Below, one piece after another: positions 1-64,000 of a stretch of 64,000 nt of DNA. Below the pieces are notes generated by a model. It made no database searches and had not been told where the DNA came from. It saw only the letters and a program-made list of their open reading frames with translations. This DNA comes from an uncultured delta proteobacterium (GTDB lineage Bacteria > Myxococcota_A > Polyangia > Polyangiales > Polyangiaceae). The position numbers were made by a program, and so were the translations under genes. Location of the stretch: assembly GCA_963782055.1 (NCBI GenBank), contig CAWAIF010000003.1:4640001-4704000 (forward strand), given 5' to 3'. Positions within the stretch are counted from its first letter, which is position 1; every line of letters begins with the position of its first letter.

Positions 1-290
1 TGTCGCTCGGAAGCTTCGTTGTTCTCCTCGTGGTCGCCGCCGCGATCGGCGGCATCGGCCAGATGATCGCCGGCTACACCCGCCTCGGCTGTCTCGGCTC
101 GATCGTCGTGGGCTTCGTCGGTGGAATGCTCGGCGTCTGGATGCAGCGGATGACCGGCGTGCACGATCTCTTCACGCTGACCATCGGCGGCCAGAGCTTC
201 CCCATCGCCTGGGCCATCGCCGGATCCGCCCTCTTCGTCGGGATCCTCGGCCTGCTCCAGCGCGGGGGCCGGCGCCTTCGCCACGCGTGA
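1..290 (+). CDS. GlsB/YeaQ/YmgE-family (transglycosylase-associated) small membrane protein, 5' end at window edge
   Basis: Hydrophobic Gly-rich ORF (GCLGSIVVGFVGGMLG...AIAGSALFV). The frame stays open to position 1, where 'tg' could be the end of an ATG. Confidence 0.75.
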   Translation, partial: SLGSFVVLLVVAAAIGGIGQMIAGYTRLGCLGSIVVGFVGGMLGVWMQRMTGVHDLFTLTIGGQSFPIAWAIAGSALFVGILGLLQRGGRRLRHA

Positions 291-1351
291 AGTTGCGTGA
301 ACCCGTCGCGCAAGGAGCCTATCCTCTCTCCACCATGGTGCACCCCTCTGGCGCGTTCGATGCGGGCCTTGCGCTGGCGGCCAGCCGCCTCGTGGAGGGA
401 TCCATGGGCGTCGTCCCGGGCGAGCGCGTCGTGCTCGTCCACGACGAGGCGCACCGCGAGATGGCCGAGCTGGTGACCGAGGCGATCCGCTCCATCCGCG
501 GGGAGGTCGTTGCGTTCTGCCTCGAACGGCTCGGCGCCCGGCCGCACCAGCGCCTGCACCCGCACATCGCCGAGGCGATGCTCGACTCCCTCGCCAGCCT
601 GATGCTCGTCGACTTCCACGCCGGTGAGCTCGGCATGCGCACCGAGCTGATCGACCTCGCCGCGCGCTACAAGCTGCGCCACGGCCACATGGTGGGCGTC
701 ACGCGCGAGTCGATGGTCGCGGGGTTCTCGGCGGACCCGCACGTCATCGCCGAGAAGATGCGCGCGCTCGTCGCGCGCCTGCGACCGGACTCGCGCATCT
801 CGGTCAAGAGCGAGGCCGGCACCAACCTCACCGCGCAGCTCGCGCCGACGGCGCGCTGGGTCGAGTACGGCACGGTCGTCACGCCCGGACGCCGCGTGAA
901 CCTCCCGGGCGGCGAGCTGGTCACCAGCCCCGCGTCGGTGGACGGCGTCTACGTCGCCGACGGCACCCTCGGCGACGCCGACGGCGCGCTCCGCCGCCGC
1001 GTCGGGGACGCGCCCGTCTCCCTGCGGCTCAAGGCGTCGCGCGTGGAGTCGGTGGAGTGCCCGCGCGATCCCATCCTGGAGCGTTCCATCTCGGAGCGGC
1101 TGATGCGCACCGCCAACCTGGACCGCGTCGGTCTGCTCAATTTCGGGCTGAACGTGGGGCTGGGCGCGCCGCTCGGGGACGTCTTCACCGATCAGAAGCT
1201 CCCCGGCGTGCACCTCTCCCTGGGCGAGACCTTCCCCGAGAAGACCGGCGCCGAGTGGACCTCGCGGAGCTGGATCGCGCTCACCACCGCGCGCTGCGAC
1301 GCCGACATCGATCGCCTCCCCATCCTGCGCAGCGGCCGCTATCTGGTCTGA
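287..1351 (+). CDS. M29/aminopeptidase T-like protein, probably catalytically degenerate
   Basis: PGERVVLVHD, GTNLT, NLPGGE, VDGVYVADG and GVHLSLG segments resemble thermophilic metallo-aminopeptidases; overlaps the upstream stop (GTGA). Confidence 0.7.
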   Translation: MKLREPVAQGAYPLSTMVHPSGAFDAGLALAASRLVEGSMGVVPGERVVLVHDEAHREMAELVTEAIRSIRGEVVAFCLERLGARPHQRLHPHIAEAMLDSLASLMLVDFHAGELGMRTELIDLAARYKLRHGHMVGVTRESMVAGFSADPHVIAEKMRALVARLRPDSRISVKSEAGTNLTAQLAPTARWVEYGTVVTPGRRVNLPGGELVTSPASVDGVYVADGTLGDADGALRRRVGDAPVSLRLKASRVESVECPRDPILERSISERLMRTANLDRVGLLNFGLNVGLGAPLGDVFTDQKLPGVHLSLGETFPEKTGAEWTSRSWIALTTARCDADIDRLPILRSGRYLV

Positions 1352-1381
1352 GGGGCGGCACGCGCCGCCCTCCCCGCCACC

Positions 1382-1825
1382 TCACAGGCCCTCCAGCACC
1401 TCCGCCAGCTCGGTCTGCGCGTCGGCCGGTAGGCGCTGCCCGAGAGAGCGGAGCAGCTCCGCCTCCCGGCGCGCGTGAACCGTGTATTCTGCATCGAATC
1501 GCCGGAAGAGGGAGACCGCCAGGTCCAGCTGCCTGGCGAGGTCCCCGCGCTCCTGCAGCGAGGCGATGCGGCTCGCCGCGCCGCAGATGCGGTCGTGCGC
1601 GGACTGCATCTCGGCGACGGCCGGCGTCTCGTCGGGGAGGTGCTCGAGCAGGAAGGGGAAGAGCCCCTCCTCCTCCCGCGCGAAGTGCTCGAACAGCTCG
1701 TCGGCCAGGACGGCGAGCGCCTCGACGAAGTCCTGGTCGATCTCCTTGCGCTCGACGCGACCGCGCAGCTCCGACACGCGTCGGCTGAGGGCGTCGTGCT
1801 CGTGCTCCAGCTTGGATAAGCCCAC
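1382..1825 (-). CDS. Hemerythrin-domain protein
   Basis: EH...HFAREEEGLFP...HDRI...HARRE pattern of the HHE/hemerythrin fold. Confidence 0.8.
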   Translation of the reverse strand: MGLSKLEHEHDALSRRVSELRGRVERKEIDQDFVEALAVLADELFEHFAREEEGLFPFLLEHLPDETPAVAEMQSAHDRICGAASRIASLQERGDLARQLDLAVSLFRRFDAEYTVHARREAELLRSLGQRLPADAQTELAEVLEGL

Positions 1826-1840
1826 GGGGTTGTCGTCCTC

Positions 1841-2368
1841 TCAGTGCGGCGCCAGCGAGTTTGGGATGATGGCCGCCATCTGCGCGCGGTTGATGGTGCC
1901 TCGCTCGTCCACCGAGTAGTCGTCCTGCTCGATCTTGAAGGTGCGCGTCCCGGTGACGTCGGCCTTGCCGATGAAGCGGTAGTTGATCTCGGGGTAGTTG
2001 AACGCCTCCTGCACGAGCTGGAAGGCGAGCGGCAGGGGCAGGGCGATGGGCACGCTCATCGACGTCGTCTTGCCGGCGGGCATCCACAGGCCGTCGGGCG
2101 GGGCCTGGAAGTTCAGGGCGAGGGGGTACCTGTCCGCCATGACGATCTGTCCGCGGACGGCCCGGACGGCGACATCGTAGGAGTTGGGGTTGTAGACGTC
2201 CACCACCACTGCCATCTGCACGCTGGGCGGGTAGCCGAGCTGCACGCCGGTGATCTCGGCGTGGTTCAGGTGCATGGTCGGCTTGCTGACGCACGCGAGG
2301 GTGGTGAGCGAGAGCAGGGCGAGGAAGAGCGCCGGCAGGAGGCGCGCGCGCGGGAGGAGGCGGAGCAC
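1841..2368 (-). CDS. LEA_2-like lipoprotein
   Basis: C-terminal part of ORF 1841..3913. Signal with TLAC lipobox, then VDVYNPNSYDVAV motif. GTG start 6 nt after TATACT. Confidence 0.7.
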   Translation of the reverse strand: MLRLLPRARLLPALFLALLSLTTLACVSKPTMHLNHAEITGVQLGYPPSVQMAVVVDVYNPNSYDVAVRAVRGQIVMADRYPLALNFQAPPDGLWMPAGKTTSMSVPIALPLPLAFQLVQEAFNYPEINYRFIGKADVTGTRTFKIEQDDYSVDERGTINRAQMAAIIPNSLAPH

Positions 2369-2518
2369 GACCGGAGTATAGTCGGCGGCGAGAGGCGGAG
2401 CACCTCGGCCGGAGCGCCGCCTGAAAAGCCGGGATCCCCGGCCTTGAGCGCCGGCGGGCGCGAGGGGGCGCGGGCGGTCGCGAGGGGACGCGAGTGGGTG
2501 CGCCGAGGATGACGGAAC

Positions 2519-4039
2519 GTGGCTTGCAGTCCGGATCCTGTGCGCTCCGCTCTCCTCTGCTTCGCGACGTGTCTCGTGGCCTGCTCGTCGGCGGATGGGC
2601 CGCTCCCCTCCGGGGGCGACGCCGGCGCCGACGGCGCGATGGTCGTGCCCGACGTGGACGCGGGCGGCATCACCGACGCCGCGGTCGACGCGGCGGCGGA
2701 CGCCTTCGTCCCCTGCACCACGGTCGTCTCGTATGGATCCGCGTGGATCCACGGGCCGAACCACCCGGCCTCGTACGACGTCGCGAAGGGCGCGGTGACC
2801 TGGGATGGCGCGTGCGTCGACGACGGCGCCAACTCCTACGCCATGCTCTCCAACGGATGGAAGCCGTACTTCCAGGGGCACGGCGCGTGCGTCATCGCGC
2901 TCGACCACGCGGGGAGCTGCGCCGCGGGCAAGACGTGCTCGACGCGCGTCTCCTACGGCAGCGCGTGGCTCGCAGCCCAGAACCACCCCGACACCTTCGA
3001 CGACGTGGCCGGGCGCGCCTTCTCCGACGGCCTCTGCCACACCGCCGGCGCCGACTCCTACGCCGACCTCTCCAACGGCTGGCAGCCGCACTTCGCCGGC
3101 CACGGCACGTGCGAGCTCTCCTTCGAGTACACGCAGTGCGGCGGGCTGTACGACAACCCGGTCATCCCCTTCGACTGCCCCGATCCCGGCGTGCTCGCCG
3201 ACGGAAAGCAGTACGTGCTCACCTGCACCTCCGGCAACGCGGCGGACGCCTTCCCCATCTTCACCTCCAAGGACCTGGTGCACTGGAGCGCGAAGGGTCA
3301 CGTCTTCCCGGCGGGGCAGCACCCCGCGTGGGCGAAGAGCGACTTCTGGGCGCCGGAGATCCACAAGGTGGGCTCGCACTACGTCGCCTACTTCTCGGCG
3401 CGCGATCAGGGCGGCGTGCTCAGCGTGGGCGCGGCGTCGGCGACCTCCCCGCTCGGCCCCTTCACCGACCTCGGCAAGCCGCTGCTCCACGATCCCCAGA
3501 TGGGCCTCATCGACGCGAGCGAGATCACCGCGAAGGGGACGCCTTACGTCCTGTGGAAGGAGGACGGCAACGCCGTCGGCAAGAAGACGCCCATCCACGC
3601 GCAGCAGCTCGCGCCCGACGGCCTCTCGGTCGTGGGCGGCGCCAGCACCCTCATCACCAACGATCAGGGCTGGGAGGGCTCGCTGGTCGAGGGCCCCTTC
3701 ATGGTCGCGCACGGCGGCAGCTACTACCTCTTCTACAGCGGCAACTTCTACGCGTCGGCGAGCTACGCCATCGGCGTCGCCCGCGCGAGCTCGCCGCTCG
3801 GCCCCTTCACCAAGGCGCCGGGGCCCATCCTCACCTCGCGCGGCGCGTGGGCGGGCCCGGGCCACTGCTCGGTCGTCGACACCCCGGCGGGCGACACCTA
3901 CGTCGTCTACCACGCGTGGGAGAGCAGCTCGGTGGGCGGCGCGCCCGGACGGCTGGTGCTCACCGACGCGATCGGCTGGAGCAACGGCTGGCCGTCGGTG
4001 CCGCTCGCGCCGTCGTCCACGACGCGACCCACGCCGTGA
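2519..4039 (+). CDS. Glycoside hydrolase family 43 lipoprotein with duplicated N-terminal Cys-containing module
   Basis: LVAC lipobox; GH43 motifs CPDPGV, SKDLVHW, FWAPEI, IDAS, VEGPF, GPGHCS. Confidence 0.85.
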   Translation: MACSPDPVRSALLCFATCLVACSSADGPLPSGGDAGADGAMVVPDVDAGGITDAAVDAAADAFVPCTTVVSYGSAWIHGPNHPASYDVAKGAVTWDGACVDDGANSYAMLSNGWKPYFQGHGACVIALDHAGSCAAGKTCSTRVSYGSAWLAAQNHPDTFDDVAGRAFSDGLCHTAGADSYADLSNGWQPHFAGHGTCELSFEYTQCGGLYDNPVIPFDCPDPGVLADGKQYVLTCTSGNAADAFPIFTSKDLVHWSAKGHVFPAGQHPAWAKSDFWAPEIHKVGSHYVAYFSARDQGGVLSVGAASATSPLGPFTDLGKPLLHDPQMGLIDASEITAKGTPYVLWKEDGNAVGKKTPIHAQQLAPDGLSVVGGASTLITNDQGWEGSLVEGPFMVAHGGSYYLFYSGNFYASASYAIGVARASSPLGPFTKAPGPILTSRGAWAGPGHCSVVDTPAGDTYVVYHAWESSSVGGAPGRLVLTDAIGWSNGWPSVPLAPSSTTRPTP

Positions 4040-4046
4040 CGCGCGG

Positions 4047-5051
4047 TCACCCGCGGCGGAAGGTGAGCTTCACCCCGCCTTGACCGCCGAGCAAGAGCTC
4101 GGTGCCGGCGTCCTGCAGCTCGACGCGACGCACGCGCGCGCCCCTCTGGTAGGTGCCGTTGGTGGAGCCGGTGTCGAAGGCGAAGACCTTGTCCCCGTCG
4201 CGCAGGAGCAGCAGGTGCGCGCGCGAGACGACGTCGGAGAGCACGCGCCGCAGCCCGCCGTCGAAGCACTGGTCGGCGCGGCCGATGAGCACGCCGCGGT
4301 CCAGGTCGGCGTCGGTCACCTCCACCGACGCGCCGCGGCCCTCGCGCTCCACGGTGATGCGCGAGCGTCCTGGGCCGACGGCCACGCCGACGAGCTGGAT
4401 GCCGGTGACCGGCGGCAGCGACGCGACGGAGCTGGGGCTCCGGTAGGGGTGTCCCTCGTCCCTGCCGCCTCCCAGCGTCTTGCGCGGCGGCGCGGCCATC
4501 TCGTGCACCTCCACCCTCGCGTCGTCCACCGAGGGCTCCCCCTCCGTCACCAGCGCGCGCTCCACGATGGGCAGCGCCGCCAGCACGTAGCGCCCGAGGC
4601 GCAGGCGCAGCGGGCCGGTCGCCACCAGCGACCGACGCGGCACGTCGTCGCCCAGGAACATGGGGCACTTGCCGAAGAGGTCGAGCAGCCGCAGGGCCAC
4701 GTTGCCGTCCTCCAGCACGTACGAGGTCGCCAGGAGCTGCCGCAGGGAGATCTCCGGGTCGGAGCCGAGCACCGCGTCGCACGAGGTGTGGCGCCCGATG
4801 ACGGCGTAGCGGCCGGGCCGCGCCTCAAGGTCCAGGAAGCCCATCTCCGGCGGGAGCGCCCAGAAGAGGCGGTAGCCCGTCTCCACCGCGGGCGGGCGCA
4901 TCGTCGCGCCCTGCCGCGCCCACGCGTAGCCGCTCGCCAGCTCCTCGGCGTCGATGCGCGGCCCATCGGGCAGCGACGCGAAGATCGTCTGCGGATTGCG
5001 CGGCGGCGCCTCGGGGGAAGCCGGCGGCGGCTGCGTGGGGCGGTCGGTCAT
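4047..5051 (-). CDS. FHA-domain protein (two FHA-like modules)
   Basis: VIGRHTSCD...ISLRQ and LIGRADQC...VSRAH...DTGSTNGTY; start MTDRP overlaps the stop of the panE-like gene. Confidence 0.75.
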   Translation of the reverse strand: MTDRPTQPPPASPEAPPRNPQTIFASLPDGPRIDAEELASGYAWARQGATMRPPAVETGYRLFWALPPEMGFLDLEARPGRYAVIGRHTSCDAVLGSDPEISLRQLLATSYVLEDGNVALRLLDLFGKCPMFLGDDVPRRSLVATGPLRLRLGRYVLAALPIVERALVTEGEPSVDDARVEVHEMAAPPRKTLGGGRDEGHPYRSPSSVASLPPVTGIQLVGVAVGPGRSRITVEREGRGASVEVTDADLDRGVLIGRADQCFDGGLRRVLSDVVSRAHLLLLRDGDKVFAFDTGSTNGTYQRGARVRRVELQDAGTELLLGGQGGVKLTFRRG

Positions 5052-6094
5052 TCCCTGCCGTGCGGACCCGTCGCCTCGTAGAGATCGCGCAGCACCGCCA
5101 TCCCCGGCGTCGTCCGCCCGCGCGCCACCTCCCACACCAGCTCGCGCACGCGCGCGTTGACCGGCGTGGCGACGCCCAGGGCGGCGCCGCGCGTGACGAT
5201 CTCCCCGTTCAGGAAGTCCACCGCGGGGGTGCGGCCGCGCTCGATGGCGGAGAGCATGCTGGAGCGCATGCGCCGGTAGCGGAAGCCGACGGCCATGAGC
5301 AGCGCGTGCTTGGCCACCAGCGTCGGCGAGCCGGCGGCGAGGGACTCCTCCTCGGTGAGGGCGACCCAGTCCAGGTCGATGGTGCCGCTCACCTTCTCCA
5401 GGGCGACGCCCAGCTTGCGTGCAACATGCACGCATTCTGTCATGATCTCCAGACCGAGGCGCCGGACGACGCGGTGCTGCAACAGCGCGCCCAGGCGGTC
5501 GCCCCCCAGGGTGCCGAGGGAGGAGATGGCGGCGTTGATCGCCAGCTTGCTCCACCGCTTGCCCGCGAGGTTCGTCGTGGTCTCCACCGGGCCGATCGCC
5601 TCCAGCGCGCGGCCCAGCTCGGCGAGGCGCGGGGAGAGCGTGCCGTCGTGTGCGCCGAGGGCGAAGCCCCCCTGCGCGGTGCGGTCGTAGAGGCCAGGCT
5701 CGGGCATGGCCGCGCCCCACGCCACGACCGCGCCGACGGTGCGCGCCTCCCCGGCGATGGCCGCCACGCGCGGCTCGCACAGGCCGTTCTGCAGGCACAC
5801 CATCAGGCCGTCGGGGGCCAGCGCCGGCAGCGCCATGCGCGCCGCGGTCTCCACCTGGGGCGGTTGCGTGCAGAGCAGCACGAACTCCACGGGCGTCTCG
5901 GGGAGCTGCTCCACCACCGGCACGCGCACCGACCGCGGCGCGCCGTCCCCGCGGAGCTGCAGGCCGCCCCGGCGCACCGCCTCGGCGATGGCGGCGTTGG
6001 TGGTGAAGGCGGTCACGTCCTGCCCGCTCTCGGCGAGCAGGGCGGAGGCGACGCCACCGATGCCGCCGCAGCCCATCACCAGAAACCGTCCCAT
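5048..6094 (-). CDS. panE: 2-dehydropantoate 2-reductase (ketopantoate reductase family)
   Basis: GCGGIG Rossmann motif, CLQNG, WSKLAIN, SSMLSAIERGR...DFLNG. Confidence 0.8.
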   Translation of the reverse strand: MGRFLVMGCGGIGGVASALLAESGQDVTAFTTNAAIAEAVRRGGLQLRGDGAPRSVRVPVVEQLPETPVEFVLLCTQPPQVETAARMALPALAPDGLMVCLQNGLCEPRVAAIAGEARTVGAVVAWGAAMPEPGLYDRTAQGGFALGAHDGTLSPRLAELGRALEAIGPVETTTNLAGKRWSKLAINAAISSLGTLGGDRLGALLQHRVVRRLGLEIMTECVHVARKLGVALEKVSGTIDLDWVALTEEESLAAGSPTLVAKHALLMAVGFRYRRMRSSMLSAIERGRTPAVDFLNGEIVTRGAALGVATPVNARVRELVWEVARGRTTPGMAVLRDLYEATGPHGRE

Positions 6095-6208
6095 TCGCGT
6101 GCGTTACCCCATTTTTCGCCGCGCCACTACCTGCCCGGTTCTCCCTCCGCTCCGGACGACCCAAAGAGGCTTGACCCTCCGCGACGCGCCGTACAAGGTG
6201 CGCGCTGC

Positions 6209-7267
6209 ATGCGACCCCGCACGATCCTCTCCGCCCTCGCGCTGCTCGCCATCCCGGCCCTCCTCGCCTGCCACGACGACAAGTCGCAGGCGCAGACGCA
6301 GCCGGCGTTCTCCGCCAAGCCCATCCCCAGCGGCCTCGTCTACAACTCCTTCTTCGCCGACAAGAAGGCGGCGGCGGAGGCCGTGGTCGTGTCCCCCGAC
6401 GGCGGGGCGATCGACGCCGGGCCCGCGGCCGCGGGCGCCGCCAAGCTCAACGACCCCGGGTCGGAGCCGCGCACCGCGCTCAGCTACCACTTCGCGCTCG
6501 GCAAGCCGAAGACGGTGGTCGCGACCATCACCGCCTCGGTGGAGGGCAAGGGCATGCGCGGCATGTCGCAGTCGCAGCCTCCCATCCGGATCAGCTTCGC
6601 CGTCACGCCCAAGACGCACAACGTCGCGACACACGTGGTCCACTTCGAGACGAAGGTGACGCACGTGGAGATCGTCGCCGACGAGGGCGGCCTCCCGCCG
6701 GACGTGGCGCAGGTCGCCGGCGCGCTGGACAAGGCCCTCGCGGGGATCGACGGCAGCTTCGACGCCTCGACCGCGGGCGTGATCACCAACGTCAAGTTCA
6801 ACGCCATGAAGATGCCCGCGCAGCTCGAGCAGTTCGCCGACCTGCTGCAGAAGACCTTCGAGCTGCTGATCGTCCCGCTCCCGGCGGAGCCGGTGGGCGT
6901 CGGCGCCAAGTGGACGACCTTCTCCGCCGGACCGGCCAACTCCAAGGACGAGGGGGAGACGGCGACGGTGACACTGCTCTCGCAGAGCGGCGACGCCCTC
7001 AGCGTGAAGATCGACACCGTGCTCGCGACGAGCATCACCCCGCTGGACGACCCGCAGGCCCCGCCAGGCACCACCGTCAAGACCGACGGCAGCACCTCCT
7101 ACGAGATGGACCTGCGCCTGGACGGCATCGCCCAGAAGGGCGACGGACACGAGACGATGACCAAGACGATCACCGTCCCCGGCAAGGGCACGCAGACGAT
7201 CGATCAGAAGATCGCCGAGACGATCGCCACCGTCGCCGGGGCGGCACACGCCACCCCGCCCCACTGA
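6209..7267 (+). CDS. Hypothetical lipoprotein
   Basis: MRPRTILSALALLAIPALLAC lipobox; beta-rich body with LPAEPVGVGAKW; typical codon usage. Confidence 0.75.
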   Translation: MRPRTILSALALLAIPALLACHDDKSQAQTQPAFSAKPIPSGLVYNSFFADKKAAAEAVVVSPDGGAIDAGPAAAGAAKLNDPGSEPRTALSYHFALGKPKTVVATITASVEGKGMRGMSQSQPPIRISFAVTPKTHNVATHVVHFETKVTHVEIVADEGGLPPDVAQVAGALDKALAGIDGSFDASTAGVITNVKFNAMKMPAQLEQFADLLQKTFELLIVPLPAEPVGVGAKWTTFSAGPANSKDEGETATVTLLSQSGDALSVKIDTVLATSITPLDDPQAPPGTTVKTDGSTSYEMDLRLDGIAQKGDGHETMTKTITVPGKGTQTIDQKIAETIATVAGAAHATPPH

Positions 7268-7279
7268 AGTGTCCCGACT

Positions 7280-7324
7280 CCCCCTCTCCACGAAGTGGAG
7301 AGGGGGCCGGTGAGGGGGGTGAGG
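7280..7324. repeat. REP-like palindromic repeat, copy A (possible bidirectional terminator)
   Basis: 12-bp stem CCCCCTCTCCAC-GAA-GTGGAGAGGGGG plus a CCTCACCCC arm (minus strand), between convergent genes; same core at 32567-32590. Confidence 0.75.
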
Positions 7325-7325
7325 C

Positions 7326-8642
<1,317 letters not shown>

Positions 8643-8654
8643 GATGATGTGCTC

Positions 8655-9626
8655 CTACTTGTGCTTGTTCGACGAGGCCGCCCGACGGGCGACCATGACT
8701 TGCCAGCCGAGATGAGAGTCCGGCCCACTACCACGCAACGCACCCGCGAGGGGTGACACCTTGGCGTCCTCGAAGCCCGCGTCCTTCGCGAAGCGGACGA
8801 GCTCCTTCGGCTCGAAGCCGAGCCAGAGGTCGGCCTGATCGCGCATGCGCTCGTCGTCGTGGCGGGCGTAGTCCAGCACCACGAGCGCGGCGCCGGGACG
8901 GCAGAGCTCGGCCAGCTTCTTCACGACCATCGCCGGCTTGGGGGCGTGGTGCAGCACGCGCACGGCGAAGACCGCGTCGGCCTTGTGGCCCGCGGCGCGC
9001 AGGACCTCCGGCGCGTCCAGCTCCCCCCGCACGAGCTGCACGTTGGCAAAGCCCCGGTGCTTCACCCGCGCGCGCGCCATGGCGAGCTGCGCCTCCGAGC
9101 GGTCCACCGCGACCACCCGATCGAACACCGGGGCGAGCACCTCCAGCATCCCGCCGTCGCCCGTGCCGGCGTCCACCGCGAGGCCGCGGCGCGCGAGGAG
9201 CGGGGCGAGGGCGGCGAGGTACGCCCCCAGCTCGGCCGGCGGGCCGCCGAGCTCACCCTTGCCGCGCGGCTTCTCGAAGTACTCGCGGGCCGCCGCGTCG
9301 CGCGCGCGCACCACCTCGGCCAGCCGGGTGGCGCTGCCGTCGGCCTCGGTGAGGGCGCGGCCGCTGCGCAGGGCGTCGGCCACGACGGGATCGCCGTCGT
9401 CGCGCAGGCTCACCAGGCTGCGCGTCCCCTCCTTGCGCAGCACGACCAGCCCGCCCTGCCGCAGCGCCCCCACGTGGCGGGAGACGTTGGGCTGACTCTC
9501 GCCCAGCAGCTCGGCCAGCTCGCCGATGGCGAGCTCTTCCTCGGCCACCAGCGCGAGCAGGCGCAGGCGCACCGGCTCGGAGAGGACCCGGTAGAGCTCC
9601 CAGCGCTGAGGGGCGACGTCCAGCAC
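8655..9626 (-). CDS. sahR: ArsR-family regulator with C-terminal SAM-methyltransferase domain (SahR-like)
   Basis: ArsR HTH (RLRLLAL...ELAELLGESQPNVSRH) plus VDAGTGDG...VLHH...WLGF; directly upstream of ahcY on the same strand. Start is approximate. Confidence 0.85.
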   Translation of the reverse strand: MLDVAPQRWELYRVLSEPVRLRLLALVAEEELAIGELAELLGESQPNVSRHVGALRQGGLVVLRKEGTRSLVSLRDDGDPVVADALRSGRALTEADGSATRLAEVVRARDAAAREYFEKPRGKGELGGPPAELGAYLAALAPLLARRGLAVDAGTGDGGMLEVLAPVFDRVVAVDRSEAQLAMARARVKHRGFANVQLVRGELDAPEVLRAAGHKADAVFAVRVLHHAPKPAMVVKKLAELCRPGAALVVLDYARHDDERMRDQADLWLGFEPKELVRFAKDAGFEDAKVSPLAGALRGSGPDSHLGWQVMVARRAASSNKHK

Positions 9627-9630
9627 AGGG

Positions 9631-9656
9631 CATATATACGTCCATGCGGATGAAAG
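9631..9656. promoter_or_regulatory. Candidate SahR operator / AT-rich promoter
   Basis: Imperfect palindrome ATACG-TCCATG-CGGAT within a locally AT-rich stretch just upstream of sahR. Confidence 0.35.
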
Positions 9657-9754
9657 TAAATAGACGCTCAGGCGGCGCCCGTCTCCCGCAGCAGGCGCGC
9701 CACCGCCTCGTCCAGTGACCGCGCGCTCGTCTTCTGCGCGACGTGGCTCGCGTG

Positions 9755-9955
9755 CGCGTCCACGGGCAAGCTCTACGCGCTCAAGAGTGGCGCGGTCGGC
9801 TGGCGGCTCCACGCCCTCGACGTCCCCTCGGCACCTCCGTCGCCATCACCGGCGACGTCCCCGCGTCGCCCGCCTCCCCGTGGTCGATGGCCTACGACGC
9901 GCGCGACGGCAACCTCTATGTCGTCGACGTGGTCGACCGCACTCGCAAGCGGCGG
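9755..9955 (+). pseudogene. Frameshifted fragment of a beta-propeller-like gene
   Basis: One frame reads ASTGKLYALKSGAVGWRLHALDVP, then another frame reads LGTSVAITGDVP...WSMAYDARDGNLYVVD; no credible start. Confidence 0.4.
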
Positions 9956-10095
9956 GATCGCAGGCGCAAACGCCTTCCAGCGCCAGCAGCTCGCTCCGTG
10001 GCCGTGAGCCGTGGACCGCTCCGTTAGCCTGCGGGCGGGCTCGGGGTGACATTTTCGGCGTGCCGCTGCGGGCGCGATGAACTAGGTACCCGGCC

Positions 10096-10902
10096 GTGAG
10101 CGAGCGCTTCGCCTTCGGCAAGAACTGGCAGGCCTTCCGCCGCGAGGCGATGGACGACGGGCGCGTCGTGGAGGCGCAGGACGGCCTGGTGCGCCTGCTC
10201 GGGCAGCACGGCGTCGAGGACAGGACCTTCCTCGACATCGGGTCGGGCAGCGGGCTCATGTCCCTCGCCGCCGTCCGCCTCGGGGCCCGGCGCGTGGTGA
10301 GCTTCGACTACGACGCCGACTCCGTCGCCTGCACCGAGGCGCTGCGCCGCGAGCACGCGCCCCAGGCGGCGTGGGAGGTGACGCGCGGCTCGGTGCTCGA
10401 CGAGCCGTTCGTGCGCGGCCTGGGGACCTTCGACGTCGTCTACTCGTGGGGGGTGCTTCACCACACCGGGGACATGTGGCGCGCCATCGAGCTGGCGACG
10501 CTCCCCGTCGCCCCCTCCGGCCGGCTGGTGCTCGCCATCTACAACAAGGTGCGCGGGCACCTCGGCACGCTGGGGTCGGAGTCGTGGCACGCCATCAAGA
10601 AGGCGTACGTCTCCGGCGGGCGCGCGCGGCAAGAGGCCATGGTGGCGGGCTACTTCCTCTGGCGAGTCTCCATCGCCCTGCAGAAGCGCAAGCACCCCCT
10701 GTCGGAGATGCGCGAGCGCAAGGCGCGAGGCATGTCCTTCTTCCACGACACGCGCGACTGGCTGGGCGGCTACCCCTACGAGTACGCGAGCGCGATGGAG
10801 GTGGCCGACTTCCTCACTGCGCGCGGCTTCGCGACCGAGCGCCTCCTCGAGGTCCACCCGGACGGCTGGGGCTGCAACGAATTCGTCCTCACGCGCGACT
10901 AG
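10096..10902 (+). CDS. Class I SAM-dependent methyltransferase
   Basis: FLDIGSGSG, FDVVYSWGVLHHTG, DWLGGYPYE. Confidence 0.9.
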   Translation: MSERFAFGKNWQAFRREAMDDGRVVEAQDGLVRLLGQHGVEDRTFLDIGSGSGLMSLAAVRLGARRVVSFDYDADSVACTEALRREHAPQAAWEVTRGSVLDEPFVRGLGTFDVVYSWGVLHHTGDMWRAIELATLPVAPSGRLVLAIYNKVRGHLGTLGSESWHAIKKAYVSGGRARQEAMVAGYFLWRVSIALQKRKHPLSEMRERKARGMSFFHDTRDWLGGYPYEYASAMEVADFLTARGFATERLLEVHPDGWGCNEFVLTRD

Positions 10903-10968
10903 GCGTCCCGCTCTGAGTACAATCTTTTACATCCTCCCGCGCCGGACGGCGGTAACTGTGGCGTTTCA

Positions 10969-12897
10969 ATGACGTCACCTCTGCGTCACGCCCCCGCGGC
11001 CGAGATCGCCGAGGCCCTCGCGGCCCCGCGCGCCGCGGGCGGGTCGCGCCGCCGGCGGGCGTGGTTCCGGGCGCGCCGCGCGGGGGTGTGGGCGCTGCTG
11101 GTGGCGCCGGGGCTGGGCATCGTCACCTTCGACTTCCTGCGACGCCGCACCCAGATCGACCACTTCGACGGCCACGAGATGACGTCGTACCTCGCGTGGG
11201 CAGCCTGCGGCGCCGCGCTCTGGGGCGCGCTCGCCTACCTCGCGATGGCGCGCACCACGGCGATGCGCTGGTGGGCGCGGCTGCTCCTGCTCGCCGGCGC
11301 GGCGCTCGCGGTGGGCGGGCAGGCGTACATCTTCTCCCGCTACCAGGCGTACCTCGATCACCGCGCCGCCCTCGTCGGCACCTCCATGATGCCGAGCGTC
11401 GGCCAGCAGCTGTGGATCGATCGCTACGACTTCGGCGAGACGGTGCTGCCGCCCATCCTCTTCGCCCTCGCGCTCCCGCTGCTCGGCCGCAAGCTGGCCA
11501 GGCGCCGCCGCCGCGCCGCCCTCTTCGCGCTGGACCTGTCCACCGTGATGCTGGTGCTCGCCCTCTTCGGCAACGTCGGGTCCGCGCAGGACGCCCCGCC
11601 GGACGTGCTCTACGTCTCGGCGATGGGGCAGCTCTCCCGCGCGCGCTGGGACCACAACGAGACGGTGGAGCGGGTGCACCCCGGGCCGCGCTCGCCCATC
11701 CCGGTGCCGGCGATCGTCGCGCGGCCGCCGGTGCCGCGCAACGTGCTCTTCGTCGTGACCGAGAGCGTGCGCGCGCAGTCGACGTGCGTCGCCTACGACC
11801 CCGACTGCGCCTACACCCCCTTCTCCAACGAGGCGGCGAAGGACCGCATCCCGCTCACGCAGATGCGCGCGCTGGACTCCACCACCGCCATCTCCCTGGC
11901 GATCATGTGGGGCGGCCACCTGCCCACCGCGTCGCGCAAGGAGCTCCACTCCATGCCGCTGCTCTGGGAGTACGCGAAGGCGGCGGGGCTGCACACCGCG
12001 TACTGGACCTCGCAGAACCTGCTCTTCGGCAACTCCGGCACGTGGATCGCCAGCGTGCCGCTGGACCGCACCATCAACGCGACGGAGCTGGAGCCCGGCG
12101 CGACGATGGAGATCGGCGCCGACGACGGCAAGCTGGTGGACTACGTGCTGGGCGACATCGGCAACCTGCCGGAGCCCTTCACCGCGGTGGTGCACCTGTC
12201 CAACACGCACTTCCCCTACAAGATCGACGAGGCGCACGCGCCCTTCATGCCCCAGAGCATGAGCGGCGGGCCGGACCACGGGCAGCAGCTCCACAACCGC
12301 TACCAGGACGCCATCTACTTGCAGGACATCGCCGTCGGCCGGCTCATCCGCGGCATTCGCTCCAGGCCGGAGGGCGCCCACACGGTCATCTTCTTCGTCT
12401 CCGATCACGGCGAGCAGCTGGGCGAGAAGGGCGGCTACGGCCACACCGGCACGGTGTGGGACCAGGAGATCCGCATCCCGGCGTGGATCGACGCGCCGCC
12501 GGGCACGCTCACCGACGCCGAGCGCGCCCACCTCGAGGCCCTGCGCGACACCCCCCTCACCAGCCTGGACGTGCTCCCCACCCTGCTCGACCTGATGGGC
12601 GTCTACGACGATCCCGCGCTCGCCGCGCTGAAGAAGCCGATGCCCGGCCACAGCCTGTTGCGCGGCGGCTCGCCCGTGGAGACCGAGGTGCCGCTCACCA
12701 ACTGCACCGAGCTCTGGGCGTGCGCCTTCCGCAACTGGGGCGCGATGCGAGGCACCCGCAAGCTCCTCGCCCACCAGGGCGACAGCGCGTGGGGCTGCTA
12801 CGACGTCGCGAGCGATCCCCAGGAGCGGCAGGACCTGGGGGTCGGAGCGTGCGCGGACCTGCTGCCGCTCGCGCAGCGTCGCGGCCGCCCCTTCTGA
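10969..12897 (+). CDS. Membrane-anchored sulfatase/alkaline-phosphatase-superfamily protein
   Basis: Several N-terminal TM helices, then NVLFVVTESVR, HFPY, SDHGE, GHTG, DVLPTLLDL. Confidence 0.8.
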   Translation: MTSPLRHAPAAEIAEALAAPRAAGGSRRRRAWFRARRAGVWALLVAPGLGIVTFDFLRRRTQIDHFDGHEMTSYLAWAACGAALWGALAYLAMARTTAMRWWARLLLLAGAALAVGGQAYIFSRYQAYLDHRAALVGTSMMPSVGQQLWIDRYDFGETVLPPILFALALPLLGRKLARRRRRAALFALDLSTVMLVLALFGNVGSAQDAPPDVLYVSAMGQLSRARWDHNETVERVHPGPRSPIPVPAIVARPPVPRNVLFVVTESVRAQSTCVAYDPDCAYTPFSNEAAKDRIPLTQMRALDSTTAISLAIMWGGHLPTASRKELHSMPLLWEYAKAAGLHTAYWTSQNLLFGNSGTWIASVPLDRTINATELEPGATMEIGADDGKLVDYVLGDIGNLPEPFTAVVHLSNTHFPYKIDEAHAPFMPQSMSGGPDHGQQLHNRYQDAIYLQDIAVGRLIRGIRSRPEGAHTVIFFVSDHGEQLGEKGGYGHTGTVWDQEIRIPAWIDAPPGTLTDAERAHLEALRDTPLTSLDVLPTLLDLMGVYDDPALAALKKPMPGHSLLRGGSPVETEVPLTNCTELWACAFRNWGAMRGTRKLLAHQGDSAWGCYDVASDPQERQDLGVGACADLLPLAQRRGRPF

Positions 12898-12959
12898 TCG
12901 CCGAAGCGCGGGCGGTGTGAGGCCGGACATCCGCGGCCGACGTGTGCGATGCTCGCCGC

Positions 12960-13604
12960 ATGCGCGCGCCCGCCCTCCTCGTCGCTCTCGCGCTCGTTGC
13001 CTGTCACTCGCCGGCGAGCTCGTCCTCCGACGCCTCGCCGTCCGCGCCGCCGGCGAGCGCCAGCGCGCCCGCCACGACCGCGCCGCCGGCGTACGACGAG
13101 AGCTGGCTCACCATCGCCTCCAAGAGCAAGGTGGCCGCGGCGGCGACGCGCACACAGGCGCAGAACGCCGTCCGCATGCTCCCGCCCGAGCAGCAGGCGT
13201 CGGTCGACGCCACGCTCAACCACATGGCGAAGGAGCCACCGACCGCGGACGGCATCCGGGACGCCGCGCAGCTGGCGCGGGACGCGCAGGACCAGGCGGC
13301 GGCCGCGGGCTACTCCGGCGCGGGCAAGCCGCCCGCCTACCAGGCGATCGCGCAGGCCGGCTTCCTGGTGCTGCAGGGACTGGTCGTCGCCTCGTGCGAG
13401 GCCCACGGGGACGCCGCCTCGGCGAGGGCCCTGCTCGCCGAGCTCCGCGTGATGCCGCTGCCGCGCGGGGCGAACGCCGGCTCCAGGACCGCCGGCTTCA
13501 TGGTGCGCACCTGGCTGGAGCAGGAGATGAGCGCCACGCTCGACGCGAAGGTCTACGCGAGCGCCAAGGCGAAGGCGCCGTCCCCAAAGCGCAACCCTCC
13601 TTGA
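12960..13604 (+). CDS. Hypothetical lipoprotein
   Basis: MRAPALLVALALVAC lipobox, Ser/Ala/Pro linker, helical body. Confidence 0.65.
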   Translation: MRAPALLVALALVACHSPASSSSDASPSAPPASASAPATTAPPAYDESWLTIASKSKVAAAATRTQAQNAVRMLPPEQQASVDATLNHMAKEPPTADGIRDAAQLARDAQDQAAAAGYSGAGKPPAYQAIAQAGFLVLQGLVVASCEAHGDAASARALLAELRVMPLPRGANAGSRTAGFMVRTWLEQEMSATLDAKVYASAKAKAPSPKRNPP

Positions 13605-13646
13605 GACGCGAGCGTCCCGGGACGACGTCGCCTTCGTTCACCTCCC

Positions 13647-14201
13647 TCACTTGCACGACGCGGTGGCGGCGCCGGGGGCGCACCCGTTGGCGCACACCAT
13701 CTGCACCGTCGCCTTGCCGCCCGCGCAGTAGAGCAGCACGTCCTTGTCGGCGATACCGTAGCCGGTGAACTGGGAGCCGCAGTAGTAGCCCGTCGCCTTG
13801 CCGGTACACTCGCTGCAACGGTCGGGGTAGCCCGCGGGGAATCCGACGCACCCGGCGTCGCACAGCACGAGCGACGTGCCGCCGTCGACGCAGTGGACCA
13901 GATCGTCCGGCGACGGGGCGAGCCCGTTCAGCCCGTTGTAGCCGCAGTAGAAGCCGTTGAGCTTGCCCTTGCAGAGCGCGCTCACGTCCGGCGTGTCGGC
14001 GTCGAGCACGTCCGGGGTGTCGCCGGCGTCCGCCTTCGCATCGGGGATGGAGACGTCCGGCGCCGCGTCGAGGCACTCGCCCGCCTCGCAGTCCACCAGC
14101 GGCTGATCCACGAAGTCGACGAGCAGCGTGCACGACGGCGCAGCGATCAAAAGGACGCCGGCGGCGAGCAAGCCTCTCGAGCCCCGGAACACGCTGCGCA
14201 C
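13647..14201 (-). CDS. Cys-rich lipoprotein
   Basis: APSC lipobox-like signal, DA-rich linker, duplicated CxGKxxGx(F/Y)CG module; TAACCT 6 nt before GTG. Confidence 0.75.
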   Translation of the reverse strand: MRSVFRGSRGLLAAGVLLIAAPSCTLLVDFVDQPLVDCEAGECLDAAPDVSIPDAKADAGDTPDVLDADTPDVSALCKGKLNGFYCGYNGLNGLAPSPDDLVHCVDGGTSLVLCDAGCVGFPAGYPDRCSECTGKATGYYCGSQFTGYGIADKDVLLYCAGGKATVQMVCANGCAPGAATASCK

Positions 14202-14379
14202 GAGGGAAGGTTAGCACCACGACCGTGGCGCGCGGGAAGACGCGACGCGGTGCAACAAAACGCTTCCGGAACGCGGCACCTGTGCGACCATCTTCCCCGA
14301 CGATGCATGCCGGAGCGCGTGCACCGCAGAGCGTCCGCGTGCAGCCCCGCACGCAGGTCGGACCTGACCGGAGGCACCC

Positions 14380-17300
14380 ATGGCGCAGCGGCGCGCCGAC
14401 CCCCACAACCCTGCAAAGAAGCCTCCCGCTCCCGCGCCCGACCAGGCCACCGCGCCGCGCATCCCGGCGCCGCCGGACTCTGTCGGCGAGGATCGCTCGT
14501 CCATCGACAAGCTGCTCGCGCTGACGGACGACGGCTGGGACATCGACGAGCAGGTGCGCACGCTGCAGATCGCCTCCGGCGAGCCGCCGTCCAAGACCAT
14601 GAAGGCGCTGCCCTCCCAGGGCATCGTGCTCCCCAGCGCGCAGGAGCTCGCGCCCGCCAAGCCGCCGCCCGTGCCGCAGGCGGGCAAGTCGATACCGCCC
14701 CCGCTCCCTCCGCAGGCCAAGGCCGACAAGCGCGGCAAGGCGCCGCCCCCCGTCCCCTCGAAGGGCAAGCCGCCCAAGCCGCCGCCGCCCGCGCGCAAGC
14801 CGCCGCCGCCCGCGCCGTCGTCGGGGTCGGTGCCGCGCGTCGAGCCCTCCGGACCCAGCCGGCAACGGGCGATGCTCGACCCACTCAGCCCGGAGTCCCT
14901 GGTCGAGCTGCTGCTCGCCCGCGTGCACGCGCTGGAGACCTCTGGCGACAAGGTGGGCCTCGCCCGCGCGCACATCGAGCTGGCGGTCGCGTCGGAGACG
15001 GTGCTCGGCGACGACGGGCGCGCCGTCGGCCACGCGGAGGCCGCCCTGGCGGTGGACCCCTCCCTCGCCGCCGCGCACAACGTCCTGCGGCGCCGCCGCC
15101 ACGGCCGCAACGCCATCGGCGCCATGCTCGAGCATCTGGAGAGCGAGCTCTCCGCCGCGACGGAGGACGCCGCGCGCGTCGAGCTGCTCGTGGAGAAGGC
15201 CCGCCTGCTGGAGGCGAGCGGCGAGCGCGGGGACAAGGCGCGCGCCGCGTGGGAGCAGGCGCTGGCGATCGCGCCCAACCACGCCGCGGGGCTCAAGGGT
15301 CTGGAGGGCGACCTCTTCACCCGCACGCTCACGGGCAAGGGAGAGGCGCAGCTCGAGGCGCTCGAGCGGCTGGCCGCCCACCTGGGCCGCATGGCCGACG
15401 CCTACGGCTCCGACCCGCGCCTGGCGGCGTGGCTCCACGTGGAGCGCGCCGGCATCCTGGAGCACCGGCTGCACCGGCTGGACGCCGCGCGCGCCGCGCT
15501 GGAGCGCGCGGTGGAGCTCGACCCGAGCGTCGGTCCGGTGCGCGACGCCGCCGTGCGCCATGTCGCGGCCCACGACGACGCCTCCGCCCTCGCCGCCCTG
15601 CTGGAGGAAGAGGCCCTGCTGGAGAAGGACCTCGCGCGCGCCACCCGGCTGGAGGTGGACGCCGCGTGCATCGCGAGCGCGCGCCTCGGCGACAAGCCGC
15701 GCGCCATCTCGCTGCTGGAGCGCGCGGCGTCGCGCGCGCCCACGACGGCCAGCACCGACAGGCGCGTCCTCGACGAGCTGCTCGGCCTCTACGAGGGCGC
15801 GGGGGACACCCCCGGCATGATCCGCGTGCGCCGCGCGCGACTGCGCTTCTTCGCCGAGCCCGCGCGCCTGGCGCACGAGTACCGGGTCATCGCCCTGCTG
15901 GAGGAGAAGGAGGGCGACCTGGACGCGGCCGTCGGCGACGTGCAGCGCGCGCTCGCCACCGGCGAGAGCGACGCCACGGTGCTCGAGCTGCTGGACCGCC
16001 TCCTCGCCGCGTCGGACCGCCACGAGCAGCGCGTGGGCATCTGGGTGACGGAGGCCGCGCGCCAGAGCGACGGCCCGAAGCGCGCGCGGGCGCTGCTGCG
16101 CGCCGCGACGATCTCCGAGGAGGTCCTCGGCAAGCGCGGCGACGCCATCCGACACCTGCGCGGGGCGTGGGTCGCGCACCCGGGCGACACCGAGATCCTC
16201 GACGCGCTCTCGCGCCTGCTCTGCCCGCAGCCTTCGGAGCGCGTGGACGGAGAGGCCCGCGCCCTCATCGAGCTCTACGCGCAGGCGGCCGAGCGCGCGC
16301 GCGACGCCACGCGCCGGGTGGCGTACCTGGAGAAGACCGCGCTCCTCTGGGAGGACATGGTGGGCGACCCGCGCCGCGCCGCCAAGGTCTACGAGGAGAT
16401 CCTCGCCATCGAGCCGGACCGCCGCAGCGCGGTGCTGGGCCTGCACCGCACCTCCGCGCGGTGCCGCGACGACAAGACCGCGGCGCGCGCCCTGCTGGAC
16501 GAGGCGCGGCTGGCCGACGACGGCGCCGACGTGCTCTCGCTCAAGACGCGCGCCGCCAACACCATCGCCAAGACCGACCCGGCGCGCGCGCTCGCGCTGG
16601 TCGAGGACGTGCTCGCGCAGGACGCCGATCACGCCGCCGCGCGGGCCCTTGAGACGCGTCTGCACGAGGACGCCGGCCGGTGGGAGCGGGCGGAGGCGTC
16701 GCTGCGCGCACGCATCCGCACCGCGCAGAAGGGGCGCTCTTCCGCCTCCGACATCGTCAGCCTGCACCTGGCGCTGGCCGCCATCCAGTCGGAGCGCCTG
16801 CACGCGACGGACGCCGCGCTCGCCTCGCTGCAGGCGGCGCGCGCGCTCGACCCCTCGCACCCCGTCCCGCCGGAGGAGATCGTGCGGCTGCTGGAGTCGC
16901 ACGCGGACGCGCGCACCTACCGCGGCGCCCTCGCCTCCCTCGCCGAGTCCGCCACGACGCCCGACGATCGCGCGCGCTGGCTGCTGCGCGCGGGCGAGGT
17001 CGACGAGCTGCGACTGCACGACGACGACAGCGCCGCGAGCACCTATACCCGCGCGCTCGCCGAGACCCCCGAGGACGATTCTCATCGGCGACAGGCTCGC
17101 CCGCGTGCTCGCGCGGCGCGCCGCCACCTCGGAGAACGCCGGCAAGACGACACCCTTCGGCGAGCTGTGCGCGGCGCGGCTGCGCGCGCTGGAGCACGCC
17201 CCCACGACCGAGGGCGCGCGCGCCCTCTCCTTCGACGCGGCCGCCCTCCTGCTGGAGATGGGTCAGGACCTCCCGCGCGCCATCTCCTTGCTCGAGTCGG

Positions 17301-20050
17301 TGCTGACGGAAGACGCGACGCACGTGCCGGCGCTGCGACTGCTGGAGAACGCCGCCCGCCGCACCGGGGAGCTCGCGTCGCTGGCGCGCGCCCTCTCCCG
17401 TCAGGGGGACGCCCTGCACGACGTGCGCGCGCGGCTCGGCGCGCTCTGGGGCCTGGCGGGGCTGGAGGAGTGGCGCCTCCCCGCGACGGACGCCACCCCC
17501 ACCTACACCCGCATCCTGGAGCTGGACGCGACGGACCCCGGCGCCCTGGAGGCCACGCTGCGGCGCGAGCTGCCCATGGCACGCAAGGGCGACGCGCGGG
17601 CGCGCAAGCACGTCATCGGCGCGCTGCGGTCGCTCTTCGCGCTCTCCTCCGACGACGGCACGCGCCTCTCGCTGCAGCTGCGCCTCGCCCTGGTGCTCGA
17701 GTCGGCGAGCGACGTGGCCAACGACGCCGGCGCGCCTGCGCTGCTGCGCGAGGCGCTCGAGCGCTACCGCGCGGCGCTTCACATCGACCCGCTCTCGGTG
17801 ACCGCCGCCACCGGGCTGGCGCGCCTCGCCACCCGGCTGCGCGACGCCGAGGGTGCCTTCGCCGCGGCGCTCTCGCTGGCGGACATCGCCGGGCAACCGG
17901 TGTCTCGCAGCCGCTACCTGCTGGAGGCGGGGGAGCTCTTGCTCGTCGCCAACGACGATCGCCTCGGCACCCCCACAGATCGTCGCGAGCGCGCCGGACA
18001 CCTCCTGGAGAAGGCGCTGGAGGCGGACCCGGACTCCATCGCCGCGGCCGGGCGCCTCTCGACGGTGTGGAGCGAGGACGGCCACGCCGAGCGCCTCGTG
18101 GACACCTTCCGCACCGCCATCCAGCGCGCCACCTCGGCCGACGCCGTCGTCATGCTCGGCTCGGAGATCGCTCGCGTCGCCCGCGACGAGCTCAAGGACC
18201 TGCCCACCGCCATCGAGGCCATGCGCCGCGTGCGGGAGGCAGCGCCGCAGCACATCCCCTCCCTGCTCACCCTCTCCGAGCTGTGCATCGCGCAGCGCGC
18301 GTGGCCGGAGGCGGTGGACGCGCTGGAGGCCGTCGTCACCACCAGCCGCGAGCCCGGCCCGCGGCTCACCGCTCTCTTCGCCCTGGCCAGCGTCTACGAG
18401 CGCGTGCTCGATCGCAAGGACGAGGCGGAGCGCGCCCTGCGCACCGCGCTGTCGATCGACCCGCACAACGCGCGGGCGCTGCGCGCGCTGCTGCGGCACA
18501 TCACCGCCCAGCGCGCCGTCGAGACGCGCGGCGAGCAGGCGGAGCTGCTCGAGCGCCTGGCGGAGGTGGAGAAGGAGCCGGAGCAGAAGTGCGAGCTGCT
18601 CGTCGAGCTCGCCTCGCTGCGCACCAAGATGGGCGAGACCACCGCGGCCGAGCGCGCCCTCATCGCGGCGGTGGCGCACTCGCCGGGCAACGCCAAGGTC
18701 TTCTCCCGCCTCGCGCAGTGCTTCAAGACGAAGGACGGCGCCACCGACCAGACCGCCTACGCCCGCGCGCTCGGGCAGGTGATCGCCCTCGGCCAGAGGC
18801 TGGGGCGCGTCGACGCCTCCTGGTTCGCCACGCTCGGGCAGATCGAGAGCGAGCACCTCGGGCGCGAGCGCGACGCCGTCGGCCACCTCGGCCAGGCGAT
18901 CGAGATCGACCCCGAGCTGCACGAGACGCGCTTCGAGCTCGCTCACGCCCTGGCCAAGGCCGGCGCCAACGAGGAGGCCGCCCGCACCCTGCTCGGGATG
19001 ATGTCGCCCGACCCGCGCCCGATGCTCGGCGTGGCCGACCCGGCGGCGGCGCTCGCCCTGCTGGAGCGCTCGCTCACCACCGAGCGGCGCACCGAGGAGG
19101 CGCTCGCGGTGAGCGAGCTGCGCGCCGTCGCCGGCGATCTGGACGATGGCCGCTACGCGTGGCTGCGCTCGCGCCGCCCCAAGCCGCTCGACGCGGCGAT
19201 GCCCACGCTCGACCGCCCCACCCTGGTGACGCACGTGCTCCCGCCGGAGGGGCGGCACGTGCTGCTGGAGGTCGCCGCCGCCGTCAGCGGCGTCGAGGCC
19301 AAGATGCTGCGCTCCGACATCTCGGAGATCGGCATCTCCTCGCGCGACCGGGTGAGCTCGCGCAGCGGTCACCCCACCCGCCTGCTCTGCGACCGCCTCG
19401 CCCGGATGCTGGGCGTCAGCGAGATCGAGCTGGTCATCACCCCGGCGGTGACGCGCACGCGCGTGATCACCCAGGACGACCCGTGGATCGTCGTGCCGCA
19501 GGCGCTGACCGAGCTGCCGGAGATGGCTCAGCTCGCCGCGATGGGGCGCGCCATGTCGCGCATCGCCTACGGCGTGCCCTGGCTGGAGGAGCTGCCGCCG
19601 CCGCACATCGAGGCGCTGCTCATCGCGGCGGCCCGGCAGGTCGTGCCCGGCTACGGCACCGACACCCTGGACGTGCTGAGCGAGAAGCTGGTCTCGCAGT
19701 ACGAGACCACCGTGGCGAAGGCGCTGGCGCGCCGCCACAAGAAGCTCCTGGAGGAGCTGGCGCCGCACATCGCCGCGCCCATCGGCCGGCCGATGCCCAT
19801 CGAGATCTTCGTCGGGGCGCTTGCCCGCGCGGAGCTGCGCGCCGCCTTCCTGCTCACCGGGGACCTGCTCTCCACCGTCGACGACGTGCGCGGTGCCGAT
19901 CCGGTGCTCCTGCGCGCCACCGAGCAGCCGGGGCGCGGCGCCCTCGCCGCGGTGCTGCAGCACCCGTACGCCGGCGACGTCGCCCGCTTCGCCGTGACGC
20001 CGGAGGCCGCCGCGCTCAAGCGGCGCCTCGGGACCGCCTGGGCCGTTTGA
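14380..20050 (+). CDS. Giant TPR-repeat protein, split by a +1 frameshift at about 17080 (sequencing error or pseudogene)
   Basis: Frame of ORF 14380 gives sensible TPR helices up to ...AETPEDD; frame of ORF 16649..20050 continues LIGDRLARVL... to the stop at 20050. Confidence 0.8.
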
Positions 20051-20126
20051 CCCTTCTCATCCGGCGCCGCTTCGAGTAGACCCCGGCCCTCGAGATGCGG
20101 GGGCGTCTCTGACTCGGAGTACCGCA

Positions 20127-21011
20127 GTGCGCAGTATGCTGTTCTTTCTGGGGGTGTTGTTCCTCGCCGCGTCGTGCCACATGGCGTCCGCCGCCGACGG
20201 CGACCTGGCGCCGCCGCTGACGCTGAACGCGGCGATGACCGACGCAGGGGCCGCGCGGGCCGCCGCGTCGCTGCAGCCGAGCGCGGGCATCACGGCCTCC
20301 GTCGCGGCGATGACCTCTCCCCCGGCGTCCACCGCCACCGTGGAGGCGGACGCCGTCGACGATGGCGCGTGCCCCGCGGGGATGGTGCTCGTCGAGGGCG
20401 ACTTCTGCCCCGACGTGCGGCAGCGGTGCCTGGAGTGGATGGACCCGCCCGGCCGCTACCACCACTTCCGCTGCAAGCGCTACGCGAAGCCGGCGGTCTG
20501 CGCGTCGAAGAAGCGCAAGCACCTGCGCTTCTGCATCGACGAGAAGGAGCGCACCGTCCCGGGCGGCGACCTCCCGCGCAACCACATGTCGTGGACCACC
20601 GCGACGAAGCTCTGCAAGGCCTCCGGCGCGCGCCTGTGCATGGCGCACGAGTGGGTGTTCGCGTGCGAGGGCGAGGAGATGCGCCCGTACCCGTACGGCT
20701 GGCAGCGCGACTCCAGCATCTGCAACGCCGACATCGATCACGGCCTGGGGCACATCGGTCGGCTGGTGGATCACCGTGCGCCGGCGAGCGCGCACCCGCA
20801 GTGCAAGAGCGCCTTCGGCATCCACGACATGGCGGGCAACGTCGACGAGTGGACCACCATCGCCGGCATGCCCCGCGGCAAGCGGGAGATCATGCACGGG
20901 TCGTGGTGGATGCCCGGGCGCAACGCCTGCCGCTCCTTCCAGGCGGGGCACGGGCCGCTCTACGCGGGCACCGAGACGGGCGCCCGCTGCTGCGCCGACC
21001 CGCTGAAGTGA
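20127..21011 (+). CDS. Formylglycine-generating-enzyme (FGE-sulfatase) domain secreted protein
   Basis: CPAGMVLVEG, FCIDEKE, RLC..EW..AC, YPYG, DMAGNVDEW, GARCC. Confidence 0.85.
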   Translation: MRSMLFFLGVLFLAASCHMASAADGDLAPPLTLNAAMTDAGAARAAASLQPSAGITASVAAMTSPPASTATVEADAVDDGACPAGMVLVEGDFCPDVRQRCLEWMDPPGRYHHFRCKRYAKPAVCASKKRKHLRFCIDEKERTVPGGDLPRNHMSWTTATKLCKASGARLCMAHEWVFACEGEEMRPYPYGWQRDSSICNADIDHGLGHIGRLVDHRAPASAHPQCKSAFGIHDMAGNVDEWTTIAGMPRGKREIMHGSWWMPGRNACRSFQAGHGPLYAGTETGARCCADPLK

Positions 21012-21033
21012 CGGGGCGCGGCGCGGTCCGCGG

Positions 21034-22803
21034 TCACTCGTACATCGCCTCGATCTCGGCGTGGTACTTCTCGCCGATCACCTTGCGACGCAGCTTGAGC
21101 GTGGGCGTGAGCTCGCCGCCGTCCACCGTCATCTCCGCGGGGAGGATGGTGTAGCGCTTGATCGTCTGCACGCGCGCGAGCCGTCCGTTGATCTCCTCCA
21201 CCTGCCTGTCCAGGTGAGCCTTGAACGTGGCGCAGGTCGCCGCCTCGGCCACGGTCCGCGCGGGGCTGCCGGCGAGCCGCGCCTCCTCCTCGACGCGCTC
21301 GGGGTCGAGGGAGAGCAGCGCGCTGAGGTACTTGCGCCTGTCACCGATCACCACGGCCTGCCCCACCACCGGGATCGCCTTGAGGTGGCCCTCCACGAGC
21401 TGCGGCGCGACGTTCTCGCCGCCCGCCGTGATGATGAGCTCCTTCTTGCGGTCGGTGATGTGGAGGTAGCCGTCGCCGTCGATCTCCCCGATGTCGCCGG
21501 TGTGGAGCCAGCCATCCGGGTCGACCGTCGCGCGGGTGGCCTCCTCCTCCTTCAGGTAGCCGGCGAAGACGTGGTCACCCTGGAGCAGGATCTCCCCGTC
21601 CTCGGCGATCTTCACCTTCGTGCCGGGCACCGGGAGGCCGACGGCGCCGGTCTTGTAGTGCGTGGGCGTGGAGAAGGTCGCCGGCCCTGTGCACTCGCTC
21701 ATGCCGTAGAGCTCGTAGATGGAGATGCCCAGGCTCAAGAAGAAGTCCAGCGTGTCCTTCGAGATGGGCGCCGCCCCGGTGAGCGCGAAGCGGCACCGGT
21801 CCAGCCCGAGGCGCTCGCGCAGCTTGGAGAAGACCACGCGCTCGGCCAGCGGATACAGCAGCGGCCGCGGGCGGCCCTGCTGCTCGGCGTAGCCCCCGCG
21901 CAGGCCGACGTCGCGCGCCCAGGCCGCGACCTTGCGGCGCAGCGGAGGGGCGGCGGCGAGCCCCGCCTGCAGCTTCGCCTGGATCTTCTCCCAGACGCGC
22001 GGCACCCCGAGGAAGTACGTCGGGCGCACGGCGACGAGCGCGTCGAGCAGCTTGTCCATGCTCTCGGCGAAGGAGACCGGGTAGCCCACGTACATCGGCG
22101 CGTGGATGGTGAGCATCTGCTCGGCGATGTGCGAGAGCGGCAGGTAGCTGACGCCCGCCTCGCCGATGCCGAGGTCCAGGTGGTCGATCACCGTCTCGGC
22201 GGTCCAGGTCAGGTTGTGGTGGGTGAGCAGCACGCCCTTCGGGTTGCCGGTCGTCCCGGAGGTGTAGATGAGGGTGCACGGGTCGGAGGGACGCTGGGCG
22301 CGCACGCGCTCCTCGATCACCGCCTCGCGCACGTGCTTGCCCGCCGCGAGGAAGTCGCGCCAGCTCATGACGAAGGAGTCGGCGACCGTCTCGCCGCTCC
22401 ACTGCACCACCCGCTGCAGGTTGGGCATGAGGCCGCGGGCCTCCAGGAACTTCTGGGCGTGGCGCGCGTCCTCGGCGAAGGCCACGCGCGCGTCGCAGTG
22501 GGCGGTCACGTAGGCGACCTGCTCGGGGCTGCTCGTGGTGTAGATGCCCGCCGGGATCGCGCCGGCGTGGATGGCGCCCACGTCGGCGAAGACCCACTCC
22601 GGTGAGTTGTAGCCGATGATGGCGACGCCCTCGCCCGGCTGCACGCCGAGCGCGACGAGCGACCGGGCCACGTCCATCACCCGCGCGCGATACTCCGCCC
22701 ACGTCGTCTCTTCCCACGAGCCTCCGCGCCGCTCGCGCAGCGCCGGCAGGGCGGCGTAGCGGCGCGTGGTCGCGTCCAGGGTCTCCATCACGGTACGAGC
22801 CAT
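21034..22803 (-). CDS. Long-chain fatty acid-CoA ligase
   Basis: IYTSGTTGNPKG, YGMSE, WLHTGDIG, ITDRKKELI, ELTPTLKLRR. Confidence 0.92.
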   Translation of the reverse strand: MARTVMETLDATTRRYAALPALRERRGGSWEETTWAEYRARVMDVARSLVALGVQPGEGVAIIGYNSPEWVFADVGAIHAGAIPAGIYTTSSPEQVAYVTAHCDARVAFAEDARHAQKFLEARGLMPNLQRVVQWSGETVADSFVMSWRDFLAAGKHVREAVIEERVRAQRPSDPCTLIYTSGTTGNPKGVLLTHHNLTWTAETVIDHLDLGIGEAGVSYLPLSHIAEQMLTIHAPMYVGYPVSFAESMDKLLDALVAVRPTYFLGVPRVWEKIQAKLQAGLAAAPPLRRKVAAWARDVGLRGGYAEQQGRPRPLLYPLAERVVFSKLRERLGLDRCRFALTGAAPISKDTLDFFLSLGISIYELYGMSECTGPATFSTPTHYKTGAVGLPVPGTKVKIAEDGEILLQGDHVFAGYLKEEEATRATVDPDGWLHTGDIGEIDGDGYLHITDRKKELIITAGGENVAPQLVEGHLKAIPVVGQAVVIGDRRKYLSALLSLDPERVEEEARLAGSPARTVAEAATCATFKAHLDRQVEEINGRLARVQTIKRYTILPAEMTVDGGELTPTLKLRRKVIGEKYHAEIEAMYE

Positions 22804-22817
22804 GGGTCGTAGTCCTA

Positions 22818-24653
22818 TCACCCGCCGGGGGACCCCGACGCGGCCTTTGCGAGCTTGACGCGCACCAGCTCCAGCGGCTCGGCTACCCCCTTGACGCTGG
22901 CGGAGAAGGGCTCGCCGACCACGACGCGCGGGTCGTCCCCCAGGAGCGCGGCCGCCCGCTTCTGGATGATCAGCTCCCCGCTCTCGGCGAGGTGCTGCAG
23001 ACGCGAGGCCACGTTCACCGTCTGGCCGAAGTAGTCGAGCGCGGCGTTGGCGGTGACGACGTAGCAGGCCCCCGCGAAGACCCCCAGCTTGATGTGGGTG
23101 CGCGCGCCGTGCTCCTTCTCCGCGCGGAACGTCTCGAAGCGCTCCAGGCACTCCAGCGCGGCCAGGATGCACGCCTTCTCGTCGACGAAGGACGCCATGA
23201 CCGCGTCGCCCATCGTCTTGACCACGACCCCCTCGTGCGCGGCGATGGCCGCGCGCATCACGTCGAAGTGGTCGTCGACGAGCCGGAACGCCGCCGCGTC
23301 GCCCACCGCGCTGTAGAGGGCGGTGGAGCCGGTGAGGTCGGAGAAGAAGATGGCCACGCGCGCCACCTTGAGCGGCGTCTCGCGCTTGAGCAGGTCGCCG
23401 GAGAAGACCGAGCGGAACTCGGGCAGGGTGGAGACCTCGTGCGCCGTCGCCGCCGCGCTCGCGTAGCCGAGGCGCTCCAGCTTGACGTGGCGCGCCCCGG
23501 ACGCCGCGTTCTCGACGCGCACGTCCCCGCCGGGACGCACGCGCAGGTCGGCGGGCTCCACCTTGTCGTCGGAGAGGTGCACGCGCGCCTCCGCCGGCGC
23601 CTCCGGGTCCACCTCCAGCGAGGCGCGGGCCCCGCCGCGGGAGAAGATGCGGTAGCGCCCCGCCTCGCCGGGCGCCGCGAGCGTGCGCTCCTGCCCGTGC
23701 TCCAGGTTGAGCTGGCTGAGGACGTGCGGCGTGCGGGCCGGACCGCCCGCGCAGAACATCATGTCGGGCACGCGGCGCACCGCGGGGTGGGGGTGGAAGG
23801 TGGCCTCCACGGCGCGGTCCAGGTCCAGCTCGAAGGCGATGTCGCACATCTGGCAGTGGCCGCTCAGGGAGATCTCGGAGAGGCTCGCCACCTCCTGGCT
23901 GGCGGTGCGGCAGCTCGGGCAGACGATCGCCCAGCGCAGCTCCACCAGACCGGACGCCACCGCGTGGAGGAAGGCGGCGAGCACCTCCCGCCGGGGCAGC
24001 CCCCACTCGTCGGCGATCTCGAAGGGGCGGATGCGGATGGCGTCGGCGTCGGCGCAGTCGCGCACGTGGGCGGCGAGCCGCTCGGCCAGCTCCTGGCGGA
24101 CGCCGCGCTCGACGACGCGGGCGCGGGCGCGCGCGAGCGCGTCGGGATCGCTCGGGGCCACGGGCTTCGCGAAGGGGTCCTCGGTGTGGTCGCGGATGTG
24201 CGCGTCGATGCGCTCGCCGAGGCCCAGCATGTCGCGCACCGCCTTGCGCCCGCCCATCCACGCGAAGGGCCGGAGCAGCACGCTCCTGGCCTCTGCCTCG
24301 AAGGTCACCGTGAGCTCGGTGCCGCCCTCGTGGCCCCCCCGCTCCGCGCTCATGGGATCGAGCCGCCAGCGCATGCGCAGGTACGCCAGGGGCCCCTGCA
24401 AGAAGCGTCGGTAGACGCCGAACTCGCGCTCGAAGGACCACTCGTAGGGGTACTCCTCGTAGACGACGTGGAAGCCGCCGAGGCGGGTCTCCCCGAGGAA
24501 GCGCGCGGCGCCCTCCAATCCCTCCAGCGGCCGGTAGCTCACCGGCTCCATGCCGATGAGCCGGTTCATGCGATCGGTGTCGACGATGAGCGGCCAGACG
24601 TCCTTCGGGGCGGAGGCGAGCTGGACCGAGTGGGAGACCTTGATCGCGCTCAT
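22818..24653 (-). CDS. Class III adenylate/guanylate cyclase with N-terminal SRPBCC-like domain and CxxC-containing (DUF5939-like) middle
   Basis: FFSDLTGST, VKTMGDAVMA, DYFGQTVNVASRL; CPSC/CQMC pair. Confidence 0.85.
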   Translation of the reverse strand: MSAIKVSHSVQLASAPKDVWPLIVDTDRMNRLIGMEPVSYRPLEGLEGAARFLGETRLGGFHVVYEEYPYEWSFEREFGVYRRFLQGPLAYLRMRWRLDPMSAERGGHEGGTELTVTFEAEARSVLLRPFAWMGGRKAVRDMLGLGERIDAHIRDHTEDPFAKPVAPSDPDALARARARVVERGVRQELAERLAAHVRDCADADAIRIRPFEIADEWGLPRREVLAAFLHAVASGLVELRWAIVCPSCRTASQEVASLSEISLSGHCQMCDIAFELDLDRAVEATFHPHPAVRRVPDMMFCAGGPARTPHVLSQLNLEHGQERTLAAPGEAGRYRIFSRGGARASLEVDPEAPAEARVHLSDDKVEPADLRVRPGGDVRVENAASGARHVKLERLGYASAAATAHEVSTLPEFRSVFSGDLLKRETPLKVARVAIFFSDLTGSTALYSAVGDAAAFRLVDDHFDVMRAAIAAHEGVVVKTMGDAVMASFVDEKACILAALECLERFETFRAEKEHGARTHIKLGVFAGACYVVTANAALDYFGQTVNVASRLQHLAESGELIIQKRAAALLGDDPRVVVGEPFSASVKGVAEPLELVRVKLAKAASGSPGG

Positions 24654-24745
24654 CGAGGCACCGAGTCTACTGCGCGCGGCCGCGTTCGTCCCCCCGACTC
24701 CACTCGCGCGCGGGACCGGCCCGGCAGTGTGATACGACGAGCCGG

Positions 24746-26029
24746 ATGATGGCGCCCGGCCCCGAGACGAAGCCGCACAGGCGGTGGCCGCGGGTCGTGC
24801 TCGCCGTGGGCGCGGTGCTCATCCTCGTCGCCATCGGCCTGGTCCTCTGGCTTCCCGGCTTCGTGAAGCGGCGCGTGATCGCCGAGGCCGCGGCGCACGG
24901 CGTGGTCCTCACCATCGACAACGCGGCGATCGGCATCGGCCGCGCGCGCTTCTTCGGCGTGACGGCGAAGCTGGCGGCGGTGCCGCAGATCACCGGCCAC
25001 GCCTCGCAGGTGGAGATCGGGCTGGACTGGCTCACGCCGAGCACCATCGACGCGAAGGACGCCTCGATCGACCTGGACGGCTCCGCCGCCGAGGTGATCA
25101 CCTCCTTCGACCGCTGGAGCCCCTCGCTCGCGGCGTCGCCCAGCCCGATCCAGCGCATCACGCTGGCCGGGGCGCGCATCCAGTGGAAGCACCTGGCCGG
25201 CGAGCGCCCGGTGCTCGACGCGACCGGCGTCTCGTGCGAGGCGAAGCAGGCCGCCGGCGGGTGGGGCGTGAAGCTGACGACGGAGAGCCTGGGCGTCACC
25301 ATCGGCTCGCAGAAGCTCGGTCCGTGGTCGCTGGACGCGACCGCCAGCGCGACGAAGGCGGACGTCCACCTCGCCCTCGCCCCCGGCAAGAGCCCGGCGG
25401 GCGTGGCGCTGGCGTGGGCCGCGGCGCAGGGCTCGACGCTGGACGTCAACGTGCCGAAGGGCACCTCCGCCGACGTGGGCATCCCCGCCGCCGTGCTGGG
25501 CATGGTGGGCGACGAGTCCTCCACGTTCGCGCTCGAGCTCCATCACACGCAGAAGGGCGCCGCCGGGCAGGGCGCCATCGCGATCGCGGCCGACCGCGTC
25601 TACCTGGGTCACTCCCCCGCCCCGACCTCCCTGCAGCTCGACGCCACCTACCAGGGCGCGCCGGCGAAGCTGGTCCTGCAGACGGGCAGCCTGCGCGCCG
25701 GCCCCTTCACCGGCGCGCTCAAGGGGAGCGTCGCGCTGCCCGGCATCGGCGGCGTGCCCGGTCCTCTCGGCATGGTCGCCGACCTGCATTACACCTCGGG
25801 TCTCATGTCGTGCTCCGACGCGGCGAAGGCGGCGACCGTCCAGAACCTGGGCGGCGACGTGGGCAAGGGCGTCAACGCGCTGGCCCACATGCTGGGCATG
25901 GACAAGGTGGTCCAGGGCTCGGTGCAGCTCGAGGCGACGATCGCCTTCGACACGCGGGCGCTGCCGAAGGCGACGGTGCAGTTCCGGACGAAGGGGGACT
26001 GCGCGCTGACGTATCTGCCCTCGCCGTGA
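24746..26029 (+). CDS. Hypothetical membrane-anchored beta-rich protein (AsmA-like?)
   Basis: N-terminal TM helix followed by long beta-strand-like sequence; typical codon usage. AsmA resemblance is tentative. Confidence 0.6.
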   Translation: MMAPGPETKPHRRWPRVVLAVGAVLILVAIGLVLWLPGFVKRRVIAEAAAHGVVLTIDNAAIGIGRARFFGVTAKLAAVPQITGHASQVEIGLDWLTPSTIDAKDASIDLDGSAAEVITSFDRWSPSLAASPSPIQRITLAGARIQWKHLAGERPVLDATGVSCEAKQAAGGWGVKLTTESLGVTIGSQKLGPWSLDATASATKADVHLALAPGKSPAGVALAWAAAQGSTLDVNVPKGTSADVGIPAAVLGMVGDESSTFALELHHTQKGAAGQGAIAIAADRVYLGHSPAPTSLQLDATYQGAPAKLVLQTGSLRAGPFTGALKGSVALPGIGGVPGPLGMVADLHYTSGLMSCSDAAKAATVQNLGGDVGKGVNALAHMLGMDKVVQGSVQLEATIAFDTRALPKATVQFRTKGDCALTYLPSP

Positions 26030-26051
26030 GGGCTGTGCTACACCCCGGGCC

Positions 26052-26261
26052 ATGCGAGGATTCCTTCAGCCCGCCAAGCGCGTCACCCCCACCGAGGCGC
26101 AGGCTCGCTTCGCCTCCCTCTCCCGCGGCCGCCGCTCCAAGCTCGCGCGCGCCGCGAACACGACGCTCGTCAAGGCCGACCAGTGGGCCCGGGCCGATGG
26201 CGTGCCCAAGGGCGTCGGCGAGGCGCTGCAGAGCGCGCTCGGCTCGCTGAAGAAGAAGTAG
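26052..26261 (+). CDS. Small basic hypothetical protein
   Basis: 69 aa ORF with typical codon usage filling the intergenic space. Confidence 0.55.
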   Translation: MRGFLQPAKRVTPTEAQARFASLSRGRRSKLARAANTTLVKADQWARADGVPKGVGEALQSALGSLKKK

Positions 26262-26275
26262 TCGCGCGCGGAGCC

Positions 26276-27013
<738 letters not shown>

Positions 27014-27022
27014 GCTCTTTAG

Positions 27023-27047
27023 GACGGCCCAGACGCGAGGAAGTTTC
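27023..27047 (-). promoter_or_regulatory. ECF-sigma-type promoter (AAAC-N16-CGTC)
   Basis: GAAAC-ttcctcgcgtctgggc-CGTC, 9 nt before the ATG; the same geometry precedes the paralogue. Confidence 0.6.
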
Positions 27048-27127
27048 CCGCGATGGCCTGATTCGACAATCCGCGGGCGCCCACGGCTCGTCTTGCGTGC
27101 GGCGTGGCGGCGTTGCGCGGGCCCCCG

Positions 27128-27724
27128 TCATGTTTGCGGCGCAACGAGCGCGTAGGCGCGATCAAGCTCGCGCAGGCCCTCCGCGCGACGGGCCTGCGCC
27201 CGGCGGGCACGGTCGTCGTCCCGTGAAACCCAGAACCCGTACTCGGCACGCCGGTCGAGCGTCGCCTCGTCGCCGAATCCGAGCCGGATGCGCATGCAGA
27301 GCGCCTCGAGGTGTCTGCGCGCGCTGGCGCACCGCCGCGGGTCGGGCCAGCGCCGCTCGCCCGGCGCAAGCGCGCCGTCCAGCGCGTGCCCCACGTGCCC
27401 CACGAGCACGAGCCCGTAGTACGCCCGCCGGATCCGCCGACGCCCCTCGGGCGTGAGCGCGACGACGACCTCGCGCCCGTCACGCCGCCGGGTGACGAGC
27501 CCGATCTTCTCGAGTGACCGCATCATCTCGCTGATGGTGGCCCGCGCCACGCCGAGCCCGCGCCGCAGGTCGCTCTGGAAGTGCGCGCACCCCGTCCCGA
27601 GCCGGTAGAGCGCATCGAGCACGTCGAACCGCGCTGCCGTCAGCCCCATCGCCCGGAGCGCCCGCCGCGTCAGCCGCAGCGTCGCGTAATACGCCCGCTT
27701 GATCGTGAAGAACACCGGATCCAT
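27128..27724 (-). CDS. MarR-family winged-helix regulator, copy 1
   Basis: GLTAARFDVLDAL...QSDLRRGLGVARATISEMMRSLEKIGLVTRRRDGREVVVALTPEG; 198 aa like copy 2. Confidence 0.85.
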   Translation of the reverse strand: MDPVFFTIKRAYYATLRLTRRALRAMGLTAARFDVLDALYRLGTGCAHFQSDLRRGLGVARATISEMMRSLEKIGLVTRRRDGREVVVALTPEGRRRIRRAYYGLVLVGHVGHALDGALAPGERRWPDPRRCASARRHLEALCMRIRLGFGDEATLDRRAEYGFWVSRDDDRARRAQARRAEGLRELDRAYALVAPQT

Positions 27725-27736
27725 CCCCGCCCCCCA

Positions 27737-27752
27737 AGCACCCCCCATGCCA
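27737..27752 (-). promoter_or_regulatory. Sigma54-like -24/-12 element upstream of MarR copy 1
   Basis: TGGCAT-GGGGG-GTGCT with GG-N10-GC spacing. Confidence 0.45.
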
Positions 27753-27782
27753 CCCCCCCCTCCCCACGGATTCCCGCGGAAA

Positions 27783-27814
27783 CGTCGGAGTGCAAGGACC
27801 CTTGCACTCCGACG
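27783..27814. promoter_or_regulatory. Perfect palindrome (15-bp arms), copy 1
   Basis: CGTCGGAGTGCAAGG-AC-CCTTGCACTCCGACG. Confidence 0.8.
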
Positions 27815-27980
27815 GTTGGTGTCCGGGGACGGAAAGGGGGACAGGGGGGACAGGGGGACGGGCGGGGGCTTTTGCGGGGGACGTCCATCCAGCGGGACGC
27901 CCACACAAGCGGACGCTCCGGCGTGTTGGGCGTCGCGTCGAGAGGCCGCGCGCCTGGGGCGAGGAACCGGCGCGTGCGAC

Positions 27981-28005
27981 AAAACTTCGGCCCCGCTCGA
28001 TCGTC
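27981..28005 (+). promoter_or_regulatory. ECF-sigma-type promoter (AAAC-N16-CGTC)
   Basis: AAAAC-ttcggccccgctcgat-CGTC, 9 nt before the ATG at 28015. Confidence 0.6.
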
Positions 28006-28014
28006 CAACCCCCC

Positions 28015-28728
28015 ATGCCCTACCGCGACGAGAAGGAAGCCCTGCGCGCCCGACTGGAGGAGCTGGAGCGGAGCCTCTCCCACATCGACACCCGCTCCCG
28101 GGAGCTGGACGACCTCCGCCGCGACGAGCCCGACCTACGCCGCCGGCGCGACGAGCTGCGCGGCAAGCTGCGCGAGCTGGAGGGCCGTCGCACCCTCCCC
28201 ATGCTCGACGACGTCCGCGTCGCAAGCCCGTGCCACGAGAAGTGGGAGGACATGGTCGGCGACCAGGCGTCGCGCTACTGCCTCAAGTGCGAGAAGAACG
28301 TCTACGACCTCTCCTCGATGACCCGCGAGCAGGCCGACGCCCTCATCCTCGCGAAGGAGGGCAAGCTCTGCGTCCGCTTCTACCGCCGGGCCGATGGCAC
28401 CATCCTGACCGCCGACTGTCCGGAGGGCGTAGCCCGCAAGCGCCGCCGCCGCGTCGCCGCCGGCCTGGTCGGCGCGGGCCTCCTCGCCTCCGGCGCCATG
28501 GGCGCGGGGCTCGCCATGACTGACACCGGCGCCAACCCCCACACGATGGGGGACATGGCCGCCGTGGGCAAGACGGGCACCCACGAGACGACCAGCCCGA
28601 CCTTCGAGCGCGGCCAGCCCCCTCGCCGCCACGTGGAGATGGGCGGCATCGGACACGTACCCCCGCAGCACGTCACGATGGGCAAGATGGTGGTGCACAC
28701 GGCCGACCCGAAACCATCCAAGCGCTGA
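28015..28728 (+). CDS. Coiled-coil + Cys-cluster + TM protein, paralogue 2
   Basis: MPYRDEKEALRARLEEL... same architecture as 26276..27013 with a different C-terminal tail. Confidence 0.8.
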   Translation: MPYRDEKEALRARLEELERSLSHIDTRSRELDDLRRDEPDLRRRRDELRGKLRELEGRRTLPMLDDVRVASPCHEKWEDMVGDQASRYCLKCEKNVYDLSSMTREQADALILAKEGKLCVRFYRRADGTILTADCPEGVARKRRRRVAAGLVGAGLLASGAMGAGLAMTDTGANPHTMGDMAAVGKTGTHETTSPTFERGQPPRRHVEMGGIGHVPPQHVTMGKMVVHTADPKPSKR

Positions 28729-28761
28729 GCCGAACCGCGCGGAGGCGGCAGCCCCCTCCCC

Positions 28762-29877
28762 TCACCCGTTCTTCTTCGCGAAGTCCTTCATGAAGTCGGC
28801 CAGCAGGCGCGCCCACTCCACCGGCACCGCGTTGTAGAGCGAGACGCGGATCCCGCCCACCGAGCGGTGGCCCTTCAGGCCCACCATCCGCTCCTTCTTC
28901 GCCTCGCTCACGAACTTCGCCTCCAGCTCCTCGCTCGGCAGGCGGAAGACCACGTTCATCACGCTGCGGTCCTCCTTCGCCACCGGCGCGCGGTAGAAGC
29001 CGCCGCTCCCGTCCACCGCGCCGTAGACGAGCCCCGCCTTCTCGCGGTTGCGCTTCTCCATCGCGGGCAGGCCGCCCTCGCCCTTCACCCAGTCGAGGAC
29101 GTTGCGGATCAGGTAGATGGAGAAGGTGGGAGGCGTGTTGTAGAGCGACTTCGCCTCGGCGTGCGTGCGGTACTGGAAGATCTTGGGGATGTCGGCGCGC
29201 CCCTGCGCGACGAAGCTCTTCTTCATCACCACCACCACGATGCCGCTCGGCCCGATGTTCTTCTGCGCGCCCGCGTAGACCATCGCGTAGCGGGAGAGGT
29301 CCGTCGGGCGCCAGAGGAAGTCGCTCGACATGTCGCAGACGTGCGGCACCGCGCCGGTCTCGAAGGGCTCGTGGCGCTCCACGCCGTGGATGGTCTCGTT
29401 GGTGGTGGTGTGGACGTACGCGGCGCCGGCGTCGAGCTGCGCGTCGGCGGTCTTGGGCGCCCGCACGTAGGTCTTGTCCTTGCCCTCGCCCGTCACCGAA
29501 GTCGCCGCGACGCGCACGCTGGCGCCGTAGAGCTTGGCCACCACCTTCGCCTCGCTCACTGCCTTCTCACCCCAGGTGCCGTTGACGACGTAGTCGGCGC
29601 TCTTGCCCTGGGCGAGGAAGTTCATCGGCATCACCGCGAACTGCTGCGAGGCGCCGCCCTGCAGCAAGAGCACGTCGCTGTCGTCCCCGATGCCGGCGAG
29701 CTCGCGCAGCAGCGCGATCGCCTCGTCGTGGACGGCCTCGTAGTCCTTGCCGCGGTGGCTGTGCTCCATCACCGACATCCCGGTGCCGGCGAAGTCGGTC
29801 AGCTCCGCCTGGGCGCGCTCGAGCGCGGGCAGCGGAAGGGTGGCGGGGCCTGCGTTGAAGTTGATCGCACGGGTCAT
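28762..29877 (-). CDS. serC: Phosphoserine aminotransferase
   Basis: [58 protein letters not shown]. Confidence 0.97.
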
Positions 29878-29937
29878 GGGCTGCCAAGCATGATGGGCTT
29901 TGCCCCGGGGGCGCAAGGGCGTAGAAGGCCTCTCGCC

Positions 29938-30255
29938 GTGAGGTCCTTGCCACCGTCCGCCCTCGCCGTGGGGCTGCTCCTCCTGGCCCCGGGGTGTCAC
30001 CGCCGCGTCACCCGGGCAGAGTGCGACGCCATGCTCGACCGCTACGTCGACATGACCCTCGGCGACGACCCCGCCCTCGCCAAGGTGCCCCCGGAGCAGC
30101 GGGCGGAGGCCAGCGCGGCGGCCCTGGCCGACAAGCGCGAGCAGCCCGAGTACCGGCGGCGGGAGGCCCAGTGTCTCCGGGAGGTCGGCCGCGACGAGTA
30201 CGACTGCGCCATGAAGGCCCCCACCCCCAACGAGTGGGAAGCCTGCATCGAGTAG
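29938..30255 (+). CDS. Small 4-Cys lipoprotein
   Basis: LLLAPGC lipobox; C...C-x10-C-x12-C pattern. Confidence 0.65.
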
Positions 30256-30302
30256 CCCATTTTTCGCCCCCTAGCCGGGTGGGGGTCGGTACTCTACCGC
30301 CG

Positions 30303-30797
30303 ATGCGAACCACGACGTCGGGGCTCATCGGCCTCCTCCTTTGCGGCAGCGTCGCGTGCGCGGGGTCGCACCCGCCGCCGCCCATCGAGGAGGTGCCCAT
30401 CAACCAGGACCCCTCGGTGTCCGGGATGGATGACGACTCCTCCGGCGGGGGCACGACCGACGACCACGGCGGCACCGGGGACCACACGGTGGACACCACG
30501 GCGCACCACGACAAGGACGCCGGCGCCGACGAGACCCCCGACGCCGGGGAGACCGCCACGACGTTCAAGCATCACGCGGGCGGGCTGACCCTCAAGCAGT
30601 GCACCGACATGGTGATGCACCTGGCCAAGCTCACCGCCAAGGAGACGAAGAAGAAGGCCCCCAGGGAGAAGGACCTCGCGCAGCACCCCATCTACGGACA
30701 GATGGTGGTCCAGTGCGGCGACGAGACCACCAAGAAGCAGTACCACTGCGCGGCGCGGGCCCACAGCTCGTCCGCCTGGCGAAAGTGCATGAAATGA
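30303..30797 (+). CDS. Lipoprotein with C-terminal 4-Cys domain
   Basis: SVAC lipobox, acidic linker, C...C-x10-C-x12-C; TACTCT 7 nt before ATG. Confidence 0.7.
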   Translation: MRTTTSGLIGLLLCGSVACAGSHPPPPIEEVPINQDPSVSGMDDDSSGGGTTDDHGGTGDHTVDTTAHHDKDAGADETPDAGETATTFKHHAGGLTLKQCTDMVMHLAKLTAKETKKKAPREKDLAQHPIYGQMVVQCGDETTKKQYHCAARAHSSSAWRKCMK

Positions 30798-31594
30798 GCC
30801 TCGACGTCACAGCTCGCCGCGGGGGCATGCTCCCCCTCCTCGCCGTACTCGCCCTGCTGCCGCTCGCGTGCGGCGGCGGCCAGGAAGAGACCAAGACCGC
30901 CGACAACGCGCAGGGCGACGACACCTCGTCGGACAACGGCGGCGCCACGGCCGACGAGGGCGACGGCGGCGCCACGGCCGACAACGCCGACGCCGCCAAG
31001 CCCGACCCCTGCACCGGCTTCGACATGGACCTGGCGACCGCGCTCATGGAGGACGCGTGCGAGGCCCCCAACCCCAAGCCGGACGCCAAGCCACTCGACG
31101 TGCAGGGCAAGCTGGACGTCAAGGTCATCCCCTCCAGCGGCGCCGTCGCGCCCGGCGGCCACGTCGACCTGACCGTGGTCATGACCAACAAGTCGAAGGC
31201 CCCCATCTCCCTGGACTTCTCCCTCGACCCCACCCCCCGCTTCGTCGTGGAGGCCTACACGCCGAAGGGCAAGCGCGTCGACATGCCGCACGGCAACCCG
31301 CCCAAGCTGCCGCCCGGCGTCCCGGAGCGCGTGGCCACCATCCACAACACCGCCCGCATCACCATCGTCCCCAACGGCACCGCCAAGGCGAAGGTCGGCT
31401 GGGACGCGGTGCGCACCAAGTGGGCGCCGAAGAAGCTCCGCGGCACGCCGCCGGAGGAGGGCTACCCGCGCGAGCCGGCGGGCAAGCTCCCCAAGGGCCG
31501 CTACGAGCTGCGCGTCGTCACGCCGATGGAGGGGATCTTCGAGGGCGAGAACCACGAGGTGAGCGCGCCGAAGGTCGAGATCGTCGTTCAGTGA
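30794..31594 (+). CDS. Hypothetical lipoprotein (Ig-like C-terminal region)
   Basis: PLAC lipobox, acidic linker, beta-rich domain; ATGA overlap with the upstream gene. Confidence 0.7.
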   Translation: MSLDVTARRGGMLPLLAVLALLPLACGGGQEETKTADNAQGDDTSSDNGGATADEGDGGATADNADAAKPDPCTGFDMDLATALMEDACEAPNPKPDAKPLDVQGKLDVKVIPSSGAVAPGGHVDLTVVMTNKSKAPISLDFSLDPTPRFVVEAYTPKGKRVDMPHGNPPKLPPGVPERVATIHNTARITIVPNGTAKAKVGWDAVRTKWAPKKLRGTPPEEGYPREPAGKLPKGRYELRVVTPMEGIFEGENHEVSAPKVEIVVQ

Positions 31595-32553
31595 CCTCTC
31601 CCACCGCTCCTCGCGGGGGCTTCCGCGCGGTCTTCTTCGGCACGCCCGAGTTCTCGGTGCCGTGCCTCGAGGCGCTGGCGGAGGTGGCGACGGTCGTCGC
31701 CGCGGTGTGCCGGCCGGACAAGCCCGTCGGCCGCGGCCTCGCGATGCAGGAGCCGCCCGTGAAGCGGCGCGCGCAGGCGCTGGGCATCCCCGTGGTGCAG
31801 CCCACCAAGCTGCGCACCGGGGAGTTCGCCGCGTGGCTGCGCGAGCAGAACGCCGACGTGGCGCTCGTCGTCGCCTACGGCCGCATCCTGCCCCAGGACG
31901 TGCTGGACGCGCCGCGCCTCGGGTGCGTCAACGTCCACGCGTCCATCCTGCCAAAGTACCGCGGGGCGGCGCCCATCGCGTGGGCGGTGGTGCGCGGCGA
32001 GGAGGAGACGGGCGTCACCCTGATGAAGATGGACGCCGGCATGGACACCGGCGACATGCTGGAGACCTGGCGCACCCCCATCGGCGACGAGGAGACGGCG
32101 GGCGAGCTCTCCGTGCGCCTCTCCCGACTGGGCGCCGAGGCGGTGCGCGCCGGCCTGCCGCGGTACGTGCGCGGCGAGTACGTGCCGCGGTCGCAGGAGC
32201 ACGCCCTCGCCACGACCGCGCCCATGCTGGAGAAGGCGCATGGCCGCGTCGACTGGTCGCGCCCCGCGAGGGAGGTCCACGACCTGGTGCGCGGCATGAA
32301 CCCCTGGCCGATGGCGCAGACGTCCCTCGCGGGCAAGCGCGTCATCCTCCACCGCACCCGTCGCGAGGGGGCGCCCCCGCACCCCGCGAAGCCCGGCGAG
32401 GTGGTGCTGGCCGACAAGACGCGCGTCCTGATCGCCTGCGGCGACGACACGATCGACCTCCTCACCGTGCAGCTCGAGGGCAAGAAGCCCATGCGAGGCG
32501 CCGACTGGTACCTCGGCCGCGGCGTGAAGGAAGGGGACCTTCTCGGCTCCTGA
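31591..32553 (+). CDS. fmt: Methionyl-tRNA formyltransferase
   Basis: VFFGTPEF, PDKPVGRG, VVAYGRIL, NVHASILPKYRGAAPI, MDAGMDTGD. Confidence 0.97.
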   Translation: MTSPTAPRGGFRAVFFGTPEFSVPCLEALAEVATVVAAVCRPDKPVGRGLAMQEPPVKRRAQALGIPVVQPTKLRTGEFAAWLREQNADVALVVAYGRILPQDVLDAPRLGCVNVHASILPKYRGAAPIAWAVVRGEEETGVTLMKMDAGMDTGDMLETWRTPIGDEETAGELSVRLSRLGAEAVRAGLPRYVRGEYVPRSQEHALATTAPMLEKAHGRVDWSRPAREVHDLVRGMNPWPMAQTSLAGKRVILHRTRREGAPPHPAKPGEVVLADKTRVLIACGDDTIDLLTVQLEGKKPMRGADWYLGRGVKEGDLLGS

Positions 32554-32599
32554 CCTCACCCCCCAGCCCCCTCTCCACGAAGTGGAGAGGAGGAGGAGG
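32554..32599. repeat. REP-like palindromic repeat, copy B
   Basis: CCTCACCCCCCAG-CCCCCTCTCCACGAAGTGGAGAGG between convergent genes; core identical to 7280-7303. Confidence 0.75.
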
Positions 32600-33382
32600 T
32601 CACGCGCTGGGGAGGGTTGCCTGGACCTTGCCCTGGTCGAAGACCCACATCTCGCCCGGCTTCCCCTGGGTCCAGACCTCGTCGCGGGTGAGCGGCATCG
32701 TCGCCACCACCGCGACGCGATCCTTCGGCGTCGTCACCTCGGCGAAGTCCACGCGCAGGTCGGCGTCGGCGAGCGTCGCCTTGCCGAAGGGCGCCTGCCG
32801 GATGATGTAGCAGAGCTTGGTGGCACACCGCGCGTAGAGGTGGCGCCCGTCGCCGAGCAGGAAGTTGAAGGTGCCGCCCTCCCCGAGCATGCCGCCCACG
32901 CGCGCGACCGCGGCCCAGAGCTTCGCCCGCTCCTTCGGGAAGTCGCCGAAGCGCCGCGACAGCCGGTCGAGCAGCACGCAGAAGGCGTGCTCGCTGTCGG
33001 TGTCGCCGATGGGGTGGAAGCGTCCGAGCTTGTGCCGCCGCACGTCGCGCACCGTGCCGTTGTGCGCGAACACGAACTGTCGCCCCCACAGCTCCCGCAC
33101 GAAGGGGTGGGTGTTCTCCAGCGAGACCTTCCCGCGGGTGCGCCGCCGCACGTGCGCCACCGCCAGCAGCGTCTTGATGGGGTTCTGCTGGACGTAGGTG
33201 GCGAGGGGGGAGCGCGACGCCGCCGCGGGCTCGAGGAAGGTGCGCACCGCGCGCCCCTCGTACAGGGCGAGGCCCCACCCGTCGGCGTGCGGCCCCTTGA
33301 GCCCCCCGCGCAGGGCGAGGCCGGAGAAGGAAAAGACGATGTCCGTCGGGACGTTGCACTCCATGCCCAACAGCTCGCACAT
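32600..33382 (-). CDS. Class II glutamine amidotransferase (YafJ-like Ntn hydrolase)
   Basis: MCELLG start, HADGWG, ENTHPF, FAHNG, GDTDSE. Confidence 0.9.
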   Translation of the reverse strand: MCELLGMECNVPTDIVFSFSGLALRGGLKGPHADGWGLALYEGRAVRTFLEPAAASRSPLATYVQQNPIKTLLAVAHVRRRTRGKVSLENTHPFVRELWGRQFVFAHNGTVRDVRRHKLGRFHPIGDTDSEHAFCVLLDRLSRRFGDFPKERAKLWAAVARVGGMLGEGGTFNFLLGDGRHLYARCATKLCYIIRQAPFGKATLADADLRVDFAEVTTPKDRVAVVATMPLTRDEVWTQGKPGEMWVFDQGKVQATLPSA

Positions 33383-33530
33383 CGCCCCGAGCGTAGCGGA
33401 GGACGCAGCCCACGGCGGAGCCTTCTGCGGCCGCGCGGTGCGTGCCCGGCTACGCACTTGTCATCGACGCCGCCTCGCCGTAAAGAGCACCTCGGCGGCA
33501 CGGCCGCCCCTGGAGGCAGGGGTTTCCCCC

Positions 33531-34601
33531 ATGGAAGCGACAGCAGCACCCTTCGCGATCACAGATCCGACCGAGGCGCCCACCTACGGCGACGGGCCGA
33601 TCTCGCGCTGGTGCAAGGGCGCCCTCTACGACCCGCGCGACGAGGTCTTCGTCCGGCTGACCCTGCGCATGATCGTGCTGATGAGCGCGGCGATGGCGGC
33701 GCTCTGGGTGGTGCTTCGCCACACGCCCGTCCCCGCCTGGGCGGCGATCGCGGCGTACGTGGCGCTCTGGGGCTACTTCGCCCCGCCCGTCATCCTGATG
33801 CTCCACAACACGATGCACCGCTCCTTCATCCGCAAGCCGAAGGTGCTCGGGCGCATCCACCCCTTCGTGATGTCCTTCTTCTTCGGCATCCCGACGGGCT
33901 ACCGCGAGCACCACGTGGGCATGCACCACGTGGAGGACAACATGCAGGACGATCTGTCCTCCACGCTGCGCTACCGGCGCGACAGCTTCCTGCACTTCCT
34001 CGTCTACTTCTCCCGCTTCTTCTTCCTCATCGCGGTGGAGCTGCCGCTCTACCTGCAGCGACGCCGGCGCTACATGATGGCGCGGCGCGCGCTCTTCGGG
34101 GAGCTCGGGCACCTGTCGGTCGTGGGCCTCAGCCTCGCGCTGGACTGGCGCTTCGGCCTCGCCGCCTTCCTCCTGCCCCTCGTCATCTGCCGCTTCATGA
34201 TGATGGCGGGCAACTGGGGGCAGCACGCCTTCGTCAACACCGGGCACCGCAACAACGGGATCGCCAACTCCATCACCTGCATCAACGCCGGCTACAACCA
34301 CCGCGCCTTCAACGACGGCTACCACATCGGCCATCACCTCAAGGCCAACCGCCACTGGACGGAGATGCCGGCGGACTTCCTGGCCAACCGGGAGAAGTAC
34401 GCGCAGGAGGGGGCCATCGTCTTCGAGGGGCTGGACTTCTTCCTGGTGTCGCTGCTGCTCTGGACGGGGCAGTGGAAGGTGCTGGGGCGCCGGTACGTGC
34501 GGCTGAACGGGCCGATGAGCGACGAGGACGTGGTGGCGATGTTGAAGGAGCGCGTTCATCCGGCGAAGGCCTGGGCGGGCGAGGCGATCGGGGTGGTGTA
34601 G
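33531..34601 (+). CDS. Membrane fatty acid desaturase family protein
   Basis: His boxes HNTMH, HHVGMHH, HIGHH with TM segments. Confidence 0.85.
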   Translation: MEATAAPFAITDPTEAPTYGDGPISRWCKGALYDPRDEVFVRLTLRMIVLMSAAMAALWVVLRHTPVPAWAAIAAYVALWGYFAPPVILMLHNTMHRSFIRKPKVLGRIHPFVMSFFFGIPTGYREHHVGMHHVEDNMQDDLSSTLRYRRDSFLHFLVYFSRFFFLIAVELPLYLQRRRRYMMARRALFGELGHLSVVGLSLALDWRFGLAAFLLPLVICRFMMMAGNWGQHAFVNTGHRNNGIANSITCINAGYNHRAFNDGYHIGHHLKANRHWTEMPADFLANREKYAQEGAIVFEGLDFFLVSLLLWTGQWKVLGRRYVRLNGPMSDEDVVAMLKERVHPAKAWAGEAIGVV

Positions 34602-34605
34602 GAGG

Positions 34606-34717
34606 GGGCCCCGCCCCGCCCATGCTCGGGCCCTTCGGGCCCTGCGCGTGGGCGCCCTCCCCCGGCCCATCGCTCGCTCGGGCGGGGAGGGTTTTCTGGG
34701 CGCTGGGGCGCGGGCTG
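34606..34717 (+). repeat. Structured ~112 bp repeat, copy 1
   Basis: Direct repeat of 35898..36019; contains GGGCCC-TTCG-type hairpin and a CCCTCCCC/GGGGAGGG stem. Confidence 0.9.
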
Positions 34718-34735
34718 TGAAGGGGTGGGCGGGCG

Positions 34736-35866
34736 CTACGGCAGGCCCGGGACGGGGGTGGGGGTCGCGGTTCCCGTCCAGCACTCCACGCCCGAACCGA
34801 CGATCGCGCAGCCGCCGGCGCTCACCTTCGTCGCGCCCGTCAGGCCGGGCACCGTCGCGAGCTGCGGGCCCGGCCAGAAGGCGGCGCTGCCGTCGGCGAG
34901 GCGCACCATGGCCCGCGACTCGGTCGCGTCGATCTGCTTCGCGGTGGAGACGCCGACGACCACGACGGGCGTGCCCGACTGGGTCTCTGTGGTGCCGTCG
35001 CCCAGCGCGCCGCCCGCGTTGGAGCCCCAGCAGCGCGCGGTGCCGTCCGCGAGCAGCGCGCAGTTCTCGCCCTGGCCAGACGCGATGCCGACCACGTTCG
35101 TCAGCCCCGACACCTGCACGGCCCCGCTGCTGAAGGCGTACTTGCCGTCGCCGAGCTCCCCCTCGCTGCCGGCTCCCCAGCACCACGCCGTGCCGTCCGC
35201 GAGGGCCGCGCAGGTGAATCCGTTGCCGCACCCCACCTGCACGGCGGCCGCCTGCAGCGTGACGACGCTCGGGTTCGGCGGGTTCGTGACGGGGCCGAGC
35301 TGCCCGTAGTGGTTGGAGCCCCAGCATCGCAGCGATCCGTTCGTCAGGATGGCGCACGTGTGTCCGGAGCCGGTGGTCACCTGCGTGGCCCCCGTCACCG
35401 TCGGGACCTGGAGCGGCACGAGGCTGCGGTTGGTCGTGCCGTCGCCGAGGACGCCGTTGTAGTTGTTGCCCCAGCACATGACCGCGCCGCCCGTGACGAC
35501 GGCGCATGTGTGGGTCCCCTTCGCCGAGACGGCGATCGCGCCGGTGACGCCCGGCACGTCGATGGGCGTCGGGCGGGGCGTGGTCGTGCCGTCGCCGAGC
35601 TGACCCTGATCGTTGGCACCCCAGCAGCGGAGACGGCCGTCGGTCGAGACGGCGCAGGCGTGGCCGCCGCTGGAGGAGACGTCGATGATGGGCGCTGACG
35701 GTCCGCTGTCGGTCGCGTCGGGCGACGCCGCGTCGGAGGGTCCGGGCGCGTCGCCGGCCGCGTCGGTCGTCGCGCCCGCGTCACCCCCATCTGCCCCGGT
35801 GTCGGGGGAGGAGCCGCTGCCGCATCCGATCAGCACGAGGAGGGGGAGCAGGGGGGAGAGGCGCAC
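34736..35866 (-). CDS. RCC1/BLIP-II repeat lipoprotein
   Basis: LIGC lipobox; repeated HxCA...G..CWG.N..GQLGDG. Confidence 0.9.
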   Translation of the reverse strand: MRLSPLLPLLVLIGCGSGSSPDTGADGGDAGATTDAAGDAPGPSDAASPDATDSGPSAPIIDVSSSGGHACAVSTDGRLRCWGANDQGQLGDGTTTPRPTPIDVPGVTGAIAVSAKGTHTCAVVTGGAVMCWGNNYNGVLGDGTTNRSLVPLQVPTVTGATQVTTGSGHTCAILTNGSLRCWGSNHYGQLGPVTNPPNPSVVTLQAAAVQVGCGNGFTCAALADGTAWCWGAGSEGELGDGKYAFSSGAVQVSGLTNVVGIASGQGENCALLADGTARCWGSNAGGALGDGTTETQSGTPVVVVGVSTAKQIDATESRAMVRLADGSAAFWPGPQLATVPGLTGATKVSAGGCAIVGSGVECWTGTATPTPVPGLP

Positions 35867-35897
35867 GAGGGGTCACGGTAGCATGCGGGGGGGGGGA

Positions 35898-36019
35898 GGG
35901 CCCCGCCCCGCCCATGCTCGGGCCCTTCGGGCCCTGCGCGTGGGCGCCCTCCCCCGGCCCATCGCTCGCTCACGCTCGCTCGGGCGGGGAGGGTTTTCTG
36001 GGCGCTGGGGCGCGGGCTG
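35898..36019 (+). repeat. Structured repeat, copy 2 (10-bp internal duplication)
   Basis: Same sequence as 34606..34717 with an extra CACGCTCGCT in a hairpin loop. Confidence 0.9.
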
Positions 36020-36083
36020 GGGACGGGAGGGGACGGTGGGGACTGGGCCCGCGAGCGGCCTCCGCAGGGGAGACGGGACGAGC

Positions 36084-36218
36084 GAGGGCGCTTCGTGCGG
36101 TGCCACGCCGGAGCGGCGGAAGAGTCCCGCCAGCCTTCCGGCGGGGCGGTGGGGGCTTCACTGCGGCGGTCATGACTCTTCCGCCTCGGGAGGGCATGGC
36201 ACCGCACGAAGCACCCTC
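36084..36218 (-). ncRNA. Candidate structured RNA or ssDNA hairpin element
   Basis: 26-bp outer inverted repeat (36084-36109 / 36193-36218) and perfect 12-bp inner one (36115-36126 / 36174-36185); outer mismatches are G-U on the minus strand. Confidence 0.4.
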
Positions 36219-36395
36219 TCTGTTCTTCCTGACCCATCATGCGCGGCGGATGCGGCGGGAGGACTCGATGAGCGCGGCAGGCGTACCGGGTTCCCCGAAG
36301 GGAGAGCCCGCGACGCGCGCGCGGACGGGGAGCCTGTCTGGACCACGCTGCGCGGGCCGTCGATGGACCGCATGCGCGTTAGAGTTGGAGGGGCG

Positions 36396-37154
36396 ATGGG
36401 ATGGACCTCCGAGCGGAAGCTGCGGGCGGCGATCGACGGGCCGCTCGGGCCCATGTCGACGCGCCCCGACACGCGCGTCGTCGCGCGGGAGGGATGGTTT
36501 CAGCGGATCACGCCGTCGGCGCCCGGCAGCCACCTCAACGAGGTCCTCGTCTCCGTCGTGGACGAGGGCGACGCCGAGCGCGTCATCGAGGAGGTGGTGA
36601 CCGAGTACCGCGCGCTCGGCAAGCCGACGAAGTGGTGCACCGGCCCGTGGACGCGCCCGGCCGACTTCGGCGAGCGGCTCCTGCGGCGCGGCTTCCGCGG
36701 CTGGGGGACGCGCGGCATGGGCCGCGCCACCGACGCGCCCATCGCGCCCGGCGCGGCGCGGGTGCGTCTCGTGGAGACGGAGGCCGACCTGGACGCGTAC
36801 CTCCGCACGAGCCGCCTCGCCTGGTCCATCGACGACGACAATCTCGAGCCCACCCGCGCGGCGTACCGCGAGATCCTCGGCACGCTCCTCTTTCTCTTCG
36901 TCGCGGAGGACGCCGGGACGAGCGGCCTGCTGCTGCGCGAGGACCACGCGTACCTGGTCGGCGGCGCGGTGACGGAGGCGGCGCGCGGGCGTGGCCTCTA
37001 CCGCGCGCTCGTCGCCGCCCGCCAGGCGTTCCTTCGCGACCGCGGCGTCGAGTACGCGGTCACCCACGCGCGCGAGGCGACGTCGGCCCCGATGCTCGAG
37101 CACCTCGGCTTCGAGACTCTGTACCGTGGGGCGTGCTACCAGCTCGACGTCTGA
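36396..37154 (+). CDS. GNAT-family acetyltransferase
   Basis: GGAVTEAARGRGLYRALV motif A; SAPMLEHLGF; GGAG upstream of ATG. Confidence 0.8.
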   Translation: MGWTSERKLRAAIDGPLGPMSTRPDTRVVAREGWFQRITPSAPGSHLNEVLVSVVDEGDAERVIEEVVTEYRALGKPTKWCTGPWTRPADFGERLLRRGFRGWGTRGMGRATDAPIAPGAARVRLVETEADLDAYLRTSRLAWSIDDDNLEPTRAAYREILGTLLFLFVAEDAGTSGLLLREDHAYLVGGAVTEAARGRGLYRALVAARQAFLRDRGVEYAVTHAREATSAPMLEHLGFETLYRGACYQLDV

Positions 37155-37275
37155 CGGGCGGGGCGCCTTCGGCGACGCTCGCGCCCGCGACGCGATCAAC
37201 GTTCGCGCTCACTGGCGCTAGAGGTGCACCGGCCGGGGCGGTGGACGCGTCACGCGACCCGCGGGTGACTGGCGC

Positions 37276-37653
37276 TCAGCGTGCGAAGGCGATGACGTGG
37301 CCGTCGGGATCGAAGAGGTACGCGACGCTCGCGCCCCAGTCGCGCGGCTGGAGCTCGCTGATCATCCTCGCGCCCGCGGCGAGGGCGCGCGCCACGTGGG
37401 CCTCCGGCTCGGCCACGACGAGGTAGATCTCGGCGCGCGGCGCGCTGCTCGCGCGGGAGGGATCGACGGCGTCGCCGAGCAGCCGCGCGATGCCGCGCTC
37501 GGGCATGAGGCCGAGCACGCAGCCGCCGAGGTCGAACTCGGTCATGCCGGGCACGTCCAGCGACGGGGCGACGTCGAGGACACGGCGGTAGAAGTCGCGG
37601 CTCGCCTCCTGATCGCGGACGTAGAAGATGAAGTGCGCGCGCGACACGGTCAT
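37276..37653 (-). CDS. VOC/glyoxalase family protein
   Basis: FIFYVRDQEASRDFY...RDWGASVAYLFDPDGHVIAF. Confidence 0.85.
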   Translation of the reverse strand: MTVSRAHFIFYVRDQEASRDFYRRVLDVAPSLDVPGMTEFDLGGCVLGLMPERGIARLLGDAVDPSRASSAPRAEIYLVVAEPEAHVARALAAGARMISELQPRDWGASVAYLFDPDGHVIAFAR

Positions 37654-37699
37654 CCCGCGACGTTCGCACGGATCGGACGAAAGGTCGCGCGCGCGCCGG

Positions 37700-38105
37700 T
37701 GACTGAGGTCAGAAAGAAGGTCCCCTTCGCCCGGCGCGTCGCCGCCCCCAAGAAGGTCTGGAAGCGTGTACGCCCAGGCGACCGTCTCGAGCCGATCGAG
37801 CAAGGACCATCGAAGCTTCGTGGCCTTCGACGAGTTGCATGGCGGACCCGAGATCCCCAGAGCCCCTCCGCCACTCTCGCCTAGCATCAGTCGAGCGACG
37901 GTCGCCTTGTCGGACCTCGGTGGGATCTCAATCTGGAGAAGAAAGGGCGTCACGGTCTGATCCGAGAGCAGGATGCACGTCCCCACCAACTCGGCCGCTG
38001 CAGGCCCAGTCTTGATGGCTCGCTCCGTGAAGAACCCGTCCAGGCCTTCTCCCCTCCATTCGGAATGGTGCTCGCTCAAGAGTGCCGGAAGAAGGCGGCC
38101 GAGCG
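37700..38105 (-). pseudogene. Degraded, lower-GC hypothetical gene remnant in frame with the VOC gene
   Basis: Protein-like LGRLLPALLSEHHSEWRGEGLDGFF...CILLSDQTVTPF; in-frame TGA just upstream; visibly more A/T at third positions. Confidence 0.4.
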
Positions 38106-38191
38106 CGGGTCTTCATGGAGGGCTCACCTCCCTTTGCACAGAGGCTACCACCAGGCGTGGACGCCACTCGCCAAGGTGGTAGAGACCCGCC

Positions 38192-39343
38192 ATGGGCGAG
38201 CCCCGGGGGCACAACCTTCTTCGCGTGGCAGCCGCCGCCGGCGCCGCCGCCCTGGTTGTGGTCGGCTGCGGCGGGGAGGTCGCGCCTGCCGCGGTCGACG
38301 CCGGCTCCGGCGTCACCGACGCGGGCACGCCGCACGTCGTGGACGCGGGGAGCGCCGACGCCGAGCTTCCGTGCGATGCGAGCGGGACGTGTCCCCCGCC
38401 GCCGGTGGTGATCGCGACCAACCAGACGCCGGACCTCGTCGCAGTGGACGGGACCAACGTGTACTGGACGAGCACCGGCCTGGGCACGGCGCGCATCTCC
38501 TTCTGTGCGGTCGGAGGGTGCAATGACACCCCGACCGTCCTGTGGTCGTGGAGCTATTTCTCCGCCGTTGGTCTCGCGGTGGTCGGGCCCGGCGTCTACT
38601 TCCCGGCAGGCACCCAGTACGTCGCCACGTGCGCGGTGGCCGGGTGCAACAACACCCCGACCAACCTCGTCTCCACGCTGAGCGAGAACATCACCGGCTT
38701 CGCGGCGGACCAGACGCGCGTCTACTGGGCGGGCTCCGGAGGCGGCGTGCAGTCGTGCGACCTCGCGGGGTGCGACGGCGTCCCGACGACGCTCGGTGCC
38801 TCGCCTCAGGGCTTCTACCTCGGCCTCGCCGTGGGTCCCACGCGCGTCTTCTGGTCGGACGCGACCAAGATCCTGGCCTGCCCGAAGACCGGCTGCGCGG
38901 GGCCGCCGACGGTGCTCGCCTCCGGGCGCGTCGGGCCGTGGTCCGTCGCGACCGACGGGAAGAACGTGTACTGGATCGAGCTGGGCAAGGCGAACGGTGG
39001 GGGCAAGATCCCCCTCCAGGACTACTCCGACGGCGCCGTCCTCTCGTGCGCGGTCACCGGCTGCAACGACTCGCCGACGGTCCTCGCGTCCTACCCCACG
39101 TGGCGCGGCGGCAACGCCATCGCCGCCGACGCCTCGGGCGTCTACTGGTCGACGGACGACGCGAGCGGCACCCTCCGCCAAATCGTCGGGTGCGCCGCCG
39201 GTGGTTGCGGCGGGCACCCGAAGGTCTACGCGACGACGAGCTCCACCCCGAACTGGCCCGCCACGCGCGGCGTCGCGGTGGACGCGACGAACGTGTACTG
39301 GACCAATCGCGGGCTGGGGGAGGTGCTCACTGCGCCGAAGTGA
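38192..39343 (+). CDS. Lipoprotein with VYW-type beta-propeller repeats and CxxxGC inserts
   Basis: VVGC lipobox; repeated (V/A)DxxxVYW and CAVxGC. Confidence 0.8.
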   Translation: MGEPRGHNLLRVAAAAGAAALVVVGCGGEVAPAAVDAGSGVTDAGTPHVVDAGSADAELPCDASGTCPPPPVVIATNQTPDLVAVDGTNVYWTSTGLGTARISFCAVGGCNDTPTVLWSWSYFSAVGLAVVGPGVYFPAGTQYVATCAVAGCNNTPTNLVSTLSENITGFAADQTRVYWAGSGGGVQSCDLAGCDGVPTTLGASPQGFYLGLAVGPTRVFWSDATKILACPKTGCAGPPTVLASGRVGPWSVATDGKNVYWIELGKANGGGKIPLQDYSDGAVLSCAVTGCNDSPTVLASYPTWRGGNAIAADASGVYWSTDDASGTLRQIVGCAAGGCGGHPKVYATTSSTPNWPATRGVAVDATNVYWTNRGLGEVLTAPK

Positions 39344-39467
39344 GCGCGACCCGCTCGCGAAGCAGCACGCCCCGACACGACCGGCGGCATGCGGGTGCCT
39401 CACCCGGAGGCCAAAGTGAATTCGGCGGCTTCCCCTTGGTTCGCGTTCGCGAATCGCGACCGCTCAT

Positions 39468-40325
39468 TTAGAAGTCGACGCGCAGCGAGCCGGCCGCGCC
39501 GTCCGGGGTGGGGCCGAACCCCACCGTGGCGGTCGGGTGACCTTCGTGGCCGCCCGGCCGCGCGATGAAGAGCCACGTGGCCACCGCGGCCGCCACGACG
39601 CCCACGCCGAGCAGGACGTCCGAGACGATGAGCTCGGTGTTCACGGCGGAGACGTCACCGTGGACGCAGCGCGGCGCGCACGTCGAGCGCAGGGCGTCGG
39701 CCGTCGACTTCGCGTCGATGCCGGTGCCGACGGCGGCGGCGACCGCCGCGACGCTGACGCCCGAGGCCAGGATCGCCGGCCAGAGCGGTCCACGCGCGCG
39801 GCCGGCGGGCGTGCTCGAGGGCGCGGCCGGCGTCGCCGTCGGCTTCGCGGTGCCCGCGGCGAAGCGCACGTCGACCAGCCGGTTCTTCTCGGCCACGCGG
39901 ATGACGAGATGCTGCTCGACGGGGGGCAGCGAGCCGTGCGTGTAGCGCAGCGTGTGCTCGCCCGGGTCGACGGCGAGCGCCTGTCCGTTCAGGCGATCGA
40001 CCAGCGGCTTGCCGTCGACCTCGACGCGCACGTCGGCGAGGTCGGCGCCGCTCGCGTCGCGCGCCGCGATGACGATCGTGGGCTGGGCGGACTCGATGCC
40101 GGACAGGATCCTCGTGCACTCGTCGCGCACGAAGCCCGGGCACTCCTCCCGTGCGCAGACGAGCGCCTGCTGCTTGGCGCCGGCGAGCTTGTCGTCCTTG
40201 CGGAGGTATTGCGCCTTCTCGAACGCCGCGGCGCATTCCTCGTGCGTGGTGGTGGTCTCGTCGGCCAGCGCGGGGAGCGCCGCCAGGACGCCCGCCACGA
40301 CGACGACGACCGCGCGCGCCCTCAC
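39468..40325 (-). CDS. Secreted/membrane protein with PEGA-like domain and C-terminal TM helices
   Basis: Signal peptide, CAREECP, VEVDGK...VDPGEHTL; overlaps the kinase stop. Confidence 0.7.
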   Translation of the reverse strand: MRARAVVVVVAGVLAALPALADETTTTHEECAAAFEKAQYLRKDDKLAGAKQQALVCAREECPGFVRDECTRILSGIESAQPTIVIAARDASGADLADVRVEVDGKPLVDRLNGQALAVDPGEHTLRYTHGSLPPVEQHLVIRVAEKNRLVDVRFAAGTAKPTATPAAPSSTPAGRARGPLWPAILASGVSVAAVAAAVGTGIDAKSTADALRSTCAPRCVHGDVSAVNTELIVSDVLLGVGVVAAAVATWLFIARPGGHEGHPTATVGFGPTPDGAAGSLRVDF

Positions 40326-41734
40326 AGGCACTCCGGCTTGATGTGCTTGATGCCGCTGGAGTCGACGTAGAACGGCTCGCGGCACGCGTTGCGCGTCGAG
40401 TGGACAGCGGCCTTGTGGTGCACGGCCGGGGCGGCGTGCGTCGCGGCGACCGTGGCGCTGGGCGTCGCGCTCGCAGGTGGAGGCGCCGGCTTGTCGACGT
40501 ACACCGTGACCGTCTCGGGCGGGGGCGGGGCGACGGGGGCGGCCGGGGTCGATGCGGCCGCCGACGCCGCGGACGCTGCCGGCGCGGCATCGTGCCCCCC
40601 GAAGACCCTCGCGCCGATCGCCACGGCCGCGATCACCACCGCGACCGCGACCGCCGCGCCGCCGAGGACGAGCGCGCTCCGGCCGCCCGTTCGCCGGACC
40701 GCGGAGCGCGCGGACGCGTCGTCGCCCGTCGCGGCGTCTTCGCGCGCGAAGACGTTCGAGCGGCTCTCGATCTCGTGGACACGCGCGACGCGCGCTTCGA
40801 TCGCGTCGTGCGCGACCGACTCGACCCACGCGCCCACCTCCGAGGCGGTCGCGAGCGGGGAGGCCTTCTCGATCGCGAGCGCCATGTCCCGCGCCGTCTG
40901 GAACCGGTCCGCCGGATCGCGAGAGAGAGCGCACATGCAGATGACGTCGAGCTCCTCCGGCACGCTCGGGGTCACGTCGCGAGGCCGCTGCACCTCGGCG
41001 GCGAGGATCTTCGCCATCACGCGCGCGTCGGTCGCGCCGGCGAAGAGCCGCGTGCTCGTCAGCGCCTCCCACAGGACGACGCCCGCCGAAAAGACGTCGG
41101 CGCGTCGGTCGACCACGTCGCTCGAGAGCTGCTCGGGCGCCATGTACGACACCTTGCCCTTCACCTGGCCGTCACGCGTCGACTGCGAGCGCTGCGTGGC
41201 CTTCGCGACGCCGAAGTCGAGCAGGCGCGCGACGCCGTCGACGCCGACGATGATGTTCTGCGGCGAGACGTCGCGGTGCACGATGTCGAGCGGCTCGCCC
41301 TTCTCGCCGCGCGCCTCGTGCGCCGCGTGGAGCCCGTGGAGCACGCCCGTGAGGATGCCGGCGACGATCGGGAAGGGGACGATCTGCTGCGCGGCGCGCG
41401 TCCGGCGCACGAGCTTGGAGAGCGCCTCGCCCTGCACGTACTCCATCACGAGCAGGAGCTCGTCGTCGGCCTGCACCACGTCGAGCGTCGGCACCACGTT
41501 CGGATGGCGGATGCGCGCGACGAGGCGCGCCTCGTCGAGAAACATGGCGACGAACTCGGCGTCCTTGGCGTACTGCGTGTGCAGGCGCTTGATGGCGACC
41601 GTGCGCGAGAACCCGACGGGCCCGAGGAGGCGCCCGAGGTGAACCGTCGCCATGCCGCCTGACGCGATCTCGTCGTACAGCGCGTACCGACCTACGGTCC
41701 TCCCCGACGATGCAGAGAGTGGCTCGGAGCCCAT
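40322..41734 (-). CDS. Membrane Ser/Thr protein kinase
   Basis: IASGGMATV, VAIK, HRDVSPQN, DFG, YMAPE, TM helix. Confidence 0.95.
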   Translation of the reverse strand: MGSEPLSASSGRTVGRYALYDEIASGGMATVHLGRLLGPVGFSRTVAIKRLHTQYAKDAEFVAMFLDEARLVARIRHPNVVPTLDVVQADDELLLVMEYVQGEALSKLVRRTRAAQQIVPFPIVAGILTGVLHGLHAAHEARGEKGEPLDIVHRDVSPQNIIVGVDGVARLLDFGVAKATQRSQSTRDGQVKGKVSYMAPEQLSSDVVDRRADVFSAGVVLWEALTSTRLFAGATDARVMAKILAAEVQRPRDVTPSVPEELDVICMCALSRDPADRFQTARDMALAIEKASPLATASEVGAWVESVAHDAIEARVARVHEIESRSNVFAREDAATGDDASARSAVRRTGGRSALVLGGAAVAVAVVIAAVAIGARVFGGHDAAPAASAASAAASTPAAPVAPPPPETVTVYVDKPAPPPASATPSATVAATHAAPAVHHKAAVHSTRNACREPFYVDSSGIKHIKPECL

Positions 41735-41799
41735 TCGATATCAACGTATCGGTTTTTCGCGACGCGTGCACCGGCATTTCTGGTAATCTCAAGTGGCCC

Positions 41800-42690
41800 G
41801 TGAGATCTCTCGTTCGGCGCACGGCTCTGCTCGCTGTCCTTGGCGCCGTCGGGGCCTGTTCCCTCTTCGTCGACACGGGCGGGCTCGACACCGAGACCGA
41901 CGACGGCGGCGGCCTCGACGGCACGCTGGACGTCTCCTCGCCCGACGCGGGCGACGCGAGCGCGGCCGACGCGAGCGACGCGAGCGACGCGAGCGCGGCG
42001 GACGCGGGCGACGCGTCGGAGGGGGGGTGCCCGTCGGGCAAGGGCCCGGAGATGGTCGCCATCCCCGGCGGCTTCTGCATCGACAGCACGGAGGTCACGC
42101 GGGGCCAGTACGCGGCGTTTCTCGCGACGTCGCCGAGCACCGCCGGGCAGCCGGCCGTGTGCTCGTGGAACACGAACTTCACTCCGAGCAACTGGAGCCC
42201 GACGCCCTCGAACTACCCCGTCGCCAGCGTCGACTGGTGCGACGCGTACGCCTTCTGCAAGTGGGCGGGCAAGCGCATGTGCGGCGCCATCGACGGCGGC
42301 CCCCTCCCCTTCAACTCGGCCACCAACCCGAACCAGTCGCAGTGGTACCGCGCCTGCAGCGACAACGCCGCGCTCGTATATCCGTACGGCAACAGCTACG
42401 TCGCCGGCACGTGCAACGCACCGACCGGCGACGCGTCGATCGCGGCGGTCAAGAGCTTCGCCGGATGCCAGGGCGGCTTCGGCGGCCTCTACGACATGGC
42501 CGGCAACGTCGAGGAGTGGCAGGACTCCTGCCAGGGCGACGCCGGCCCAGGTGACGCGTGCCGCGATCAGGCGGGTACCTTCGGCTATGTCTCCGGCGAC
42601 CCGGTCAACAGCACCAAGTGCACGTTCCTCGACACCGACTCGCGCGGCAACCACCTCGGCGACCTCGGCATCCGCTGCTGCTACCCGTGA
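41800..42690 (+). CDS. FGE-sulfatase domain lipoprotein
   Basis: VGAC lipobox; FCIDSTEVT, VDWCDAYAFCKWAGKR, DMAGNVEEW, GIRCC. Confidence 0.85.
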   Translation: MRSLVRRTALLAVLGAVGACSLFVDTGGLDTETDDGGGLDGTLDVSSPDAGDASAADASDASDASAADAGDASEGGCPSGKGPEMVAIPGGFCIDSTEVTRGQYAAFLATSPSTAGQPAVCSWNTNFTPSNWSPTPSNYPVASVDWCDAYAFCKWAGKRMCGAIDGGPLPFNSATNPNQSQWYRACSDNAALVYPYGNSYVAGTCNAPTGDASIAAVKSFAGCQGGFGGLYDMAGNVEEWQDSCQGDAGPGDACRDQAGTFGYVSGDPVNSTKCTFLDTDSRGNHLGDLGIRCCYP

Positions 42691-42784
42691 TCGCGGCGTC
42701 ACCTCGGGTTGCCGCTGCCGCCGCGTCGCGCATCGGTCCCTGCGACAGACGGAAGAAGAGACGCCCTCCCGAGGTTCACCCAGC

Positions 42785-42931
42785 GTGCGCGAGGACATCG
42801 CGCGGCTCGACGCCACGACGCTGCGCGCCATGCTCGGCGACAAGCTCGAGCTCGCCATCCGGCTGCTCGAGGCGGAGGGCGAGGTCGGCGACCCCGGCGC
42901 GGAGCGCCTCCTCGCGGCGCTCCGCGGGTGA
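42785..42931 (+). other. Short helical ORF or gene remnant
   Basis: 48 aa with typical codon usage (REDIARLDATTLRAMLGDKLEL...), no clear expression signal. Confidence 0.3.
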
Positions 42932-42939
42932 GCGCGCGC

Positions 42940-43545
42940 TCACCGCGACCGCGCCGGAACCACCCGACAGTCCCGCTCCACCATCATCTCTGCGGCCCCG
43001 TCTCGCAGGTGGTCCCGCACCGTTTGCAGGTCCGCCGAATCCATCGGCGCCGCGTCGAGGATCGCGCCGGTCACCGTGTCCCGGACGGAGACGTGCATCG
43101 GCGGCATCCCCACCATCATGCTGGGCATCGCGGTGGGAGCCTGCGCGCCGGTGTTCATCCGGTCGGCCAGATCGCGGACGCGTCGCTGGAGATCGGGGAC
43201 GCTGGTGGTCGTGGTGAAGGTCACCGTCATGCCCATCGCGGTGTCGAGCGTGTGGATGATGGTGTCGGGGACCGCCATCGGGCAGAACGTCGCCTCGCCG
43301 GACGCGGCGTTGACGGTCCCGCCGGCGGGCGCGGGCGCGGCGTAGCTCTCGCCCCCGCCGATCGTGACGACGCGCGCCGGCGCGATGCTGCGCGCGGCGG
43401 CGCGGGCCGCGATCGCCGGGACGGACGGTGACGCGCGCACGGGCGCGGAGGTGACCGTGACGGGAGGAGCGGCCTCCTGCGCGCACCCGGAGAGAGAGAG
43501 GAGCGTCGCGACAGCGACGACGGCGGCGAGGGATTGACGGCTCAT
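42940..43545 (-). CDS. Hypothetical lipoprotein
   Basis: LSGC lipobox; CPMAVP motif; GGAG upstream of start. Confidence 0.65.
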   Translation of the reverse strand: MSRQSLAAVVAVATLLSLSGCAQEAAPPVTVTSAPVRASPSVPAIAARAAARSIAPARVVTIGGGESYAAPAPAGGTVNAASGEATFCPMAVPDTIIHTLDTAMGMTVTFTTTTSVPDLQRRVRDLADRMNTGAQAPTAMPSMMVGMPPMHVSVRDTVTGAILDAAPMDSADLQTVRDHLRDGAAEMMVERDCRVVPARSR

Positions 43546-43692
43546 CGGCATTCTCCACGGGGTCGCCCGGAGGCGCCCCACGCGGGACGCTGCACCACCT
43601 GTGCCTGTGCGCGCCTCATCCGGTCCGCGCGCGGCAGGAGGGGCCCCCCTGGCCCTGGTCTCCGTGCCCGAAAAGACGCACATTGTGCTGCC

Positions 43693-46600
43693 GTGCCCCG
43701 CGCCGTCAGAGATCCGCTCGAGCTCTTCGCCCCGCCGACGCGCGCCTGGTTTCGCGCCGCGCTCGGGGAGCCGACGGCGGTGCAGGCGCGCGGGTGGCCG
43801 CCCATCGCGCGCGGCGAGTCCGCGCTCCTGCTGGCGCCCACCGGATCCGGCAAGACGCTCGCCGCCTTCCTCTCCGCCATCGACCGGCTGGCCTTCGCCG
43901 AACCCGCAACCCCCGCGCCTCCCCGGCGCGGCCGTGGCAAGCGCACGCCCGCGTCGGCCGAGGGCGTGCGCGTCCTGTACGTCTCTCCCCTCAAGGCGCT
44001 CGCGGTGGACGTGGAGCGCAACCTGCGCGCCCCCCTCGCGGGCGTCATGCAGCAGGCCTCCCTCGCGGGAGTGAGCGCGCGCCCCATCACCGTCGGGCTG
44101 CGCACCGGCGACACGCCCCCGCGCGAGCGCGAGCGGATGCGCAAGCACCCGCCGGACGTGCTCATCACCACGCCGGAGTCCCTCTACCTGCTGCTCACCT
44201 CCGAGGCGCGGCACGGGCTCGCCTCGGTGCGCACGGTGATCGTCGACGAGATCCACCAGCTCGTCAGCACCAAGCGCGGCGCGCACCTGATGGTCTCGCT
44301 GGAGCGGCTGGAGGCGCTGCGGCCCGCGGGCGCGCCGGCGCTGCAGCGGGTCGGGCTCTCCGCGACGCAGCGGCCGCTGGAGGAGGTCGCCCGCATGCTG
44401 GGCGGCTACGACGACGACGGCGCGCCCCGGCCGGTGAGCATCGTGGACGCGGGGCGCAGCCGGCCGTTCGAGCTGTGCGTCTCCACGCCCGACGTGGACC
44501 TCGCCCGCCTGGGGGATCACGAGGACACGCCCGCGGGGGAAGCCGAGGACGCGATGACCCGCCGGTCCATCTGGCCGCACCTGCACCGCCGGGTGGTGGA
44601 GCTGATCCGCGCGCACCGCTCGACGATGGTGTTCGTCAACAGCCGGCGCCTCGCCGAGCGCCTCGCCTCCGCCGTCAACGATCTGGCGGGCGAGGAGATT
44701 GCCCTGGCCCACCACGGGTCGGTCGCGCGGGAGAAGCGCGCCTTCATCGAGGACCGCCTCAAGCGCGGGGATCTGCCCGCCATCGTCGCCACCTCCTCGC
44801 TGGAGCTGGGGATCGACATGGGGGCGGTAGATCTGGTGCTGCAGATCGAGGCGCCGCCCTCCATCGCCTCCGGGCTGCAGCGCATCGGCCGCGCCAGCCA
44901 CCAGGTGGGCGGCGTGCCGGAGGGCGTGCTCTTCCCCAAGCACCGCGGCGATCTGCTCGCGTGCGCCGCCGCCTCGGAGGGCATGCGCGAGGGCGCTGTG
45001 GAGGAGACGCGGGTGCTGGAGAACGCGCTGGACGTGCTCGCCCAGCAGGTGGTCGCGATGGTGGCGGTGGAGGACCGCGCGGTGCCGGTGGCCGAGGTCC
45101 TCGCGCAGGTGCGCCGCGCCGCGCCCTTCGCGCGGCTCCCGCGGTCCGCCTTCGAGGGCGTGCTGGACATGCTCGCGGGGCGCTACCCGTCCGACGCCTT
45201 CGCCGAGCTTCGGCCGCGCGTCACCTGGGACCGCCTCAAGGGCACGCTGCGCGCGCGCCCCGGCGCCAGGCGTCTCGCCATCACCAGCGGCGGCACCATC
45301 CCCGACCGCGGCCTGTACGGCGTCTTCCTCGCCACCGGGGACGAGGAGCGCGGCGGCAAGCGCGTGGGGGAGCTGGACGAGGAGATGGTCTTCGAGATGC
45401 GGGAGGGCGACGTCTTCCTGCTCGGGGCCTCGTCGTGGCGCGCCGACACCATCACCTCCGATCGCGTGCTGGTCACCCCCGCCGCCGGCGAGCCGGGCCG
45501 CATGCCCTTCTGGCACGGCGATCGCGCGGGGCGGTCGTTCGCCTTCGGGCGGCGCGTCGGCGGGGTGGCGCGCGCCATCGACGAGAAGAAGCCGGCGGAG
45601 GCGATGCGGTGGCTCGCCGAGCACCACCACCTGGACGCCAGCGCGGCGGAGAACCTGGTGCGCTACGTGGCCGACCAGCGCGCGGAGGGCGGCGCGGTGC
45701 CGACGGACAGGACCGTCGTCATCGAGCGCTTCGTCGACGAGGTGGGCGATCTGCGGGTGTGCATCCTGACGCCCTTCGGCATCCGGGTGCACGCGCCCTG
45801 GGCGATGGCGGTGCTGGGGAGGCTGCGCGCCGCGGCGCTCGGGGAGCCGGACGTGGTGTGGTCGGACGACGGCATCGCCTTTCGCATCACCGCGACGACG
45901 GACCCGCCGCGCGCCGACGTGTTCCTCCCGCGCGCGGAGGAGGTGGAGGAGCTGGTGAGCGCCGCGCTCGGCCAGTCCTCCCTCTTCGCCGCGCGCTTCC
46001 GCGAGGCGGCGGCGCGGGCGCTGCTGTTGCCGCGGCGCGCGCCGGGGCGTCGCTCCCCCTTGTGGGCGCAGCGCAAGCGCTCGGCGGACCTGCTCGCCGT
46101 CGCCTCCGGCTTCCCCTCCTTCCCCATCGTGCTGGAGGCCTACCGCGAGTGCCTGCGCGACGTCTTCGACCTGCCCGCGCTGCGCGACGTGCTCCGCCGC
46201 GTGGAGACGCGCTCCATCCGCGTCTCGCACGTGGAGTCCACCTCGCCCTCGCCCTTCTGCGCGTCGCTGCTCTTCTCCTTCGTCGCCAACTTCATCTACG
46301 ACGGCGACGCCCCGCTGGCGGAGCGGCGCGCCCACGCCCTCGCCATCGACCACGCGCAGCTCAAGGAGCTGCTGGGGGAGGCGGAGCTGCGGCAGCTCTT
46401 CGACGAGAAGCTCGTCGCCGCGGAGGAGCGCCTGCGCCTCCGCCTGGACGTGCGCGTGACGACGGAGGACGCCCTCGCCGATCTGCTGCGCGAGCTGGGG
46501 GACCTGACGCGCGACGAGCTGGCGCTCCGCTCGCCCGATCCCCGCGCGCTGGACGCCCTGCTCGCCGGGCTGGGGCGCGACCGGCGCGTCGCCCGCGTGC

Positions 46601-48279
46601 GCGTGGCGGGACAGGAGCGCTTCATCGCGGCGGAGGACGCCGCGCGCTACCGCGACGGCGTGGGTGCGGTGCCGCCACCCGGACTCCCGGGCGCCTTCCT
46701 GGAGCCTGTGGCGCGTCCGCTGGTGGAGCTCGCGGCGCGGTACGCGCGCACGCACGGGCCCTTCACCCCGGCGCAGGTCGCCGCGCGCCTGGGCGTCAGC
46801 GAGGACCGCGTCACGCGCGCGCTGGAGGCGCTGGTCGCCGACGGACGGGTGGTGCCGGGCGCCTTCCTGCCGCAGGGCACGGGCACCGAGTACTGCGGCA
46901 AGGACGTGCTCGCCTCGCTGCGGCGCAAGGCGCTCGCCGCGCTTCGCAAGGAGGTGGAGCCGGTGGACGGGCCGACCTTCGCGCGCTTCCTCGCGGCGTG
47001 GCAGGGCGCGGCGGAGCCGGCGCGCGGGGCGGACGCGCTCGCCACCGCCATCGCCCAGCTGGAGGGCGCGCCCCTCATGGCCTCCGCGCTGGAGACCGAC
47101 GTGCTCCCGGCGCGCGTCGCCGGCTACCGGCCGGGCGCGCTGGACGCGCTCGTCGCCTCCGGGCTGGTGGTGTGGGCCGGCGTCTCGCCCGTTGGCGCTG
47201 GGGATGGCCGCGTGGCGCTCTACCTCGCCGAGCACGAGGCCCTGCTCTCCCCTGCCCCGCGGGAGGCGGAGGGCGAGCTGCCCGCGCGCATCCGCGCGCT
47301 GCTCGGCGCTCGCGGCGCGCTCTTCTTCGGTGAGATCGCGCGGCAGCTCGGCGGCTACGGGCGAGAGATCGAGGAGGCGCTCTGGGACATGATCTGGTCG
47401 GGCGAGCTCACCAATGACACGCTGGAGCCGCTGCGCGCGCTGACCCGCGCCGCGCCGGATCGCCGCAACGCGCCGCGGGCCGCCATCCTCGGCGCGCTGC
47501 CTCGCGCGGCGGCGCTGGGAGGCACGCCGGGCATGGGCGGGCGCTTCTCCCTGCGCGCGGCGCGGTGGGACGCGATCCCCACCGACACGCAGCGGCGCGC
47601 GGCGGTGGCGCAGGCGCTGCTCGAGCGCCACGGCGTGGTGGTGCGCGACGCGGCCGACGGCCTCGCCGGAGGTTTCTCGGCGGTCTACGACGTCTACAAG
47701 GCGCTGGAGGGATTGGGGCGGGTGCGGCGCGCCTACTTCGTGCAGGGCCTGGGCGGCGCGCAGTTCGCGCTGCCGGAGGCGGCGGAGCGACTGCGGGCGA
47801 TGCGCACGTCGCCCGGCGCGCGCGGGGCCGCGCTGTGGCTGGCGGCGACGGATCCGGCGAACCCGTACGGCGCCCTGCTCCCCTGGCCCGCGCCGGCGGA
47901 GGACGCGCCGGCGAAGCCGCAGCGCGCGGCGGGCGCGCACGTCATCCTGCACGACGGCGCGCTGCGCGCGTGGGCGGCGCGGGGCGGCGAGAGCCTGCTC
48001 ACCTTCCTGCCGGAGGAGGAGCCCGCGCGCGGCCACGCGTGCGCGGCGGTGGCGCGCGCGCTGGCGAGCCGCGTCGACGCCGGCCGCCGCCGCGTGCTGC
48101 TGGTCGAGACCGTCGACCGACGGCCGGCCGCGGAGAGCCCGCTCGCGCCGTACCTCGCGCGCGAGGGCTTCGTCCTCGGGGCGCGCGGCTTCATGAAGCG
48201 CGGCCGCGCGGCGCTGGGGGACGATCCCGCGCGCGCCTTCCCCGTGCGCGGCACGCAGCGGAGCGAGCCGCTTGGCTGA
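43693..48279 (+). CDS. lhr: Lhr-family ATP-dependent helicase (long form)
   Basis: APTGSGKT, YVSPLKAL, TTPESL, DEIH, SAT, HHGS, LELGIDMG, QRIGRA; C-terminal ATDPANPYG. Confidence 0.93.
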   Translation: MPRAVRDPLELFAPPTRAWFRAALGEPTAVQARGWPPIARGESALLLAPTGSGKTLAAFLSAIDRLAFAEPATPAPPRRGRGKRTPASAEGVRVLYVSPLKALAVDVERNLRAPLAGVMQQASLAGVSARPITVGLRTGDTPPRERERMRKHPPDVLITTPESLYLLLTSEARHGLASVRTVIVDEIHQLVSTKRGAHLMVSLERLEALRPAGAPALQRVGLSATQRPLEEVARMLGGYDDDGAPRPVSIVDAGRSRPFELCVSTPDVDLARLGDHEDTPAGEAEDAMTRRSIWPHLHRRVVELIRAHRSTMVFVNSRRLAERLASAVNDLAGEEIALAHHGSVAREKRAFIEDRLKRGDLPAIVATSSLELGIDMGAVDLVLQIEAPPSIASGLQRIGRASHQVGGVPEGVLFPKHRGDLLACAAASEGMREGAVEETRVLENALDVLAQQVVAMVAVEDRAVPVAEVLAQVRRAAPFARLPRSAFEGVLDMLAGRYPSDAFAELRPRVTWDRLKGTLRARPGARRLAITSGGTIPDRGLYGVFLATGDEERGGKRVGELDEEMVFEMREGDVFLLGASSWRADTITSDRVLVTPAAGEPGRMPFWHGDRAGRSFAFGRRVGGVARAIDEKKPAEAMRWLAEHHHLDASAAENLVRYVADQRAEGGAVPTDRTVVIERFVDEVGDLRVCILTPFGIRVHAPWAMAVLGRLRAAALGEPDVVWSDDGIAFRITATTDPPRADVFLPRAEEVEELVSAALGQSSLFAARFREAAARALLLPRRAPGRRSPLWAQRKRSADLLAVASGFPSFPIVLEAYRECLRDVFDLPALRDVLRRVETRSIRVSHVESTSPSPFCASLLFSFVANFIYDGDAPLAERRAHALAIDHAQLKELLGEAELRQLFDEKLVAAEERLRLRLDVRVTTEDALADLLRELGDLTRDELALRSPDPRALDALLAGLGRDRRVARVRVAGQERFIAAEDAARYRDGVGAVPPPGLPGAFLEPVARPLVELAARYARTHGPFTPAQVAARLGVSEDRVTRALEALVADGRVVPGAFLPQGTGTEYCGKDVLASLRRKALAALRKEVEPVDGPTFARFLAAWQGAAEPARGADALATAIAQLEGAPLMASALETDVLPARVAGYRPGALDALVASGLVVWAGVSPVGAGDGRVALYLAEHEALLSPAPREAEGELPARIRALLGARGALFFGEIARQLGGYGREIEEALWDMIWSGELTNDTLEPLRALTRAAPDRRNAPRAAILGALPRAAALGGTPGMGGRFSLRAARWDAIPTDTQRRAAVAQALLERHGVVVRDAADGLAGGFSAVYDVYKALEGLGRVRRAYFVQGLGGAQFALPEAAERLRAMRTSPGARGAALWLAATDPANPYGALLPWPAPAEDAPAKPQRAAGAHVILHDGALRAWAARGGESLLTFLPEEEPARGHACAAVARALASRVDAGRRRVLLVETVDRRPAAESPLAPYLAREGFVLGARGFMKRGRAALGDDPARAFPVRGTQRSEPLG

Positions 48280-48823
48280 CGATCTGCTCGCCCGCTCGCG
48301 CGCCTTCGTGGCGGAGATGCAGCGCGAGTTTCCGTCCTTCCGCGTCCGCTACAAGCGCGACAGCCGCCTGCAGCGCGCCATCCACGTGACGCTGGCCGTC
48401 GTCACCTTCGGGGGGATGCGCACCTACGCGACCGAGTACCACACGGTGCTGTTCGGCACGCTCTGGGTGCCCGACTCGTGGGACCACATGCCCGATCTGG
48501 ACCGGGTGATCCTGCTCCGTCACGAGCGGGTGCACCTGCGGCAGCGGCGCCGCATGGGCGACGTGGTGATGGCGTTCGTCTACCTGGTCCCCTTCTTCCC
48601 GCTCTTGTTGGCGTACGGGCGCGCGCGTATCGAGTGGGAGGCCTACCAGGAGACGCTGCGCGCCACCGCCGAGCTGCGCGGGGTGGAGGCGGCGCGCGCC
48701 CTGCGCGGGGTGATCGTGGGGCGCTTCACCGGCCCCGACTACGGCTGGATGTGGCCGTTCCGCCGCACCGTGGAGCGCTGGTTCGACGAGACCATCGCGG
48801 ACATCGAGTCGACGCAGGCCTGA
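48272..48823 (+). CDS. HExxH-containing hypothetical protein (putative zincin)
   Basis: LLRHERVHLRQ followed by EWEAY; overlaps the lhr stop. Confidence 0.7.
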   Translation: MADDLLARSRAFVAEMQREFPSFRVRYKRDSRLQRAIHVTLAVVTFGGMRTYATEYHTVLFGTLWVPDSWDHMPDLDRVILLRHERVHLRQRRRMGDVVMAFVYLVPFFPLLLAYGRARIEWEAYQETLRATAELRGVEAARALRGVIVGRFTGPDYGWMWPFRRTVERWFDETIADIESTQA

Positions 48824-49013
48824 GCGCGATCGCCGCGCCGTCCCCGCTCGGAGGTGTGCCGCACCGAGGAACGGGAACGGCGCGGCTCATGCTCAGTGAT
48901 CGCGCGCTCCCCGCGCGTTACAGGAAGCGGTGGCGGCACAAAGCTGTAACGGGCGCGCGCCCGGCCGCCACCAGCCACATGAAGACCTGCGCACCTGACC
49001 GCAGGAGGCACGC

Positions 49014-49562
49014 ATGAAACGGCTTTCTTGGCTCATGACGATCGTCGCGATGTTCGGCTCGCTCAGCGCCGCGTGCAGCGGCGACTCCTTCGCGTCCACC
49101 GACGCCGCGACGCCACAAGACTCCGGGGCCTCCGACGCGACCGACGGCTCGTCGGTGGACGGCGGCGTGGCCGACGACGCGGGTCTGCCTCGTCTGGGCT
49201 GCGGCACCTCCACCTGCAAGCTGGGCGAGACGTGCTGCCTCTACACGAGCAGCGGCAGCGGCCCTCAGTACGAGTGCCACTTCAACTGTCCCGCCCCCCA
49301 GGGCGGCGCGCAGCTCTCCGAGCTGCGGTGCAACGGCGCCGCCGACTGCAACCTCGGCCAGGTCTGCTGCATCCACCGCAACGGCGGCATGAACCAGTCG
49401 TCCTGCTCGCTCACGCCCTGCACCGGCAACGACGTGCAGCTCTGCGATCCCTCCGCGCAGGACCCCGGGTGCCCGCCCAGCGCCTCCTGCTCCAGCAACA
49501 ACATCGCCGACTGGAACCTGCCGGACACCTTCGGCACGTGCGGCGGCCGACAGGTGCCCTAG
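49014..49562 (+). CDS. Cys-rich lipoprotein
   Basis: AGGAGG SD, SAAC lipobox, many Cys including CC pairs. Confidence 0.8.
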   Translation: MKRLSWLMTIVAMFGSLSAACSGDSFASTDAATPQDSGASDATDGSSVDGGVADDAGLPRLGCGTSTCKLGETCCLYTSSGSGPQYECHFNCPAPQGGAQLSELRCNGAADCNLGQVCCIHRNGGMNQSSCSLTPCTGNDVQLCDPSAQDPGCPPSASCSSNNIADWNLPDTFGTCGGRQVP

Positions 49563-49617
49563 GTCGACGGCAGGCTCGTCCCCCGCGCGGCGCGCGCCGG
49601 GGCTAGACTGCGCGGCC

Positions 49618-50739
49618 ATGACCGCCAGTCCCCTGCCCCCCGGCCGCCGCGTCGTCGTCTCCGAGCTGGGCGAGACCCCGCCCGAAGCCATCGAGCACCA
49701 CATGGCGCTGGTGGACCAGTCCGCCCCCGATCCGGGTGCGCTCGGCCCGCGCGACATCATCGTCGCGGTGAAGAGCGTCTCGGTCGGCTGGGTCGACCTG
49801 CTCATGACGAGCGGCCAGTACCAGCACCTGCCGAAGCCGCCCTACTGCCCGGGCCTGGAGTACGCGGGCGTCGTCGCACGGACCGGCGCGGAGGCGGGCG
49901 ATCTGCGCGAGGGCGACGAGGTGCTGGTGGACGGCTTCCTGGCCGGCCCACGCTCCCTCGGCGCGTACCAGGCGTGGGGCGGCTTCGCGAGCTACGCCGT
50001 CGCGCCCGCTGAGGCGGTGCGCCGCATCCCCGGCGGGCTCTCCTTCGACCAGGCGTGCAACCTGCTCGGCAACTACGAGACGGCGTTCCACGCCCTGGTC
50101 GCGCGCGGCAAGCTGCAGGCGGGCGAGACGGTGCTCGTCCACGGCGCCTCCGGCGCGACGGGCCTCGCCGCCGTCCACCTCGCCAAGATCCTGGGCGCCA
50201 CCGTCATCGCCACCGGGCGGTCCGAGGCCAAGCTGGCGGTGGTGAAGGAGCAGGGCGCCGACCACGTCGTCAGCGCGCGCGCGGCGGAGGGCGAGCCCGG
50301 CGTGCGCCGCTTCCGCGACGACGTCAAGGCGCTCACCGGCGGCCTGGGCGTGGACGTCGTCTACGACGGCGTCGGCGGGGACATCTCCCTGGAGAGCCTG
50401 CGCTGCGTGAAGTTCGGCGCGCGCTTCCTCATCGTGGGCTGGGCCTCCACGCCCTTCGTCGCGAAGGGCAAGGGCCAGCGCGGGGCGCCCAACGCCAACG
50501 TGCTGCCGACCAACCTCATCATGATGAAGGGGCTGGACGTGCTCGGCTGCCCGACCGTCATCTCCACCGTCATGAACCCCGCCATCCGCGCGCCCCGGCT
50601 GGAGCGGGTCTGGGGCTGGGCGGAGGCGGGCAAGATCCGTCCCTACGTCTCGCACACCTTCCCCCTCGCCGACTTCAAGGAGGCCATGCAGGCCAAATGG
50701 AAGGGCGAGGTCATCGGCGGCTGCGTCCTCCACCCCTGA
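49618..50739 (+). CDS. NADPH:quinone oxidoreductase (MDR family)
   Basis: PGLEYAG, VLVHGASGATG, GVDVVYDGVG. Confidence 0.9.
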   Translation: MTASPLPPGRRVVVSELGETPPEAIEHHMALVDQSAPDPGALGPRDIIVAVKSVSVGWVDLLMTSGQYQHLPKPPYCPGLEYAGVVARTGAEAGDLREGDEVLVDGFLAGPRSLGAYQAWGGFASYAVAPAEAVRRIPGGLSFDQACNLLGNYETAFHALVARGKLQAGETVLVHGASGATGLAAVHLAKILGATVIATGRSEAKLAVVKEQGADHVVSARAAEGEPGVRRFRDDVKALTGGLGVDVVYDGVGGDISLESLRCVKFGARFLIVGWASTPFVAKGKGQRGAPNANVLPTNLIMMKGLDVLGCPTVISTVMNPAIRAPRLERVWGWAEAGKIRPYVSHTFPLADFKEAMQAKWKGEVIGGCVLHP

Positions 50740-50796
50740 AGGCCGCTCTTCCCCCCCCGTCCCCCCTGTCCCCCCCTCCTGTCCCCGGACACCAAC

Positions 50797-50828
50797 CGTC
50801 GGAGTGCAAGGGTCCTTGCACTCCGACG
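50797..50828. promoter_or_regulatory. Perfect palindrome (15-bp arms), copy 2
   Basis: CGTCGGAGTGCAAGG-GT-CCTTGCACTCCGACG. Confidence 0.8.
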
Positions 50829-50858
50829 TTTCCGCGGGATTCCGTGGGGAGGGGGGGG

Positions 50859-50874
50859 TGGCATGGGGGGTGCT
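50859..50874 (+). promoter_or_regulatory. Sigma54-like -24/-12 element upstream of MarR copy 2
   Basis: TGGCATGGGGGGTGCT, GG-N10-GC, ending 12 nt before the ATG. Confidence 0.45.
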
Positions 50875-50886
50875 TGGGGGGCGGGG

Positions 50887-51483
50887 ATGGATCCTGTGTT
50901 CTTCACGATCAAGCGGGCCTATTACGCGACGCTCCGGCTCACGCGGCGGGCGCTCCGGGCGATGGGGCTGACGGCGGCACGGTTCGACGTGCTCGATGCG
51001 CTCTACCGGCTCGGGACGGGGTGCGCACACTTCCAGAGCGACCTGCGGCGCGGGCTCGGCGTGGCGCGGGCCACCATCAGCGAGATGATGCGGTCGCTCG
51101 AGACGATCGGGCTCGTCACCCGGCGGCGTGACGGGCGCGAGGTCATCGTCGCGCTCACGCCCGAGGGGCGTCGGCGCATCCGGCGGGCGTACTACGGGCT
51201 CGTGCTCGTGGGGCACGTGGGGCTCGCGCTGGACGGCGCGCTTGCGCCGGGCGAGCGGCGCTGGCCCGACCCGCGGCGGTGCGCCAGCGCGCGCAGACAC
51301 CTCGAGGCGCTCTGCATGCGCATCCGGCTCGGATTCGGCGACGAGGCGACGCTGGACCGGCGTGCGGAGTACGGGTTCTGGGTTTCACGGGACGATGACC
51401 GTGCCCGCCGCGCCGGCGCTCGGCGGAAGGAGCGCCAGCGCGAGCTCGATCGCGCGCACGCGCTCGGCGCGCCTCCGCCATGA
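50887..51483 (+). CDS. MarR-family winged-helix regulator, copy 2
   Basis: MDPVFFTIKRAYY...; differs from copy 1 mostly in the last ~20 aa. Confidence 0.85.
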   Translation: MDPVFFTIKRAYYATLRLTRRALRAMGLTAARFDVLDALYRLGTGCAHFQSDLRRGLGVARATISEMMRSLETIGLVTRRRDGREVIVALTPEGRRRIRRAYYGLVLVGHVGLALDGALAPGERRWPDPRRCASARRHLEALCMRIRLGFGDEATLDRRAEYGFWVSRDDDRARRAGARRKERQRELDRAHALGAPPP

Positions 51484-51676
51484 TCGCGTCCCCTCTGGAC
51501 CCACGCGGCATCTGCTGGCGCCGGGCGCTTCGCCCCCGCCGTGAGAACCCCGGAGCGCCGTCCCCGCGCGCGCGGGCCCTCCGCTGCGCATCGGGCTCAT
51601 CCGAAGGGCCGGATCCCGCTCGAAAATCGCGCCTTCTTCCGCGCCGGCCGGGTCCGTGCTAAAGACTCCGGCCCCT

Positions 51677-52450
51677 ATGTCGGTGTCTATCGCACTCGAG
51701 AACAAGGTCGCCATCGTCACCGGCGGCACGCGCGGCATCGGCGAGGCCATCGCGACCACGTTCGTCGAGCATGGGGCGAAGGTCGTGGTGGCCTCCCGCA
51801 AGGAAGACGCCGTCCGCGCCACCGCCGAGAAGCTGAACGCCCTGCGCCCGGGGAGCGCCGCAGGCATCACGGCCCACACCGGCAAGGAAGCGGACTGCAA
51901 GAACCTGGTCAAGAAGGCAGTCGAGACCTTCGGCAAGGTGGACGTGCTGGTGAACAACGCCGGCACCAACCCGCACTTCGGCCCGGTGCTGGACGTGGAC
52001 ATGGCCGCCTGGGACAAGACCTTCGAGGTCAACCTGAAGGGCTACTTCTGGCTCATCCGGGAGGTGGTCCACCACCTGCGCGGCCGCGACGCCGACCACG
52101 GGGCCATCGTGAACGTGGCGAGCATCGTCGCCCTGCGCGCCGCGCCGCTGCAGGGCGTCTACGGCATGACCAAGGCTGCGGTGATCGCCATGACCAAGAC
52201 CCTCGCCTACGAGCTGGGTTCCTCCAAGATCCGCGTCAACGCCATCGCCCCCGGGCTGGTGGACACGCGCCTCTCCGCCGCCATCGTCGGCAACGACGTC
52301 CTGCTCAACGAGCTCATGCGTCGCACGCCGCTGGGACGCTACGCCACCCCGGATGAGGTGGCGGGCACCGCCCTCTACCTCGCCAGCGACGCCGCCTCGT
52401 ACGTGACGGGGGAGGTCGTGGTCGTCGACGGCGGCATGACGGTCTCGTAA
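51677..52450 (+). CDS. Short-chain dehydrogenase/reductase
   Basis: TGGTRGIG, NNAG, YGMTK, RVNAIAPG. Confidence 0.93.
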   Translation: MSVSIALENKVAIVTGGTRGIGEAIATTFVEHGAKVVVASRKEDAVRATAEKLNALRPGSAAGITAHTGKEADCKNLVKKAVETFGKVDVLVNNAGTNPHFGPVLDVDMAAWDKTFEVNLKGYFWLIREVVHHLRGRDADHGAIVNVASIVALRAAPLQGVYGMTKAAVIAMTKTLAYELGSSKIRVNAIAPGLVDTRLSAAIVGNDVLLNELMRRTPLGRYATPDEVAGTALYLASDAASYVTGEVVVVDGGMTVS

Positions 52451-52498
52451 AATTCACATCTTCGAGCCGGGACGAGCAAGGGGCGTGAGAAGTACTCC

Positions 52499-54022
52499 GT
52501 GGACATGAAGGAGGGCCAGACGATCGCCGGGAAGTACCGGCTGCATCACCTGCTCGGAACGGGCGGGATGGCCACCGTCTGGTCTGCGACCAACGTCTTC
52601 ACCGACCGCCAGTTCGCCATCAAGTTCCTGCTGCCCAACGTCGCCAAGACGCCCGAGGCCTCCCGCCGCTTCCTCATGGAGGCGAAGGTGAGCGGCCGCG
52701 TGCAGCACCCCAACATCATCGAGGTGATGGACGTCGGCCAGGCCGAGGACGGCGTGCTCTTTCTGGTGATGGAGCTCCTGCAGGGCGTCTCGCTGGAGAT
52801 GGCCATGCGCCAGCAGAGCCCGCCGATGAGCCTCTACGAGTTCGCCGGCGTGATGACCGACGTGGCGCGCGCCCTCGCGGCGGCGCACCGCGGCGGCGTC
52901 ATCCACCGCGACCTCAAGCCCTCCAACATCTTCATGCACAAGGACCGCGGCGGCATCGCGGTGCCCAAGGTGCTCGACTTCGGCGTCAGCAAGTTCCTCC
53001 TGGACGACGACCGCAACAACGCCCTCACCGTCGCCGGCACCGTGCTCGGCTCGCCGCTGTACATGAGCCCGGAGCAGGCCGTCGGCGCGAGCGACATCGA
53101 CCACCGCACCGACGTCTTCGCCTTCGGCGCCATCCTCTTCGAGGGCCTCTGCGGCTTCCGCGCCTACGACGCGCCCAACTTCAACGCGCTCATCGTCACC
53201 ATCGCCACCCAGCAGCCGAAGAGCATCGACCAGTACGGCGCGCACCTGCCGGAGAGCCTGCGCGCCATCGTGCGCGACTGCATGGTCACCGATCGCAAGA
53301 AGCGCATCGCCGGCTTCGATCAGGTCGTCGAGCGCATGACCGCGCTGCTCCCGGAGCTCGAGCACAACCCGCTGCGATTGCCGGCGCCCATCCAGCGCGA
53401 TTCCCGCCCCCCGCCGGACCCGGAGTCCACCAGCGCCATGCCGGCGATCGTCCGGCCGAGCGACAGGCCTCCCTCCTTCCACGAGGGGCCGCCGCCCGTC
53501 TCCGCGTCGCAGGCGCCCTGGGCCGGCTCCCTTCCCGGCGTCCGGCCGAAGCGCACCCCCGTGCTGCTCTTCGCCGCGGTGGGGATGCTCCTGGCCTCCA
53601 TCCTCATCGTGGGCGTGCTCGTGCTGGCCGTCGCGCGCCGGCACTTCCGCTCGGTCGCCGCCGCGGCGTCCACGCCCGCCGCGGCTTCGGTCGTCGCGCA
53701 GGCCGACCCCGCGCCCACCACCTCCGCCTCGGCGGACGTCCCCGTCATCAACATCGACTCGCTGCCGGTCGCGTCGGCGTCCGCCTCGAAGCACACCGTC
53801 GTCCCGCGCGGCCGGGGCCGCCTCTACGTCGACGCGTCGCCGCACTGGTGCACCGTCAGCGTCGACGGCAAGGTTCGCGGCCCGACGCCCCTCGCCAACC
53901 TGAGCGTATCTGCCGGCCCGCACACCCTGCGGTGCGAGACCTCCGGCGGCGTCGCCAAGACCGTCACCATCACCGTCTACGGAGGGCAGACGGTGCGCCA
54001 CAAGTTCGCGACGAGCCCCTGA
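52499..54022 (+). CDS. Membrane Ser/Thr protein kinase with C-terminal PEGA-like domain
   Basis: LGTGGMATV, AIK, HRDLKPSN, DFG, YMSPE, TM, VSVDGKVRGPTP. Confidence 0.95.
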   Translation: MDMKEGQTIAGKYRLHHLLGTGGMATVWSATNVFTDRQFAIKFLLPNVAKTPEASRRFLMEAKVSGRVQHPNIIEVMDVGQAEDGVLFLVMELLQGVSLEMAMRQQSPPMSLYEFAGVMTDVARALAAAHRGGVIHRDLKPSNIFMHKDRGGIAVPKVLDFGVSKFLLDDDRNNALTVAGTVLGSPLYMSPEQAVGASDIDHRTDVFAFGAILFEGLCGFRAYDAPNFNALIVTIATQQPKSIDQYGAHLPESLRAIVRDCMVTDRKKRIAGFDQVVERMTALLPELEHNPLRLPAPIQRDSRPPPDPESTSAMPAIVRPSDRPPSFHEGPPPVSASQAPWAGSLPGVRPKRTPVLLFAAVGMLLASILIVGVLVLAVARRHFRSVAAAASTPAAASVVAQADPAPTTSASADVPVINIDSLPVASASASKHTVVPRGRGRLYVDASPHWCTVSVDGKVRGPTPLANLSVSAGPHTLRCETSGGVAKTVTITVYGGQTVRHKFATSP

Positions 54023-54027
54023 GCGCC

Positions 54028-55185
54028 ATGTCGCCGCCGCGCCCGCGCACGGTCGCCGTCGCCTGTGCAGCCTTCGGGGTGCTCGTGGCGGCCCGCTGCT
54101 CGCGGCCCCCCAACGGCCCGCCGGAGCCGCGGGCCGGGGGCGACGCGACCATCGGCCCGGCGCCGGACATCGCCCCCGCGCAGGACGCCGCAGACGAGGC
54201 GCCGTACCTGGACGCGACCGGCGCCCTCCTGGACGCCGCGAGCGACGCGCCGGACGACGCGGACCTCGCGGACATCGACGCCGAACCGCCGGACGACCCG
54301 ATGGCCCTGCACCAGGACACCCGCGCCGGCCTGCTCGCCCTCATCGACCTGCGCGACTTCACCCCCGCGCAGCTCAAGGTCGTGCGGCCGGACATCTTCC
54401 TGCGCCTCAACGTGGGCCCCGCCGTCACGCGCATGAACCAGGGCAACAAGGCCATCGCCCACCACGCGATCGGCCGCCGCGCCTGCTTGCGCGGCTTGCA
54501 AGGCGTGGTGCTGCAGACGCCGGAGCAGCGCGCGCGCTGCGGCGCGCCCTACATGGTGCCCATCTACAAGAAGGGCGACCCGAAGAGCGCACACTACTGC
54601 ATGGACATCTTCGAGTTCCCGGACAAGCCGTGCGAGCTGCCCTTCGTCTGGGCGGCGCCCACCCACGCGGCCACCATGTGCGCGCTGCAGGGCAAGCGCC
54701 TCTGCACCGAGGCGGAGTGGAACCTGGCGTGCCGCGCCGACCCCGCCGGCGGCGCGGACACGACCTACGCCTACGGCGACGAGCTCGACCTCACCATCTG
54801 CAACACCGACAAGCCGCGCGGCGCGAGCAACAAGTGCCGCCCGGCCACGGCGAAGATGGCGTGGGAGACGTGCAGCACCGACACCGAGCCCTCCGGCGCC
54901 TTCCCCCGGTGCCGCTCGCGCTTCGGCGTCTACGATCAGCACGGCAACGTCGCCGAGATCATGACCCGCCACGACAAGAACGGGACGCTGGTCTCGCAGC
55001 TCAAGGGCAGCGCATTCTTCTACGCCGAGGTCGCGCAGAAGCCCGGCGAGCGCGGCCGCCCCGGCAGCTACCCCGACCACTGCAACTTCGACCCCCGCTG
55101 GCATGTCGAGGCGATGGACCACGCCTGGCACGTCAACTACCACCTGGGCTTCCGCTGCTGTAAGTCGATCCCCCCCGAGCCTTGA
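54028..55185 (+). CDS. FGE-sulfatase domain lipoprotein
   Basis: YCMDIFE, GKRLCTEAEW, YDQHGNVAE, GFRCC. Confidence 0.8.
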   Translation: MSPPRPRTVAVACAAFGVLVAARCSRPPNGPPEPRAGGDATIGPAPDIAPAQDAADEAPYLDATGALLDAASDAPDDADLADIDAEPPDDPMALHQDTRAGLLALIDLRDFTPAQLKVVRPDIFLRLNVGPAVTRMNQGNKAIAHHAIGRRACLRGLQGVVLQTPEQRARCGAPYMVPIYKKGDPKSAHYCMDIFEFPDKPCELPFVWAAPTHAATMCALQGKRLCTEAEWNLACRADPAGGADTTYAYGDELDLTICNTDKPRGASNKCRPATAKMAWETCSTDTEPSGAFPRCRSRFGVYDQHGNVAEIMTRHDKNGTLVSQLKGSAFFYAEVAQKPGERGRPGSYPDHCNFDPRWHVEAMDHAWHVNYHLGFRCCKSIPPEP

Positions 55186-55205
55186 GCCGTAGCCGGGGCT
55201 GCGGG

Positions 55206-56009
55206 CTACAGCCCGCCGAGCAGCACGCCGCGCTCGCCCAGATCCGCCAGCAGCCGCGCCACCGACGCCAGCACCTCGTCGTCCATCGCGCGCCCGCGCT
55301 CCTCGCACGCGCCCTTCACCGCGTCGCCCAGCGCCTCCCCGCGCTCCACCCGCGCGATCACCGAGTACGCCAGCGGCGAGAGCTCCAGGAAGCGCACCGC
55401 GTGCTCCTCGTCGCGGTACGCGAGCAGGAAGGTCTCCCCCGCCTCCGGCGTCTCGCGGGCATCCTCCTCGGCGGAGAGCCGGTGCACCGCGTGCCCGAGC
55501 GCGAGCAGCCGCATCACGGCGGTGAGCACCAGCGGCCGGTCCAGCGCCAGCTCGGCGAGGCCCGGCGGCTCGGCCAGGTCCGGCGCGGACGCGACGGCGA
55601 CCTCGGCCAGCTCCAGCTCGGCGAGATCGGCCAGGTACCCGGGCAGCTCGGCGCGCGCGCGCCATCGCGGCGACGCCCACGCCACGAGCTCGCCCGGCAC
55701 GTCCTTGACGTAGTGCGTGCGCGGCCCGACCTCGTGCAGGAAGGCGTCGACCTCGGCGTCGAAGGCGCCCTCCTGCGCGGCGTTCATGCGCGCGCGCGTG
55801 CGCGCGAGCAGCCGGTAGACCACCCCCTCCAGGGTGTTTCGCACCAGCCGCCGGTAGATGGCGAGCCGCGCCGGCATCATCGCGTCGATGTCGCGGGCGT
55901 CGACCCCGCGCCGCTCCAGGAAGCCGCGCGGATCGCGCGCCAGCTCTTCCCCGGCGCCCTCCTGGAGGCAAGCATCGGCGATGGCCTGCTGCAGGCTGCG
56001 GTCCGCCAT
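55206..56009 (-). CDS. DUF2063-like MNIO partner (putative RiPP recognition protein)
   Basis: RLAIYRRLVRN, LPGYLADLAELE, HAVHRL, LAYRD...VRFLEL; coupled to the DUF692 gene. Confidence 0.75.
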   Translation of the reverse strand: MADRSLQQAIADACLQEGAGEELARDPRGFLERRGVDARDIDAMMPARLAIYRRLVRNTLEGVVYRLLARTRARMNAAQEGAFDAEVDAFLHEVGPRTHYVKDVPGELVAWASPRWRARAELPGYLADLAELELAEVAVASAPDLAEPPGLAELALDRPLVLTAVMRLLALGHAVHRLSAEEDARETPEAGETFLLAYRDEEHAVRFLELSPLAYSVIARVERGEALGDAVKGACEERGRAMDDEVLASVARLLADLGERGVLLGGL

Positions 56010-56896
56010 CACCCCGTCCGCTCTCGTTCCCCCTCCCCCTCCAGCGGGAGGGAGGCCGGGAGGGTGAGTCCGCGGATGCGCTCGATCTCCGCGAGCAGCC
56101 CTGCCAGGGGCGGCACGTTGTTGTCGCGCTCCAGCACGATGGGCACCGGGCCGGTGCGCGGCAGCACGCGCCCGAGCAGCGCGAGCACCGGATCGCAGAC
56201 GTCGGCGCCGTGCGTGTCCAGGACGATCGAGCCGCTCGCGCCCGGCACGAAGTCGCCCTCGTCGAAGTGCTCGTGCCCCGCCACGTGGATCTGCACCGTG
56301 CGCTCCAGCGGCGCGACGCGCAGCCACTCGTCGACGTCGAAGCCGAAGTTGTGCGCGTTCACGTAGGCGTTGTTCACGTCCAGCATCAGCCCGCAGTCCG
56401 CGCGATCGCACACCCGCGCGATGAACTCCGGCTCGCTCATGCCCCGCGCGCCGGGGTGGACGTAGAAGCTGATGTTCTCGACGGCCATCGGCACGCCCAG
56501 CGTGTCCTGCGCGCGCCGCACCCTCTCGGCGACGCGATCGGCGGTGGCCTCGGTGAACCCGAGCGGGAGCAGATCGTGGAGCATGACGCCGCGCGCGGAG
56601 CCGAAGCAGAGGTGATCGGAGTGCCAGGGAGCGCGCACGTCCCGGAGGAAGGCGCGGAGCTCGCGCAGGTATTCGGCATCCAGCGGGTCGGCGCCGCCGA
56701 GCGACATGGTGAGCCCGTGCGTGAGGACGGGGAAGCGCCCGGCCAGGTGCGAGAGCGCGGCAGGGAAGTAGCCCCCGCGGCGCATGTAGTTCTCCGGCGA
56801 GATCTCCAGGAAGTCGATGGGCCGGGTGGTCTCGGCGTCGGCGGCGAGGAGCTCGTCGATGAACTCCCACCGCAGCCCGAGGCCGACGCCCCTCAT
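56009..56896 (-). CDS. DUF692-family multinuclear non-heme iron oxidase (MNIO)
   Basis: GLGLR, EISPENY, HGLTMSLG, SDHL, HDLLPL, VENIS, LDVNNAYVN, IHVAGH, DTHG, LERD. Confidence 0.93.
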   Translation of the reverse strand: MRGVGLGLRWEFIDELLAADAETTRPIDFLEISPENYMRRGGYFPAALSHLAGRFPVLTHGLTMSLGGADPLDAEYLRELRAFLRDVRAPWHSDHLCFGSARGVMLHDLLPLGFTEATADRVAERVRRAQDTLGVPMAVENISFYVHPGARGMSEPEFIARVCDRADCGLMLDVNNAYVNAHNFGFDVDEWLRVAPLERTVQIHVAGHEHFDEGDFVPGASGSIVLDTHGADVCDPVLALLGRVLPRTGPVPIVLERDNNVPPLAGLLAEIERIRGLTLPASLPLEGEGERERTG

Positions 56897-56899
56897 GCC

Positions 56900-57382
56900 C
56901 TACTTCTTCTTCGGGTCCGCCGCGCAGGTGCCCGCGCCGCAGCTCGCGTTGGCCGCCTTGGGCGACTTGTGCTTCGGCGGGGTGTGCTTCTTCGGCTTCG
57001 GCGGAGGCGTCGTGGTCGCGGTCGTCGGGGCGGGCGGCGGCTTCGCGTCCTTCGACGCATCGGTGGGCTGTACCCCGTCGCCCGAGCCGCTCGCCGCGCC
57101 CGAGGGCGGCGTGGTGCTCGCCGTGTCGCCCAGCGCGCCGCCACCCTTCGGCGTGGCCCCGCAGGACGCCGCCGGCGTGTCGGGCGCGGCCTTCGGCTTG
57201 GCGCCGCAGCTCGCGTTCGACGAGCCGGCGTTGCCGCCGTTCTGCGTGGAGGTGACCTCGGTGGAGCTCGCCGGCGACTGCGCGGCGGGCGCGGCGCCCC
57301 CGCAGGCGGCGAGCACGACGGCCGAGCTGCCCAGCGCGGCGAGCGTGGAGGCGATGTTCTTGAGCGAGAGGTTGGGACGCAT
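56900..57382 (-). CDS. Putative RiPP precursor lipoprotein with ASCGA repeats
   Basis: GAGGAG SD, LAAC lipobox, low-complexity body with NASCGA, AASCGA, NASCGAGTCAA; ends 3 nt before the MNIO start. Confidence 0.8.
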   Translation of the reverse strand: MRPNLSLKNIASTLAALGSSAVVLAACGGAAPAAQSPASSTEVTSTQNGGNAGSSNASCGAKPKAAPDTPAASCGATPKGGGALGDTASTTPPSGAASGSGDGVQPTDASKDAKPPPAPTTATTTPPPKPKKHTPPKHKSPKAANASCGAGTCAADPKKK

Positions 57383-57402
57383 GCGGTGTGGGCTCCTCTT
57401 CT

Positions 57403-58209
57403 TCAGTCTACATGTCCGAGCGTGGCGTGCAGGTCGAGCGTGACGTCGGCCGTCTTGGCGACCTTGGCGACGAGGCTGGTGGTCCACGCGGTGAGCTTGC
57501 CGATGTTGTCGCGCGGCTTCACGTCGTGCTCGGCGAGGGTCACCTCCATCGGTTTTTTACTACGCACGTCCACCTTCGTTGGTTTCGACGTGGGGGTGCT
57601 GCCGGCAGCGTAGTGGAAGCGCGCCTCCACCGGCACGTCCTTCTGGACCTTGTGGCCGTGGAGCAGGAAGTCGCCGTGCACCGTGGCCGTGACGGTGCGG
57701 ATGTCCTCGCCGCTCTCGCTCTTGGGAGGGACCTTCGACAGATCGGTGGCGCTCAGGCCGTCGACCGACTGGATGGCGAAGACCACGTACTGGTTGGCCG
57801 CCTTGGTCTTGGCGTCGGCGATGTCCCCCACCTCGAGCCAGTTGCGGGCGTGACGCGTCTGCGTGTCGTTCTTGTCCTGGTCGTCGGCGAAGGTGTGCAT
57901 CGTCAGGGTCGTCAGGTCCACCTTCACCTCGCCGCGGGTGTTGGCGAGGTTCCCCAGGTCGATCTGGAGCTGGCCGCCGGCGGCGTCGGTGTCGGCCTTG
58001 ATCTCCTCCTTCAGGCCGGCCATGTCCACGCTGGTCTTGCTCTTGGGGTCGATGTCGTACGTCACCACCATCGCGCTGGCCGGCGGCGCGGCGGCGCTCA
58101 CCGCGCTGGCGGAGGCGGCGAGGTTCACCGGCGGGTCCTTCTTCGAGCACGCAAAGAGCAGCGCGCCCGCCGTCACCACGCCCAGAGCCATCACACCTGC
58201 TCGCTTCAT
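57403..58209 (-). CDS. YceI-like lipoprotein
   Basis: LFAC lipobox; GQLQIDLGNLANTRGEVKVDLTTL and VHGDFLLHG resemble the YceI barrel. Confidence 0.7.
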   Translation of the reverse strand: MKRAGVMALGVVTAGALLFACSKKDPPVNLAASASAVSAAAPPASAMVVTYDIDPKSKTSVDMAGLKEEIKADTDAAGGQLQIDLGNLANTRGEVKVDLTTLTMHTFADDQDKNDTQTRHARNWLEVGDIADAKTKAANQYVVFAIQSVDGLSATDLSKVPPKSESGEDIRTVTATVHGDFLLHGHKVQKDVPVEARFHYAAGSTPTSKPTKVDVRSKKPMEVTLAEHDVKPRDNIGKLTAWTTSLVAKVAKTADVTLDLHATLGHVD

Positions 58210-58250
58210 CGATCGCTTTCCTTCCGGCCCCCCGCGAGGGCACCCTATCC

Positions 58251-58276
58251 TACGCGCTCACCCTCTTCTGGTTTCA
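58251..58276 (-). promoter_or_regulatory. ECF-sigma-type promoter (TGAAAC-N16-CGTA)
   Basis: Minus strand TGAAAC-cagaagagggtgagcg-CGTA, about 40 nt upstream of the YceI-like start. Confidence 0.6.
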
Positions 58277-58437
58277 TCGCCTTCGGTGGAGCCTGCGGCT
58301 TGGCCCCAAATTCGCGGACTTTGCGCGGGAGAAGGGTTGCCGTCCAGCCACGAACTTGGCATTCTCCATCACCGTGGCACTGTCATATTCCAGCCTGGGC
58401 GTGGCCCGGCGGATGGTGCCACGAGCGGAGGTGGCCG

Positions 58438-60723
58438 GTGAACGCACGCGCCTGGATCTCGACCCTGTTGTTCGCTCTGGCGCTGCTGGCGGGCGCCTTC
58501 TCCGCGGGCTGCGGCAGCGAGGACCCCATCTCGGTGTTCGACAGCGGCACCGGACAGGACGCGCAGGTCGTCGGGCCGACAGACGCGACGACCTCCGATG
58601 ACAGCCCCTTCTTCCAGAACGACGCGGGCACCACCACCGCGATCACCATCCAGCCGGCAGACCCTGTCGTCGACGTGACCATCGCCGACGGGGTGCTCTC
58701 GACCACGCCGCTCACCTTCCAGGCCATCGCCAACAACACCAGCTCGCCCGTCGCCGCGTCCTTCACCCTGGACCGCGGGGAGCTCGGCGATCTCGTCGCT
58801 GCCACCGGCGTCTTCACCGCGAGCGGCAACGTCAGCGGCACCGGGACGGTCACGGCGACCTTCCAGAACCTCAAGGCCACCACCACGGTGACCGTGCACG
58901 TCACCATCACGCAGAACGGCAAGCCGCAGCTCGACGGCGGCGTGCCCGACGGCGGCACCCTCGGGGGCAACAACGGCGTCGGCGGCAACGACTACGGCGA
59001 CCCGGTGGACAACACCACCAAGACGATCCTCGACGGCCAGGCCCAGAAGCCCCAGAACCAGGCGGAGCTCGGCTGGCTCTACCCGTACGACAAGACAGTC
59101 TGGCCGCGCGGGGTGCTCGCCCCGCTGCTGCAGTGGCAGACGACGCACACCATCCAGGCGGTGCGCATCCACCTGGAGCAGAAGAACTTCACCTTCGACG
59201 GCTATTACGCGGGCAACGCGCTGATCAACGAGCCCGTCGACCAGACGGCGTGGAAGAAGGCGCTCTACGGCAACGGGGGCGACCCGCTCCACGTCGACCT
59301 CTACGTGACCGACGGCACCACCAACTTCGGCCCCATCTCGGAGGACTGGCTGGTGGCGCCCGGCACGCTGAAGGGCACCGTCTACTACAACTCGTACAAC
59401 TCGCGGCTCACGACCGGCTCCAACGGGGTGGTGCTCTCCATCAAGCCGGGGGCGGTGGCGCCGGACCTGGCCGTCCCGGGCACCGACACCAAGTGCCACG
59501 TCTGCCACGAGGTCTCCAGCGACGGCTCGACGCTCTTCGTCCAGGACGACACCTACTCCGACGGCGCCTCGTACGACCTCACCAACAACAACGGCACGCC
59601 CATCGCGACGTACAGCGGCACCGCCTCCGACGGCACGTCCAACAACCGCAAGTTCCTCTGGTCGGGCGTCTACCCCGACGGCACCTTCGCCATGAGCAAC
59701 GCGCGGCACGCGCGCGAGCACGCCAGCATCGACTCCAACCTCTTCAAGCGCTCCGACGGCACCAAGATCGCCACCAGCGGGTGGACGAGCGCGGTGACCT
59801 CCGCCGTCACGCCCGCCTTCTCCCCGGACGGCAAGCGCCTCGCCTTCAACTTCTGGGAGGGCCCCGGCGCCAACGGCGTGACCGCCGGCGCGGGCCACTC
59901 GCTCGACATCATCGACTTCGACTGCGGCCAGGCCGATGGCGGCAAGACGTGCGGCAGCCCCCCGTACGCCTTCTCCAACCTCCGTGAGCTCTACAAGGAC
60001 AGCAACCGCTGGGTGGGCTGGCCGGGCTTCACGCCCGACGGCCAGGGCATCGTCTTCCACGACACCGTCAAGGCGGGGAGCTGCGGCGACTGCGAGATCG
60101 CCACGTGGAACGGCGCGCAGGCGGAGCTCTGGTACACCGACGTCGCGCAGAACAACAAGCCGGTGCGCATGAACGCGCTCGATGGCCTGGACGCCAACAA
60201 CACGAGCTACCTGCCCACCAACAACAAGCACCCCGACGACACCATCCTCAACTACGAGCCGACGGTGAACCCCATCGCCTCCGGCGGGTACTTCTGGGTG
60301 GTGTTCACCACCCGGCGCATGTACGGCAACGTCGCCGCGGGCGATCCGTACGACAACGGCAACGGCACCTACCCCATCCCCAAGAAGCTCTGGGTCGCCG
60401 CGGTGGACATCAACCCGACGCCCGGCACCGATCCCTCGCACCCCGCCTTCTACCTGCCCGGCCAGGAGATCAACGCGGGCAACCTGCGCGGCTTCTGGGT
60501 CGTCGACCCCTGCAAGTCCAACGGCAACACCTGCGAGACCGGCGACGAGTGCTGCGGCGGCTTCTGCCGCAAGGACCCCGAGGGTGGCGGCTACGTCTGC
60601 ACCGACACGCCGCCCCCCGGCTGCTCGCAGGAGTTCGAGAAGTGCTCGAGCGATGGCGACTGCTGCGGCAACCCGCAGATCAAGTGCATCAACGGGTTCT
60701 GCGCGAAGCCCAAGCCGAACTGA
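58438..60723 (+). CDS. TolB-like (PD40) beta-propeller lipoprotein with CxxCH and Cys-rich tail, paralogue 1
   Basis: GGAGGT SD, SAGC lipobox, PAFSPDGK, PGFTPDG, CHVCH, C-terminal CC-rich modules. Confidence 0.8.
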   Translation: MNARAWISTLLFALALLAGAFSAGCGSEDPISVFDSGTGQDAQVVGPTDATTSDDSPFFQNDAGTTTAITIQPADPVVDVTIADGVLSTTPLTFQAIANNTSSPVAASFTLDRGELGDLVAATGVFTASGNVSGTGTVTATFQNLKATTTVTVHVTITQNGKPQLDGGVPDGGTLGGNNGVGGNDYGDPVDNTTKTILDGQAQKPQNQAELGWLYPYDKTVWPRGVLAPLLQWQTTHTIQAVRIHLEQKNFTFDGYYAGNALINEPVDQTAWKKALYGNGGDPLHVDLYVTDGTTNFGPISEDWLVAPGTLKGTVYYNSYNSRLTTGSNGVVLSIKPGAVAPDLAVPGTDTKCHVCHEVSSDGSTLFVQDDTYSDGASYDLTNNNGTPIATYSGTASDGTSNNRKFLWSGVYPDGTFAMSNARHAREHASIDSNLFKRSDGTKIATSGWTSAVTSAVTPAFSPDGKRLAFNFWEGPGANGVTAGAGHSLDIIDFDCGQADGGKTCGSPPYAFSNLRELYKDSNRWVGWPGFTPDGQGIVFHDTVKAGSCGDCEIATWNGAQAELWYTDVAQNNKPVRMNALDGLDANNTSYLPTNNKHPDDTILNYEPTVNPIASGGYFWVVFTTRRMYGNVAAGDPYDNGNGTYPIPKKLWVAAVDINPTPGTDPSHPAFYLPGQEINAGNLRGFWVVDPCKSNGNTCETGDECCGGFCRKDPEGGGYVCTDTPPPGCSQEFEKCSSDGDCCGNPQIKCINGFCAKPKPN

Positions 60724-60886
60724 GCGCCCGCACGGAGCGCTGCGGGTGGTGGTGGGACGAAGATCCACCAGGCGTGCGTCCCTCGCGACCTGTCGCGAGC
60801 TGATTCGAGGGAAGGGAGCCGGGTTGACCCCTGGCACCCTCCGTGCTTTGCGCGGCGGCGGAAGTTTGCGTCCGCACTGGAGCCCC

Positions 60887-63175
60887 ATGACCCGATCGCT
60901 TCTCCGACTCCTGGTGATCTCTCTCCTCCTCGTGGCGGCGGTGGTCGCGGCCGGCTGCGGCAGCGACGACACCGGTCCGGCGACGTTCCCCAACAGCCCG
61001 GACTCCGGAGGCCTGCCGGGTGACGGCCTGGACGCCAGCTTCAACGGCAAGGACGGCGGCCCGCTCCAGTCGATCCAGATCCAGCCGCAGGACCCCGTGG
61101 TGGACGTCACCATCGCCGACGGCGTGGTCACCACCACGCCGCTCACCTTCACCGCGACGGGCAACAACGGCGCGTCGATCGCCGCCAGCTTCGGCCTGGA
61201 CCGCGGCGAGCTGGGCGATCTGATCGCCTCCACCGGCGTCTTCACCGCCAGCGGCAACCTGGGCGGCACCGGCACCGTCACCGCCACCTACCAGGGCCTC
61301 GAGGCGCAGACCTCGCTCACCGTCCACATCGTCATGACGCAGAACGGTCCGCCGGACGGCGGCGTGGTGGACGGCGGCGCGGGCGGCTACGGCGGCGTCG
61401 GCGGCAGCGGGCCGGGCAACGCGGTGGACTCGCAGACCAAGCAGCGGCTGATGGGTCCCTCGCAGAAGCCGCAGAGCGCGCAGGAGCTGGGCTTCCTCTA
61501 CCCGTACGACAAGACGGTGTGGCCGCGCGGCGTGCTCGCCCCGCTGCTGCAGTGGCAGACGACGCACACGATCGCGTACGTGCGCATCCACCTGGAGCAG
61601 AAGAACTTCAGCTTCGACGGCTTCTACGGCGGCAGCGCGCTGGTCAACCAGCCCATCGACCCCAACGCCTGGAAGAAGGCGCTCTACGGCAACGGCGGGG
61701 ACGCGCTCCACGCCGACCTGTACGTCGCCGACCAGAACACGGTGTGGGGCCCCATCTCGGAGGACTGGCCCGTCGCCGCGGGCACCCTCAAGGGCACCGT
61801 CTACTACAACTCGTACAACTCCGGCCTCAACGCCAACGGGGCGACCACCGGCGCGGTGCTGGCGATCAAGCCGGGCGCGACGGCGCCGACGCTCGCGATC
61901 CCCTCGCTCAAGGGCAAGTGCCACGTCTGCCACGAGGTGGCGAGCGACGGCTCCTCGCTCTACACGCAGATCTCCTCGTCGCTCGTCGACAACAGCCAGT
62001 ACTACGCGCCCAACGCCTCCTTCGACATGACGAACAACGCGCAGCAGATCGCGTCGTACACGGGCAACGCGCCGGACGGGACGAACAACGACCGCAAGTT
62101 CCTCTGGTCGGCGGTGTATCCCGACGGCACCTTCGCCCTGTCCAACTCGCGCCACGCCCGCGAGCACAACACGCTGGACTCCGACCTGTTCGCGCGCGCG
62201 GACGGCACGCGCATCGACTCCACGGGCCTCAACGGCGTCGTCTCCAGCGCGGTGACGCCCGCCTTCTCGCCCGACGGCAAGCGGGTGGCGTTCAACTTCT
62301 GGGAGGGCGCGGGCGGAGGCGGCGTCACCGCGGGCGCGGGCCACTCCCTGGCGGTCATGGACTTCGACTGCGGCCAGGGCAACGGCGTGACGTGCAGCGG
62401 GGCGCCCCCCTACGCCTTCGGCAACCTGAAGGAGCTGTACCGCGACAACACCCGCTGGCCGGCGTGGCCCAGCTTCACCCCCGACGGCGCGGCGCTCCTC
62501 TTCCACAACACCGTCACCAAGGGCACGTGCGGCGACTGCGAGATCGCCACCTGGTACGGCGCGCAGGCGGAGCTCTGGTACACCGACGTCCCCAAGAACG
62601 GCTCGCCGATGCCGGTGCGCATGAACGCGCTGGACGGCCTGGACGCCAGCAACCAGCGCTACCTCCCCCAGAACGGCGACCACCCGGACGACACCGTGCT
62701 CAACTACGAGCCGACGGTGAACCCCATCGCGTCCGGCGGGTACTACTGGGTCGTGTTCACTTCACGCCGGATGTACGGCAACGTCGCGGCAGGCAAGCCC
62801 TACGACAACGGGGACGGCACCTACCCCATCGCCAAGAAGCTCTGGGTGGCCGCGGTGGACATGAACCCCAAGCCCGGCGACGACCCCTCCCACCCGGCGT
62901 TCTACCTGCCCGGGCAGGAGCTGGACGCGGGCAACATGCGCGGCTTCTGGGTCGTCGACCCGTGCCAGCCCAACGGCACCGACTGCGAGACTGGCGACGA
63001 GTGCTGCAACGGCTTCTGCCGCAAGGCGGAGGACGGCGGCGGGCTGGTGTGCACCGACAAGCCGCCGGGGTGCGCGCAGGAGTTCGAGAAGTGCACGACC
63101 GACGCCGACTGCTGCGGGGCGAACTCGGGGATCGCGTGCATCGGCGGGCGGTGCTCGAAGAAGTCTCCGAATTGA
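60887..63175 (+). CDS. TolB-like (PD40) beta-propeller lipoprotein with CxxCH and Cys-rich tail, paralogue 2
   Basis: AAGC lipobox; co-linear with paralogue 1 over its full length. Confidence 0.8.
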   Translation: MTRSLLRLLVISLLLVAAVVAAGCGSDDTGPATFPNSPDSGGLPGDGLDASFNGKDGGPLQSIQIQPQDPVVDVTIADGVVTTTPLTFTATGNNGASIAASFGLDRGELGDLIASTGVFTASGNLGGTGTVTATYQGLEAQTSLTVHIVMTQNGPPDGGVVDGGAGGYGGVGGSGPGNAVDSQTKQRLMGPSQKPQSAQELGFLYPYDKTVWPRGVLAPLLQWQTTHTIAYVRIHLEQKNFSFDGFYGGSALVNQPIDPNAWKKALYGNGGDALHADLYVADQNTVWGPISEDWPVAAGTLKGTVYYNSYNSGLNANGATTGAVLAIKPGATAPTLAIPSLKGKCHVCHEVASDGSSLYTQISSSLVDNSQYYAPNASFDMTNNAQQIASYTGNAPDGTNNDRKFLWSAVYPDGTFALSNSRHAREHNTLDSDLFARADGTRIDSTGLNGVVSSAVTPAFSPDGKRVAFNFWEGAGGGGVTAGAGHSLAVMDFDCGQGNGVTCSGAPPYAFGNLKELYRDNTRWPAWPSFTPDGAALLFHNTVTKGTCGDCEIATWYGAQAELWYTDVPKNGSPMPVRMNALDGLDASNQRYLPQNGDHPDDTVLNYEPTVNPIASGGYYWVVFTSRRMYGNVAAGKPYDNGDGTYPIAKKLWVAAVDMNPKPGDDPSHPAFYLPGQELDAGNMRGFWVVDPCQPNGTDCETGDECCNGFCRKAEDGGGLVCTDKPPGCAQEFEKCTTDADCCGANSGIACIGGRCSKKSPN

Positions 63176-63191
63176 GAGGATGTGAGCTCCG

Positions 63192-64000
63192 CTACGCGTC
63201 GGGGGGCTGCGAGGGCTTGGCGGGGACGGCGTCGCCTGCCAGAAAGGCATCCACCGCCACCTCCTCGCCGACCAGCAACAGGGTGTCGCCGCGCGTGAGG
63301 ACCTCGGTGGGCTTCAGCGACTCCAGCCGGCGGTGCTTGCCGTGCGCGCCTCCGCGCCACACCCCGATGACGGTGATGCCGTAACTCCGCCGCAGGTCCG
63401 CCTCCGCCAGCGTCTTGCCCGCGAGCTCGCCATGCACGTCCCACGGCTCCACCCGGTAGCCGTGAGCGAAGCGGAGCAGGTCCACCACCACCGGCGCCTC
63501 CCGTGGCCCCTCGCCCTTGCTCACCTGCTTGCCCACCGCGCGCAGCAAGACGACCCCGACCACCGAGCACACCAGGGAGGCGCCGAGCACGCCGGTCTTG
63601 GCGGCGTCGTTGAGGGTGTCGCCGGTGAAGGCGAGGCTGCCGATGAAGATGGACATGGTGAACCCGACGCCCGCCATCACCGAGGCACCGAGGACCTGCG
63701 GCCAGGACGCGTGCGAGGGCCGCGGGGCGAGACCGAAGCGCACCGCGAGGTAGGTCGCGCCGAAGACGCCCACCGTCTTGCCCACGACGAGGCCGGTGAG
63801 CGCGCCCACGGCGACCCGCGCCTCCCCGTGGCCGAAGGTGAGGCCGCCCAGGCTCACCCCGGCGTTGGCCAGCGCGAAGAGCGGCACGATGCCGAAGGCG
63901 ACGAGGTGGTGCAGCGAATGCGTCAGGCGGTCGAGCGGCGACTGCACCGACTCGATGTGCTCCTCCAGCGAGGAGAGCGCGCCCGCGTCCACGTCCGCGC
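63192..64000 (-). CDS. nhaA: Na+/H+ antiporter NhaA with C-terminal TrkA-C/RCK_C-like domain (5' part outside window)
   Basis: PLFALANAGV, GKTVGVF, AGVGFTMSIFI; tail LAGKTLAEADLRRSYGITVIGV...GDTLLLVG. Confidence 0.85.
   Translation of the reverse strand, partial: ADVDAGALSSLEEHIESVQSPLDRLTHSLHHLVAFGIVPLFALANAGVSLGGLTFGHGEARVAVGALTGLVVGKTVGVFGATYLAVRFGLAPRPSHASWPQVLGASVMAGVGFTMSIFIGSLAFTGDTLNDAAKTGVLGASLVCSVVGVVLLRAVGKQVSKGEGPREAPVVVDLLRFAHGYRVEPWDVHGELAGKTLAEADLRRSYGITVIGVWRGGAHGKHRRLESLKPTEVLTRGDTLLLVGEEVAVDAFLAGDAVPAKPSQPPDA

Follow-up and report, generated by a model that had tools for sequence, protein, structure and literature searches.

A probable captophorin-type RiPP operon with a lipoprotein-type precursor and a conserved YceI-like partner in Polyangia myxobacteria

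Introduction

Few RiPP pathways are as widespread as the MNIO-PME1 systems, whose physiology is still poorly understood. They constitute the captophorin class (bufferins and oxazolins), whose members carry 5-thiooxazoles on Cys and bind copper, as does every characterised MNIO-PME1 case covered by the cited passages of PMC13097082. The same source describes FonBC as preferring a small residue after Cys and tolerating Ala, Thr or Arg before it. Described systems include the oxazolin HvfABC, fontiphorin FonABC and gonophorin NgoABC ('Lys-Cys', EGKCG; PMC11252979, PMC13097082), the bufferins Buf1 (DUF2282) and Buf2 (Buf_6/12Cys, 'Cys-Lys') of Caulobacter vibrioides (PMC11626156), and bulbicupramide MmrABC of Microbulbifer (PMC12538549). 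In the last, an MNIO/DUF2063 pair converts the Cys of di-Cys cassettes, in which the two Cys stand five residues apart, into thiooxazoles, and the cassette binds Cu(I) (PMC12538549). The precursor slot directly upstream of the MNIO gene is conserved in the class, and bufferins also have orphan precursor genes (PMC12452194). Furthermore, lipidation through signal peptidase II has been demonstrated for two MNIO products, DybA and the oxazolin NedA (PMC13056109); the experiments date from 2026, so that tethering of an MNIO product to a membrane is no novelty in itself. Here, we compare with these systems a myxobacterial operon located in a 64,000-nucleotide stretch of DNA, referred to as the window.

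Results

The initial annotation described a four-gene operon on the minus strand with gaps of 20, 3 and -1 nt between the YceI, precursor, MNIO and partner genes, and all four ORFs lie where it placed them (Table 1). Reading the sequence gave the same gaps: the precursor gene is directly upstream of the MNIO gene, separated by 3 nt, and the MNIO stop and partner start share 1 nt (TGATG). The operon contains no protease, exporter, copper-resistance or metal-sensor gene, and its neighbours encode a Ser/Thr kinase and an FGE-sulfatase-domain protein. A promoter/terminator scan of positions 55000-58600 returned no promoter-like site and a single terminator-like hairpin within the YceI gene, which is on the opposite strand to the one required and does not exceed the level of shuffled sequence.

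Table 1. Positions of the operon genes and precursor features in the window
Feature	Position	Strand	Description
YceI-like lipoprotein	57403..58209	minus	Operon gene 1; 268 aa, lipobox LFAC, Cys21
Precursor	56900..57382	minus	160 aa; lipoprotein-type RiPP precursor family without Pfam/NCBIfam model
Signal peptide and lipobox	57302..57382	minus	Residues 1-27, MRPNLSLKNIASTLAALGSSAVVLAAC; Cys27 is the lipidation site predicted from sequence
Candidate internal site 1, NASCGA, Cys59	57200..57217	minus	From translation
Candidate internal site 2, AASCGA, Cys74	57155..57172	minus	From translation and family Cys survey
C-terminal cassette NASCGAGTCAADPKKK, Cys148/Cys153, CxxxxC	56903..56950	minus	Family signature
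MNIO (DUF692) maturase	56009..56896	minus	295 aa; cytoplasmic, without signal peptide
PME1-type partner	55206..56009	minus	267 aa; DUF2063 N-domain and NGO1945_C/RRE-like C-domain

The YceI, DUF692 and DUF2063-like assignments made from the ORFs alone were backed by Pfam and NCBIfam matches. The first gene product matched Pfam PF04264 with 26.4 bits (cut-off 23.7) over profile positions 1-148 of 150. Its AlphaFold2 model (mean pLDDT 84) had the YceI/polyisoprenoid-binding structures 2X34, 3Q34, 5IXH, 1Y0G and 1WUB as best Foldseek matches (E 4e-8 to 2e-6; TM 0.64-0.78 on the target), with a probability of 1.00 for 2X34, 3Q34, 1Y0G and 1WUB. The profile and the model together place this protein in the YceI family, with a predicted YceI barrel fold.

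The MNIO matched PF05114 (MbnB_TglH_ChrH) with E 1.1e-91 over profile positions 1-260 of 263, and fell below the cut-offs of both NCBIfam HvfB (282.1 bits, cut-off 360) and BufB (271.4 bits, cut-off 310); the ChrH, MbnB and ApyH models gave 56, 66 and 99 bits. An alignment of 25 orthologues contained 80 invariant columns, including H60, H92, D94, H95, E140, D173, N176, H204, H208, D227, H229, E256 and D258, and the invariant His/Asp/Glu columns are identical in the alignment to 3BWW, the best solved relative (E 6e-50). At two published substrate-selectivity positions, the Arg-Arg and Asp-Phe of 3BWW are replaced in the family by Arg-Trp and Asp-Asn/Gln; because these two positions are unlike those of the EGKCG enzymes, the chemistry or the choice of site could differ. 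In the tree, the family forms a clade with 100/100 support, separate from the three other MNIOs of the source genome. The partner matched PF09836 (E 2.8e-7) and PF22106 (E 4.7e-14), both above their cut-offs, remained below that of NCBIfam HvfC (109.8 bits, cut-off 142), and matched structure 3DEE weakly. The complex of MNIO, partner and precursor predicted with alignments scored 0.74, against 0.62 for a control with the MNIO replaced, a contrast that we count neither for nor against an interaction.

The precursor starts with the n-region MRPNLSLK, followed by a hydrophobic segment and then the tetrad LAAC, which ends in Cys27; the signal peptide and lipobox were assigned by reading the sequence and by their conservation in the family. 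As first annotated, the remaining Cys occur solely in NASCGA (C59), AASCGA (C74) and NASCGAGTCAA (C148/C153), and the body is of low complexity, 110 of the 133 residues downstream of Cys27 being A, P, G, T, S or K. No Pfam or NCBIfam model matched the precursor at E<=0.01, and the HvfA/BufA-type models failed to match it even at E<=10, a threshold at which the HvfA-type NCBIfam models also matched 0 of 6 family members.

Relatives of the precursor were recovered from the database (33 at E<=0.01), from a representative library (212 clusters at E<=0.001) and with the pattern ASCGAGTC[AST] (32 genomic loci). The matches indicate that conservation across the relatives is more than chance and that, within the genomes searched, the family is confined to Polyangia myxobacteria. 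When genomes were searched at class level with the precursor profile, the hits in family f16 mostly contained internal stops and missed the profile ends; they were set aside as low-complexity noise in favour of family f1 and the pattern-confirmed loci. The alignment comprised 30 of the 34 sequences, since upstream start calls extend the N-termini of P0023, P0031 and P0034 and P0035 is frameshifted. Invariant among the 30 were the lipobox Cys and S147, C148, G149, G151, T152 and C153; within the signal peptide, M1, R2, L5, G18 and C27 were invariant, and P3, N4, S6, A11, L14 and G28 were at least 90% conserved. All 56 unique family members possess a lipobox-like tetrad ending in Cys, and 49 of the 56 have Gly at lipobox +2.

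The precursor had been described as carrying ASCGA repeats, a description that the family does not bear out. Internal sites number 0-6 per protein at non-conserved positions, 10 of the 56 unique members carry the C-terminal Cys pair alone, and many members carry single, unpaired Cys-Gly sites. Among orthologues, the SCG of the C-terminal pair is invariant in the alignment (n=30), but the internal sites vary in position. The alignment points instead to an N-terminal signal peptide with lipobox Cys plus a C-terminal SCGxGTC pair as the family hallmark, and the C-terminal CxxxxC cassette is most likely the main modification and metal site, as predicted from sequence. Among the 228 post-lipobox Cys of the 56 members, the following residue was Gly in 138, Ser in 57, Ala in 26, Thr in 6 and Asn in 1; Lys preceded the core Cys in only 2 of 228, its place being taken by Ser, Thr, Gly or His. 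Cys148 and Cys153 are as far apart as the Cys of two tandem EGKCG repeats, and repeats that resemble this motif, EG[GS]CG(A/G)HK, occur in Labilithrix-type members.

Across loci, the YceI, precursor and MNIO genes were co-directional with YceI upstream in 27 of 33, and YceI, although only 27-30% identical there, also accompanies precursor and MNIO in the divergent loci L037-L039 and L041. In 15 of the 26 loci that have a partner gene, it runs opposite to the MNIO gene, an inversion that arose repeatedly; around the partner genes of the window, L012 and L005, the inverted repeats found were weak GC-rich pairs, none bracketing the gene. Synteny with the Ser/Thr kinase is conserved, and in 13 loci the kinase and the inverted partner gene appear to share a transcript. 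Downstream of the Labilithrix luteola operon, small His/Cys-rich proteins and a YtkA-like lipoprotein are encoded. The source genome also carries a separate, paralogous operon (L001) with a BufA2-like lipobox precursor. Orphan family members lie far from any MNIO in L026, L028, L031 and L034, and L023 has YceI and precursor with no MNIO. Outside the phylum, an Acidimicrobiales MAG (L035) has the same core motif on a leader-type precursor beside a different MNIO. The codons of its motif differ from the Polyangia ones at synonymous sites, so the sharing is not recent, which rules out recent transfer or a chimeric assembly.

The locus shares with the captophorin class an MNIO, an adjacent DUF2063/RRE partner and an upstream Sec-type Cys precursor, and with RiPP-lipoproteins a canonical lipobox (LAAC) whose invariant Cys follows a hydrophobic signal. 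Hallmarks of HvfABC were absent (no EGKCG in the precursor; HvfB and HvfC cut-offs missed), as were those of bufferins (no DUF2282, no BufA2 match; BufB cut-off missed). Assignment to a characterised family was borne out at the level of the MNIO-PME1 class, but MNIO, partner and precursor all miss the curated subfamily cut-offs. The proposed distinct subtype has a separate precursor family and a YceI gene conserved with it, but it branches within a class that had already been unified and in part characterised.

Compared with HvfABC, FonABC and NgoABC, the enzyme pair and upstream Sec precursor are alike, Cys is followed by Gly, pairs are five apart (SCGAGTC here, KCGEGKC there), neither side has a protease or exporter, and a lipidated oxazolin, NedA, is known (PMC13056109). 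In contrast, a YceI gene occupies the place of DoxX, and Antoine et al., with their Buf_EGKCG profile, counted 0 precursors in L. luteola. Buf1 and Buf2 share the enzyme pair and the order A-B-C and, on the proposed reading of the present locus, would also share 5-thiooxazoles on Cys, periplasmic copper protection and Sec export; their precursor is a small folded protein, whereas the present one is disordered and of low complexity. MmrABC also has two Cys five apart, each followed by Gly, and no protease, but its cassettes are Lys-Cys-Gly, its phylum is another, and the cited passages mention no lipobox (PMC12538549). DybA and NedA (PMC13056109; preprint PMC12636315) resemble the present precursor in having a lipobox and lying beside an MNIO gene, and they undergo cytoplasmic modification before lipidation through signal peptidase II, as proposed here, whereas DybH and ChrH belong to another MNIO subfamily with other chemistry. 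'Cluster X' of PMC13056109, uncharacterised lipoprotein precursors with a highly conserved CxxxxC, fits by description only and may be this Polyangia precursor family; the main text, in the passages cited, mentions neither YceI nor Labilithrix nor Polyangia.

The CxxxxC family of Antoine et al. 2025 (PMC12452194), like their unclassified signal-peptide precursors a close comparison, similarly comprises signal-peptide CxxxxC precursors beside MNIO and DUF2063 within the large MNIO cluster, but the CxxxxC gene clusters carry DoxX and, in 54%, Lactamase_B_2, neither of which is in the present operon. The L. luteola MNIO orthologue WP_146653865.1 occurs only in their PME-type 1 partner list and in none of the precursor-type lists, CxxxxC included, an absence that is weak evidence because the lists hold representative nodes. 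Their Adjamnio-3 (signal peptide, unstructured, DUF2063) was considered and rejected, the L. luteola MNIO not being in the Cluster_3 list. In print, we found neither the precursor family, nor YceI in the cassette, nor the altered MNIO selectivity residues, nor the repeated partner inversion.

Discussion

Our comparison suggests that the operon is probably a captophorin-type (bufferin/oxazolin-like) RiPP system with a lipoprotein product. This reading draws on the near-equal similarity of MNIO and partner to the HvfB, BufB and HvfC models, the MNIO His/Asp/Glu columns shared with 3BWW, the precursor slot 3 nt upstream of the MNIO gene, and a conserved gene order that extends to divergent loci. 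On the substrate side, the lipobox Cys and SCGxGTC pair are invariant, 228 of 228 core Cys precede G, S, A, T or N in keeping with the FonBC substrate rule, and Labilithrix-type repeats resemble EGKCG. Precedents are the 5-thiooxazoles and copper binding of characterised MNIO-PME1 systems, Cu(I) binding by the bulbicupramide di-Cys cassette, the lipidation of DybA and NedA, and the lipobox precursor of the paralogous BufA2-type operon in the same genome. The earlier proposal of an MNIO and partner acting on a lipoprotein precursor handled by the Sec/Lgt/Lsp route, plausibly as an envelope metal buffer, was upheld on these comparative grounds.

From the observed gene order, domain identities, family conservation, Cys contexts and synteny, we infer modification, lipidation and copper binding, with the following chemical and cellular steps. 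The MNIO, which depends on iron and O2, would join its DUF2063/RRE partner in binding the unfolded 160-aa precursor in the cytoplasm, and Cys148 and Cys153, probably also Cys59 and Cys74, would be oxidised to 5-thiooxazoles (-4 Da each), the Cys148/Cys153 pair forming one bis-(N,S) Cu(I) site. The disordered chain would be exported by Sec, diacylglycerylated at Cys27, cut by signal peptidase II and N-acylated, yielding a Lys-/Pro-rich tether of ~133 residues in an envelope membrane with one to three copper-sequestering metal sites. The YceI-like lipoprotein, a predicted lipid/isoprenoid-binding barrel, would be a dedicated accessory in the place that DoxX takes in many related clusters; quinone-linked redox or lipid handling are our guesses for its role.

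Against the captophorin-type reading stand the missed curated cut-offs of MNIO, partner and precursor, the two differing selectivity positions, the lack of a copper or metal-sensor gene in the operon, and internal Cys sites without conserved position. In addition, the lipobox Cys itself precedes Gly, and the mechanism sparing Cys27 is unexplained.

The alternative that survives best, though we consider it unlikely, accepts the modification and assigns it a role other than copper: another metal, envelope redox or thiol buffering, or a surface or outer-membrane-vesicle function in myxobacterial predation or social behaviour. The absence of copper genes from the operon and the kinase synteny, including apparent co-transcription with the inverted partner, are compatible with such a role, as are the metal specificity of captophorin peptides, stated to be incompletely assessed (PMC13097082), and the isoprenoids and antibiotics bound by YceI-family proteins according to structure titles (2X34, 1WUB, 5IXH, 7BWL). 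However, every class member tested in the cited passages binds copper or protects against it (PMC13097082, PMC11626156, PMC12538549), and the His/Cys-rich small proteins and YtkA-like lipoprotein of L. luteola hint at a metal context.

Less likely still is a different product of the same MNIO family at CxxxxC in place of two separate 5-thiooxazoles, such as a cross-linked macrocycle, as made by ChrH/DybH on CPxCGxG, or oxazolone-thioamides, with a role other than copper buffering. MNIOs do perform very different reactions on Cys pairs (PMC13056109), and this clade lies outside the HvfB/BufB equivalog cut-offs with its own residues at two selectivity positions; yet the ChrH, MbnB and ApyH scores are far lower than the 282 and 271 bits of HvfB and BufB, the DUF2063/PME1 partner is bona fide in a class whose characterised systems all make 5-thiooxazoles, and the unpaired Cys-Gly sites of many members also speak against it. 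That the 160-aa ORF encodes a common lipoprotein of low complexity which adjoins the MNIO and is not its substrate, as its composition, the orphans and the MNIO-less L023 might suggest, is very improbable given its position in the conserved precursor slot, the invariant Cys pair and Cys contexts, the same core motif before a different MNIO in another phylum, and the orphan precursor genes known for bufferins (PMC12452194).

The enzyme class, chemistry, copper role and lipidated products are already in print, and the operon adds no new category, being a variant from myxobacteria that has a separate precursor family and a YceI partner conserved alongside it. As a captophorin-type system, it would present a natural substrate reduced to a single invariant di-Cys cassette that lacks Lys and Glu; this comes with matched changes at two MNIO positions shown to govern site selectivity and hence provides a natural test of selectivity rules. 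The predicted product is a lipid-anchored, intrinsically disordered metallophore of soil myxobacteria, with L. luteola DSM 27648 as a culturable carrier.

The conserved YceI accessory points to a lipid or quinone link that published studies have not addressed. Given that the accessory DoxX of bufferin 1 is dispensable (PMC11626156), an accessory role of YceI may be subtle. More speculatively, and we rather doubt it, the YceI-like lipoprotein could be a partner that the lipidated metallophore strictly requires for its function, the two forming an envelope module in which the isoprenoid/quinone pocket of YceI supplies a DoxX-type redox or lipid-handling role, while the unusually conserved signal peptide (MRPNLS...LAALG) doubles as leader for the RRE of the partner. 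In that case, a RiPP leader would have been recruited from a general export signal, and the quinone pool of the membrane would be linked to captophorin function.

As for sequencing runs carrying the locus, none listed is an RNA run, and one small-share DNA row comes from a soil metagenome.

A tight operon couples a lipoprotein precursor to an MNIO and its partner

Four open reading frames lie head to tail in the window, whose G+C content is about 70%. Read directly from the DNA, the first two gaps measure 20 and 3 nt and the third junction is a 1-nt TGATG overlap, the same values on which the initial annotation had proposed a tight four-gene operon. Its domain identities also held, all three being named by Pfam: the first gene matched YceI at 26.4 bits (cut-off 23.7; the profile covered nearly whole), the third matched MbnB_TglH_ChrH (MNIO/DUF692; E = 1e-91), and the fourth carried DUF2063 and NGO1945_C. 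No match to the precursor was detected in Pfam or NCBIfam. The YceI-like protein also bears a lipobox (LFAC), and its AlphaFold2 model (pLDDT 84) resembles solved YceI/polyisoprenoid-binding barrels. YceI here occupies the place that DoxX takes in many related clusters; our literature search found no publication on YceI together with DUF692, and the word YceI was not found in the published MNIO literature searched.

Genes of the operon and its neighbours in the window
Feature	Position	Strand	Basis
YceI-like protein, 268 aa	57403-58209	-	ORF call
Precursor, 160 aa	56900-57382	-	ORF call
MNIO, 295 aa	56009-56896	-	ORF call
DUF2063 partner, 267 aa	55206-56009	-	ORF call
FGE-sulfatase-domain protein	54025-55185	+	
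Ser/Thr kinase, C-terminal PEGA domain	52499-54022	+	
Large WD40-like/PD40 protein	58450-60723	+	
Large WD40-like/PD40 paralogue	about 60900-63175	+	

The precursor family is marked by its two ends

The translated precursor begins with MRPNLSLK, followed by a hydrophobic stretch and an LAAC lipobox, whose Cys27, like many of the core Cys, has Gly after it. As previously described from the translation, the body is of low complexity, and its four further Cys lie only in NASCGA, AASCGA and NASCGAGTCAA. Six residue types (A, P, G, T, S and K) make up 110 of the 133 positions past Cys27. A word-indexed search returned 33 relatives at E<=0.01, and a profile run against 1.84 billion representatives returned 212 clusters at E<=0.001, 96 of them at E<=1e-10; judged by these homologues, the precursor is a real protein family. 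HvfA- and BufA-type models gave no match at E<=10 in any of the six members tested. In an alignment of 30 of 34 sequences, the four omitted being one with a frameshift and three whose starts extended upstream, M1, R2, L5, G18, the lipobox Cys27 and S147, C148, G149, G151, T152 and C153 were invariant. The number of Cys after the lipobox ranged from 2 to 8 among 56 unique members, 10 of which had the C-terminal pair alone. Because these columns are invariant while the Cys number varies, the alignment identifies signal peptide, lipobox and C-terminal SCGxGTC, rather than the internal ASCGA sites, as the family signature.

Around the core Cys, the following residue was small in all 228 cases (G 138, S 57, A 26, T 6, N 1), and the preceding one was S 120, T 57, G 31, H 12, A 4, K 2 or N 2. 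FonBC is reported to require a small residue after Cys and two repeats, and to tolerate Ala, Thr or Arg before Cys (PMC13097082). Labilithrix-type members carry tandem EG[GS]CG(A/G)HK repeats, and the extreme C-terminus of a more distant branch reads ...GCGAGTCG. The C-terminal cassette itself reads, from its sequence, as one degenerate double repeat, ASCG/AGTCA against EGKCG/EGKCG. Bulbicupramide, which binds Cu(I), contains two thiooxazoles formed from Cys five residues apart (PMC12538549), and the invariant C-G-A-G-T-C of the present family has identical Cys spacing. 'Cluster X', a group of lipoprotein precursors described as uncharacterised with a conserved CxxxxC motif (PMC13056109), may be this family; if so, it has already been flagged, yet is unstudied. 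Because the first 20 residues are very strongly conserved, the signal peptide may also act as a leader, whereas the BufA1 signal peptide is reported to be dispensable for modification (PMC11626156).

Two gene-calling peculiarities were observed. The Labilithrix luteola orthologue of the precursor, AKV03036.1 (WP_205633960.1; L016:5001-5453), is named 'Transcriptional regulator' in GenBank, which looks like a misannotation. In one MAG locus (L012:4197-5405), YceI and precursor genes were called as a single open frame with no intervening stop; three metagenome proteins (P0060, P0096 and P0120) show the same fusion, two of which look frameshifted, and it may reflect either sequencing error or real read-through.

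The enzyme pair belongs to the captophorin class

Against NCBIfam models, the MNIO stood nearly equally near to HvfB and BufB, scoring 282 and 271 bits where the cut-offs are 360 and 310, and far from ApyH, MbnB and ChrH, and the partner was nearest to HvfC (110 bits; cut-off 142). MNIO selectivity is reported to be governed by Arg15-Arg16 and Asp249-Phe250 (Gadgil et al. 2026, PMC13097082). The best solved relative, 3BWW, has RR and DF at these positions, whereas the window MNIO has R-W (Trp10) and D-N (Asn259). All 24 family MNIOs recovered by motif share the R-W pair, and their Asp is followed by Q, N, T or M. In a tree of 39 rows, omitting window duplicates, the Acidimicrobiales locus, two frameshifted genes and hits below 240 aa, the family MNIOs formed a clade with 100/100 support, separate from the genome's three paralogues.

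MNIO precursor families were mapped by Antoine et al. 2025 (PMC12452194), and the same source credits L. luteola, among complete genomes, with two MNIOs, two DUF2063 proteins and zero Buf1, Buf2 or Buf_EGKCG precursors. In the lists available from that source, the L. luteola MNIO WP_146653865.1 appears only under PME-type 1 partners and in none of the precursor types. All MNIO-PME1 clusters have since been unified as 'captophorins', and the oxazolin structure has been revised to 5-thiooxazoles (Gadgil et al. 2026, PMC13097082). The present system is a variant within this known class, with a handful of testable peculiarities; the initial reading as an MNIO-modified lipoprotein RiPP was right in kind, imprecise on the conserved site, which is the C-terminal SCGxGTC and not the internal ASCGA, and overrated in novelty.

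Gene order is conserved except for the partner gene

With each prokaryotic species represented by one genome, a search for ASCGAGTC[AST] yielded 32 confirmed loci: 31 with myxobacterial labels (Labilithrix, including L. luteola DSM 27648, Polyangiaceae, Polyangiales, and 'Myxococcales' or 'delta proteobacterium' MAGs) and one Acidimicrobiales MAG. With the window added, MNIO was present in 28/33 loci and YceI in 28/33, and both flanked the precursor co-directionally in 27/33, several loci without the full cassette ending at contig borders. Five precursor copies are orphans (L026, L028, L031, L034 and L023), of which L023 retains YceI without an MNIO. Among 401 sampled genomes of the phylum, 14, the window's own included, were matched by a profile of the distant branch; by family, matches fell in 11/28 of the window's own (f1) and 2/4 of a second (f16), and the remaining families searched in this sample gave none. 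Neither MNIO nor YceI was found within 1.5 kb at the two f16 loci inspected. The order YceI-precursor-MNIO-partner is kept in the divergent loci L037-L039 and L041, at identities to the window of 27-30% for YceI, 53-57% for MNIO and 35-40% for the partner, which argues that the YceI association is older than recent shared ancestry.

When the window was compared with L005, L007, L010-L014, L018, L021, L024, L027, L029, L032, L033, L036, L045, L046 and L050, the partner gene ran opposite to the MNIO in about half of the loci. Of the 33 loci above, 26 carry a partner gene; it is co-directional with the MNIO in 11 of them and inverted in the other 15, and 13 of the 15 inverted copies sat directly behind a Ser/Thr kinase gene. 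The MNIO tree implies at least 3-4 changes of orientation, and on it the co-directional window nests within inverted relatives, one genome of the same genus among them. No inverted repeats were found flanking the partner gene in the window, L012 or L005. This variability differs from bufferins, for which 'strict conservation' of the bufABC order is reported (PMC12452194).

Proposed maturation pathway

BufB and BufC install 5-thiooxazoles on a Sec-exported, copper-protective precursor (Leprevost et al. 2024, PMC11626156), and the lipobox MNIO products DybA and the oxazolin NedA are triacylated (PMC13056109). In the pathway that we infer here at every step, the cytoplasmic MNIO-partner pair would form 5-thiooxazoles by oxidising Cys148 and Cys153 and probably also Cys59 and Cys74; the disordered chain would then pass through Sec, be lipidated at Cys27 and be cleaved, giving a Lys/Pro-rich tether in the envelope with a terminal Cu(I) site. 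Since neither MNIO nor partner has a signal peptide, modification must come before export, as was argued likewise for DybA (PMC13056109). We regard the whole chain as reasonably probable; the enzyme-substrate relation of MNIO and precursor is more secure, and the putative copper role less secure. FonBC causes a mass loss of 4 Da per Cys (PMC13097082).

Further MNIO loci and neighbouring genes

The same genome holds three other MNIO loci. L001:1098-3272 (contig C3:1685833-1689615) is a second captophorin operon; its lipobox precursor (TVACGG) has ACKGQNDCKGQGGCK motifs and a BufA2 score of 47 bits, under the cut-off of 60, and next come an MNIO gene and what looks like a partner gene. At L002:836-1348, ahead of the third MNIO, is a protein that has a lipobox (LMAGCGG) and just one KASCSGA site. 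The fourth, at L003, lies within a long open frame of 653 aa, possibly fused to a membrane domain, with upstream ORFs of 432-635 aa.

On the Acidimicrobiales MAG contig (L035:1070-2617), a 124-aa precursor with an acidic leader and without a signal peptide carries the same core, GEASCGAGTCTADPKKK, and is followed by an MNIO just 33% identical to that of the window; the flanks hold an ECF-type sigma gene on the upstream side and, downstream, genes for a regulator and an ABC ATPase. Recent transfer or chimerism of this core was ruled out because it and its myxobacterial counterparts use different codons at synonymous sites.

Downstream of the orthologous operon in L. luteola (L016:7436-9384) are small His/Cys-rich proteins and lipoproteins with MPxHGHG motifs, one of them being YtkA-like (E = 5e-13); these constitute a possible metal context absent from the window. 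The FGE-sulfatase-domain and kinase genes converge on the window operon. Synteny of the kinase extends to many loci, that of the FGE-like gene to the nearest four (L012, L013, L024 and the window). Buf1/Cytochrom_C/FGE-sulfatase fusion proteins are on record (Antoine et al., PMC12452194). Divergent from the operon are the two large paralogues, both with a WD40-like/PD40 repeat match and a Cys-rich C-terminal tail (...CETGDECCGGFCRK...), which are syntenic in the nearest relatives.
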